DNA from: Tubulanus polymorphus
Taxonomy: Eukaryota; Animalia; Nemertea
DNA length: 64,000 nt
Direction: 5' to 3'
Assembly: GCF_964204645.1 (NCBI RefSeq)
Contig: NC_134032.1
Coordinates: 5,940,275 to 6,004,274, forward strand
The notes below the pieces were generated by a model that saw only the letters and a list, made by a program, of their open reading frames with translations, was not told the DNA's origin and searched no databases. Every line of letters starts with the position of its first letter. The stretch's first letter is position 1. The position numbers and the translations under genes were made by a program. Below are positions 1 through 64,000 of this stretch, piece by piece.

Positions 1-37
1 GAATTTTGCCTGAATAAATTCGCAGAAAGAAGTAATC

Positions 38-200
38 TTACGTGTAGAATTTAGTGCTAATACGTGTAGAATCTAATATTAATACGTGTAGAATTTAGTA
101 CTACGTATATAATTCAATATCAATACTTTTAGAATGTAGTACTAATACGTGTAGATTGTAGAGCTAACACGTGTAGAATTTAGTACTAATACGAGTAGAT
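38..200. repeat. Minisatellite, ~22-bp unit (TACGTGTAGAATTTAGTACTAA)
   Basis: About 7 diverged tandem copies are visible directly; the same unit resumes at 7098-7157 on the far side of the LINE. Confidence 0.9.
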
Positions 201-3053
201 TATAGATATTTATTTCGATATTTATTCATTTCGTCAAAGTAATTATAATACTTGTATGACAATCTTTCATTGATTTTACCACTGGCGTTCTATCTCAAAA
301 TGTACATACATATCTTTTACATTTAAGTAACCCTTAGAAGCAATTTTCGTCCCTTAAACATCTGTCGGAGAAATTTTCCAATACGCTTTAAGAGATGGTT
401 GGATGTTGTGTTCATCAAATCTATGAATTTATAAATGCTCGGATTATTCCAATAGTATTGGGGAAGAAAATTACTTCTTGGGGTGTTATAGTGGGTATTC
501 ATCTTCAATTTGAATCGAGTTCAACTACACAAACGGTTTTCGCGTGGGATCCGTGGCCTGGTCCATCTACCACTTTCTATCATAAGGTCATGGCTTCCAC
601 GGCGGAATTTACTGAAAGCAGTTACTAAACTAGGATCATTAATATCAAGGTATTTCTCGTAGATAAAGGATGACTTAAAATACTTATATGTATAACATTT
701 GCGGCTGGTTTCAAAAGAGTTAGACCAGTTTTGGATAAATTGGTCTTTTGCTCGACAAGTTTTATAAGAAAGGTGGCATTTCCTGCAACCTGGGAAATCC
801 AAAAATTCCCAAGACCTAAATTATTAAATAAATCACGCATTTTGGACGCCCAATGAGATATGAGAGGGTTGTTGTTAATCTGGTTCAGGAGTAATTGGTA
901 GCTTTTGTGGAGCAGCGTCGAGTGTGGGGCTTTCAATATTTTCACCCAAAATTCGGTAGCATAAATTTTAGCATGAATATACAGCGGGAAACGACCAAGT
1001 TCTCCGTAAACCATAACATATAGGAGTACTACTGCGGACACGAAGCAAATATTTGCAAAATGTTGGATGTATAGACTCAATAGCGTTAAGGTTATCAAAA
1101 GCCCATATTGGACTACTATAAACCAATACAGACTTGACTAGAGACTCAAAAATATCTAGTTTAACCTCAGGAGATAGAGGTCTAGCATTCAGCAGGTACT
1201 TTTTTCAGCGATAAGAAGGCTCGCGATCCTTGATCAGCAAGGGCTTTGATGGCTGCTGTGTGTTTACCATTATTTGATATCATAAGTGCGATACCGTTAT
1301 AGTAACAAGCTAGAGCATTTCTGGTATTTCTTCTTAGTCCTATTTTCATAACTTTGGTCTTTTCAGTATTTACATTGAGTCTCATCTTTGTATAATATTC
1401 AAATAGAATGTCCATACATCGCTGTAGAGCTTCAGGGGATTCTGCCAGAATAACAGTGTCATCTGCGTATAAGAGGATATAGAGTTTAAAAAGTTGCAAA
1501 TCGATCCCTGTGTGACCATTATCAATGAAATATTGCTCCATATCGTTGATATATAAATTAAATAATACAAGGGAGATGCATTCGCCTTGTCTGACCCCGA
1601 TGGTACATTTATAGAAACTGGAATTAAACCCATTATTTTTTACACACGATTCGTTGTTGGCGTACATAGATTTTATAATATTATATAACTTACCAGTAAT
1701 ACCAGCTTCTAGTAATTGTTTCCAGAGAATATCATGGTTTATTGAATCAAAAGCTTTGGAAAAATCCACAAACCCTAGACAGGCGTTCGTTTTGTTGTTC
1801 TTTACACTATAGTAAATAGCAGACGACAGGACGAACGATTGCTGTGTTTTACCATTGTTTGATCGAAAACCAGCCTGGGAATTTATAAACAACGTGATAA
1901 GTTTCAGTCCAGTGAATAAGACGTGTGTTTAGAATTAGGAAATGATTTTTCCAAAGCAACTTAGAACTGTGATTCCGCGGTAGTTGTTTGGATCAGAAGT
2001 CGATCCTTTCTTATGGATTGGAGATATGCGGCCCTTACTCCAGCTTTGGGATAAATACCAGTCTGAAGTATAACATTGAAATATCTAGTTAGAGTAGGGG
2101 ATAAAATATCGGCTGCTGTAATCAGCATTTCACGTTATATTGTCCGTCGCAGAATTGACTTCGTCAAAACCCGGGCTTTGATTAAGGACTATACAGTCAA
2201 TAGAGGAGGTCAACTGGTCGTTGAATTCCGTACGACGGACAGTATCAATAAATTTGTTTTCAATCTGTTCATTCCATACGTATCGCACTGGGACTTTGTC
2301 GTATCGTTGATTCTACGTGATAAGCGGCTCTTATCGTTTGGCTTTTTTGAAAGAGATGGATAGTGGGGCATGGTCAGAGAAATATTGACAATCCAAAATC
2401 TCAAAGTCTCCGAGGATGCGAATGGCTGAGAAATTATCTAGGCAGTAATCAACAACACAACAGCCATTGGCTTGAAAATTTGTTCTTATCCTTAAAGGAC
2501 CTCCCATTCAATACAATCATTTCTGTACTTTTACACAGTTCTAATAGCTCATTTCCTTGTACATTACATGCTCTGTCTAAAGAGCTTCTTTGAATTGAAA
2601 ATTGGTGTTATCATCGAAAAAAAGACAAAATGTCATTATTTAGCTCAGAATTATCAGTAAGATCTTCGGGTTTAGCATCATGGATAAGGCCCGATTCACT
2701 CGAAGTGCGGGCGTTGAAATCCCCTATGATAATTACATTGCCCTCGATACTTTATGCCAATACTTTGATCTCTAGCGTGGCTAAGGTATCCTGGCGCAGG
2801 CGCCGATTGTTATCAGTAGGCGAAATGTATGCTATAAAAAATATATGTGTCTTGATTCAATTTGAAAAAAAAACTTTATCGACTGATCCATATGATATCC
2901 GGATATTCAGAAGAGATAAACTTTAAGCCGCATTCTAGTTCGGATCGATAAGGTATAAGGAGACCACCTGAGTTCCTTTTTGCTCTTGGTGGTTTCTTTC
3001 GGGTACTTTGGAAGTAGGAGAATCCATCAGGGTTGTGAAATGTTAAGTCACTT

Positions 3054-5021
3054 TTAGCCCACTTGGGACTTTAGTCCCAGCGGGCTATTGCGTTCACTTG
3101 TCGTCCGTCCGTCCGTCCGTCCGTCCGTCCGTCCGTCCGTCCGTAGAAGGAATCCAGTTATTTTGGGAAGTTTTGAAGACGCTTCAATGTAATGTCTTGA
3201 TATTTGGGTTACACAGGTATCTACCATACATACATCTTCAGCCCAAAAACTGGCCCAGTCAGAATCAAGATGGCTGACTGGCAGCCATTGTTGATCGCCA
3301 AAGTCAGCACTTTTTACACGTTTTTGAACTTTTTGAGGGAAATTTTGAAGACGCTTCAATCAATTACCTTGATCTTTCGTATATACTTGAATCCCCCCAG
3401 GGCCCATCAGCTTAACAAAAATTGGGTCGATCGGACTCAAGATGGCCGTCCTATGACCTTTTTAGTACCCAAAAATGTCAATTTTGGCCCGAATTCTGAG
3501 TCCTGTAGCTTCCTATTGGTTTGGCGTTTCTCATTGCAATTGCTGATGGGTATTCTTTGGAAAGGGATGTTTTATACCTGAGATAGGTATTTTTGATCAG
3601 CCAATTATGATGCAATTGGCGGCCATCTTGGTGTTATCGGTACTCGTTCGTACGTGGGAAAATGTTTTTCGACATTATATTGATACCTAAGCATATTTTG
3701 TTACCGCAATGAATGAGAAAATTGTAGCGTATAAGGTCTTCTATGATTGTGGTGAGTTTCAAGGTCATTAGTTCTTGTATATGGCCACCAGGGGTGTTGA
3801 ACGATATAATATCATAGTATTTCTATGTTTTATTTGTACCAATGCATATTTTGTTACCACAATCAATTGCGAAGTTGTAGCTCATGACATCGCCTATAAT
3901 TGTGGTCTGTTTCAAGGACATTAGTTATTTTATATGGTCACCAGGGGCATTGAATAGTGGAATAACTTAGTATTTCCTCATTATATATATATATTGGTGC
4001 CTAGGCATATTTTGTTAACATGATCAATTGCAAAGTTGTAGTTCATGACATGTTCAATGATTGTGGCGAGTTTCATGGTCATTGGGTTTTGAATATTGTC
4101 ACCAGGGGGCGTTGAATTGTAGAATAACTTAGTATTTCCATATTAACTTGGTAACGAGGCATATTTTGGCCCGAATTCTGAGTCCTGTAGCTTCCTATTG
4201 GTTTGGCATTTCTCATTGCAATTGCTGATGGGTATTCTTTGGAAAGGGATGTTTTATACCTGAGATAGGTATTTTTGATCAGCCAATTATGATGCAATTG
4301 GCGGCCATCTTGGTGTTATCGGTACTCATTCGTACGTGGGAAAATGTTTTTCGACATTATATTGATACCTAAGCATATTTTGTAACCGCAATGAATGAGA
4401 AAATTGTAGCGTATAAGGTCTTCTATGATTGTGGTGAGTTTCAAGGTCATTAGTTCTTGTATATGGCCACCAGGGGTGTTGAACGATATAATATCATAGT
4501 ATTTCTATATTTTATTTGTACCAATGCATATTTTGTTACCACAATCAATTGCAAAGTTGTAGCTCATGACATCGCCTATAATTGTGGTCTGTTTCAAGGA
4601 CATTAGTTATTCTATATGGTCACCAGGGGCATTGAATAGTGGAATAACTTAGTATTTCCTCATTATATATATATTGGTGCCTAGGCATATTTTGTTAACA
4701 TGATCAATTGCAAAGTTGTAGTTCATGACATGTTCAATGATTGTGGCGAGTTTCATGGTCATTGGGTTTTGAATATTGTCACCAGGGGGCGTTGAATTGT
4801 AGAATAACTTAGTATTTCCATATTAACTTGGTAACGAGGCATATTTTGTTATCACAATCAATTACAAAATCGTAGCATATGACATGTTCTATGATTGTGG
4901 TGAGTTTCAAGGTCATTGGTTTTTGTATATGGTCACCAGGGGGCGTTGAATATTGAAATTGTTAGATTGTTGAGCATTTGGAACCACTTCCCAAGTGGGC
5001 ATGGTGTCCCTGGACCCCTAG
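3054..5021 (+). mobile_element. Helentron-associated non-autonomous element (HINE/DINE-1-like) carrying a tandem-repeat array
   Basis: 12-bp subterminal inverted repeats GCCCACTTGGGA (3057-3068) and TCCCAAGTGGGC (4989-5000), a 5' hairpin, a (GTCC)n microsatellite at ~3101-3144, a 3' stem-loop then CTAG, and insertion into a T-run. Excising it restores the LINE frame S-E-T-W-N-K-S-D-L. Confidence 0.85.
3481..4960. repeat. Satellite-like array of ~153-161-bp monomers with a ~680-bp higher-order duplication
   Basis: GCATATTTTG recurs at 3691, 3844, 4005, 4159 and onward. 3481-4162 is almost identical to 4163-4842 (offset 682, becoming 680 after a TA-repeat slip). Confidence 0.92.
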
Positions 5022-5240
5022 TTGTTCCAAGTTTCCGAGAAAAGGGTTATGTCATTTGTTTCATGTCATTTGTGTTTTACACTATTTTATCACCGTCCGG
5101 TAGTTCATGTTTACATATTCGGGTTTTGTCGATCACAGTACACAGTTTTGTCGATCACAGTTTTGTCGATCACATGCCCATGAACGCCCATGAACGTTAA
5201 TATGCGTTATTTTTAAGTCACTGATCCAATGTTTCTCGGT

Positions 5241-5993
5241 CTATGTTTGTGTATCTGAAACCGTGTCCACTGTTTCGGTGTCCTGGTTGTTTACGGTTGT
5301 AGGTGTTGCAAGATATTCACCACCATCTCCATCATACGGTTTTCCGTCAACGAACAGTCTTCCTTCCCAGTTGATGTGAGCTTTATGCCCACACTTAATA
5401 GCTTTTCTCTTAATAGGTAGTAGCTGCTTAACCTGGGCGGCCGTTTCGGGGCAATAATCCTCACTTATTGATATTTCGCTATTTTTCAGTTTGTAGGCGT
5501 TTCTGCCTACACGATCCTCTGGTAATTCACAAATCGCGCTATAATTCCTCTCGGTTTGATGTCCCTGTCTTTCGATTAATACGATGAACGCGCTGGAAAA
5601 CTACATTTTCTGGTTCCGGTATACCCAGGTCATATTTCTTGACGATATTTCGTTGTAGACTTTCGCAATTTTCTCGTGTTGACGTGTCGGGATTTTCTTT
5701 TACTCCGTAGAAAATCAAGTTTTCGCATCTGTTGTAATTTTCGAGTGACGTCAGACGGGCAATCGCTTTTTCGGTTTGCTTGGTTATTTGTAATATAATC
5801 GCTTTATTTTCAATGCAGTTTTACGGATCTCGTCGTTTTCGAGCCTTGTGCTTATTACAGAATTTTTTGTTGCGATCATTTCATTTTCGATGTTAGATAC
5901 TCTAGATGAGAGATCACCAATTGATCTGGATATTTTTTCTACTTTATCGTTCAGATCAGGGAGGATATCGAGTTTGCCTATTATCTTTTCCAT
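5241..5993 (-). pseudogene. LINE ORF1 (coiled coil + L1-ORF1p/Transposase_22-like RRM-CTD), frameshifted
   Basis: Coiled coil in ORF 5784..5993, then after frameshifts LENYNRCENLIFYGVKE, FQRVHR, IIARFVNY, ISISEDYCPET, GRLFVDGK; stop at 5241. Confidence 0.8.
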
Positions 5994-7097
5994 CTAATAT
6001 TCTAATTCTAATATTTCTAATATTTATTCCATTCTAATATTTAATTGATTACAGTCGCCACATTGTGGATCGTCCCTTCTGGTTACTATATTGCCGGTAT
6101 CGATGTCTAGGTAATCCAAAGAGCCACCTGCTCCCAGTGGCGGGCTTCGATGTACTAGGCGCCTTTTTCACCAGGCCTAGGGTCGTTATGGTGCGAGATT
6201 CTTTGTGGTGTCCAGCGTATATTGTTCGCATTCGAATTATTCGGTATTTCTTCAACACAGGACATGATATGGTTTTGAGTATTCGTACACTACAGACGAT
6301 TATATGTCCGTTGTTATTCAAGCGTGAATAAATTTTTTGCCTTACTTCTGTGTACCTGGTTCGCAACAAGTTTATATTAAATGTTATATCATATAAGAAC
6401 CTTTGCCGAACGAATTGTTGCGTTTGATTTTAGATATTGACGTTCCCAGAGTTCTCGAACAATATCGAAATTTCGAAATTTTCAGCAGTATCAGACCTCT
6501 GTAGGTAATGGTCGCACAAATAAAATGAATTGAAACTGTAGTTTGGTTCCTCATGGATTTCCAAGTCAGAATTTGCAGTGAAACAAGTGGAGTTGCGCGA
6601 CGAAATTGCGTAATTGGAGTTACTAAATCCTGTGTTTTGCTATTAGCTTCGAATTACTCACGGTGTACTGTTATAGATATCCGAATTTCCGAATTTCGGG
6701 GAGCGTTGAATATTGACTATTCGAGGTGCGACGCCATATTGATACAGTCGTAGTTATAGTTGTGAAGTCAAGTTATATGTTAGGAGGCTATTTGTATAAA
6801 GTATACTGGTTGTTGGTTTTTCTTTCGTTCGTTCTCTTGCCATTACTCTATGTAGTTTGTGTTGTATTGTTGTTGTTCTCTGCTTTAGTTATTTTCCCGC
6901 CTCAAAGTTTATTGGCATAAACGAATTTATGTAAATTAATTAACAGACTCACTAGAATGTTTTCTACCCTTGGAATTGTATTTTGTAGAAATGTGTGAAT
7001 ATTATTCGTCGTATATTTGTCGTGTCGTAGTTGTCGAGTTTTTCATAGAAAATGCACGCATAAGTGAGAAATTTGGACTTCGTTTGTCATACGCAGC

Positions 7098-7157
7098 AGT
7101 AGTGCTAACACGTGTAGACAATTTAGTACTTATACGTGTAGAATTTAATATTAACAC
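7098..7157. repeat. Continuation of the 22-bp minisatellite
   Basis: AGTGCTAACACGTGTAGACAATTTAGTACTTATACGTGTAGAATTTAATATT matches the array at 38-200. Confidence 0.85.
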
Positions 7158-7237
7158 TTCGTTTTAGACTCCATGGGCTACTATTGTTATTGAAGTGTAA
7201 CGATGATATTTTTATACACATCAATCCACCCCCCCTC

Positions 7238-7263
7238 CCCGTCGATGACGGGTATCTTGCTAG
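7238..7263 (+). mobile_element. Helitron-like 3' terminus
   Basis: Hairpin CCCGTC-GAT-GACGGG, short spacer, CTAG followed by T; the same motif occurs at 36603-36630 and 47258-47284. Confidence 0.6.
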
Positions 7264-7869
7264 TAACAAATAACATAAATTGTACACATCTCACGCAAAG
7301 CGGCATACGAGTAGCGATTGAGGTAGTTTTGCGGTTGTCAGTTTTGTGCGGAATTAAGTCATGTTCTCGGGATTAGCCTACACACAATCTATTTGATTAT
7401 ATCATTATTGTTGTCAAATCCGTTGGCTATTCGTTCTGTTTCTCTCCATACAAATTCATATAGGCGGCAAATTGCCCTTAAGGCAATGAGCGAATCAATT
7501 AGTTCGATTGGTCTACGAATGTATTGGTATTTTAATGTGTCGAATGCATGCACTGTGCGCATCGCCCACAATATGACTGTTCAGTCCCTAAATAAAGTAG
7601 TACCTTAGTAAACACCAAAATTTGGCATAAAACCCCTCTAGTCGCATACCATTACACAATATGAACCCATCATCTTATTCGTCAATTACATTTATAGTTT
7701 AGCATCCAAAAACTCTCTTAAGATATCGGTGGGCTGAGGTAATACACCAGATGGTGAAAAAACGGTGAAAATAAGTTCACTATTGTCGACATTATCGACA
7801 ATTTTAGACAAGATTGACATTTCCCTTCAGTCACTGAAAATCGATTTCATCAGGAAGGTTGATTCGAAT

Positions 7870-8040
7870 CATCTAACAACCCGTGACCGTGTAAGCCCAT
7901 TTTGGTTTCATATAGTCAATCTAACAACTTAGACTAGTCTAGTACCAGTCTAGACTGTTGGTTTTATAACAAATCTAACAAAAGACCAGTCTAAGCTCAT
8001 TTTGGTTATATAGGTAATCTGACAACTTGGGAATAGTCGT
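7870..8040 (-). repeat. Dispersed ~47-bp minisatellite (TTAGACTGGTCTTAAGTTGTTAGATTGGCTATAGAACCAAAATGAGC), reverse orientation
   Basis: Reverse-complement copies of the unit seen at 18935-19245 and 22340-22520. Confidence 0.7.
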
Positions 8041-9132
8041 CAGATATAGAAAAACTTTTGAGAGTGGCGGAACGGGGACATGGAGGGAGGTCTGCAGTAG
8101 TTTTATACCCACGAGCGAAAAATACATCGTCGGTGTCTAAATCAAATCATTGCGCTTCCAACAATTCATCATACGCCGAGCCCCTGCTCTCAACTATAAT
8201 GAAAATGGAACGGTTCGTCGTGTAACTACAAATTAACGCGGTTTCATTGGCGTTCACTTCACCGCTTCTGTGTTACGTCTAACATTGTTAGAAGAAACCG
8301 AGATTTACATTAATTTCTCGCACTTCACTCCGAGCGCGCGGTAACGAGCTATTTTCTCTTTTTAAGCGGGCGCCTAATTGTTGATGAATTTTATGCTGGT
8401 ATCTCCTCGAAAGGAAATAATGATGGAACCCTGCCTTAAATGAATGAACCTACCGTGTTGCTGGTGGTTTCCACTATAGTCGGAAATAGGAAAAGAGATG
8501 TGACGAATAGAACACGAGTGTTAAACCCGCTATGAAAATAAAAATCGACATTTAAAACATCGGAAATTTCAAAAATGTTATTTATTCAAAACTCCCAATA
8601 TTAGCTCAAATAGAGTGTCGAACCCACAATTTAAAACTGTGCGGTTTTTTCTATAAAAAGCCACAATGAAGGAAGATATGTCACATGCTTGATTTTGATT
8701 ATTGTCAATATTATTATCATTTTGTTAATATTATCATCATTATTTTTATCATTATTGTTATTGTTAGTTTATTACATCAAAAAACGTTCATTGGTAAGTA
8801 TATACAAGTATATACATAACACCGTATGATGATGCCTGAAGATTATTCAAGTATATAACATATAGTACATGATTGGACTTACCTGTAAGCATTTCCACAT
8901 AGAAATATCAGATACATGGCGTATATCGATGTAGACACACTTTTACACAATTGCCGATCAAAAACTATAACTTGTGGTCATGTTGTCGAATCGAATATGA
9001 ATTATTGAAAAATCCCCTTGGAAAAAAGAATGTTATTCAAACTGAGAACGATTGGTGGGATAGGCGTTGAGCCTTGGAGCTGATTGGATCCCGCTCGCCC
9101 TTTGTTGGTGGACAATGTCTAAAGCCTAGTAC

Positions 9133-9700
9133 CAAGGGCGGATTCAGGACTGCTCCCCCTCAACATTTCGAAGTACCCTAAACAAATTTCAAATTTATTT
9201 TTTTCTAAAGTAAAAGTAAATTTTTTTTTACATTTGTTCGTAAGAAATATCATAAACTTGTATGAACTGCTTGAAAATTTAACAATTCTATTCTCATAAC
9301 TAATCTGCCTGTGTATATTTTGGAAGTATTACAAATCATAATAAAAAACCTGAAGCCTGGAATTTTGTCCATGATAGTTTGTGCAACTAGAAATGATACT
9401 TAAACTGAATAAAATCTACATGTATTCGTCCTCAGTTAATTGTAATCAATACATGATCTCCTAGTTGATTAATTTTCTGACGACTCATCCACTTCTATCG
9501 TTATCTTTGGCTATTACGTGTCTAGAATACAGCATTTGCAAAGCCTCCCAGGTGCCACCAGAAAAGCCCAGATAGCTCTAAAATTTAGAAAATTTTACCG
9601 TCGACACCGCCTTTGCGACGCCCTTAGAGTGCCCTTATTTACCAACATTTGCCCTATTTTTTCCTGCCCCCTCCTCAATTAAACCCTGGATCCGCCCCTG
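9133..9700. mobile_element. hAT-like MITE (CAGGGGCGGATCCAG-type termini)
   Basis: CAAGGGCGGATTCAGG ... CCTGGATCCGCCCCTG inverted termini; no clean TSD. A related right end lies at ~29330-29345. Confidence 0.6.
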
Positions 9701-12054
9701 AGCACATACATCAAGAAATAAACAAGAAGCAGTTCGCGTGTTTGATTGTTCTCCCGCAATTAACGACAGCGAAAGAAGAAACATTCGATTCATTGAAGAG
9801 TTGTTTTTTTTTTGCTTTATGTTGTTTGGATCTTGATTTCCCAAGGCTAACCTTTATGGATTGTTCATTTAACCCCGCGACGGAAAACCCGCTTCATGTC
9901 ACTGATGCACTGATAGTAAAACCGCTTCGAAGTGGTGAGAATATTGCATACGACGAACAGGTGATAGAAATACAAAGGGAAATGAAACACTGGTGAGATA
10001 TTGCACGATAAAAGGGCAAGTATTGAGAAAAGAAAGTCTGACTAATGTGGCGTTCACAAGAGATTCATGGCTTGAATGACGTTTTTTCTTTAATAACCAC
10101 GTTTTTGAAGAAATTAAGTCAATTCGCCGCGGCAATATTAAGAATCTGTCCAAAATCGGCATTTGGCTGCAGCAATAAAACATTGTTTCCAACGCGTCTG
10201 CTTAGGTAGTACCGTGGTTAAGTGGTGACGATTTTTGACACAATACCACACTCCGAAAAAATACGATTGTTAGATTTTACGTACGTGTTGACCTGGTCTC
10301 AAATGAATGAACCCGAAAACGGATTTCGTTTGAAATCATTTGCTTTCGCCACCACAGTGTACGCACATAAGCCCCATCAGCTAAATGAGCGAAGCAAAGT
10401 TAAATCAGGAAAGCCACCAACCGTGGTAAAATGGCCCAATTTTGATTTTGAATATCCGTATATTTGATATCAGTAAAGACAGTCAAAGGTTAACTTGATT
10501 TTATCAAAAATGCGAGCTCTCGCGCTACTAACTAGGATAGCTTCATCATAGTATGTTATCGAATTGAAAAGTAATTAATAAGTTTTGAATTGAGCACTAG
10601 TAATTTAGTAACCTTTGCTATATATAAACATGTAGTTTTCATTTCATTCACATTTATATCACAATAGTGGGGATATGTACCCACAAAATATGTAAACTGT
10701 TTATACGCCTACCCATTAGAAAATGATGTTCTTGCTTGTTGGATTTTACAACAGAATTGATTTTGTTATAAAGTTTATCAAAAATTCCAGACTTTTTTTG
10801 TTCTTGGTGTTGAATTATGTATCATATATCTAACATATCGAACTGCCATATTGCCATACTGCCATATCTGCCATGGCTGAAGTTTGATTGGCTTCGACTA
10901 TAGAATCGTTTACGGGCTGAATTACGACACTATTCTCTCCTCTATCGACGTGACAACCGACGCGGTTGAAATCTACTATACGCCGTGAATTAGTCATCAT
11001 ATTATTCAACCGGAGGTCATACAGCGGAAAGCGCTCGTTTATAAGTCACATGGAGATCCATTGACTTCCGGTGTTTGACGCCATTCTGGCACGCATTTCA
11101 GGATGTGGCGATATAACGGTCATTAGACTGACAACTGCCAGCGTGTTCTCAAATTGCCAGTCTCAGCCCATATCGACGATTGCTAAATTATACGCGATAA
11201 AAACACAGAAGTTAGAATTCATGAGGCTTAGGAACCATTAGAATATTGTTCGTTGGCCTGTTTTCACTGATTGATCCTCGTAATTAGTGTTTGTGTGCTC
11301 TAAGCAGTTGTAATTGCAATGGACAATGAATTTCTAATTCAAAGATTCACCCGCTGGTAATATAACTCCGTAATTTACCTCAGAAAGATAAGATCAAAAG
11401 CTGTAAAAAGCTGTGACTGATCCGGATTAAGCGGCATATGGCATACGTATCTGTAGCTTGTGTGTGTGGAGAGCCTGCATACCCCCAAATTCTTACATCA
11501 GCGCCGTGTGTCAAAGACGGTATAAAATCTTCGTCAGAAAATGGCAGATTTTAGAAGAAGGTTTCGAGATTCTCGTTCTACAAATCTGTACTGTTTTGAT
11601 GATTAAAAGGCGGCCATGAATGTTACTTGAGCTGTACATATTATTTCGTATAAAAATGGTCCGAAATTTTCCTTGAGCTCGTAGTAATTCGTAAGTTTCG
11701 ACTATAATCTAATTGTCAATTTGAGGAATACCAAGTGTTACAACGAAATTAGGAGATATACGTGATGAATATGTAATTACACATATTTCCGATTCAGATT
11801 AGACACGATACTATGAAATTCCCATACTAAGGACAGAATAATGATAAATTGACATGTGATGGAAACTATGAAACATATACATCATAAAACAGTTTATGTG
11901 ACATCTGATGACCCTATAGCCTTACTTGGTTATGTTCTGAACAAGTTGATAATGAATATCCTTGTAATTTTCCATGTTATAATAACCATTCAAAATTAAG
12001 CGCGAAAGCATTTTACCTTTATTAGAAGGATACGTTAACAATGAGGTAACCAAG

Positions 12055-12252
12055 AGCCGCGATCACACGTGCATTTTCAAATTTGGAACAACTGTTCACA
12101 CGGGTGCCAAATGGGCCGAGCCTGTTGCAACTGTCACCGGAAATGATCCTCTTCGCTTTGTTTGAGCATTGTTTTGTATCGAGTGAATGGTTTGCGTGTG
12201 AACGCACTCTCTAATTTGGCCCGGGCCAAATCGTCTCCGTGTGATCGCGGCT
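12055..12252. mobile_element. MITE family A (AGCCGCGATCACACG TIR)
   Basis: TIRs AGCCGCGATCACACG / CGTGTGATCGCGGCT; internal sequence shared with copies at ~34872-35135, 44742-45019, 41524-41782 and a partial copy at ~26040-26099. Confidence 0.85.
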
Positions 12253-13454
12253 AATACTTCCAAACACAAGCTATACACGTATATCAGTAAATAGAGCCCT
12301 TCGAATACCGCAGTGTAACTACCTCAATATATTGGAGTACTTTTGAGGTAAATTTAGGGTTCAAGTTTAATACTCATGTGCCATAAACCCTTTTGAATGA
12401 CTGGGGTCCTATAGGGTATGACGGGATACTTGGAGTCACTTTATAGCGTGTGTCATACCCTAGAGGTAAGGGTTAATTAAATAAATATTTCATTCCATGA
12501 ATATTATATACCGTACCAATGTATTTCTACCGATCTACAAAGAGCTTTTCATCAATGATTATATTGATGACAGCATCAGTATTCCTGAATATGACCCATT
12601 AGGAATCAGTATTCCCTAATATGTCCCCTAAGTAGAAACGTCCAATTAACTACTAGCTCAATCAAACATTTACACTCTTTTTATTCTTAGTGTGGGATTT
12701 TACATCATCTTAACAACACAAACTGAGAGCGGAGGCAACAACAGTATCCTTGCAGCTAACTGTAAGGATTTACTTCGAAACGCAGGATAAACAACTAGCT
12801 TACGGAAACATTTCGGACTCTGGCCCCGGTACTCTGGCCGTTTACTTACCCACGAATAGTCCTTATGAAATACTGAATTTGTGTCGTGGTTAATACAGTA
12901 CGAATCCATCATACAAAAGGAGAGCCCGAAAGGTTCCCTCCAGCTATAGTTTTTTTTTGTCGTCAGCATATCAAACCAGGTCTTTGTCTGCAACTTGCGT
13001 CGTTTTTATGCTTAATTCGGTTTTATGCTTAATTTTTGCTGTCTGATGCTTTAATTATCCGTTAGAATTCGAGAATATGCCTTTGCGTCAGAGGTTGTTT
13101 TTGTTCGTCGTCGAGCGGTGTGTTACTAATGAATCTGTTTCGGGCGGAAATTGAGCACCTACACCCGAGAAATAGATTATAATAATGCGTACATACGAGC
13201 CGGGCCGGAACCGGCACACGGCAGATACAACACGAGCAATCATGTAAATGTAAACGCAAGCGACCGTAAACTGCTTCGATGCGTCGTAATTAACGTGAAC
13301 GTCGTGCTAATTACTCATCAGGCGCATACATTACATAGGTCTTGGAGCCGTGTGTTTCATTCAAATCACACCGCCGAATTGGTGGTCAAACCGTGGACTC
13401 GAAAGGAACCTCAAAAACTATTTACATGACAGATCCTCGAAGTTTCCGATCCTT

Positions 13455-13578
13455 GTAACCAGTTTCACGGTTTTGAGTTAAGATTTCACTCGCAGTTACT
13501 TAACTCATTGAAAATGAACTGATTTAAACTTAGAGTCAACACTTTAACTCATTACTGTGAATAACCGTAGAACTGGGC
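13455..13578. mobile_element. Palindromic MITE family B (GGATCCAGTTCCAC...GTGGAACTGGATCC-like)
   Basis: CCAGTTTCACGGTT ... AACCGTAGAACTGG inverted ends; relatives at 24183-24293, 28492-28790, 30054-30115 and ~33150-33210. Confidence 0.65.
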
Positions 13579-15396
13579 TGTTTAAGTAAGATTTCTAACT
13601 TCCATGTTAATCCTAGTTTTAAACTTAGCTTCGTTGTTCTCGTGGCCATTTGCTTTTCGACGTGAACTTATTGGGGTTGGAACGAAATACGCGATTTATA
13701 TGACAGATTTATATGAAGTTTGTAAATCCCCTGATTATTTTGTGTTGCATTAAATGAGTGCAAGTCTCCAGCACTGGTGGACAAACATACTATGACGTCA
13801 CATCCAAGATCAAGTCGACCCCCTGGAGCTGAAATTAGATTATGAAACCATTTTAATATGTCTCGTTAGACCAATTTGCACCAGTTAATGCGAAATTTAC
13901 TATCGTGAACTGCGATACCAGCTTTCCCATCAGGTGGAGTGACGAGCGCTTAAATTGCCTGAATTTGTTCACTACAAATCAGTTTTGAACTGAATTTTTA
14001 GTTGGACCCACCAGATGTACATTGGGTTTATTTTTCTACTGAGAGATTGGTATAGCTTCATTGATATAATTGATTCAAGTTTATTCGGTTTTAACTGAAA
14101 TGAACATGAAATTGACCACAGAAGCAACTATGCAATAGTAGCGAAAGCTCTTATTTTCATCAATAAAATCAAGCAAACCTTGAAATACTATAATTTTCTG
14201 TATACGTTTCTCAAATACTGAGTTCTTGTAAAAAACGCGTTCATTATTCGCTGAATGACGGACGGAAAAAAAGATCTGTCTCTATAAAGGCGATAATCGA
14301 CCTGAACAAGGTGAGTTAGGCTCTTTGGAGATATCACCCCACCTACGTTAACGTTCCTATTGCCATATTAAATATACTGCAAAGTGTCGAGCGAACGTTC
14401 AATTTGATATGCGCGATTGGTGATTATATCGTTTTTAAGTTACTCCGCGAGAGGCGTCATTATACCATTCACTCTGAGTGACATGATAATCTGTTGAAAA
14501 GTCATTCCTTGTCATAGATGGATGGGACGATGCTCGAAGCAAACGAGGTGAAAGAGAAAATGGATTTTATCTCAGTCAAATTAGCTCTACGTCTATACGC
14601 GTATACGTGTATTAGCTCTTTTTCGTGGGAAATTTCAGGTGGGAAATTGCAGGTTTACTCCTGTTGATCTGTATAGCCTACCGAAGCGTTTTGTCAAAAG
14701 CCCTTTTCACGAAATTAAAAGCTAATTGCCAAATTAATTGAAAAGGGTACACAATTTCGGCTAGTTTGATGAAAAAAGGCGGGAATTACATATCTAAGAG
14801 TTTACATTACATTTTCGAGTTATGACTTAAGATTCTGAGAGCCATACGAGAGTTCTGACCACTTTTGTCTTAAGTAAACATCACGCTACCACTGCACCAG
14901 TACTGACAAAAAGCAAAAGGGGTTAATTAAATTCATAGTGTAATCTATAGCCATGTCTATATGTATTTGTGTAATTCATATTATTGTCCACCATACATAT
15001 ATATATATGTATTAACGCATAAAGTAAACTTTTTCTGAGCTCTAAGCGAATGTCTTCTTTTAGAGCAAAATAAATACACTAAACTAAATTACTCAATTCT
15101 CAAGCCCGTAGCCAGCCATGTCTTTGGGGATCCTGGGAGTACTCGCGAAAATCCCAGATAGAATTTATACGGGCTATTTTCAAAAACTAAGAAAGAAGTG
15201 ACGTTTAGACTCAATCAAGTCATTTTCACCAATGTTTCTACGTAATTGAAGGCTTCAATCGACATTCATATTCACGGTGCCCACTCTTGATTCTCTTACA
15301 CGATTCGAACTCGTTCATTTGCGACGTAAATGACAGATACGCGCTACAAACGTGACGCCGAGCGTTACAAACATCAGCAAACAAACATAAGTCGCA

Positions 15397-15578
15397 TCAG
15401 TAGCCGCCGATCAGCCGTACATTATAGGCAGTAACATCCGGCAACAAGTAGCAGCCGTCTTTAGAACCGGTCCTATTACTGAACACCCGAGATACGTTTG
15501 GCATTTTTGATAAATCTGCGGTGCGTCTATAGTTATTTTGTGATATTCGAACTTCACTCCATATATATATATATAAAG
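15397..15578 (+). promoter_or_regulatory. Candidate non-coding first exon (Inr-like TCAGT, consensus donor AAG|GTAAGT)
   Basis: CpG-rich non-repetitive island, TCAGT at 15397-15401, perfect 5' splice site at 15578/15579. The link to the neuropeptide gene is inferred only. Confidence 0.35.
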
Positions 15579-15878
15579 GTAAGTAGATCGTACTTTATTG
15601 GATTCGTAATTTCACGCTACTGTGAAAGGTACTGTGCTGTTTAAATAGAAAGTAAAGTTTTCCCTACTGGTGTATATATAGTAGCTTTATCTGGTAAATA
15701 AGAAAACAGGTAGAAAGTACTGTGTAGGTTTTATGATTTCATTAGAAACGATTTTATCAGAAATCTTATCACGGATTTTCGCTACTTAGTTTCATATTAG
15801 ATTCATCCGGTAAATGAATAAACAGCATTCGCTAATGCGTAGTTTTCAACTTTTGGATACTTGACATGAACATGGACT

Positions 15879-16406
15879 CTAAAATCTAGTTTTAGAGTTC
15901 ATGATATGATTAAGGTCTAAGTGAAGGATATTTTCCTTTAATGACAAACGCGATGTAGTGTGGGCCGGTTTTAGGAAGATGGTTTTCACAAAAGCATTAA
16001 TTCCTAAGCCAATCTCAAATTTGCTGAAAAGGAGTCCGAAATGTTTCTTTGAGCATTTATGCCACGTTTTGGAGATAAACAATAGATACGAGTTAAATCT
16101 TTTTTTTTTTGTTAAACTGGGTCCAGTATCAATATTCTTACCGTGCAGGTTTCGTTCATGGAGATTGAAGTTAACCCCCGGGTTAAAGTTGATAAATAAA
16201 GTCTTTGAAACCTGGCCTCGGGTTTTATGCATATACAAGTTCATTATTAGAATGGTCATAAAGTTGTCATAAGCCTCGACAGTGAGGATGCTTGGGCCTT
16301 TAAATTGATAAGTTATCTTTCTTATTTCACCAGTCGTCCGGCGATTTATTTTACAGTATTCTGTATTTCTTATTAGAACAACTAATTCTTTAGATTTTAC
16401 TTTCAT
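15879..16406 (-). other. Unassigned 175-codon ORF, divergent from ORF 16524..16793
   Basis: A long ATG-initiated open frame in AT-rich DNA with no recognised motif. Confidence 0.25.
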
Positions 16407-16523
16407 TTGTCGCGTATGATTTTCTATTTTGGGGATTTTTATGTTTTAAGATGTTATGAATGGTGTGATTTTCATTATGTTTGTTGCTGAAATATTATAG
16501 CCGGGATTGGTGAAGGGAAATAA

Positions 16524-16793
16524 ATGCAGTCACTAATATTATATGACTCTAGTCACCGATACAGTATGCAAAAGGTATGGAGACAATTAAAATTTGACGC
16601 TCCAGGTATAGAATTTATTAACACCTTGGTGCGGTTTGCAAATAAAACAATGCATAGATTTTTCAGACAAATGGAGTTTCCAATCTTTTACGACCATAAA
16701 ACTTCAATTCCAGTAGAATCTATCGGGTTTTTACATGCATTTATTGTACTATCTCTGCCCTATGGATTTAATATGATTGTACAAAAAGAATAA
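16524..16793 (+). other. Unassigned 89-codon ORF
   Basis: ATG-initiated (TAAATG context) with protein-like composition, head-to-head with the 175-aa ORF across a 117-bp AT-rich spacer. Confidence 0.25.
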
Positions 16794-17607
16794 TGAAAGG
16801 TATGTGATGCTACGAAGTACGTCGGAAATGTTTCATTGAGTCAGTAGTTCATTCGACGTTTCGACAATAGCGCGATACAGTGGAACCTCGTTATAACGAA
16901 CTTCACGGGGTCAGAAACAATCTCCGTGTTGTAAGGATGATATAAATAGCCACGCTTAAGCATAAAACGAGTTCGAAATTTTTCCTTGAACTTATGGTTA
17001 TTTGACGTTTCGACTATATTTTAACTATGATATTCAAGAATACAAGTGTTGTATCAAAATCATGAAAAGACTGATGAAGCAACGAGATGTGATATAAACT
17101 AGGGGTAATACACAACGTTTAAAGTGTCTGAAAGTTCCTTAAGCGTGAACTTTTACCCCAATAGCCATCTTCAAAAAAAAAAAAACGGAAAGGTCGGAAC
17201 GTAGAATGAAATTATAAGGAAACATCTACATCAGTATGCTTTAGGAATGCTAGTTTTATGACAATATCAAAATTCCACATCTGGTTTAAAGTCATCACTG
17301 TATCTATTTCAAAACCTTAACAAACAATTATCTTATATCTAAATCTGTCAGGTGCGTATAGCCCCTGTATTACCCAACTATATGCGTCGGATGCTTCCCT
17401 TATTAGTCGTGTCGGATTCTTAGACATCATCCTAGGCTGGCGAAGAATGGCCGTTAACACGCGAAATATCCCTACATTTTTAATTACAATTATTCTCGGC
17501 AATTGATGATTGTGGCGCTACATCACTGATACTGTAATTCAGTTTGGTGTTTGGTTTATGTATACATTGATATGGGTAGGGGTATCTCGTGATGAGCTAC
17601 GTCAGAT

Positions 17608-17639
17608 CAGGGAGGTGGGAGTGAACTCCCACCTCCCTG
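17608..17639. mobile_element. 32-bp TIR-only mini element with 7-bp TSD
   Basis: A perfect 15-bp inverted repeat CAGGGAGGTGGGAGT-GA-ACTCCCACCTCCCTG flanked by direct repeats GTCAGAT (17601-17607 and 17640-17646). Confidence 0.85.
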
Positions 17640-17649
17640 GTCAGATATA

Positions 17650-18090
17650 AGCCGCGTTCACACGAAAACTAGTTAGATCGGTCTAAATGGGTCCGCATCT
17701 CGTCCGGTCCTAATTTAGACCGGACCAAAGTTTGGTCACATCGTTTTGACATGCGTTTATAAAATAGCTTTTCACCGGGCCCACAAGATGTCGCCATCTG
17801 CTAAATGATTAACTGGGCCTGGATGAAGTCTCGCTTTCAGATTCCAAGTAGAGCAAGACATTTTTCATTTGACCAATTCGATCCTCTTTAAGGTTTATTA
17901 GATATTTTTGCGAATTCGATTACATTCTATCACGCTGAAACTGTATGTGTCGATTAAACACGGTTCAAAACACGGAAGTAAAACGGATGATGATCGCGAC
18001 ATACGAATACTAATACGTGTGTTTGCCCGTTTGAACGCTTTGTCCGGATCAAATTTAGTCCGGTCTAAATTTCATCGTGTGAACGCGCCT
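17650..18090 (+). mobile_element. MITE family C (AGCCGCGTTCACACG ... CGTGTGAACGCGCCT), internally deleted copy
   Basis: TIRs plus TTAGACCGGTCTAA/GGTCCGGACC subterminal palindromes; homologous to the longer copy at 53551-54298. Confidence 0.9.
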
Positions 18091-18934
18091 ATATGTTCTA
18101 GTTATCAACACAAAGCGAAATAAATCACAGGGTTCTAACGGGTTTTGAAAGTCATAAAAAGTTTGGAAAAATTGGTCATTTTTTCGAGGACCTTGAAAGC
18201 TTTGCTTTTTTCTCAATAGCTATTGAAAAGTTATAGAAAATCAGAAATAGACCCGAAAAAATGTTCCTTCTATTTCGAATTTTTGGCTATACGCTTAAAT
18301 GACACTTACAACTTTGATAAAAGCAGGGAATAGTCACATTCCAAATAACACATTGTTCATAGAAAGTACACATTTGATACAAAATCGTTAAGAAAACACT
18401 TTGTCTTGGAAATTGGCAGCTGTTTACTATGAGTGGGCCTTCATTGCCTACTTGTTCTAGGTTGGCGATAAATAACTTATGGAACATTCGTAATCTGGGT
18501 ATGGAAAATGAAACCAGCGAGAACCCTGTCTCCATATTTATTCATTCTTTTTCGATCGTTTGTATTTAGTTGCAATGCGAACGTTAGATACTAAAATTTA
18601 TTTATAAAATTATATTCAAGATTAAGAGCGGATATGCCACTACCGAAGTATCGGTTGACAGATAGAAACTAGTATGAAACAATGTCAATTATTATCCTCT
18701 TGCATCAATCTCTTTCGGGGCGGTATGGAATTCTAAATCCACGCGCTAAAAGCATTTCATCATATCGAATGATATGACCTTAACTATAAATTTACCACCG
18801 ATTTATAATTCATAATAGAAAAATCGGAAGGCATTGAATGCAAGAACTCAAAACAAACGATGCTTAATTAGTTATTCGGGTATTTAACGTTGCACAGCCA
18901 TTTCAGTCTAAATCTTCTCCTAAATCTTCTCTTA

Positions 18935-19245
18935 AAACTGGTCTCAAGTTGTTGGATTCGCTACAGAATTAAGATTAGCTTAGACTGTTCATAAGTTCAT
19001 ATAATGGTTATAGTAAAAACTAATGAGCTTAGACTCGTCATAAGTTGTTAGATTGGTCAACCAAAATGAGCTTAGCCTGGTCTTAAGTTTTTATAGAACC
19101 AAATTGTGTTGCGACTGGTCTGAAGTTGTTAGATTGGCTATAGAACCAAATTGAGCTCAGGCTGATCTTTATTTATTAGATCGGATATATAACCAATCGG
19201 TTATAGAACAAAAATAAGCTTAGACAATGGCTTGTTAGATTAGCT
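18935..19245 (+). repeat. Diverged ~47-bp minisatellite array
   Basis: About 6 copies of TTAGACTGGTCTTAAGTTGTTAGATTGGCTATAGAACCAAAATGAGC-like units. Confidence 0.8.
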
Positions 19246-20889
19246 ATTCAGTATGGAACAATATATCCGAAAATAACGGCCCAATTTTTTAAATTGGAAA
19301 ATATGTTAAAGCTATTGATTCAAAAATCTTCCAACTGTTGGCATTAACTCTGTAATTGAGGTAAATTCAGGAAGGAAAAACATCAGAAGGAACAATACTT
19401 CGTTGAAGTGTGTTCTTTAGGACTAACTCGCATTCTACCTCAGACATGGCAAACTTACGCTTTTGGCTTACTCGGACAAAGACGAAGTCATTTTCTTGCT
19501 TGCTAACGTATTGTCCGAACTTAACGTAGGCTAAGTCCAATGTTACTACGGTCAAAATATATTTTCAAGAATATAATTTTGTTTTTAAAATGGCTCATAT
19601 AATTGAGTTGAAATATCACTACCTGTATAGTTTTTCTCCCTAATTGTGGCATTGTTAGGGACCAGTCACTTTAGGAAAACCATGGTTCTATGTCATTCGG
19701 CACAATATTTGTGGGGGCGAATTCAAAGGAAATGTATTTGATAAATCGAAATAGGTCGATAGCCCCTGGAGACCTTCAGGTGTTAATATGAGCACACGGC
19801 CAAATTACCAAAGAGCATTGTCGGTGTTAGGTGGGTCTACTGGGTTTCACTTGGTGGGAATCGAGACTGAACCTTATTAACTGTGAAATTATTAAGCAAA
19901 TACTTGCAGTGATTGCAATTGTTCAATGGTCGCAGCGAATATGTTATGCGTTAATCCTAGATAGGCTTAAGCCGTAATGATGTATGCCCACATGAGTTTT
20001 ATAACTCATGTTGAGCCTACAACGCTACTCTGGCAATCGAGGATTCAACTTATCGTGAGCGATGATCCATCAGGTATCGTGGATTCCAATTATGGTGAGC
20101 GATGATCCACCAGGTATCGCTAGTAGTAACTCGGTCGTTCGCATTCGATTTCTTATGCTTTAAAGTCAAAATCGAATGAACATCTCTGTATAAATCAGCT
20201 AATGAAACGATACCAATCAATGAGTGAAAAAATGAATTCAATGTTATATTTGGTGGGTTCTGCGATTATGTATGGTTTCGGGAGCCTGTAAGTCTGCTTT
20301 AAGAGTAAAGACCGGGGTTGCTTCTGGGATGTTTTTTTTTGTGATAGCCGATTTTTCAGTCCTCACTGATTTGATTTATTGTTTCGATTTCCGTGATTTT
20401 TGGTGTTTCGCGGATAAGATCATCTGTGCCAGCGGCGTGCATAGCTACAACTGGTTAGTTTTCGTCGATAGCTACAGGGCCATGGTAGCTACAGAACTGG
20501 CTGGTGAATACAGGGATGGCTGGCTGGTAGCCACAGGGATGGTTAGAAGATAATCGATTATTTCACTCAAAATTTTGAAAAGGGTGGGTAGGCAATTATA
20601 TTTAATTCTGAAAATGATTATTTGAAACGACGGTCGGACCCGCGAAACAGGGTTTTCTTTCGGTGTGGCCTCAGTGTAGTTGTTTACTATTTAACATTCG
20701 AAGGCCGTTCATTTATATTTCTTTCTATAACACATGTGGACAACAATGGCTTCCCAATCAAGTGAAGGTATCAAGGCTACGTGGAGGTAGTCAGTCGAAA
20801 TAATTACACGGCTACTAAGTATAGAAGTGCTGCACGTGAGGCCATAATTTGTTTGCCCGTCAGTGCTGAAGACATGCCGTACATAACAA

Positions 20890-21035
20890 CAAACGATAAT
20901 CAAGGGATTTACAAATTTCGAGGGTCTGTCATGTAAGTCACTAATTGTTAATATCCCAAGCCTTGAGAACCTACCGTTCGAAATCCGGTATACCTCTCCT
21001 TCCATTATGTCATTTAAGCAAACTATTTCGTCAGG
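20890..21035 (+). mobile_element. CR1/L2-type LINE 3' fragment
   Basis: Translates to ENLPFEIRYTSPSIMSFKQTI, resembling the WN.LP..IR...S...FK C-terminal motif of CR1-group ORF2. Confidence 0.4.
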
Positions 21036-21639
21036 TTATGCAATAGATAATATGAATTATCCTATATGCATATCAGATTGTCTGTATTTTACTGGGGTCA
21101 GTCCAACGAAGAAAATTAAAGATTAGTTGCTTATGGCAACCTTCAGATTTTTATTGTGTAAAATTGATGTGAAACTGGTCCTTGCTGGTGCTGCTTTTAA
21201 ATCCCTGTCACTTACGACACTTCACTTTGACCAACAATAGAGGGTGCTGCACTTTGACGGTATTGTTTTTCTGGCCGTCAGTGCCGGAGTATTCACATAC
21301 GTAAACAAAGTTTGTAAATTAGTTTTCTAGTTTCATTAACTATAACTCATAACCACCAACTAATTACTATCGATGCTATATTGTAATTAACTATTTTGTA
21401 CATGTATATGCATATTGTGTATCGTAAGTCTCTAAGAGGCTGTCTTAGTAAAAACGTAACACGTAAATATAGGGCATATAAATAAAAGCTAATCAGGAGT
21501 TTTAAAAACTTTTTAAGGCATGTCTCGGGCACTGGTTGGCTAAAAATGCCGCCATGCGCTACGTGCACGACCTCTATACTGTGATTCATTTGGTCGATGA
21601 CTAACAGCCTGGTTCTACGTTTGCCGTGGTATATTGTAT

Positions 21640-21816
21640 TGTATGTATATACCCTAACGGTCTCTTCTTGTGCTCGTTTTTGTTTGTTTGTTTGTTTTTT
21701 GTGTTCTTTGTATTACACTTTCTATATTTTGTACTGTGTATTGCTTTAATTATTGTACTTCTTCTACCGATGATGTTATGTAACATTAAGGAACAATTAA
21801 GTTATTGAATTGAATT
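21640..21816 (+). mobile_element. LINE 3' UTR/tail fragment with (ATTGA)n end
   Basis: T-rich UTR ending TTATTGAATTGAATT; the same tail type occurs at ~49850-49876 and ~56790-56813. Confidence 0.45.
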
Positions 21817-22339
21817 AGTATAAACAATCAATAAGACATTCTACGAATATTGACGAACAATACGAAACCGCAAAATCGATGAAGCCGCTCATTTTCGGAC
21901 GAGCGCCAGTAATATACATTACAACTTCGTCGAAAATATCGCTGATGTTGATTTCCTTTATTTAAGAAAAATCGCATTACGCCGAAATTAATATCGCATC
22001 GTATTTCGTTCGTTTCCGATATAGATTTCCAAAAACGGCTTAGTTTTGATCGTGGTAGTAAATAAATTATACGCGCTAGACGCTGGTTATAATCATTCCC
22101 CAGAGATTGCGATCGATAACACCGCGACGTCGTTACAGGTAAATCTCAAACGCTCGACTTCGACTATTGAGATGTTTAAAAAGAATTTCCGTGTAATGTA
22201 AAATAAGGATGGGCACGAGATACCGGATTGATATGGCCATTGTTTGAATAACGAGTCAAAGATTCTTCCTGAAGATGAAATTTATCAAATTCTATACTAC
22301 ATCCAGTCTAAACTTGGTTAGTTCGTAGTAGTTTGGATG

Positions 22340-22520
22340 ACCGGTTGTCTTAAATCTTAAAACTGGTATTGAGTTGTTGGATTTGATATAGAACCAGACT
22401 AAGCTTCTGGTCTTAAGTTATTTGATTGGCTATGGAACCAAAATGATCTTAGACTGGTCTTTAGGTTTTATATTGACTTGAACCAAATGAGCTTACACAA
22501 TTTTAAGTTATTGGAATGGG
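22340..22520 (+). repeat. Diverged ~47-bp minisatellite array
   Basis: Same unit as 18935-19245, preceded by GTCTTAAATCTTAAAACTGGT as in the MITE at 36893-37030. Confidence 0.75.
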
Positions 22521-23989
22521 TAATATGATGCAGGAGAAATATAATGATATGAATTGATACGCAGTGTGACGTGGGATCAAATACGTATTAACATTGAACG
22601 CATTGATCAGAAACTGTCGATAGTTGCGCCATATCGTTTACACCATTTGACTTCTGATTAGCGCTACTGAGTCTACTATCATTCTCTTTTAAAGCATATT
22701 ACTTCATGCCTTATAAACCGCTAATTTTCTACCTACTCACCTAACATGCCCCTCCCTGAATATGATAAATAACGATAATATCTGTATTGTCATAGTTGAT
22801 GACACAAATATATGCTATGAACGAATGAATAATAAGTTTCAACGTAATTATAAATGCTATACGTGAGAGCTGAATTATTGAAGATTAGATTTGCAGCATT
22901 CATAATACTAATCTTAAAATAACGTTTATGCTGATGGTATTGCTATGTAATACAGTAAGTCGAATACACAACTAAAAAATCCCTGTAGGTAAAAATCTAT
23001 TCTACACCAGTTAACACGGCTCCTCTATGAATCTTTTCATGTTGAATATGTAAAAGATTTGCTTTATTTTAATTGTACTACCTTATCATCTCTACATGAC
23101 TGTAATTCGTTCAATTATAATCACCGAAAACATAATAAACAATAATTACTTTTAAGTACGTATCTGTGATGATTTTTACTTGAATCTGAAATTTTTGTCC
23201 CCGCCAAAAATTATCTTTATGTATTTAATGTGTTATGTATATGTGTTGTATCTGAAGAAATTGACTCTTTTTATATGATGAACAGAAAATGATAATTAAC
23301 CCTCCAGCGGCATTCTGTCTTCGACGCGGCGCCCTTGCTGGTCCACCTTACAGCCAAACATTTTTAGATTACTACTCAATTTACTCTTTGTAACTCAACA
23401 AATACATTGTATTGTATTGCATCCCCTTTGTAAATCTATTCATTGGGGCGGGGAGTATTATCAGGTGCGGATAATTCTCCCGGAGATTTTCTTAAATGTA
23501 TAATCATTGCTAGAATCTTACAGGAGAATTGCTATTAATTCGAAAACTATAGTTATCAAGGTGATTCGTGACTTGCTAGTAAACTTATTTCCTATATTCA
23601 TAAGTACGTGGTAAAATTTGATCTATCTGTAAATAGATAACATCATGAACATAACAATAAGTATCATCGTTATAATAAAACTTTGATACATAATGATACA
23701 GGTACTGGGGCGGCTAGCCATAAGCCAAAAGATAGGTATTAAAAGCTGATCCAAACTGCTTGGAATTGTCTATATATTTTTCTAACTATCATGTAAAAAA
23801 CATTTAAAAAGGCCACACTTGAAAAAAGATCGGATGCGATAGTTAGGTTTTCTAAACATCATGCATTTTGCAGCATGCTTAAAGTTACCTATGTCGTCTA
23901 TTAGCCGAGCTACTTCCTGCTTGGTAACGTATTAATCCCCAGCCAGAAGTGTTAATTGCTTCATCAATAAACCGGCGGTCGCTAATTAA

Positions 23990-24142
23990 CCAGTGTCGGT
24001 CATTTACGTGTAACCGTTGCGACATCGTAGGTTGTTTCTCACTCGAGCTCACAACTTCACCGCGAGCGAATCCTCAATATACAACATACTAACTACGAAA
24101 AAGACAGGTTGCTGCTGATTTACACACAAATTTCATTGATGG
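23990..24142 (+). promoter_or_regulatory. Candidate first exon of the neuropeptide gene ending ATG G|GTAAGA
   Basis: Non-repetitive CpG-rich island with ATG at 24139 and a donor at 24142/24143. Splicing to the acceptor at 40771/40772 gives in-frame ATG GGT ATG TAT AGC (M-G-M-Y-S). Confidence 0.45.
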
Positions 24143-25552
24143 GTAAGAACTTGTTTTACGAATACACATAGACGATTTGAATGGACCCAGTTCAACTGTG
24201 CTGCGCTTATATTTGAACCAGAGTGAACTCATCGATAATGAAGCTAATTTCAAATCAGAGTTCCCTCTAACTCACAACTCAAGAGCTGGATCCATTTCTT
24301 TTTTTCATTTCATTCATTGTAACTTTGTACGAAGAGCAGTAAACAAATCTCGCACATCTGTGCACTAAAAAATGTCAATTATGATTAAAAGTTGATAAGC
24401 TTTTTAGAGGGATAGATTTATTTAGGTTCAAAAGCTAAGTTCAGGAATTAACATACTTAGACAGTAATCATGGGCGTATGCAGCAAGGGTGTTGTAGTAG
24501 TCGCATATTCTAAAAAGTTCTGTTCTTAAGGCAATACCGAGAAGAAAATATTGAGGTATTTTTCGTTATCACTCCTATATCATTTCACCAAAACTGTATT
24601 TAGATTTTATCAGATAGATAGCTAGTGTTTCATCCAGATACTTGAAATACGCCTTGATCTAAACACGGAGCTGGTGCATGTACCAAGGAGGATCCAAAGC
24701 ATCGCCAGAACGTTGTTTTTTCCTAATGACAGGAGCGTGATAGATCTAAAAAAGGGCAAATTAATTTTCCGCATACTGCAAACTGCACAAATTGACAGGC
24801 ATGTTGAGAACCTTTCATAATCTTGTTACTTGTTTACGTGCATGGAGTATAAGTTAGGATCAGACGACTTTTAAATGACGACCTATACGTAGAGGAATTA
24901 TTCAGCTACTGTAACCAAGAATACGAATCCGATGATATTTGATAAGTTTTAAAAATCCAGCTCGAATTTCATTGAAAATGAACTAATTTTTACTGCGGAT
25001 AGACAGGTAAAAATAAACAGAATAAAACGCAGCGTATTGCAACCGGCGGGTGAGTGCCGGTACCGAATAAAAATTTAGGAGAGTTAACCCGCCGGTTAAG
25101 TCGACACCAGTTTAGAAAATCGTCCGATGATGTTTAACCACCGGCAAACTCTATCCAACTTCCAACTTGCAAACATTCGTAGTTTATTGTAAAGTAAGGT
25201 GCAGAGCATCTCGTATCCAGTATGTGGGGGTATACCGATGAAGTGTATTTAGCTTCATATGTGGCCTAATTTTCCGATGACATGCTTTTGAAGTTATGAA
25301 ATTTTAATCATATACCGACGGAATTGTTGACGTGAAATATTCGATATAAAATCTATATCTAGATATATGATGAGTTGCATGCAGAGTAACCGTGTGTACC
25401 TGGTGTCAAATCGGTAAGCGTAAACAAGGGTAGTACTTTGGTGGTTAACACGATTTCATTTGAAGTACAAGTTTTCACTACCAGTGCATATAGTAGCTTC
25501 ATCAGGTGAATAGGAACCGCGCTCACATTATGGTCAACTTCCATGAAACATA

Positions 25553-25645
25553 AGTAACGAGACGAGTAGTACTGTATAGGTTAACTATTTATTTGACGCA
25601 CGAGCTTTCGTTTCTGATGAATAGAAGTTTCATCAGGTGAATGAG
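25553..25645 (-). mobile_element. Penelope-like pLTR fragment with a hammerhead-ribozyme-like core and a 14-bp TSD
   Basis: The minus strand reads CCTGATGAAACTTCTATTCATCAGAAACGAAAGCTCGTGCGTCAAATAAA. It is flanked by direct repeats TTCCATGAAACATA (25539-25552 and 25646-25659). Confidence 0.7.
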
Positions 25646-27039
25646 TTCCATGAAACATAGTTACTATAACAAATACAAAGGTAATGGAAAAGTTTTCAAC
25701 AATAATTTTTTCCGATCCGATTTTGAGTCACACGGGCTTAATGGGCTATATTTTATATATTTCGAATATCATCACGAATGTTATATATATTCATTAAATG
25801 GTACTTGCCACAGTTAATTCACATTTCCGAGCTCGAAATATTCTATCTTACAAAACGAAAAGAACGAGTCGATATACTAGGGCTTGCGACAAGGATAAAA
25901 TTGTCCAAAAGTGCAAAGAAAAATATAATTACTGTTATTAATACTTAGAACGACGTTTGAGTCGTGGTGGCAGATGGTAGGCGTCGCATCGCTCGTCGAC
26001 ATAAGCCAGCCTTAAGACGTGCTGTCTGATTAGGTTGTACGACCCAAATTTGACTCGTGTGTCTGATTCGGGCCAAATCATCACCGTGTGATCGCGGCTT
26101 CAATTAAATTCTAATCGTTTGGCGTAATCGCGGTTGTTGGTAACATCATTTACTTAATGCCGACAACAATTCAAACGTTTCCATTTTAAGGTTACATTTA
26201 TTCGTGTAACTCCACCTGGACACATTCTTCTTGTAGACGCTTTCACTGATAATATTTATCTCTAAGTTCGGCGATTTATGACGTCGTTAGCCGATCTCGT
26301 TCAGATACGTAGAAGATACGTAATAATAATCATGATGATATTGCTAATAATGCTAATAATAATATATACGTTATTCTTTAGAAGCCATAAATGCAATTTT
26401 AATTCGGAACATAATTTCAACACATCGCATGCGACATCAAAACGTCATGGCGTGTACTATCATGGCGTCATAAACAATCACGATAGCGGTGTCCAGAATT
26501 CCGGTAGCTAGTGGTCGCAATATTCTAATTTCTTTTATTAATGGCTGGCATGAGAAGAGTTGGGTAACTTTTGATAACAATTGTGAGTCGCACGTTGAGA
26601 AATGACATGTGCTTCAGTAAACCTCACTTACTTCAAAAATAAGATTTGATCAAATAAACTGATTTCAAATTTCTGACTCACAACACTGTAAAACGATTTT
26701 AAGAATCCAATGTCATTGTTTTAAGTAAAGATTTGACAAAGCAGATGATAGTAGTTTTTCAAGTCCTGTTAAAGCAAAAATTCCTTTATTATATTTCTCC
26801 AGCTGCGGTATCCCAGGACATTCTCACAACGTCGACAATGCTTAGGTTTTAATTTTGATTCACTACGTAGGTAGATCGATGAGGCTTTTTGCGGATAGTG
26901 GATTTAATGCGCAGTTCCACAAAGTTTCGGTCATCTTACGTTCTTCTTAACTTAATCCTGACGAAACACTCTGAGTCCGCGTTGTAACGCTAATACGGTT
27001 TAACGAGTCCGAAAGGTTTTCTTCGGCTGCAGTTAATTC

Positions 27040-27076
27040 AACGTTTCGGCTATTATCCTAATAGTCATCTTCAGGG
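27040..27076 (-). ncRNA. Penelope-type minimal hammerhead-ribozyme-like motif
   Basis: Minus strand CCCTGAAGATGACTATTAGGATAATAGCCGAAACGTT, i.e. CUGANGA, stem II, GAAA, palindromic ACGT. Degenerate relatives lie at ~11695-11730 and ~17004-17040. Confidence 0.5.
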
Positions 27077-27798
27077 TCACTGAGTTTACAAAAATATGAG
27101 ACTTTTGTATTCCTGAACATGACTATCAAGCCTGGTTTTCGCCCGGGAAAACCAGCCTTTAGGCTATTGTATAGATATAGATATAGTTATTAAACACAGC
27201 AATGGCTACATTTGCCCTTTTAGAAAAATACTGCTTAAGCTAGCAGTAAAAGGCAGATAAATGTAAGATTAAGCATGTCAACGCTTTTTTCCATTTTCGT
27301 ATAAACGCAAAGCTAATTACAATCCCATTTTGACGAAGTCATTGGAAATGAGACAGCGGCGTTAAGTTACTAATCGTAATTTACATTATAAAACTGGATC
27401 AGTTCGTAGACATGAATAGTTAAATACCTATTTAAACCTTTTGACAGAGCAATTAACAAAACGAGTTTTCACAATTGAAGATAGATTTCGTATTTTTTTT
27501 TCATTTAATCTTAAATTAGTTATCACTGGATCTTAATGGGGAACTGCAACACCGGCTATTCCGCCAGACGGCGGGACGAGAATTGATGACCGTAGTATAC
27601 AAAACGCATAAATCTAACCGTTTTTATATTACCTCCTCGATCGGATCGCCGAGTTGCTCACTGAACAACGATAAATAGGGCGGTGGAAACTATGAGAACA
27701 GCTACGTAGCAACTCAATCTGTGACGTCCCATTTCAACAAAATAGCCAATGTGCCTTAAATTAACAAAAAAATCAGTTCATTATCAATCATAAACTTT

Positions 27799-28019
27799 GG
27801 CTAAACAAAAAATGATACCTTGTTTCTCCGCAACGGCCGGGTCATTTTTGTAAAATATGATGAAATTTGTAAACAGTTCATTTCTATAGCGGCCGGGTCT
27901 GTTATGGTAAAATTGATCACGATTTGAAAAAAAGTAATGTATAGAGTAGATAGGTGGCCGGCCGTGTCAACTTTTAAGCTCAGCAGAGCGGAGAAACAAG
28001 GTATCATATTTTTTTAGCC
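27799..28019. mobile_element. MITE family D (GGCTAAA...TTTAGCC TIR), ~220 bp
   Basis: Long TIRs containing GATACCTTGTTTCTCCGC; a second copy in opposite orientation lies at 45236-45455. Confidence 0.9.
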
Positions 28020-31000
28020 TTTGATCTGCATTTTCTAGGCTCCGAATCCATATACATTTTACACGGGACCATCCGAATATACGCTGAATTTACTCAGTAA
28101 TTGGTAAGCTCTTCATCAATGATTAAGAGAAAAGTACGGTTTTAACTGAAATGTAGAAGAAATTGAAGTGCCTGGCAGATCCTCATTAAAGGAATCACGA
28201 TTGCAAGAGTGGCGTTGGCAGTTCTTCGCTATAACAGCATAGCTATAAAAGTTTGACAGAGCTGGAATTTCCATCGCAATTGGAAATACCATTCGTTATG
28301 TTAAAAAGCAAGTTTCAGTCACTGGTTCTCATCGAGTGCAGCAAATACGATGTACTCTCGCATCGGTAGGTTCTGATCGGCTGCCAATTCCTTTTAGATC
28401 GCTGCTTTCTTCCTCAGGAACGCGTCGACCGACTAAATCAACCACCGCGTTGTTTCCTTCCGGTCGCAATATTGCGAAGAGACTGCTGTAGATCAAGTTC
28501 TACAGTTGTTAGAGTTAGAATTAATTCCTAGTTGATATCGGTTCAAATCTATACGAGTCAAAACCGTGGAACTGGATCCAAAACCACACTTAAACCATGG
28601 TTTTGGATTCTGTTCCACATTTGTAAATTAGAGTTTATTCCGAGTTGAGATTAGTTCATTTCCAAATAAGTTAACTGTGAGTCATATCTTATCAGTGTTT
28701 CGGTTTGTTGTGAGTTTGAGTTCACGCTGCAGGTTTAAATTCAATTTGTTTCAAATCTTTACCCAGGATTCAGTTCTACAGTGAGCTTAGCTTTGGCGCG
28801 GAATTAGAAATCCTCATTTCAACTCCGAAGTAATCGCAATTATCATAAAACGTACGTTATTTTACCTCACAAAAGCGTCGGTATTGTGTATAGGCAAGAA
28901 CAGCAATTTCATTGGTGATTAGACCAACGCGGTGCCTCATGATAGCGGGTTATTCGCGTGTTGAAACCTATGTTATACCTGGTACCGAACATGCCGCGGT
29001 TACGTGTCATGCCACTTGTGCGGACGACCATAAAACACACGCAGAACTTTCGTACTTTAAGAGTTTATTACTTATATCAAAAATCTAAAAGAGGAAACGG
29101 TCAGTTTAAATTCAGACACATTATTTGAATTTTGGGTCTTTAGATTGTCTCAGAATGAGTCTGAGAAGAAGAACTTTCGAAAATCTCCGAATGCGATGAG
29201 AGGGGTACATCCCCCTCCCGCTCTCTCTTTGTTCGTTCCTGCCCGTTTTTTTTTCGGCCGAAAACGAAGCCGAGCGCGCTTCGGCAGGTAAGGATATTAT
29301 TGAGATGGGCGCCCCCTCTTTCCTAGAATCCCGGATCCGCCCCTGTGAATTGTAGAACTGAATCCTACCTTATTAATATCAACACTTGTGACAGAATTGA
29401 CTAGTGGTTGGCATCAAATGTGGCGAATTTGGCGATCGGGGATCCAAGTTCGGTGATAATACGTATCTAGCACGTGTGATTTGTGCGAGTTGATTCCCCG
29501 AATAGCTATAGAAAATTCGTGTCCCATCGAAAGTGATTATTCGGCGACAAACCGGTCTGAGCTCCAATTCGTCTTATTATGCCAACCTTCGTCTCCCGAA
29601 TTCAATCTAAGCGCAACATGCGGCGAACGATTCGTCGATGAAATTCGCCTGGTCTGTCACGCTGTCTATTTCGCTTTCGGGTTTGAGCGAAAATTCACGT
29701 GAAAATGGCACCTCGCCGGTACAGCGTCATTCGCACAATATCACTCGATTATAAGCATTGCAGCCGACCGTTCACATGAAATCAAGCGAAATAATTTTCA
29801 CAAAAACAATTTATCATTTCGTCATGCAGTAATATTATCGGCAAGTTCTGTTTCTTGTTTATTCGCTCTGTGATTCGCTGTACGTTTCCTTAAGCGTAAG
29901 CGAGGGGATTGTGCCAAATGCTATACAGGTGTTTTGCGCAGCCTTAAGCGTAATATCAAGAACTGCACTGACCTATGTTCGATTTACTTTATTCTGGAGA
30001 TTTAAAATACGTACACATCTGAATAGCCAAAAGCTTTCTATTTTTGAGATAAGGATCCAGTTCCACAGCTTATTCTAACTCGTAGTCAACTCTTTCATCT
30101 ATGGAAATGGATCCCGACATTCAGAGTTATCAGTACACTGCTGATGAATCGCTAATGAAATAATCATTACTCTAACTTTTAAACGAATTTAAGAATTAGC
30201 AAAAAATGAATTAAATCCGATATGAACAAAAGATCAATCATCTTCTTCACCGATGTAAAATCTCATACTCTGTACTGATATAACTTTTAGTCCTTCGTCA
30301 AATGTAAGTCTCTAATGATGCAGCCGATGACCCACGATGCCCACGGGCACGGATAGCATAACATTTTTATATTCTAAATGACCGGAAGAAAATGAATTGC
30401 AAAGCCTGAAGCTCTCGCTAGTAAAACATCCAAGGACGAATTTTGGAGGCCTATGGTATCAAAGTGGATGTGACTTCATTTTTGACATTTACTTATCGAT
30501 CCGGCAACATATTCTAGACTCAAGGGCGGAGAAGTAAATAATATCCTTGGTCATTGGGTTTCCAGACGTTAGTTAGAGTCTTTTTTACGGCCGTATAAAT
30601 GGGATGGATCATTCCGAAATAGAAAATGGATCATTCCGAAATAGAAGTCTGTTTGAATAGGAACGAATCGATGAGCCGATGTGAACCTGGATCAGGCACC
30701 ATGAATGGATTTTTATACGAAATCTAGAATACCTTTTTAGTCGCTTGGAGACGCTATATCGAATGAACCATCAGTTGCAGATAGACAGAACATGATACAG
30801 TCGGTCCCTTAAAATCGCTGCCTGTTTCAGGTGTGTTCAGTATCGCGAACGTTAAATCAATAGATGCATATTTCTCCGTGGTATGTTATATGCCTTAATC
30901 CGGAATTTACGCACATCCGGAAATTATGCTCTACCATGTGATAACGAAAAATAATACGTCATTGAGAGACCTGATTGAATATCTGTTCAAAATGTTTCCA

Positions 31001-31039
31001 AGGGTCCCTTGATATAGATTTTTGGTTTTGTGGTTCATA

Positions 31040-31425
31040 TTCAATCAGAAATGCCTCATGTGAAGTTCTGAAAAGTGGGTGACCAGTTTTTGAAATTGTG
31101 TGATAAAATGTATAATATGTTGTGTTTCTAGTTCATGTTCAATTAAAGATAACTCACGTGACGTTCTGAACACATGTGAGGTGTATGCGATTAGTTTTTG
31201 AAATTGTGACGATAAACGTCTAACGTCTGGTCTTTGTAGTTCAATTTAAGTGACCCAGGTAATGTTCTGAAACATGTGAAGAGTGGATAATTAGTTTTGG
31301 AAATTGCACTGATAAAAAGTCTAATGTCTCATCATTTCAATCAGAAATGTCTCTGGTGAAGTCTGGACACGAGTTAAGTGTGGGCGGTCAGTCTTAGGTA
31401 GTGCGCTGATGAAATGTCTAATTTC
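31040..31425. repeat. Old tandem repeat, ~100-108-bp unit, ~4 copies
   Basis: AGTTTT(T/G)GAAATTG...GATAAA...TCTAA recurs at ~31085, 31193, 31293 and 31390. Confidence 0.7.
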
Positions 31426-31504
31426 CGGCTACTATTGTTCACTGAAAATATATTTACTGAAAAAGGTTACAGTAGAGGAATAAAATGGCAGGTTTTTAAA
31501 CCTT

Positions 31505-31944
31505 AAGCTCCCCGCACAAAGTGCGCAGCGCAGTTTTCGGCTCGTGTGCCGGTGATTTTTTGACGCGCATTTTGCCATTCGCCAAATATATACGTTTCAT
31601 ATTTTCGACGCAGCGCAAAGTACGCTCTAGTGTGCGGGCAACTCAACGCATTTTGCGCTGCTTTCATCGTCAATGCGCATGCGTCATTACTCAAAAACTG
31701 ATGAACGTTGATTTATGACATGAATATCACTTTCTGAATGCTTTCATCCCGATGTTGATGTAATTAGAACAGAAAAATGACTTCATATTCAAATAGATTT
31801 GGCAAAGACAAAAAAAAGTCGCGTTTTAATGGTGCAGATATGTAATTAAATTTACAGCGCATTTCTGGCTCGTGTTCGGGAGCCTATATTCTGCGCTACG
31901 TAAATGAGTACGCAGCGCAAAATGCGCTCGTGTGCGGGTGCCTT
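31505..31944. mobile_element. MITE with CCCGCACA..GCGCA termini (Harbinger-like)
   Basis: AAGCTCCCCGCACAAAGTGCGC ... GCGCTCGTGTGCGGGTGCCTT imperfect TIRs with subterminal GCGCAGCGCAAA repeats. Confidence 0.7.
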
Positions 31945-34871
31945 AGCGATTTAGGTTGTGATGTTGTGACTTTTCTTTTATCAGATTCCGTCATTTGGCC
32001 TATGCTCAATTTGGTAAGCAACTAATTGCGTAGGCTGATATGACAATGCGTCGACATAAAAACCCATCAATTTTCTCGAAAGCTTCTACTAATTGATCAT
32101 TCTGTGATAGTACTGGTACTACCTATTAAGCTGGTGACTCCCCGTTCAAAAAACGTGTAGATTCCAATTATCGAAAAATGGCGAGTTGTAGGAAGTCTCG
32201 ATTTAATTCGATTCACTCGATCCTTTCAAATTTCGCGTTCTATTCAAAGCGAATAATCTTCTTTCAGTTTGATGGGCGCTTGAAGTGTTGCGTCTTTTCT
32301 ATCGCATGGAGAATAAGCGAAAAGAAAAGATCGGTATTCGAGTATGAAAGGCGGTATCACGCGCCTCGGTGAACATCGTCTAAATAGGTAGCTTTTCAAT
32401 TCGAAAGTGATGCGTCTAGTCGATGTAAAGGATACCGCTTGGAGATTAAATTACAATTAGATTATAGAGTTTCCGCGAGATCTTTTTAATTAGGTTGTCG
32501 GGGAGTCGGAGTAATCGGGTTGATCACGTTTTTTATTAATTAGTTTATTAGCGTGTCGGTTTTTTAAGCCCAGATTTTCGACGAATCTTTCAAACAACAA
32601 GAACTTTAAACTTAGCTTAGCTTGATCGATATCCCTTATTTGAGTAAGTCCAGAATCAGATGTTGGTTAGAATTGAATAGTAGTTTTGTTGACTGTCAAC
32701 CGCTGTACCGGCTTTCCCTCTTGACTCGAGTCTTAAGATATCTTAAGAATCTGAACTATCTATTCTTGAAATACTTGCCGACATAGTAGTAAACACTAAC
32801 AAAAAAATTAAAGTTTTTACGTATATCTTAAATAACGTATTCACGAATTCGAAATTTGAAAAAAAACAAAAAAACGCGATGATTGGATTCAAATTTAATG
32901 TGGAGAATTTTGAGAAAATGCGTGTATGTTTCCATAGTTTTTGCTTCGTGGCTTGATGGATACGGTGTAGACTCATTAATGAAAGGTGGTGGGTTCGAAT
33001 CACGCTGAACACAAGCTTTTCGGTCACGGCATATATCAGTATTTCCCGACTCACTGATGTAGGCGAATCGCACGGCGAATGATTCGCCGCAGAAATTCGC
33101 CTAGTCGGTCTCAAGCTTTAAGATCCTATGAAGTTAAAAAAACATTAAAATTGGAAATGAACCACTAATCTAACTGAGGCAATTTCAACTCGCAATGGAA
33201 CTGAATCCTGCCTTCCAAGATTTTTATAATCGGTGAAGCTCGTGCGTTTGTATAACTACATGTACGGGGCTAACTAATCCAATTAACCTATTTGTAATTG
33301 AAATGAGACTCTATTAATTCGTGTGGAGAATGTGGGCCCATATCCGCAGTGTATACCATTGGTAACCATCGGATGATACAAGCTGATTCCGTGTTGTAAA
33401 GATAATATGAAATCCAACACTGAATAAAACTAGTCTCATATGTTTCCTTCAGCTGATAATGAGTACTCTACTGTCGTTTGTGGCAATCGTTGATTCCACT
33501 TTTGGCAAGCGGTTTCTAGAATTCAAGATGTAATCTAAATCTATCAATTATTCTCAAATTCCACGAATGATTAACGAATTGCGCTATATATGTGAACCTT
33601 AAAATCAATTTGAGTTTATCAAGGGACGTGGTTTGCCTAATTTCTAATTTGGGATGCTAAAAATCAAGATGAAAATTCATTGAAAATCAACTAGACTTGG
33701 ACGAAATCGTCGTAATGAGACGCACGTCATCCAGCGGGATATCTGGTGGCGTGGGACTTCTCATTTATTCGCCGTTTCAACATCGGTTAATACACGTAAT
33801 TAGTTACTGCGAAGAGTCACGGAAATCACAATCATCGGATCAAGGTTTTCTTACCTTCTAACATTATCGTTTAAAAAGGTATAATGGCCGTTAGATCATT
33901 CGCCCGCTGTTTTAAGAAATTGCGTTCCATGTAACATTAGGCAGGCATTCAGTTGGATTAATGCGGATTTTTAAGCGTGCTTTCAAACTTATCTTAAGAA
34001 ATAAGTTATATGTAATGATAAGTTAAGTATAATGAAATTATAATGATATTAATTGGGGATTTTTTAGTGTTGGATTATTCAACATCAGTGACACAAGTTT
34101 ATCTTAGAATCACCAGTTTATTACAACCAACCAAACGCGGGGAAAACGTTCTGCGAACGACACAGCCTTTTATGTAGTGACTTTCCACCTCGATCTATTC
34201 ACTATACCGCTGTGAGTTTAAATATGATTTGAAAACGGTAAACTTTGACAGCATCACAGGTTTTCGGCTCGGAGGTATCCTATCAATTATTTAATCATCT
34301 ACATTACAACCTATATACGTAAATATTGATGAAATAACTATTATCATCACTATACCAATTGCCCCCATATTCATTACTCGGTCTTATCAAAGTATCTACG
34401 GTTGACCAAATTTTATCGAATAGCATAATTGTGGCCTCGGCTCAATTTATTTCGTTCACATTTCTGGATTGGATTAAGATAGAAACAAAGTAAGAATATC
34501 GATGAACTCTCAGCTGATTATTAACTTATTTATGATATCACTCATTCATGACTTAATGCAACTAAGCGCGCTAGTGAAGTTATAAACATTGATATCGTCT
34601 TCCTGATAATTCAACTTAAATTAATGCTCATCTCATTCAAAAAATGATCATAAATCAGAAATGATCTTTAAAAAATTCAGAAAGTTCTTAATTAGTGCTA
34701 AAATGCCTTAAAGTGCACGACTGAATTGTATATATAATATTATAAAAAGGGCAGGCTACAAAATGTCCAAAAAGTCCTACGAAGGGCATTTTCATACTGC
34801 TTTTTGGATATGTGCTACACCCTGGATTTGGGAATGGATCTGCCCTTCTGTATAAACTCGAATATAGTATA

Positions 34872-35135
34872 GCCAAATTAGTCAAATTTGACCCGTGCCT
34901 AATTAGAGTGCGCTCCAAGCAGACCACTCACTCGATACTAAACAATGCTAAAACAAATAAAAGCGAAGCGAGTCATTTCCGGAACCAGTTGCAATTCAAA
35001 CGCACCATTCATCCCGTGCTAAAGTTTATCCCCAGCCTTGTCCGCCGTTTCTTGTCGCGCCAGATTGGTACCCATGTGAACAGTTGTTCCGCGCAAACAT
35101 TGGCACGAACCAAAAACGCTCGTGTGATCGCGGCT
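34872..35135. mobile_element. MITE family A copy (one end truncated)
   Basis: Ends in CGTGTGATCGCGGCT; reverse-complement match to 44742-45019. Confidence 0.8.
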
Positions 35136-35403
35136 TATGAATACATATATATTACTCTTACTGAAGCTGTCGTATGATTAACACTTCATTATTTCATCCT
35201 CAGATGTAACAGATTTTCCTTGTCAGTAGATGCCAATTGATTAACGCATTCGCCACCAAATCAACGCGTATTGTGTTGTTTCCACTACTTAAGCATAGAG
35301 GCTCAAGTCTATTATACCATTAAATAGTTCCAGTTGGGACTAATCGCATCGGACAGGTATTTGAAATTAATCCGCCAATATTGGACTGATTTTAATCGTC
35401 GAT

Positions 35404-35537
35404 GATTTTACTCGTCGAAAATGTCTACAATCTTGTTTCAAATATTCCCCTCTGTAGAGTTGTAGTAAAATCGTTAGACAATCAGGATTGTATAGTATAG
35501 TATAGTATAGTTGTAGACATTGTCGACGAGTAAAATC
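35404..35537. mobile_element. Small foldback element
   Basis: GATTTTACTCGTCGAAAATGTCTACAA ... TTGTAGACATTGTCGACGAGTAAAATC inverted arms with an internal (TATAG)n tract. Confidence 0.7.
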
Positions 35538-36602
35538 GGGGTGGATATAGAGTCTAAGAAAGGGTGCATCCCCAAAATTGAGTATATCCCTGTAATCAAA
35601 AACCCCTCCATGAGAAAGCTCATCGGAAAACATCAACTGATCTGCCAAAATACAGTGAACAAGCTTAATCAAGTTGATTAGTTAAAAGAAACATGGAAAC
35701 GGTAACAACACCAATAAAGCCAATCGCGATATCAATGGTTCCATGCGAGATTCTTCAAAAGGTTCTGACTACTTATCATTCAAAAGAAAGATCCACATGA
35801 AGCCTGCCAATGGATAAAAGAGTAATGTTCACGAATTCTAGAAACATGGCTCACATTTTTCAAATATATTTGTTAGTTTCTTACTATTTAAACGACAACA
35901 ATTTTACAATCATACTTATGATTAGCGGTGGTCAGGCGATTGTGCTTATGTGTGTATATTTTGACCTAAGATTGATTTTATGTCCATAACTACTGTGCAA
36001 CTATATTGAATTTGCGACCCTTGCACGATCATAGTTCTGGTTTTCATTGAATTCCGGCGCTGGCGTTAGTGTCTTGGCTATAGATATGCGGGTGACCTAA
36101 ATTTGCATTAGGGACGGACTGCAGGATAGATTATCTTGATCAATGCAACATCAGATGAAAACACAGTTGGCAAAAAAACTCCCCAATGAGAACAATTGCA
36201 TGACCCCCAATAAAACCCCCAAACATATCTCAGGCCTAATGCAAAAATGAATCATAACATCAGTTGCAGTACCTATCTTTTTCCCATCAATTAACACTGT
36301 TCTCTGCGGTACCGAGTTCTGTTACCTGTGGACCCCAAGTTTCCGAGGGGGACAGGCAAAATCCAATTTCCCGAAATTCCACGCCTACCGGCCCAAGAGC
36401 GCATACTGCGTATTCATTACGTGTATCATGAAACAAATCGAAAATCGGGAAACTTTGTCACGGGCGCTCGGCCTGTGTGTCTGGTATCAAAATGGAAGAG
36501 AATAGCCGTGGTTTCCTTGAATCAAGTCAAGTCGTATACCAATTTCAAGATAACGATTACCCGTGGCTTCCACCCGAGAAGCAACATTATCAATTCAATC
36601 AA

Positions 36603-36630
36603 ACCCGTCTTTGGACGGGTGATTTGCTAG
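36603..36630 (+). mobile_element. Helitron-like 3' terminus
   Basis: ACCCGTC-TTTG-GACGGGT hairpin, then GATTTG-CTAG|T. Confidence 0.6.
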
Positions 36631-36892
36631 TATTGATAATAATGTCTTTATTTTCAGACAATATTCTCGTATGGCATGTAAAAATATAAGTAATACGTAC
36701 ATATAAGACGGATTTACACATACATACATACATACACACATACCCTCCGTATCATGTGTTGTATTAGTGCTGGAGCTGTGTTAACCTGATGCAAAATCAG
36801 TAATTAAGTGATTACATATGAAAATTAGATTAGATAAACTAGATTGATTAAAGTGATTTGAAATATATTTGACTCGTTTCGATACTATTCAG

Positions 36893-37030
36893 GGCCCAGT
36901 TCCATAGTCGGAACTTAAGTCCCAAAGTGGTCTTAAATCTTAAGACTGGTCTTTAGTTGTTCGATTGGCTATCGAACTAAGTTGGTCTTAGACTGGTCTT
37001 AAGCCGAAGCCATGACTATGCAACCGGCCC
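36893..37030. mobile_element. Harbinger-like MITE containing the ~47-bp minisatellite motif
   Basis: TIR GGCCCAGTTCCATAGTC / GACTATGCAACCGGCC; internal AGACTGGTCTTTAGTTGTTCGATTGGCTATCGAACTAA. Confidence 0.8.
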
Positions 37031-40000
37031 AAGGGGTTTCTCATAAATTTGGCAACTTTATATGTGTTTGGGGTGAATAGTGACATTAGTCTTGGAATGT
37101 GAATTTGCGACCATCGAAAAACCAAGTCTAATTTGACTTGAGTATGAGTACTGGCAAAAATAATAAAGCTCTTTATGTATTTTTGGCACTGGGAATAACT
37201 ATCCTGGTAGATCCTTCGTACCGGTAGATCTCACGTCTGCGTACATGATATCTTGCGAAGCGGAATACCAGCAGTGTGAACACGCACCACAAACGGGTAC
37301 CTTAATATTATGGTGCAGAATAGACATAACGATTGCGTGACTTATCACAGCCACAAATATGGGTGTAATTTAATCATACAAGTACTCCTCGGGTTGAGAG
37401 ACTTGTTGAGAGCTTTTTAATCATATTGCTGCGCCCACCCTGAACAGACGAAATCAATGAATGTCACTTTTTCGTATTTGACGTAAACTAAACGTCATCT
37501 TTTACCTACTTCATATCGGTGACGTCTAATTTGTCTTGTCGGGTTTCCCCTATTTCCTAAGCTAAAGGCTGCCCGGCCATTCCTCCAGAAATCACGCTGA
37601 TCCGTTAATTATATTTTTAGCAATGGTCGCTCAACGTTTTTTGAATTTTTTCAAGACGATGTTTTGAGGCATATCCTGGCTAGCTATTTCTACGTGCATC
37701 ATTGTCTTGCTATGAACTAGAGACTGCCGGTTCAATAATAATCAGTTAAGATTTGATGTATATGACTCATTTTAACTCAAGGCTTTCTCTGACTAAAGTT
37801 CGTGTATTGTAATTTTCAATTTTTATTCTTGATAAGAATCTTTTGTAATGTGTCGATAATGTTCCACGTCTGAGTCTGACTAATTTTCTGTCCCAAAATA
37901 GGTATGATTTCCCATCTTATCTATTTGATATAAGGTTTTCCGTTGATTGGTGTGTCCCTTTACACTCCATCACACCTGCCGGGTAAAGGGATACCGGTGT
38001 CCCAGTGAAGCTGTTTATATGATAGAATCATCAGGTTCAAATTTGGTCAGTCAAACATCCCACGAAACGCCAGTGCACGTGCATATTATGTACACGCCAT
38101 CTACTGCCAATTTCAGGAATATACTGGGGTTTTTAGGATTTATATTCGGGTGAAATGAGACCCTGGATCCGAATAAAATTGTTATCTTTACCATAAGAAA
38201 CCATTCCTCCGTGTACACGCCAAGTTTTATGACCGAACAACGAATAGATTTCGTTCGCACAAACTGGTTATAAAAGACGACAGTTCCCCCTTTATAGTAT
38301 AGATTAACATAGAACGTATATGATGCTATATTCACAATGTCTATCATTGTTTGGTTGTATATGTATTATTGAAGGAGTCATTCAGTTTACCCGGAAGCCA
38401 CTACTACGCAGAGTTCAGATTTAATTTATTGCTCCAGAAATTATACAATTTTTTCGAGCACAGGATACAAAAAATAAACAATTTACAGTTATTCAATCAA
38501 GGTTACTCCAGTTACATTTATAATGTACAGTGACAGTTTCTTCTTCTATACGTATCATTATACACGCAATTAAAACGTGTGTGCACAGCGATGACTAGTA
38601 GCAAAAATCATTTACCCGATAAAGCTATTTATCATACACCAGTTGTGAAAGCTCTCTTGGTTTCTAACGATTTCGGGTAACCTTTTATGGCAAATACAGA
38701 ATTTTTGTCCACCCAGTTTAATGTACTAAATGAATTCGGCGAAAAATTACATACTAAATCACGTGATTATTCTAAACGGCGAATCAGTGTCCGCACTGAA
38801 ACCGCCTAAAATGTGTCACCCCATGGTCTCCAGAATATTATCGCTGGCGAATTATACGACGAACGATTCGCCGAATAAATTTCGCCTTCTCTATCACGGG
38901 CTTAAGCCAGAAAAACATATTTCTTTTGACTCCCGGCGTGGCATGATATAAACAATATTACAAAGTTTTTGCGGAGATATCGATGATACATCGAAGTTCG
39001 AGTAGACATCGGCAATATCCTGTCCGCGCTCGCTTAACACGAAACACTAAAACAATAACTCGATATTCTTTAAGAGCGCCATAAATATTAGAAGGAACGC
39101 TTAATTTGATGTGTTCGCGTTGTAATGAAATAGCGCAAGTGATCATCCAGCGATACAGTCAATGTTTGTTACATTGAATCCATGCCGTACGTAATTTCAT
39201 TCGAAAATTTATGGCAAGTGATTGCATAAACGCCGGAAATTAGTCGTAATTTCAAATTATGGTGCGTGCTTCTATGTATAATCGATAAAAACGTACCTTT
39301 AATCACGATTATTTGTTGCTACAAGCGCAAGTGCTCCATAGTTTTAATGAGAAAAGTCAATGGAGAAACAAAAGTATCTGTATGACAGGGAAAGGCGTTG
39401 TTTTTCCATTGACATTACTTATTTACGGGAAGAAGCTACTCCATGTGGCAAAAGCTCGTGAGATCCGCTATCCTACGCAGTACTCACTCCGCCCGTTTAC
39501 TCATATTTTACCCGGTGAAGCTCTATTCACTAACAAAAGCTCATGATTTCTTACAAAATCGGTTAATCTACAGAATACTACTTGTTTTGACGTTCATTGA
39601 TTTGATACCAGGTTAACACGGTTCCTATACAACTATGACCTATAAATGCAGTCAAATTAGTTTAAGTCTTCGTGCGAAAAGTTGTAACATTAGTGAAGTT
39701 GTCTTTTTTGAGTCGCTATGTATATTTTACATTTGCAATCCGATTCACTGTCAAAATGTGAGTGATTTTTTGGTTAAATCGTCACATTACTGAAAGTCGT
39801 CTCTATTTTAAAGTCAATTTGTATTTCCAATTTAACTTACTACTTGTAGGGGTAAGTTGACATTGTGAAAAGACGTCACATCATTGAACTCGTATCTTTT
39901 TTGAGTCTGAATTTGAAATGCCAACTCACAATTCACTATGTATGTGTTAGTCGTCATTTGGATGTCATCGCATTGCTGGAGTCCCAATTCGTATTTCCAA

Positions 40001-40773
40001 ATTAATTTACTGTTTGTGTAGATCGTCATTAGTTGCCAACATAATGATTGTCCAAACTACGACGACTTGAATTTCACTAGGAGTTAGATTTCGTTACAAA
40101 AAAATTTCTATTCTACATTCTCAATGCGTTGTGCAGTTTTTACTTTGATAACGAATAAGTTAGAAGAAACGTTGAGCTAATTGAAATAAGTGCCTTTGCA
40201 CGAGGGTAAGGCAGTTATACCGTCATTACTCTATAGCCGTGAGGCATATTTTATTAAATTCTAGAACAAGAAAGAACCACGCTTGGTTGTGTATTCGTTT
40301 GTTCTCTTCGGGTATTTCTGCATTTGAAAACGTGATTAAACACAGAAGACCCTTACGCACTTTTTTAAAGAATGTACAAAATATATGGTGTATCAGATAG
40401 GTGGGTGTAGAAAACTTTCTTGTTTCACACCAATGTGAGTTAGGTGGAAAAAAAACACATTGAAACCCAATTTTCGCAAAACTTTTCTTTCTGAAGATAC
40501 TGTGCATGCTGTTTCATTTTACGCATTCGATTTCTATATCATAGAGAATTGATCTCTATATTAAAAGGATCTGACGTGTTCTAACAGATTGGCAAATTTC
40601 TTTTAGCATTCTCAATGCGTTTTAAGTCATAATTGAAATGAGAGGGATTTTACAAACGAAAAGGATTAGGTGGAAAAATGTAATAACAATAATCAAGGAG
40701 GTTTCTGAATTGGCAGGAAACCCTTATGATAGACTCAATATTAACAATGGTTTTTTCGTTTAATTTTTCAGGT

Positions 40774-41163
40774 ATGTATAGCAAAAACAGAGTGCTTACT
40801 TCACTGACAGCTGCCGCATGCATTTTACTGATGTGTCTCGTCTCGGGCGAATCGAAGCCCGTCGCCGGGGAATTCTTCGAGTTGCTACCCCCGGAATTCA
40901 AAGCCGGCTCGTCTGGGAATGGTCCGTCTCCGGACTTGTACCGCCAGGTGGCGCTTCTAGCTAAAGTCCTATTGAACGACAACAAACTGCGGAAGTCGAA
41001 TAACGATGACGTAAAACGGTCAGACGGTAGTTTATCAATTGTCGGTTCGCTAGATGCCTTGGCGGACATGATTTCAGCGCAAGAAGCCAAGAAACTGCAA
41101 AATCAGTTAAAAGCAAACAAAATGAGATTGATGAGATTGGGCAAGCGAAACATCGGCGAGTAG
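40774..41163 (+). CDS. CRH/DH44/egg-laying-hormone (ELH)-family neuropeptide precursor, main coding exon (129 aa from ATG 40774)
   Basis: Strong acceptor TTTTTTCGTTTAATTTTTCAG|G at 40771/40772 and a hydrophobic signal peptide (VLTSLTAAACILLMCLVSGES-KP). KR precedes SDGSLSIVGSLDALADMISAQEAKKLQNQLKANKMRLMRL, followed by G-KR. The SLSI..L..L motif and C-terminal N...L..L-amide match CRH/DH44; LADM matches molluscan ELH. GC is higher than in the flanks. Confidence 0.92.
   Translation: MYSKNRVLTSLTAAACILLMCLVSGESKPVAGEFFELLPPEFKAGSSGNGPSPDLYRQVALLAKVLLNDNKLRKSNNDDVKRSDGSLSIVGSLDALADMISAQEAKKLQNQLKANKMRLMRLGKRNIGE
41020..41139 (+). other. Predicted mature 40-aa amidated CRH/DH44/ELH-like peptide
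   Basis: Bounded by K81-R82 and G123-K124-R125 of the precursor (convertase and amidation signals). Confidence 0.88.
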
Positions 41164-41432
41164 CTGCAGAGAGCAAGTGCACTGCTCTTCATTAGGTCTG
41201 GAATTCGGATATTTTAAGCGATTTGGATATTATGGTTTTTCAAGTACAAAAAAAGTTCTAAACGCAATATTATAACGAGATATTTAAGAATAGACTAACG
41301 GATGGACTGGAAAGAATTGATGAACAAATTGAACACGCTTTATTTTAATCGCTTTTTGTATTACCATTTCGATAAGAAATACAATTCGTATCATGATCCT
41401 TTTTATTATTATAATCGTTTTGTCGGGAGCGA

Positions 41433-41438
41433 AATAAA
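41433..41438 (+). terminator. Candidate polyadenylation signal of the neuropeptide gene
   Basis: First AATAAA, ~270 nt after the stop, at the end of an AT-rich UTR-like tract. Confidence 0.6.
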
Positions 41439-41523
41439 CGATTGAAGATTAACCTCATTATATAACTCAATGTCATTGTACCGTCTAAGATATTCTAAGT
41501 TAAGTTGTGGGGGTGATGCACAG

Positions 41524-41782
41524 AGCTGCGATCTGAACGAACGGAACCGCGTTCACACTGGTGCTAAATGGGTACTTGCCAAATTTGGGCTACAAGCCCC
41601 TGCAAATGATTGTATGTGTATATTTTCTGGTTCTGGAAGTGACTTACCTCACTTTCCACGGCGTCGTTTAGATAGCGTTCAGCATCGAGTGAGCGATATG
41701 CGTGTGTACGCGCAATTTATTTTGATTTGGCTCGGGTCTGATCCAGACCCGAGCCAAATCACGTCTCCGCGCGATTGCGGCT
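41524..41782. mobile_element. Diverged MITE family A-like copy
   Basis: Degenerate TIRs AGCTGCGATCTGAACG / CGCGCGATTGCGGCT and GCCAAAT subterminal motifs. Confidence 0.6.
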
Positions 41783-43439
41783 GTAGACTCCCCCTTACCC
41801 GGTACCGGGCAAATCGGTAAACCGCTCTCAAGCTGGAGCGAGTTTTGCTATGATTGTTTTGGAAAAGACTTCCTTCGCCCTGATTCTGATCACGATAAGC
41901 GGTCAACCCTACCAACCATGTGAGGCGGAGTGTATGTACATGACCTTGGAAACCTATTGGCTAAGCGAAAATAACTAAAATGACGACTCATTTTTTTCGA
42001 TCCCACTATTATGGTTGTAAGCTTCTCATGAAATAAAAGAAAATATCTCAATCCGACCCCACTATTCGATTTAAGTTTCATCTAAAAGATATCACGATTA
42101 TGATCACGGTATGATTATTATCGGTATTCAATAAGGAAACATCAATTAACTACCTGTTTATTTTTCAACGATTCAATCTGAAATCAAACATTCAAAAATT
42201 TTCCCAAATTATCTGGAATTCTACAAGAGAATCAATTGTTAAGAAGAACGATTATGAAGTTGCATTGAAATTACGCGCAATCGTCGTGGATCGATTTTTA
42301 CATAGAGACCTTTATACAACTTGATTACGTATTCGTAACTTCAGTAAAAAAAACATTATACGCATAGTAGACCAAAGTGAAAATTTCCAAAAATGATGAA
42401 AACGTTACAAACCAATACAACCATTTTTCATGCATTTGATTTCACGAAACCTCTACGAGCAACATTAATTCAATCGCCGTGAACGCCATCAACGACATCA
42501 GCGGCTTTGAACCTTCACTATCGCCACTGTCCCTATAAGTCTTTTAAATATTTCTATAATAATCTTTTCCCGAGAAATTGAAACAATTTTTATGTAAATA
42601 CATTTATAAATACAAGTAAAATATGTGCCGATATCAATTGAAGGAACCCAGAGAAGCAAATTGCTTGTAAATTGGCGCACGCACATACGCACACTCATTC
42701 GTTACAAGCATACGAACATTCACACACAGACACATGGACACATAATATAGGAAAACATTACAGAAAAAATTGTGTGAGGATGTACCGAAGGTTCATTGCA
42801 TTGGTTAATTTAATTCTATTTTCACTAATCTTCAGCACGATACCTAGCCGATGAAACAAGGTATCATTTTGTTGCCTTGGCCACAGTCCCATTCTATCCG
42901 AGTTAGACGAGGTTTCTTATACCTGAACCGAATGTGCAAAACGGAATTTTCAATCATGTGTTTTAAACGGCGTGTGATGAGATTGATGATGAATTTGTAT
43001 CGTGCGGTTAGGAGTTAATATAAGACGGCAGTATTACGCCCGCGGCGTTCAGGAATAACAAGAGCGTTTCAGACAAAACATCAAAACACTCAACTTCAAA
43101 TAATTAAGGGTACGGACTGAACATGATAACATAATGCATTTTATACCGTGTTCATAGTCGGATCCAGACGATAGCACAAGGAGCACGTGTTACCGTTGCA
43201 ATTTTCCCGTGCCCGTGCAATTTCATCTGTTATCTCTCGCTCCAGTGCCTGGATGTTGTATTAAAGAATGCAACGCAGATCTGAGTTAGAGTTGGTTCGG
43301 AGTTAAGATTAGTTCATCAGTTATTGTTAAGTCAAATATCAACCTACAGCAACGACACTAGGACCTGTTTTGGTTTGGCGCTAGCTCGGTTTGCCCCTTT
43401 TGATTTATTGTGCTCCTGTCAAATATTGCCCCTAAATCC

Positions 43440-43570
43440 ACCGCTTCCATCCTCTCTCGGCTGGGATTCGAACCTGATGGCATCGAGACTCGCCCGAACC
43501 TGATGGCATCGAGACTCGCCACGGTATGAAACCTGCCACTATTGACCGAATGCGTAGCTACACGCGCAGC
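43440..43570 (-). mobile_element. tRNA-derived SINE head with a 26-bp internal tandem duplication
   Basis: Minus-strand B-box GGTTCGAATCCC; CGAACCTGATGGCATCGAGACTCGCC occurs twice in tandem; no complete cloverleaf. Confidence 0.5.
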
Positions 43571-43717
43571 TTAGATGATATCATTATTAGCAATCCAGGT
43601 TTATTTCAGCCCGGAATTTTCCATTTATCTACCGTGAAACGCGCCTAAGCGATTATATAACGAGCAATCTGATTGGTGTCGCAAGTTTTCGTGCGGGAAA
43701 CACGCATGCGCCTGTGC

Positions 43718-43860
43718 ACCCGGTCTAGTGTGGTAGGGGTTCGTGCCGTGACTGAGTGTATCGAAATAATCAGGTTCGAATCTCTGCCGGGGAGAATGGC
43801 TGTGTGTTTTGTCATCGAGTCTGATGTTGACATAAATTAACAAATGTATGTGAATACATC
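43718..43860 (+). mobile_element. tRNA-derived SINE-like element
   Basis: A-box-like TAGTGTGGTAG and B-box GGTTCGAATC; another B-box-bearing head lies on the minus strand at ~46240-46320. Confidence 0.45.
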
Positions 43861-44177
43861 GGAACCTCGTTAGAACTGTTAGGGAGCATTTATAAATTGC
43901 GTACCTCTATTGGGGGAGGGGGGTTACTGAATTTTGGTACAAAGTGGTACATGGGGAGGGGGTCAGCAAAAAAGGCACGTACTTTGAGGGAGGGGATATT
44001 AATCAATCTTGGTACCTACTTTATGCACCAAACTCAAATGAAAGTAGCTGATACTGGTGTTTTATCGGCTTTTAGTACTAGGTATATAAAATCAACATAC
44101 AACAATGCTTGCTAATTAATTCTTTTGTTGTGTCATTTATTTCATATCGGTCATTTGTTCTATGTGTGCATCGTATA

Positions 44178-44232
44178 ACCTACGAGCAATTATCTAAACA
44201 ATTATGATAGGTTTAGATAATTGCTCGTAGGT
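44178..44232. repeat. 55-bp hairpin element (22-bp perfect arms)
   Basis: ACCTACGAGCAATTATCTAAAC ... GTTTAGATAATTGCTCGTAGGT; a collapsed copy interrupts BEL integrase at 57882-57911. Confidence 0.8.
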
Positions 44233-44741
44233 ATAACAAGATGTCGAGGTACTAGGAGTTTATATCGGTTTCTGGTACCGGTATCGATCTTTCACGCACA
44301 AGGGTGGTGCAAGGGGGAGGGGGTCAGAAAAAATCTCCACCTATAATGTTGTGGGCATTATCCACCCGTGTCGCGGTAACTATATGTCATGTACCAGTGT
44401 TGGCCTTGTCGGGGGGGGGGTTGTCTGGGGGTCCCCCAAGAAAATTTTGAAAATTTATGTTAAATTTAATACAATTTTAGTGCATATTACAGCTTTAAGT
44501 TCTCGACACGCGCCTGTCGTTGTTCCATTCTGACTGTTCGCCAGTGTTGAACTGTGGGGGTTGTCTCGCCGGTTCCTCGGCCTGCTTCTTCCTCAAGTTA
44601 GATATTAGATACAAACAATTCTTTCTAGTATTGATCACGCTCTATTGCTCGATACGTTCTTAAGACTCGTCGTATTAGTGAGGTTTTCATTGTAACTAAG
44701 TAATACGATTCGTGCTAACTTGGTTCGACTGTAACAAATAT

Positions 44742-45019
44742 AGCCGCGATCACACGAGCATTTTTGGCCCGGGCCAAATTTGGCCCGACCAAAAACGTCG
44801 GACCAGGACGGTGCCTAATTTTAGCACCAGATTAATGATTGCGTTTGAATTGCAACTGGCACCGGAAATGATCCACATCGCTTTGTTTGAGCATTGTTGA
44901 GCATCGAGTGAATGGTTTGCGTGTGAACGCGCTTTCTAATTAGGCACAGGCCAAATTTGGCCCGAGCCTGATTGGTGCCAATTTGGCCCGAGCCAAATCT
45001 TCCCCATGTGATCGCGGCT
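44742..45019. mobile_element. MITE family A, best-preserved copy
   Basis: TIRs AGCCGCGATCACAC / GTGATCGCGGCT with repeated GGCCCGGGCCAAATTTGGCCC motifs. Confidence 0.9.
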
Positions 45020-45235
45020 TATATCGTCAATCCTAGACGAATCAGCTCCGTCACGTCTTTTAATATTTGATTTGATAGATAACTTTCTTTTTGATATCTT
45101 AGATTTGTATAAAGTGGGTTTTGATTCTACTTTCTATTCCCAACGTCTGGGTATACTGTTCTATAGGACTGTATTTAACATTTTGACAAACTAAAGCGCT
45201 CCTCGATCTTTAACGATTTAATGCTATCACAGTTA

Positions 45236-45455
45236 GGCTAAAAGAAGTTGATACCTTGTTTCTCCGCTCTCTTGAGCTTAAAAGTTGACCCGGCCGGCCG
45301 TCTATCTACTCCATACATAACCTTTTTTTTAATCGTGATCAATTTTACCGTAACAAACCCGGCCGCTATAGAAATGAACTGTTTACAGATTTTATCATAT
45401 TTTACAAAAATGACCCGGCCGCTGCGGAGAAACAAGGTATAATTTTTGTTTAGCC
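45236..45455. mobile_element. MITE family D copy
   Basis: Inverted homolog of 27799-28019; TTA on both flanks. Confidence 0.9.
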
Positions 45456-47257
45456 TTATAGTTAAATCAAGAAGAACAGAACACATCACTGCTGCTAAAA
45501 TATATCACAACTGGAAAACTAACGTCGCGTCCTAGATGGCTTTTCATGACTTGTGGCTAAACAGGAAAGAAAAGAAATAAAAAGAATAAGTGCAATAAAC
45601 TATACGAAGATCCTCGGTACAAGACAATTCGAGATAATTCAATTTCGAAATAAAACAAGGTGAAGAACAGAAAAAAGTCCTGTGATATCACAAATCATAC
45701 GAAAGGTCCAATGTCAGATTCGTTATAGAACAATAATGGTTAGACAGGTCTAATTAACGTATGTCGGCAATACAAACAAAATGAGCATAAACTTGTAAGT
45801 TGTCCCTGTCGCGAGTCTCGTAACTGTAACTTAAGACACTTGAAATTCCATTGCGCCGAGAAAGGACTTGTGATATTTTAAGAAACAATGTCTGTAAGGA
45901 AGATCAATAATCGCACATTTTCGACGTTCGAAACGAAAATCTATGCAAAACACGATAAAACATCGGATGAACTTGAAACCAGCTTACTTGTGAAGCGCCA
46001 GCACGCCGGTGAATGGATAAAGTATCGCCTTAGAATATGCTGCAATAAGATTACGAAATGAAAACAATAGAGCCTCAAAAAGACAGAAGTCTCGAGCGAG
46101 TTTTGAAACACAATCCCAATTTTCCATTGGTCACTTGATAATAAATCTGTTGTGTTGGCAACATACAGACACAGTATATAACAATCCTCCTCAGAGTTAT
46201 GCTATAAGCCCGGTTTCGATAGGTCAATGCCATCTTAGCCCGCCAAGGGATTCGAACTCACTAAGCTAAAGCCATGCTTGACCTCGCGAGTCGCTGGAGT
46301 CGATACTAGCCGACCAGAATCCGGTCGTGCCAATCACAGCGATTGTAACGAACGACATTAGGCTTCTGTAGGATTCCCCGTTTAATGGACCAATCATCGA
46401 ACGTTTTACCGAACAAGGAAGTTTTTTGGAAGTCGATATATGACGTCATGCGCAAAAGCGTCAGTAATGAATCGTGCGTCGTGAGGCCAGGGGGCTGGTG
46501 GAAGCAAAATTACATTGGTAGGGCCCATCCCATATTTTCCCAAAATTTGCCCTTAAATGCCCGGAATTATAATATTCAGGATTCTAACTTTTTTTCTACA
46601 AAAAGCATCGCCAGAAAACTCTTGGAAATAACAAGATTTTATAAACATTACTGATGAGCATGATCACCAGCAATATCGGGGGTTTTCAATTTAATTCCGA
46701 GGAATTTTGACAGTGCCAGTTAATAACTTCGAGGATATATCCTTTTTGAATGCATTTCAAACTCTTTTTGTAAATTTATGTTGGTTTAAAGAGCGCCATC
46801 CGTTTACTTAAGTAAAGAAGCCCTTAACAATGTTTGTGTGTGCATGTCAACCAAATTAATTTGAAACTACAACGGAATTTGATATTCCGGGTCTCCAATT
46901 CAAATTGTTGTTACTCGGTCTCTATTAAAATATAGATATGAGGATTCGTTTCTCTATATATTTATATTACAAATTTACTTCCACTGAATGGCCCATTTTC
47001 TTATGTTTTAAATGTGCAGGGTACACCTTGGATAATCCGGCCTGGGACCAGTACGGCAGTAGCCTTAGTCTAGATCCTTTATTATATGAATTCTATGGTA
47101 TAGATATACTGTTCAAAACTTTTATATTGTCTTAAACATGTTTTACTACGCAGCTAGCATATACGTAAATGTAAAATCCTGTTATTTGCGATGAAGAAAT
47201 GTGACGAGAAAGTAGAAAATAGCAGTATGAAGAATTTAAACGTCTCCCCGTCAACCA

Positions 47258-47284
47258 ACCCGTCGAAGACGCGTATGCTGCTAG
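47258..47284 (+). mobile_element. Helitron-like 3' terminus
   Basis: ACCCGTC-GAA-GACGCGT hairpin, then ATGCTG-CTAG|T. Confidence 0.55.
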
Positions 47285-47932
47285 TTGACTATAAATAACT
47301 TATCGTTTTGTTAGTCTTTTACATCCTAGACCGGTGTGATATACCAATAAGGTCTGCGGACAGGGTTTGTGCCGGTATGAGCTTCGACAGAAGACAATAC
47401 GCCCCCTGCTAGCGAGGATGCTTTAGGATACTCAAGTTACTGAAGAAATGTAACAACAATCGCATATTTTGGCTATCATATTAAAATCAGCATGTATTCA
47501 ATATGTATCTATTTCTTTAAATTTGAGTAAGAACAGAATTCTGGGTGGAATAGGCGTACAAAAAGCAGTCAAGGCGCTGTTGGGAATCGACAGATTCATG
47601 ATGAATTCCGTGAAATAAGCAATTCGAACTAGTCATAGCGTTCTGCAGGAGGGAAGTCCTAGGAGTGATAAGTCGGTCCGGCGAGTCACGGGAACATCAA
47701 TTCACATATGAAATTGACGTCCAATGATTATTATAAAAACAATACCACCAACAAGAACCATCGCTTTTTATGACATCAGTTGCAGTCAGTCTTCATTGAT
47801 GTATTTGGTAGGTCTTTTCAATTGACTTAATCGGTTTACTATCGGCAACGACGAGATTCGTCTAAGTAGTACATTACTTGTATATAATGACAGTATATAA
47901 GACAGCTAAATAATACACGAAATTAAAGGTGA

Positions 47933-48963
47933 TCAAGCGACGCGATCCACGATTCTGGTTGTCACGTAGTAACTAAAAATGACACCAAAACACGCAAACA
48001 TAGAAAGTTTCGAATTCCTGGCGTTTACAAGAGGAAGTGGGTTTCTAGACCTCAGAACGAACATAACAACTAGCTTGTTGCTTTCTTCTGCAATTTCTAT
48101 CCCCATAGACCGGTTCCATTCCATAATTGATAGGCTATTTAATAAAAGTCTTGACTTAAAACTAAAATACTGGTCTTTATGGGCGAAGCAGCGTCAATAC
48201 AAATGGACGAGATTAAATTCATGGATGGATAACGTTGAATTAAGAAACATCGAGTTTCCAACGATACGCGTGGCGTTGACAAATCGAATGTATCTACAAA
48301 TTAGGCATTATTGTGAACATCACTTGTTATAATTACTTTGAAATAAACCCCAGATAATTACAAGATTTTCTTATATGCCTCAAAGAATATAAGACGGAAC
48401 GAATCAAATTTGAAATACCGATGCTTATGAATACCTTACATATGGTTGTATGGAAACATCTAAAGCGAATATTGTCTCGTAATTTTCTGATCTGCAGCAA
48501 CTGAAAACCAGGAATAATTGAATTCACCGCACAGATTTTGTGCTAATGCATGAATACTAATTTCTGTACCGAAAGCTTGCCTAAAATAATACTAATAAAC
48601 GCATAAGATAACATTGAAATTATTAGATTAATCCATCGATAGTTTCTAGTTTTAGACGCAATAAATCCAAACATATTTGTTGCAATAACCAGGTGAATTG
48701 ATGATGACAGTCTTACAGTCGCTAGTTGCCACATCGCCATCGTAAAACTGTCCATAATCCATGACGGTTACAACGTGCAATATGTAAGATACAGGAGGGC
48801 GTCCATGAAAGTTCGAATCAGTATCGTTAGCCATAAAGCAGCAAAAGCAAAAGGGTACAAATTGGAATTTCGCAGCCGATCCATTGATCACCGTACAAAG
48901 CAACTGCAAAAGAAATGGTAAGGCATCTATCGAACCGTCAATTCTATATACCGCATATGCCAC
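47933..48963 (-). pseudogene. Decayed intronless multi-pass membrane protein, probably gustatory-receptor-like (Grl/7TMIC)
   Basis: Collinear minus-strand frames with few stops and frameshifts give successive hydrophobic helices. They end in LVVMFVLRSRNPLP...MFACFGVIFSYYV, resembling the Gr/Grl TM7 motif (MF..R...G.I.TY..V). Confidence 0.5.
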
Positions 48964-49074
48964 AATTTTTTTAACAGCACTTTAAGTTTCAACGCGAAAT
49001 GTCACCTGGAATTTAAGATAAAATTGTTTGGTTTTTTTTATTCAATAAAATACGTTTTTAAATGACGGACAACC

Positions 49075-49876
49075 AATATGGCGGCTGACCGCTGGTCGAT
49101 TCATTTTCGAGCTCCGAAAAAAACGATGTATCACAGATGCAACTCAATCGCGATATGTGCTATTTGCGTTAAAAAAAACTCAGCCACCAGGATATAATTA
49201 ACAGATTGAAAAATCGAATCAACGTGAGTATAATTCATGCAATACTGAAAACAAATGTTTCATAACTGCGAAGGATGAATAGACGAGCAAGCAAGTCACC
49301 CGATCGAAATTCTGGGGCTTTCAGTATCATTACAAGATGCAAATCTACAAGTGATTAAAATTTCAAGATCGTGGATGCCCCGATTGAAATGTCCGACCAA
49401 ACTATTATAGCATTCATATCTAAATTTGGTATTTATGTGCACGGTTCTATCAAACGCGGACTCATCAAGGACACCGAAATTTTCACTGGAACTCGATACC
49501 TCCAGTTAAGTGAGATAACTGGAACAATCCCTAACTACAAATATTTGGAACTACAACGCCAGAATCTTTTATGATTATCAAGCCAAAAGATACATTCTGC
49601 AAGAGTAGTGATCACCCGTCGTTCAGGTGTCAACAGAGACCATCGAGGCAGAAAAAGTATTTTAAATGTGACGCGCTCGATCACATGCAGCGTGATTGTC
49701 CGCAGACCAACGCGCTTCAACCGAATAAACCGGACGACAGTTCACCGGATGGCACACCAAAGCTGACCAGTGAACCGGCACCTGTAAACACAAATGAAAA
49801 GCCGGTATCGAACGTCCTAATAGGTGATTCAAATCTACAAAGTTTGTTCAATAAAATTTTATTCAATTGAATTGAA
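49075..49876 (+). pseudogene. LINE ORF1 remnant (ZCCHC3-like RRM, two CCHC knuckles, start of SGNH esterase)
   Basis: IIAFISKFG...IFTGTRYLQL..IP; FCKSSDHPSFRC; FKCDALDHMQRDCP; LIGDSN, followed abruptly by AATAAA and an (ATTGA)n tail. Confidence 0.75.
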
Positions 49877-50039
49877 AATCTGTAATTAGTTTAAATTTTG
49901 GAACTACTACCACCACGTAGTGGAAGGGTCACCCAAACTGCAGTTAGACCTAGATCAGTGTATTAATTTATCAATGTACAAATAGTGCTGGTGGCATATA
50001 AATTGTATAATGTCAAAAATCAGCGTTGGCATTCAACCG

Positions 50040-50701
50040 CTAGACGTATCGGCCCCACTCCGCGCGACTGCGCGGGATTTACGCGAAGCAGCAGAACACA
50101 AACATGGCCACTCTCTCAATTTTCAATGATAGAAATCGTGTGTGCATTTCAATTATTTCGGCTGTTAGGGTTTTAAGGCACAATATAAGTTGATGATGTG
50201 ATATGGCAATGTTAACTAATGATAATTCCGCAGTGAAGCTAGTCACAAACGGTGCCGATTGAGTGTACAGCTGCCAAAAACACTGAAATGTGCGTAGTTG
50301 CGTAACTATTTGCAGTGAATTGCAGACGAAACATGAAGCCTTAACGGCCGTTTAAAAAGAAAATATACCAATCGCAATTGTAAAATAAAAAATGAGATAA
50401 AACCTAAGTTAAAATTCTGGCCATTTCTAAAATGTCATTACTAATCTTAAGTCAGTGCGGAACGTTTAGTTTTCCAACAATAATGAGGGGTGGTAGGTAG
50501 TCATGCAATTCAAGTCATCATTTATTACACGTTACTTCCGTGTTGCTGAAAATCTCGCGAGTCCTGGACCAAACCCCAATGAACAATGTGATCTGTGTGC
50601 TGGCCACAAATGCACACAGATCACACTACACTACCCATTACACACTCCAGCACCCACAGCTTTCATATATCCATCCAAATATTTAGTGTCTTTCTTCCTG
50701 G
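50040..50701 (-). mobile_element. TIR-less ~660-bp interspersed element, copy 1
   Basis: Highly similar inverted copy of 58050-58721. Confidence 0.9.
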
Positions 50702-51560
50702 GTAGCAGCGAACGTACTGTTCGTCTTCCTTAAGTTTAGTACATATTAACTGTAGGAGCCTAACAGCTAATTTCGATAAACTATCATATTTGCCAGATTC
50801 TTTAAATTCATATCCAACGATTATAGCGGTTTCTGACACTTGGACGAAACCTGAAAATGATAACGACATCTTGTACAATCACCATACGTATAATAATGTA
50901 TTTTTAAGCGGAGATTACTCTGTCAGTGGTGGTGTCGGTTTTTATTTAGAAAAAAAATGTAAATTTTAAATTACGATCGGATCTTATCTCAGATAATACG
51001 CATATGTTAGAATGTTTATTTATTGAATTACCCTGTAAGAATAAGAATATCATACTGGGTACGATAATATTTTGATACCGAATTTGAGAGATTACTGCAA
51101 CTTTTTAAGCAACTAAGTGCTATTTACGAGGCGATTACAACATAAATCTTTAAATGAGTGATCAATGCCACCAGACCTCCAAATTTCTAAACGGAGTTTT
51201 ATCCGTAGGATTCACCACTTATTCATGTATCCACTAGAATAACTGATTATACAGCTACTCTCATCGACAATATTTACACAAATTCTATCTCCGACTAGAA
51301 CACATCGGGGTGATCATTTCAGATATATCTGACCATCCACCTATATTTACACTAATACCGACTAAAATGAGCAAAACAAAATATAAAATAACTAATCGTT
51401 TGAAAAACGAAATTAGTATGGCTCACTTTGAAAGTAATCTAGCCGCGACTAGACTGGTCTGACGTCTTAGATGAAAATGATACCGAAACTGCTTATGACG
51501 CATTCCTTGACATTCTTAGCGGATTATTTGAATCTAGTTTTCCACTAGAAACGCATAATT

Positions 51561-52830
51561 GTGCGGGATCTTATAATAGTTGAATATTCTACTATTCTAC
51601 TATTCCACTTCCCTATTCTACTATCCTTACATTTCTTTTAGAAAAGTTAACTATTCTACTATTCTGCCAGTTCAGTTCAACGCACTGTAGAACTGTGTAT
51701 CAACCGTGTATATAGATTTATGTGTGAATAATATTAGTTATATTCAAGTTAGATTGTGAACCATGATCCATGTAAATTGTATTGTGACTGACTTATGTAT
51801 ATAATAAAGTTTGAACAGTATTCAGCACTGTGAGCAAGTCATTCCTGTAGTTTGTTTCGTACATTCTGGACAGAAGCCCTCGAGGATACAGTCAGGTCCG
51901 TCGCTGTCAGGACACTATCCTTACATTACTTTTAGAATAGTTAACTATTCTATTATTCTACTATTCTACTTCCCTTTTCTACTATCCTTACATTTCTTTT
52001 AGAAAAGTTAACTATTTTACTATTCTGCTATCCTTACATTTCTTCTAGAATAGTCAACTATTTAACTATTCTACTATCCTTACATATCTTTTAGAATAGT
52101 TAACTATTCTACTATTCTACTATCCTTACATTTCTATTAGAATAGTTTACTATTCTACCATTCTACTTCCCTATTCTACTATCCTTTCATTTCTTTTAGA
52201 ATAGTTTACTATTCTACTATTCTACTTCCCTATTCTACTATCTTTTCACTATTTTGACTATCCTTTAGAATAGAGAATAGTAACTATTCCATTATGATCG
52301 TACTCGATCGTAACGATCGTTAGAATAGTGATGGTCATAGTGAGAAAATCATAGAATAGTTAAGTAGTTAGGTATTTTCAAATCCTACTATTTTGACTAT
52401 CCGTTAGATAGTAGAATAGTAGATTAGTAACTATTCTATTACGATCGTACTCGATCGCTAGAATAGTGATAGTCAAAATGAGAAAAATCTTAGAATAGTA
52501 ATTTTCAAGTCCACTATTCTGACTATCCTTTAGGATAGTACAATAGTAACTACTCTAAAGGATAGTACAATAGTTACTACTCTATTACGATTGTACTCAA
52601 TTGTAACGATAGTTAGAATAGTGATGGTCATAATGATAAAAATCTTAGAATAGTAAGATAGTTAAGTATTTTCAAGCCCACTATTCTTTAGGATAGTAGA
52701 ATAGAAAAAACGTTTTGGATAGTGATAGAATAGCGACTTTTACGATCGTATATGATTTACATAGAATTGCATTGTAGAATAGTTTGAATAGTTATCTGCG
52801 TACTATTCTTCTATTTATTAGATCCCGCAC
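51561..52830. mobile_element. Foldback-like TIR element built from (CTATTCTA)/(TAGAATAG) motif arrays
   Basis: TIR GTGCGGGATCT / AGATCCCGCAC. The left half is rich in TACTATTCTACTATCC and the right half in TAGAATAGT/GGATAGTA. No clear TSD. Confidence 0.8.
51665..51914 (+). mobile_element. Probable truncated LTR fragment nested in the foldback element
   Basis: Non-repetitive insert with AATAAA, ending ...GTCAGGACA. Confidence 0.4.
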
Positions 52831-53472
52831 CGATCCGTTCACAGTCAATAGTAGTAAACCCCATAATCCCTGTTTTACGTCGGTACTTTTGAAGTCAATT
52901 TCTACTAAACACAGATTATATAAGATACGTATTCTTAAAAAGCAAATCCAATAGGGATAAGAATAAATATCTAAATTACAAAGATAAACTCAATAATACA
53001 CTTGAAACAGCGGAGAAAAATTACTACCATCGAAATCTCCTAAACCAGAAGAATAATATGAAAAACACATGGAAAATCATTGCTTGAAAATCATTGAGTA
53101 ATCATTGATTTAGTTCGAACACTCAAAAGCTCTAACACTTCTGGCACCGATGGTATACCCAAGATAATTATTAAATATGTCATACCAGAAATTGTAGCCC
53201 ATTTATGCCTTCAATAGGTCATTCAATTCTGGAATTGTTCTTTGTAAGCTCAAAACGGCCTATCTTTAAGTCAGGTGACACATGCGAAGCAAAATATTAT
53301 CGTCATATCTCAATTCTCACTCTGTTTCCAGAATTCTAGGAAAACTTATGTATAATCGACTATCGAACTTCTGTACTAAACATGCGATTCTCTCCTACAA
53401 ACAATTTGGCTTTCGGAAAAAATATTCAACATAGCATTGATAACATTACTAGATAAAATCACTAAAAACCTG

Positions 53473-54377
53473 GGCTGGGTTTCATATGTGGAGAAAAATA
53501 GTCCCTGGGAACATTTTGAATTTTGTCAGTTATAACCATGGTTTCTCATCAGCCGCGTTCACACGACAGCTAGTTAGACCGGTCTAAATGGGTCCGTACC
53601 TGGTCCGGTCCAAATTCAGACCGGACCAAATTTTGGTGAGCGTTCACACGGCGTTTTGACACGCGGTGATAAAATCGCTTGTCACCGGGCCCACAAGATG
53701 TCACCATCTGCTAAATAATTAATTGCGCCTGGATGAAGTCTTGCTTCCATATTCCAAGTAGTGCAAGACATTCTTCATTTGACCATTTCGATCCTCTGTC
53801 AGGTTTATACATTTTTGCGAATTCGATTTTATTCTATCATGCTGAAACTCTAAGTGTCGTTTAAACACGGTTCAAAGCATGGCAGTAAAACGTATGATGA
53901 TCGCGATATACGAATACGAATTACGCTGCAAACATTTCCATTGAATAGGGAGGAAAAAGAGAACTTAAAAATAATTACATAAACGGTAATAAAAGCATTT
54001 AAAACTTAATAAACTGGACTCACACTCTACCGCAGAGGTTGCGACATCTACCGCAGAGATTCAGAATTACGGTTTAGACCGGACCTGGTACCAGTTTCTG
54101 TCCACACACGCATATTTAGACCGGTCCGAAATTTGGTCCGGACCTGGTCCGCTCTTTTCGACCGTGCCAAATTAGACCGGTCTAAACTAGACCGGTCTAA
54201 TTTGGAACGGCATTTTTGCCCGTGTGAACGCTTGGTCCGGTCTAAATTGGACCGGACCAAATTTAGACCGGTCTAAATTTCGTCGTGTGAACGCGCCTAT
54301 TGTTACTATGGTGGTTATTACCCAGATTGAGGATTTACCCCCAGATAACTTTGATACTCAGTCTATGTAACCGGGCC
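53473..54377. mobile_element. Harbinger-like MITE with CTG TSD (hosts MITE family C)
   Basis: TIR GGCTGGGTTTCATA / TATGTAACCGGGCC; CTG duplicated at 53470-53472 and 54378-54380; removal restores the CR1 frame I-T-K-N-L-D-D-G. Confidence 0.85.
53551..54298 (+). mobile_element. MITE family C, long copy
   Basis: TIRs AGCCGCGTTCACACGAC / GTCGTGTGAACGCGCCT with many TAGACCGGTCTA palindromes. Confidence 0.92.
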
Positions 54378-54551
54378 CTGGATGATGGTTAAATTACAGC
54401 ACTAATTCTACTTGACCTTAAAAAGGACAGCTGCCAGATTTTTAGGTGTTATAATTGATGAGAAGATTACATGGGAACACCATATACATCAAGTTAAAAT
54501 TAAACTAAAATATAGACTACCCAATTGTTGATAATTGAACGTATTATCTAT

Positions 54552-54862
54552 TGTGGTTTTCTGTCGCCTCTGGTGCTTAATTCCAGTTGTGAATTTTCAA
54601 AACATTTAAGCATTCGGCATTCAGTGTATGGTATGTGATTCTCAGTTTACCTGAGCTCTGAAAATCCTTTATTCTGGGCATTCGCCACTTGGACTTCATA
54701 CCCTTCGCATCGATATAGAGTTGTAAGTAAAATTCTTATAATTGTCAAATCTTGCCTACATAATCCAGAAGCCCGAGTTTATTATGTTTATCATAATTTA
54801 TCACATTTAGCAAAATGTTAAAACTCTATCGTTAGTTCATTTTGTTATCTGTTGTGTCACCA
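54552..54862 (+). mobile_element. Possible 5' LTR of BEL/Pao element 1
   Basis: TG start and CA end, immediately upstream of the gag remnant; contains AGTTGTAAGTAA like the solo LTR at 59003-59370. Boundaries uncertain. Confidence 0.35.
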
Positions 54863-54887
54863 GAATCGTCTTTGATGTCGAAAGCGG

Positions 54888-57800
54888 GTGACGATAAGAG
54901 CGATATTCACTCTTATGTGTTGCCATGTTGCAAAGTTTGAAAGATTCTCGTTCTGCTCTGGCTGGTTGGGTCAGCCGTGCCCTCAAACCTGTAATGAGAC
55001 TCGTGAATCAAGTAGTATTGATGCCCTCAAATTATGCAAACAGAAGTTGATGCGTGCCTTTGATAAGTTGCAGTCTACTCATCTAAAATACATCGAGCTA
55101 GTTGATGAACAGCCGGTTGTCGATGAAGAGTCATGGTTTGATTTGTATAATGACTCAGTTATCCGTAAATTAGATGCAATTGATTCTAAAATTCAAAATC
55201 TAATAGATTCCAGTAGTTCCAGAAGATCCGTAGCGTCACAGAAGTCTGCCGGTCCGAAAAAGACTTATCCATACACATTGGCTAAGTTAAGCGTTAGTCA
55301 AGCGCGGCGACGAGCCGTAGATGCTCAGGAAGCAGTGGAGAAAGCAGAGATGCGAGTCGACTTGTTGGAATGTTTTGCGGATGAATTGCCGGTGGAAAGG
55401 GCGCTCGGTGTGCATTGGGACGTTGGATCAGACAGCTTTGTCTTCAAGCAAGTGGGTAAAGGGGGCTTTCCAACCACAAAACGTCGTATCGTGAGTTTAG
55501 TTAGTTCGATTCTTGACTCCCTGGGATTTGTTTCCCCCTTTATCTTGAGGGCAAAAGGCATCACTCAGGAACTTTGGCGTCAAGGAAACGACTGGGACGA
55601 CCCGATAGATGGGGACTTAGCTGATAGATGGCAGAACTGGGTCCAAGAGTTGAAGTGTTTGGCTGGATTTTGTGTTAATCGACATCACATCGACTTGGTA
55701 GTCAGCGACACTGCGGTCGAACTTCACGTATTTGCCAATGCTTCTGAACAGGGATTTGGAGCTGTTGTTTATTTACGTATCATCATACCTAATGGTGAGT
55801 TCCATTGTTCATTTCTCGCTTCCAAAACTCATATAGCACCTGTGAAGTCCCTGACTATCCCTTAGTTAGAGCTAGAGGGCGCTGTCTTAGCTGTCTTAAT
55901 ATGCAACATCTTGGAGGAAGAGCTGCACGATCAGCTGAAATTTCAACGTATTCTCTTCTGGACGGACTCCCTGAATGTCCTCCGTTACATTAATAATAAG
56001 ACTACGAGATTCAAGAAGTTAGTCGCAAATCGGCTGACGAAGATTATGCAGAGCTCGGAGGTTGAGCAGTGGATGCATGTTTCATCTACCATGAATCCGG
56101 CAGATGCATGTACACGTGGTTTGCGTGCGGATGAAATAGCGCAATCTCGTTTTCTAAAAGGGCCTGAAATTTTGTGGTATGACATTGATCAATAGCCCGG
56201 TCAAGAAATTGTTCGAGGCCCTGTTCGAAATGAAACTGAAATAAAAAGAGCCATTGTAAATACTTGTGACAGTACAATTGTTGAAAATTCTGTAAATACT
56301 ACAGATTATTTTCGTCACATTTTCATGGGCTTGCATGCTTGCAAGCCCATATTGCTATCACACGGATTGATAAGTTGCTTGGGGAGTCGATAACTTTCGT
56401 TAGAAACTTTCTTGGGCTCTGATATTTACACACATTTAATGCAGTAATAAAATCTAGGTTCCTTCGTATATTGGCTATATCGGTTGTCGTTTTCACTGTC
56501 TTATGATTTAGTTTAATCGTTTTTTGTTATTTCAGCAGCGCATACCGACCTAGGTTGAGCGTGCGTGATAAGTGTTGTAATTGGTATTCATGCGCGGCAT
56601 AGTGCTGCCGACAATTCAATTCATTCTTTACTGACACAATAAAAGATTTACTTTCACGTTTTTGAAAAATTCTTTTAATTTTCTTTTACTTTCATTGGGT
56701 GCTTGCGTTAGCATTTGAAAAATCTCTGTATGAACATTTATATTCTTCATTTTAAGTATCTAAAACTAATTAAAACCCGCTTTTCTATAAAATAAATTCT
56801 GAATTGAATTGAAGACTGGTTCCCTGTCTCTTCCAAGAGCCAGGGGGCGGTAGTCTATGGTGGCAATAAACTTTAGGAGTAAACTTTATCGGATGATCGT
56901 AGTGGATTGTCGTTTGCAACTTATTCTTGCTTAATGTCTTTATTATTTCAAAAAGAAAAATCGTGGCTCCTATCTATTTTCGAGTGCGGCTTCTATGCAA
57001 AATCATTTCAACAAATCCGATACGTAATCTAGCAATTATCTACACGATGATAGATTCCGTCAAGACACTGCAATATTAAAATATAAACTATCCAAAAGCT
57101 TGCACTAACTTGGTCCACGTCTACACTAAAAACATTCTCCGATTCCCAGTCCCCGTGTGTAACATTTGATGTACGATGTACGACAACACCGATCTCTTGG
57201 CTCTTTAAGTAATCAGTTCAAAGTTCGATTAATTCTACTACAGAAATACAAAACCACCAAGCAAGCTTTCAGTACAACCATGTCAGCAAGCCCATTATTA
57301 GGATCTCTTTCTTGTTGTTTCTGATATTGTCGAGATTGAGAAGTTTTCTAGTTGGATGAAGTTACAGCGACATACTGCTTTGGTTCTTAGAGCAGTTACA
57401 AAGTTTGTGAAACATATTCCACTTTTGAACAGGGTATATGGGAATGATATTTCATCCAAATTCTTGCTGTACTCTTTAATGAAGCCCGCTTCATATTTTC
57501 TCGTAAAGGATGCTCGTATGCGGTATTTTTGCCCATGAGATTGATTCACTAAGCTGTGATAATGTCCTTTCTAGGAAAAGTTCTCTAGTGTCGCTTTTTC
57601 GATGGAAAACTGCTACGGGTTGGGGGCAGGCTGAGTAGGGCTAACATCCCCTAGGAAGCAAAATATCAGATTATTCCGCCATACGGTGACTACATAACTC
57701 GCCTCCTAATCACGTTCACTCGTGATATCTTATAACACTCAGGTACTGAACACGTAATTGCCGAGTTACGTCAAATATATTGGCCATTGATAGCACGATG

Positions 57801-59002
57801 CGCTGTGAATAGCGTCATTCGTAAGTGATTAGTGTGTCGTGTATGGCCACTTAAACCTGCGGTCACACGAATGGCTGATCTAAGAGCAATTGTTAGATAA
57901 TTGCTCGTAGGGCTGATTTACCAGTCGCCAGGGTAAGTGCTTACACCCGTCGTTTTTTTGTACACTTGGGTCGATTATTTTGGCCCTTTGTTTGTGAAAC
58001 GTTGCAGGAGTACGGTCAAACGTTGGGGTGTCTGCTTTCATTTTTAGTATCCAGGAAGAAAGACACCCTAAATATTTGGATGGATATATGAAAGCTATGG
58101 GTACTGGAGTGTTTAATGGGTAGTGTAGTGTGATCTGTGTGCATTTGTGGCCAGCACACAGATTACATTGTTCAATGGGGTTTGGTCCAGGACTCGCGAG
58201 ATTTTCAACAACACGGAAGTAACGCGTAATAAATGATGACTTGAATTGCATTACTACCTACCACCCCTCATTATTGTTGGAAAACTAAACGTTCGGCACT
58301 GACTAAAAATTAGTAATAACATTTTAGAAATGGCCAGAATTTTAACTTAGGTTCTATCTCATTTTTATTTTACAATTGCGATTGGTATAATTTTTTTTTA
58401 AATGGCCGTTAAGGCTTCATATTTCGTCTGCAATTCACTGCAAATAGTTACGCAACTATGCACATTTCAGTGTTTTTGGCAGCTGTACACTCAATCGGCA
58501 CCGTTCGTGACTAGCTTCACTGCGGAATTATCATTAATTAACATCGCCATATCACATCATCAACTTGTATTGTGCCTTAAAACCCTAACGGCCGAAATAA
58601 TTGAAATGCACACACGATTTCTATCATTGAAAATTGAGAGAGTGGCCATGTTTGTATTTGCTGCTTCGCGTAAATTCCCCGCGGTGGCGCAACCGCGCGG
58701 AGTGGGGCCGATACGTCCAGGGCCATTCACATATATATAGAAGTCGCGGATGATTTGGAAACCGATGCTTTCATCCTCAGGCGGAATAATTTAGCGATAA
58801 CGGTAGCAATTTTGTCGGCGCAGAAAGAGAATTGGCTCGGGCCATCCGTAATTTCAATCAAACTGTAATTAACAATTTCCTTCAACAGAAGCAAATTTTG
58901 TGGCACTTTTCACCACCATCCGCCTCACACTTTGGGGGTGTATGAGAGAGATTAGTTAAGTCAGTAAAGAGATCGTTGAAAGCCGTTTTAAAAGAACAAC
59001 AG
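54888..59002 (+). mobile_element. BEL/Pao LTR retrotransposon 1, internally deleted and interrupted
   Basis: gag N-terminus fused to ERALGVHWD, ELHVFANASEQGFGAVVY, IAPVKSLTIP*LEL, FWTDS, NPADACTRG. Integrase motifs RVGGRL, HSGTEH, VDYFGP, RAIHI, DNGSNFVGAEREL, SHFGGV*ERLVKSVKR. Confidence 0.92.
58050..58721 (+). mobile_element. TIR-less ~670-bp interspersed element, copy 2, bounded by TCCAGG direct repeats
   Basis: TCCAGG at 58050-58055 and 58716-58721; removal restores integrase L-V-S-R-A-I-H-I. Confidence 0.9.
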
Positions 59003-59370
59003 TGTCACAAACCGTTTGATCAAATCTGTCAACTAAGGGTTTAGCTCGTAGCTCTATTGTTGTCATAGTGTACTGTGCTGTAATCCCCTTTTTACGCTAC
59101 GAATTTCCTGCTATAAACTCGTTCGTATACCTTGTTCTCGTCGCAATACGCCACCAGCCTACTTGACGGACGGATCTCGATGCATAGTTCGCAAACGAAG
59201 TTGTAAGTAATGTAATACATAGATTAATATTTGAATAATTAGACGTCATCTGTTTGTTGTTTGTCTGATATGTAATTTGCATTTTCAGTTAACGGAAGTT
59301 CAATAAAGTATTCCTGTTAAAACCGTTTCGCAGTTACTTCTATGTTATCGCGAGGGCTCTGTCCCTGACA
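59003..59370 (+). mobile_element. Solo LTR (368 bp) with 5-bp TSD
   Basis: TGTCA...TGACA termini, AACAG duplicated at 58998-59002 and 59371-59375, TATAAA at ~59112 and AATAAA at ~59302. Confidence 0.9.
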
Positions 59371-59373
59371 AAC

Positions 59374-59514
59374 AGTAATAGGGAATATGGGGGTTCAGAT
59401 CAAAGGTCGAGTTCATAAAAATGAAAAATAAATCCTCGCACACTCAAATTTATTTTTCATTTTTATGAATTCGCCCTCTCAACCTTTAATCTGAACGCCA
59501 TATTTCCTATTACT
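59374..59514. repeat. 141-bp hairpin (~60-bp arms, 22-bp perfect inner stem, 14-nt loop)
   Basis: 59412-59433 is the exact reverse complement of 59448-59469; the outer arms AGTAATAGGGAATATGG.. / ..CCATATTTCCTATTACT also pair. Confidence 0.9.
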
Positions 59515-59573
59515 CTTAAAATATTAATCTAATAACTTCTAAAATCAATTTTAATAAAAAATTGGATATTAAA

Positions 59574-59865
59574 ATGGAAGCAAATAAGTACTACTGTTCA
59601 ACATGTAAAATTGATATAGATAAATCTCAAAAAGCAAGACATAATAAAACTAAAACACACTTAGAAAATAAATTAAAGTTAGAATATAAAGATAATATAT
59701 TAGAAACTAAATTAGATGAATTAGAGAATGAAAAAGAAATATATAAATATGACACATGTAATCAATCATTCAGTAACAAAAGATATTATAAAGAACATTT
59801 AAAATCTAAAAAGTCATATTAGAAATATGAATAATGATATTTTAGGTGAAGATTATTTTGATAAT
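59574..59865 (+). pseudogene. Very AT-rich fragment with two matrin/U1-type C2H2 zinc fingers
   Basis: YYCSTCKIDIDKSQKARHNKTKTH and YKYDTCNQSFSNKRYYKEHLKSK(S)H; the first Cys of finger 2 is lost and there is a one-base frameshift. Truncated by BEL gag. Confidence 0.6.
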
Positions 59866-62800
59866 TGTCGTGACTCGCAGAAGAGAGCGCTGCAAAAGGT
59901 ATGTCCACCTTACTTACCTTACATCATAAATTCGGTAAACTCGAAGAAATTGAGCGAGATCTTGTCAGTGAGTGTACGTTAAAGGGCGCAGCTTTGAGCG
60001 AATTCGTTTCAGCCGGAGACGATGAATTGAATGATAAATTGACAGATATCAATTTTCTCGAATTTGCGTTTAACGAGCTTTTGTCGAAAAATAGGTCCGA
60101 TTCGAACAATGCGGCAACCCATCAAAGGTCGAGAATTTCGTTGCCAAAATTGCAATTACCGAAATTTAGTGGCGATATCCTAGAATGGTCGCCCTTCTGG
60201 GATTTGTTCGAATCTACAGTCGACAACCAACATTCGCTGAGTGACGTCGAAAAGTTCGGTCATCTGAAATGCCATTTAGGCGGTGACGCAAGGCTCGTTA
60301 TTGAAGGTCTGCCTTTAACTTCCGTTAATTATGTTAAAGCTAAACAACTCTTGAAGGATAGATTTGGCGTTTCTCATAAGATAAGCGAGGCCAATTTGAA
60401 CCAACTAGTTGATTTAGAACCTCCAGTCTACAGTTTAAATTCGTTGCGTCGTTTTTATGATAATTTAGAGCTGCATATCCGAAGTCTTGAATCTTTGAAG
60501 GTCGGGGCCGAGTCCTATGGTACACTTCTAGTTCCTATTACCATGAATAAATTGCCCGTGAGGTAAAGCGGAACATTGCGCGTGCGAATGGGAGTTGCGA
60601 ATTTGAATTGTCTGTGTTACGTTCTGCGATATTAGATGAAATTAATATTCTCGAGTTCTGCGATACGTCATCAGCCGGAACGATGACGTCACTTCTCGTC
60701 GACAATAATACCGCAAAGAATGTGCATGATTATAATCGTGTGAAGTTTAAATGTCGTTTTTGTCAGTCGAATGACCATTACCCACGGCTTGTGGGCTATA
60801 CGTTGAACCGCAGGCTAGGCTGAATTTTGTTTTACGAAACAAGTTATGTTTCAATTGTCTTGGTGCTCATAGAATGAATAAATGTTCGTCAAAGGGTTCA
60901 TGTAGAGTTTGTAACAAACGACATCATACTAGTATTCATGGGGCGGAATTTCCGGGGCAGTTGAAAGTTCAAGTTCATTCTGTTAATTCGAAAGCTGGGC
61001 CCTCACATCCACCGGTAGCTAAAACTCCACGTGAATTACAACATGGTAAAACGTCTAATAACGTTTCTAATTCAGATTCAGGGTCTTCAGATAAGGCTGG
61101 CATTGATGATCCACCGCCGCCAGTTTCTGAATTTAATCATCTTTCCGTGGTTTAGGGTGGTGTTTCCTCTACTATATATCTGAAGACTGCTGTAGCACCG
61201 GTGGAGAGTGAAGGTACTCACATCGTACTTTCGTTACGTCGGCATTAGTTCGCCAGCTAGGTGTTAAACCTCATAGATTTGAATCCGTTGATTTGAGTGG
61301 GTTCGGTGCTGTCAGTACTGGGTCTAGAGTAGTTGACGTCGTGTGGATCAGTATTACGTGTACTGTTGATAAATCAGTTGTTTCTGTAGAAGCTATCGTT
61401 GTATCGGAGATAACCAGACCACTCAGAGTTTCTAACAGTTCAGTTAATTGCATACCTGAATTTTAAGGTTTGAATTTTGCCCATCCGCCGGGGTACAGTT
61501 CTAGTTCCTTTGATATCTCATTACTCATTGGATCTGATTATTACTACCTTTTTGTTCTTGGTAATCAGTTCATTAAATCTGCATGTGGCCCGGTTGCTGT
61601 TCCGTCGAAATTGGGTCATTTAATTGCGGGTCGGTATAACGGTGATGACTTAACCAATTCTGTTCAATTGTCTATAATTGCTGAACCTGACACTTTCGAT
61701 CTCAGACGTTTCTGGTCTCTAGAAACGTTGGGTATAGAGTCACCTACTGACCGAGATACATATTTTCTGGATGAGTTCTGTAGTAAGTCTATCATGTTAG
61801 TAGACGGGAGATACAGGGTTAATTTGCCTTGGAAAGATAATCACGGCATACTACCCACAAATTATAATGTTTCCAAAGCCAGAACTCGCTCTACGGTTCG
61901 CCGCATCGCTAAAACCGAAGGTTTGTTGGAGAAATATAGTGCTGTAATTACTGATCAATTGTCACGTGGGTTTATTGAGCCTGTTGAAATTCCCTCCGTT
62001 TCTAGCACTCGTGAGCATTATATTCCTCATCACCCGGTTTTCAGGCAGTCATCTACTACTCCGATTCGTATTGTTTTCGATTGCAGCTGTCGACAGTCGA
62101 AGTCTTCCGTATCTCTTAATGACTGCCTGGAAGCTGGGTCACCGTTGCTGAACGATATTACTTCTATTTTGATGCGTTTCCGTTTGTTCAATTATGGGAT
62201 TGCCACCGATATCGAGAAAGCATTCTTGCAGATTGAATTAAGTCCTGATGATCGTGATTCAACCAGATTTTTTTGGTTGAGTGACTCTAGCGATCCGGAG
62301 AGCGAGTTTACTATATATAGATTCAAGCGTATCTTGTTCGGGGCTACATGTTCACCCTTTTTATTGAATAGTTGCATTATAAACCATGAGAAATCATGAG
62401 AGTGAACTTTCTCAACAACTTCTGAGAGACATATATGTTGATAACATTGTATCTAGTGTTCCTACTGAGTCAGATGCTTTGCGTTTTTTCCACGGTTCTA
62501 GACAAGCTTCTCGGAAGTCAATTTGAATTTACGTTGTTGGTCCTCTCACTCGAAAGAGCTCCAAAAGTTTGCTACTGATCATGGGTATATAGAAAGCTCT
62601 ACTGTCGTGAATATTTTTGGTATCAGTTGGGATGTTGAAAAGGATGAATTGTCTTATGTTCCCAAAGTTTTATCATCTGTTTATCCATGCACAAAACGCC
62701 TTGTCCTACAGAGAGCTGCAACAGTTTATGATCCACTAGGTCTCCTAGCTCCAGTTACGATTCGAACTAAAATGCTATTGCAGGATATTTGGAAGCAAAA

Positions 62801-64000
62801 CTTTGACTGGGATGAACCCTTGTCCGTAGAGTTTCGAACTAAATGGCAAACTATACTTGTTGATATTCGTGAGAGTTTAGAGTTGAGTTTCCCTCGTATT
62901 GTAAATTGTCATTTACTGGACGGTACAGATTCACCCGTTGAGTTACATGTTACATGTTTTGTGACAGCAGTATCTCCGCTTATGGAGCCGTTGTTTATAT
63001 CCGTTGTGGAAATGAATCAAGTAATTTTGATTGCAAAAGCTAGGGTCGCACCTGTCAAGGAACTCACGGTTCCTAAACTTGAACTTATGGCCGCGTTAAT
63101 TGGTTCGCGATTGATTAAACATGCTTATGATTCTATATCTGTTGTTATTGATTTACCTGTTGGACTCTTTGCGTGGTCCGACAGTCAAATTGTACTTGGC
63201 TGGCTTTGTTCGAACAAGAAGTTGTCTGCTTTTGTTTCTAACCGTGTAAAAGAGATCAAGTCTCTCGTATCAGTTGAAAACTGGCATTATTGTCCTACAG
63301 CTTTCAACTCGGCTGATTTGTTAACAAGAGGTGGTTCAGTTCAAAATTTGAAGTCCGATTTGTGGCTCCATGGTCCGGATTGGTTGGTCAACGATTTATT
63401 TCGTCCTACTCTTGTTGACACGTCAGCGTTGTTACATTCTGATGTAATTAATGATGATTCTATTCATACGAATCCTATCATAGATGTTCCTGGTTCTATT
63501 GATCAAGTGATCAACATTGATGATTACTCGTCTTTGATTGTATTGTTGAGAGTTACGGCTTATGTCCGTCGTTTTATATTTAACCTGAAGTGTCGTGGTG
63601 ATGGACGCGTCACGCATCAACTTCATGCTTCTGAAATCGACGAAGCGGAATGTTTGTGGATTAAACGGCTGCAAGATGTATCGTATCATGACGTGAAAAC
63701 TAACCTTCTTAATGGTTCGAAGAAACGTTGTTCATTAATCGGTCAACTCCATGTGTTCCTTGATGAAAGGGGTATAATTCGTTGTAAGGGACGCATTCAA
63801 AATTCTTCGTTACCTTCTGATATGAAATGTCCTATTCTTATTCCAAAACATTCTCGCTTAGCCGATTTGATAGCACATGACGCACATTTGAGAGTATTTC
63901 ACCTCGGTGTTCCTGCAACGGTCGCTAAGATTAGAGAAAGGTATTGGATAATACAAATTCGTCAGTTCATTAAGTCTCATGTGCGACGTTGCGTGACATG
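59866..64000 (+). mobile_element. BEL/Pao LTR retrotransposon 2, gag-pol with stops and frameshifts, running off the window end
   Basis: DUF1759-like LPKLQLPKFSGDILEWSPFWDLF...LKDRFG; knuckles CFNCLGAH..C and CRVCNKRHHTSIH. RT motifs YIPHHPV, RIVFDCS, DIEKAFLQI, FGATCSPF, YVDN; RNase H-like WSDSQI; integrase H2C2 at the end. Confidence 0.95.

Follow-up and report, generated by a model that had tools for sequence, protein, structure and literature searches.

The question raised by this locus is whether a short open reading frame in the genome of the palaeonemertean ribbon worm Tubulanus polymorphus encodes a genuine neuropeptide precursor and, if it does, to which family the peptide belongs and what it adds to that family. 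The window analysed here is a stretch of 64,000 nucleotides, and a first reading of its letters (the sequence-only reading) had described an intact precursor of the CRH/DH44/ELH family, hidden in a transposon-rich region and possibly a bridging sequence between the branches of that family. CRH, DH44 and ELH are already accepted as a bilaterian family, the unity of which rests mainly on receptor orthology. Our analysis indicates that the locus is very probably a DH44/ELH-type (CRH-family) neuropeptide precursor gene, and that it is neither hidden nor, as an example of its kind, new.

The complete coding sequence, read directly as an open reading frame, occupies positions 40774-41163 of the forward strand, on which all features of the gene given below also lie. 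It comprises 129 codons and a stop, uninterrupted and within a single coding exon of the window sequence. A pyrimidine-rich tract and AG splice acceptor, ending aatttttcag, precede this exon (40750-40771); the exon starts with GT and the ATG at 40774 follows, immediately past the acceptor. The start codon is backed by the published Tubulanus orthologue discussed below, in which M-H-S-K stands where the window protein has M-Y-S-K. Residues 1-25 (40774-40848) form a predicted signal peptide, recognised from hydropathy and the -3/-1 rule as heuristics only, with a basic n-region (K4 and R6), a 17-residue hydrophobic core whose 11-residue Kyte-Doolittle mean reaches 2.95, and a predicted cleavage site after a V-S-G sequence that precedes E26 in agreement with the -3/-1 rule. 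The pro-region (residues 26-80; 40849-41013) leads to a dibasic KR site at residues 81-82 (41014-41019), directly upstream of the predicted mature peptide, which is 40 residues long (41020-41139), starts SDGSLSIV, ends MRLMRL and is predicted to be amidated at its C-terminus. The G-K-R sequence that follows (41140-41148) combines the amidation donor glycine with a second dibasic site (KR, residues 124-125); in an alignment of the family (A2) the G never varies and the K and R hardly do. The precursor closes with a four-residue tail, NIGE, and TAG (41149-41163, the stop codon being 41161-41163). A candidate polyadenylation signal, AATAAA, lies at 41433-41438, 270 nt past the stop, and is the sole AATAAA or ATTAAA in the ~840 nt downstream of it. 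The splice acceptor, the signal-peptide-like N-terminus (by heuristic), the KR-[40 aa]-GKR arrangement and the AATAAA are all located where the sequence-only reading had placed them. The precursor gene is single-copy in its own genome (268 Mb in 77 contigs).

Precursors of this type have been described from nemerteans before. A survey by Thiel et al. (2021, Mol Biol Evol; PMC8557429), covering the neuropeptides of nemerteans, brachiopods and phoronids, reported DH44/ELH precursors in nine of 13 nemertean species, Tubulanus polymorphus among them, confirmed peptides of the Lineus longissimus precursor by mass spectrometry, and filed the nemertean precursors and receptors under a joint CRF/CRH/DH44/ELH heading. 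The sequence labelled 'Tubulanus polymorphus' in the supplement to that survey (comp30742_c0_seq1) shares the design of the window protein: a signal peptide, a pro-region, KR, one 40-residue peptide, GKR and a short tail. Compared by eye, the two mature peptides agree at 33 of 40 positions, among them all of SLSIVGSLDAL and the final 14 residues, and the pro-regions have the motifs LP-x-EFK and DLYR-x-VA in common. Seven substitutions separate the peptides, divergence is much greater in the signal peptide and in the spacers of the pro-region, and the published precursor is 141 residues long compared with 129 here.

Both a protein search and a peptide-profile search of the present genome found no copy matching the published Tubulanus sequence. 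Given these sequence differences and the lack of a matching second copy, the published sequence and that of the window must come from different animals. A run from 2015 carrying the same species label (X5) contains none of the 31-mers of the locus, which is explained by species divergence rather than by silence of the gene. The Pacific 'T. polymorphus' (properly T. ruber) and the Atlantic T. polymorphus are different species (PMC8468679), and the difference between the animal of this genome and the one behind the 2015 transcriptome is consistent with this Atlantic/Pacific split.

The exact 129-residue protein is already present in NCBI, UniRef and the ESM Atlas. As public annotation already calls the gene, it cannot be described as hidden, and as an orthologue of nemertean DH44/ELH precursors published in 2021 it is an ordinary find. 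The notion of a bridging sequence loses its novelty in the same way, nemertean DH44/ELH precursors having already been published as counterparts of CRH and DH44 (PMC8557429).

The arrangement of the precursor suggests a conventional route of maturation. A non-coding 5' exon would be spliced to the one coding exon, as the indirect transcript evidence given below implies, and the signal peptide is predicted to direct the 129-residue prepropeptide into the secretory pathway. From the sequence and from what is known of the family, prohormone convertases would then cut at the two KR sites, residues 81-82 and 124-125; by analogy with other members, the basic residues would be removed by a carboxypeptidase and the C-terminal amide formed from Gly123. 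The expected product is a single 40-residue amidated peptide, probably helical. Since the precursor holds further dibasic sites, KK at residues 106-107 inside the peptide and RK at residues 73-74, a real DH44/ELH precursor might instead yield bioactive products other than the 40-mer, either through cleavage at KK or RK or as a second product of the pro-region, whose motifs are conserved (by eye) between the two Tubulanus sequences. We regard this as unlikely. In alignment A2 the relatives carry RH, RR or RRR at the position of the internal KK, and because basic pairs and triplets are conserved there across the family, this KK is probably part of the peptide rather than a cleavage site. The pro-region, for its part, is without flanking cleavage or amidation sites and without similarity to ELH.

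Placement in the family rests in the first instance on a full HMMER scan of 1.84 billion representative proteins. Besides the query itself, this returned six real relatives and one spurious match to a protein of 2,604 residues. The best relative was the Lineus longissimus protein XP_064652572 (E = 5.6e-9); a hoplonemertean-like protein followed at E = 7.7e-6, and bivalve ELH precursors, from Sinanodonta and Argopecten, at 8e-6 to 7e-4. The mature peptide was the matched region in all six, and five of the six clear the gathering score of Pfam ELH, at profile positions 194-238. These nearest relatives, nemertean and bivalve DH44/ELH precursors that mostly pass Pfam ELH, bear out the identification of an intact precursor of this family. 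A profile made from 11 ELH peptides of nemerteans and bivalves, with the query left out, gave the window peptide a score of 62.7 bits. A profile search of a collection of 5.8 billion proteins retrieved 39 proteins, nearly all of them bivalve ELH precursors, with source names that included both 'Egg laying hormone protein' and 'Corticotropin-releasing factor domain-containing protein'. Among matches by ESM Atlas features, 17 of 30 belonged to the CRF family, the top ones being DH44, Diuretic 41 and urocortin 3 clusters (score 0.93, with ~190 shared features). A word-indexed protein search with the whole precursor found only the query itself.

The sequence-only reading had proposed comparison with the CRF profile HMM and with ELH/DH44 alignments. 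The Pfam ELH and CRF models were both matched at the correct positions, and both below their cut-offs. The window protein scores 15-17 bits against Pfam ELH (PF02323), at the homologous positions 194-238, where the cut-off is 20, such a gathering score being an operational threshold and not a biological feature. Against Pfam CRF (PF00473) it scores 14.8-15.5 bits compared with a cut-off of 22.1 (E = 0.02-0.03), over profile positions 2-32 of 38. Falling under both cut-offs is what might be expected of a peptide from another helical, amidated family, such as DH31/calcitonin or PDF/cerebrin, that merely resembles DH44/ELH. Nevertheless, the significant relatives are all DH44/ELH precursors, the calcitonin and PDF families of Pfam gave no match even at E values up to 10, and the nemertean DH31 precursors differ from the window protein in both design and sequence (PMC8557429, supplement). 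A grouping with calcitonin or PDF, named beforehand as an outcome that would count against the family assignment, did not emerge from these searches, and we consider membership of such a family highly improbable.

The best relative in the protein scan was that of Lineus longissimus. The long C-terminal peptide of XP_064652572 (P0002) aligns with the window peptide over its whole length, with 53% identity over a 47-residue segment that includes the flanking cleavage sites, and the two have in common an LS-x-x-GSLDAL core and an RLGKR ending. Whereas the precursors of Lineus and of bivalves contain a short ELH-type peptide and, after it, a long one, that of the window has the long one only. A segment of its pro-region (DLYR-x-VALLAKVLL) was tried as a decayed first ELH copy and rejected, its score of -0.7 bits falling below those of shuffled controls. 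The molluscan ELH peptides (Argopecten, Mizuhopecten and Sinanodonta; PF02323) are homologous, sharing the core L-S-[IV]-x-G-x-L-x-x-L-A-x-M-L, the amidation and the end N-x-x-R-L-L-x-L-G-K-R. The ELH-like LADM that had been pointed out in the middle of the peptide is part of this resemblance, since LADM-x-SAQ keeps the spiralian ELH pattern.

At its N-terminus the window peptide is nearer to insect DH44 than the molluscan ELH peptides are. Mosquito DH44 (PMC9387463) has an identical SLSIV start followed by x-x-LD-x-L, and by eye some 13 of the 40 residues agree, so that the DH44-like start claimed for the peptide holds against dipteran DH44. With insect DH44 and the vertebrate CRH-urocortins it also shares a length class of 40-44 residues and an amidated C-terminus (predicted here), and it carries the N-terminal motif of the CRF family, S-[LI]-S-[LI]-[DV], together with a hydrophobic C-terminus, the peptide ending in L before GKR. 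It differs from them at its middle, which keeps to the spiralian ELH pattern, and gave no significant match to insect DH44 or vertebrate CRH. Neither sequence nor profile searches arrived at an arthropod DH44 or a vertebrate CRH with a meaningful E-value: a profile of whole precursors drifted towards bivalve ELH and returned no arthropod DH44, and a PDB search with the peptide and a 12-sequence profile returned no CRF, urocortin or sauvagine chain, with chance matches to TraR and a designed TPR protein. The tie to arthropod DH44 and vertebrate CRH rests on the literature, the marginal CRF match, the ESM features and the shared SLSIV start. Among 12 spiralian ELH-type peptides scanned, the window peptide was the only one to touch the CRF model, albeit marginally (E = 0.03), and this lone match is the only residual support for calling the sequence a bridge. 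On these comparisons it is fair to see the peptide as closer to DH44 than most spiralian ELHs are.

Four runs of one 2024 study contain the locus, none of which is on record as RNA. In X4, one contig (record 24; 734 nt, depth 39) aligns to 40770-41338 with no mismatches, and its remaining 165 letters could be placed nowhere in 36100-42000. The break in this contig falls two bases from the predicted junction, which points to an mRNA onto which a non-coding exon from further upstream has been spliced. We give the coding exon as 40772-41338, that is, as far as this transcript-like contig reaches, coverage of the locus in X4 being patchy and contigs being unable to reveal the ends of an RNA. In X2 and X3, contigs span the exon together with its flanks and read through the acceptor without splicing (40433-40886), as expected of genomic DNA. 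The lack of any transcript across the exon had been named as a result that would speak against the gene; the X4 contig starting at the acceptor is evidence to the contrary, if of an indirect kind, and the case that the gene is transcribed and spliced is good but indirect.

The X4 depth at 39843-40236 was considered as a 5' exon and rejected, the sequence at 39800-39984 belonging to a satellite family with a repeat unit of ~91 bp. The window holds two units of this satellite there, 72-76% identical, and long tandem arrays of it are found on contigs 6 and 8. The high contig depth of X4 just upstream of the gene is attributable to this satellite.

Domain matches elsewhere in the window identified an RVT_1 reverse transcriptase fragment on the reverse strand (1182-1892) and, on the forward strand, a Pao/BEL-type aspartic peptidase fragment (54888-55865), a DUF1759 fragment (59901-60566) and a second, weak RVT_1 (61470-62399). 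DUF1759 is a family known from Pao/BEL-type retrotransposon proteins. The description of the region as transposon-rich is correct in that the window contains retrotransposon ORF fragments, but none of them comes within 13 kb of the precursor gene. The retrotransposon fragments and the satellite repeat nearby are all that would recommend a chance reading frame or a dead gene copy amid transposon debris, a reading so improbable as to be effectively refuted already, for the frame is intact and single-copy with its processing sites preserved, the cross-phylum homologues are confined to the functional peptide, the X4 contig is consistent with a spliced transcript and public annotation already has the gene.

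If the gene is a DH44/ELH-type precursor, its peptide would most likely act on a class B GPCR of the CRH/DH44 type and raise cAMP. The 2021 survey recorded no CRH/DH44-type receptor in the Tubulanus transcriptome, compared with one or two in most other nemerteans (PMC8557429). Searches of the present genome with the HRM and 7tm_2 domains found at least 12 multi-exon receptor genes of the secretin type, of which contig 10 carries eight, and these were compared exon by exon with solved structures. One, on the forward strand at G000:C10:11331185-11337324 (loci L009 and L061) and recognised by its HRM and TM3-TM4 exons, is a class B GPCR gene resembling CRF receptors. Its TM3-TM4 exon scores 54.5 bits against human CRF1R and 54.3 against CRF2R, compared with 39.1 for VIPR1, the next family, and its ectodomain (HRM) exon scores 34.2 bits against CRFR2 compared with 27.5 for the glucagon receptor. 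By these scores the gene is a reasonable candidate, within the same genome, for the receptor of the window peptide. Two other genes were set aside as candidates: that at 12.14 Mb on contig 10 is best matched by the calcitonin receptor (43.9 bits, compared with 40.2 for CRF1R) and so is not the best choice, and that at 0.137 Mb is GLP1R-like. The same genome also carries dozens of intronless ORFs of ~750-900 residues, each including a complete 7tm_2 domain and many arranged in tandem, on contigs 1, 3, 4, 6 and 9 (for example, the group at C4:21996872-22022454), which look like a large expansion of adhesion/secretin-like GPCRs.

A peptide-profile match also drew attention to a locus on contig 7. 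The match itself covers G000:C7:16938255-16938368, with E = 0.018 for the whole genome, and around it a candidate two-exon gene for a short ELH/DH44-like peptide can be drawn on the forward strand at G000:C7:16937599-16938374 (L025:8100-8875). Exon 1 supplies an ATG, a strongly hydrophobic, signal-like segment and a phase-compatible CAG|GTAAAG donor; after a candidate intron of 503 nt, exon 2 has a tcatttcag acceptor, YRKR, a 33-residue peptide with an LSVS-ALADML core, GRK and a stop. Against the short, first-copy peptides of Lineus and bivalves this peptide reaches 19.1 bits, compared with 15.1 against the long copies, and 1,000 shuffles produced no score as high as either. It gave no Pfam match and no supportive match in the ESM Atlas. 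Judged on these features, the contig-7 locus is a weak candidate for a second, short ELH-like peptide gene.

What the window locus adds is the genomic coordinates and the exon structure of a gene of this family in a palaeonemertean. The genome animal and the animal of the 2015 transcriptome are shown to differ, which is relevant to the split between Atlantic and Pacific Tubulanus. Should the contig-7 gene be real, this animal would have on separate genes the short and the long peptide that Lineus and bivalves combine in one precursor. We put forward only tentatively, as a possibility that we rate somewhat below even, that this palaeonemertean, an early-branching nemertean, with a long, unusually DH44-like peptide encoded in the window, a short peptide encoded on contig 7 and a CRF-type receptor encoded on contig 10, has a complete, slightly rearranged CRH-type system. 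With the CRF-type receptor gene pointed out, the pairing of ligand and receptor is open to testing in a palaeonemertean.
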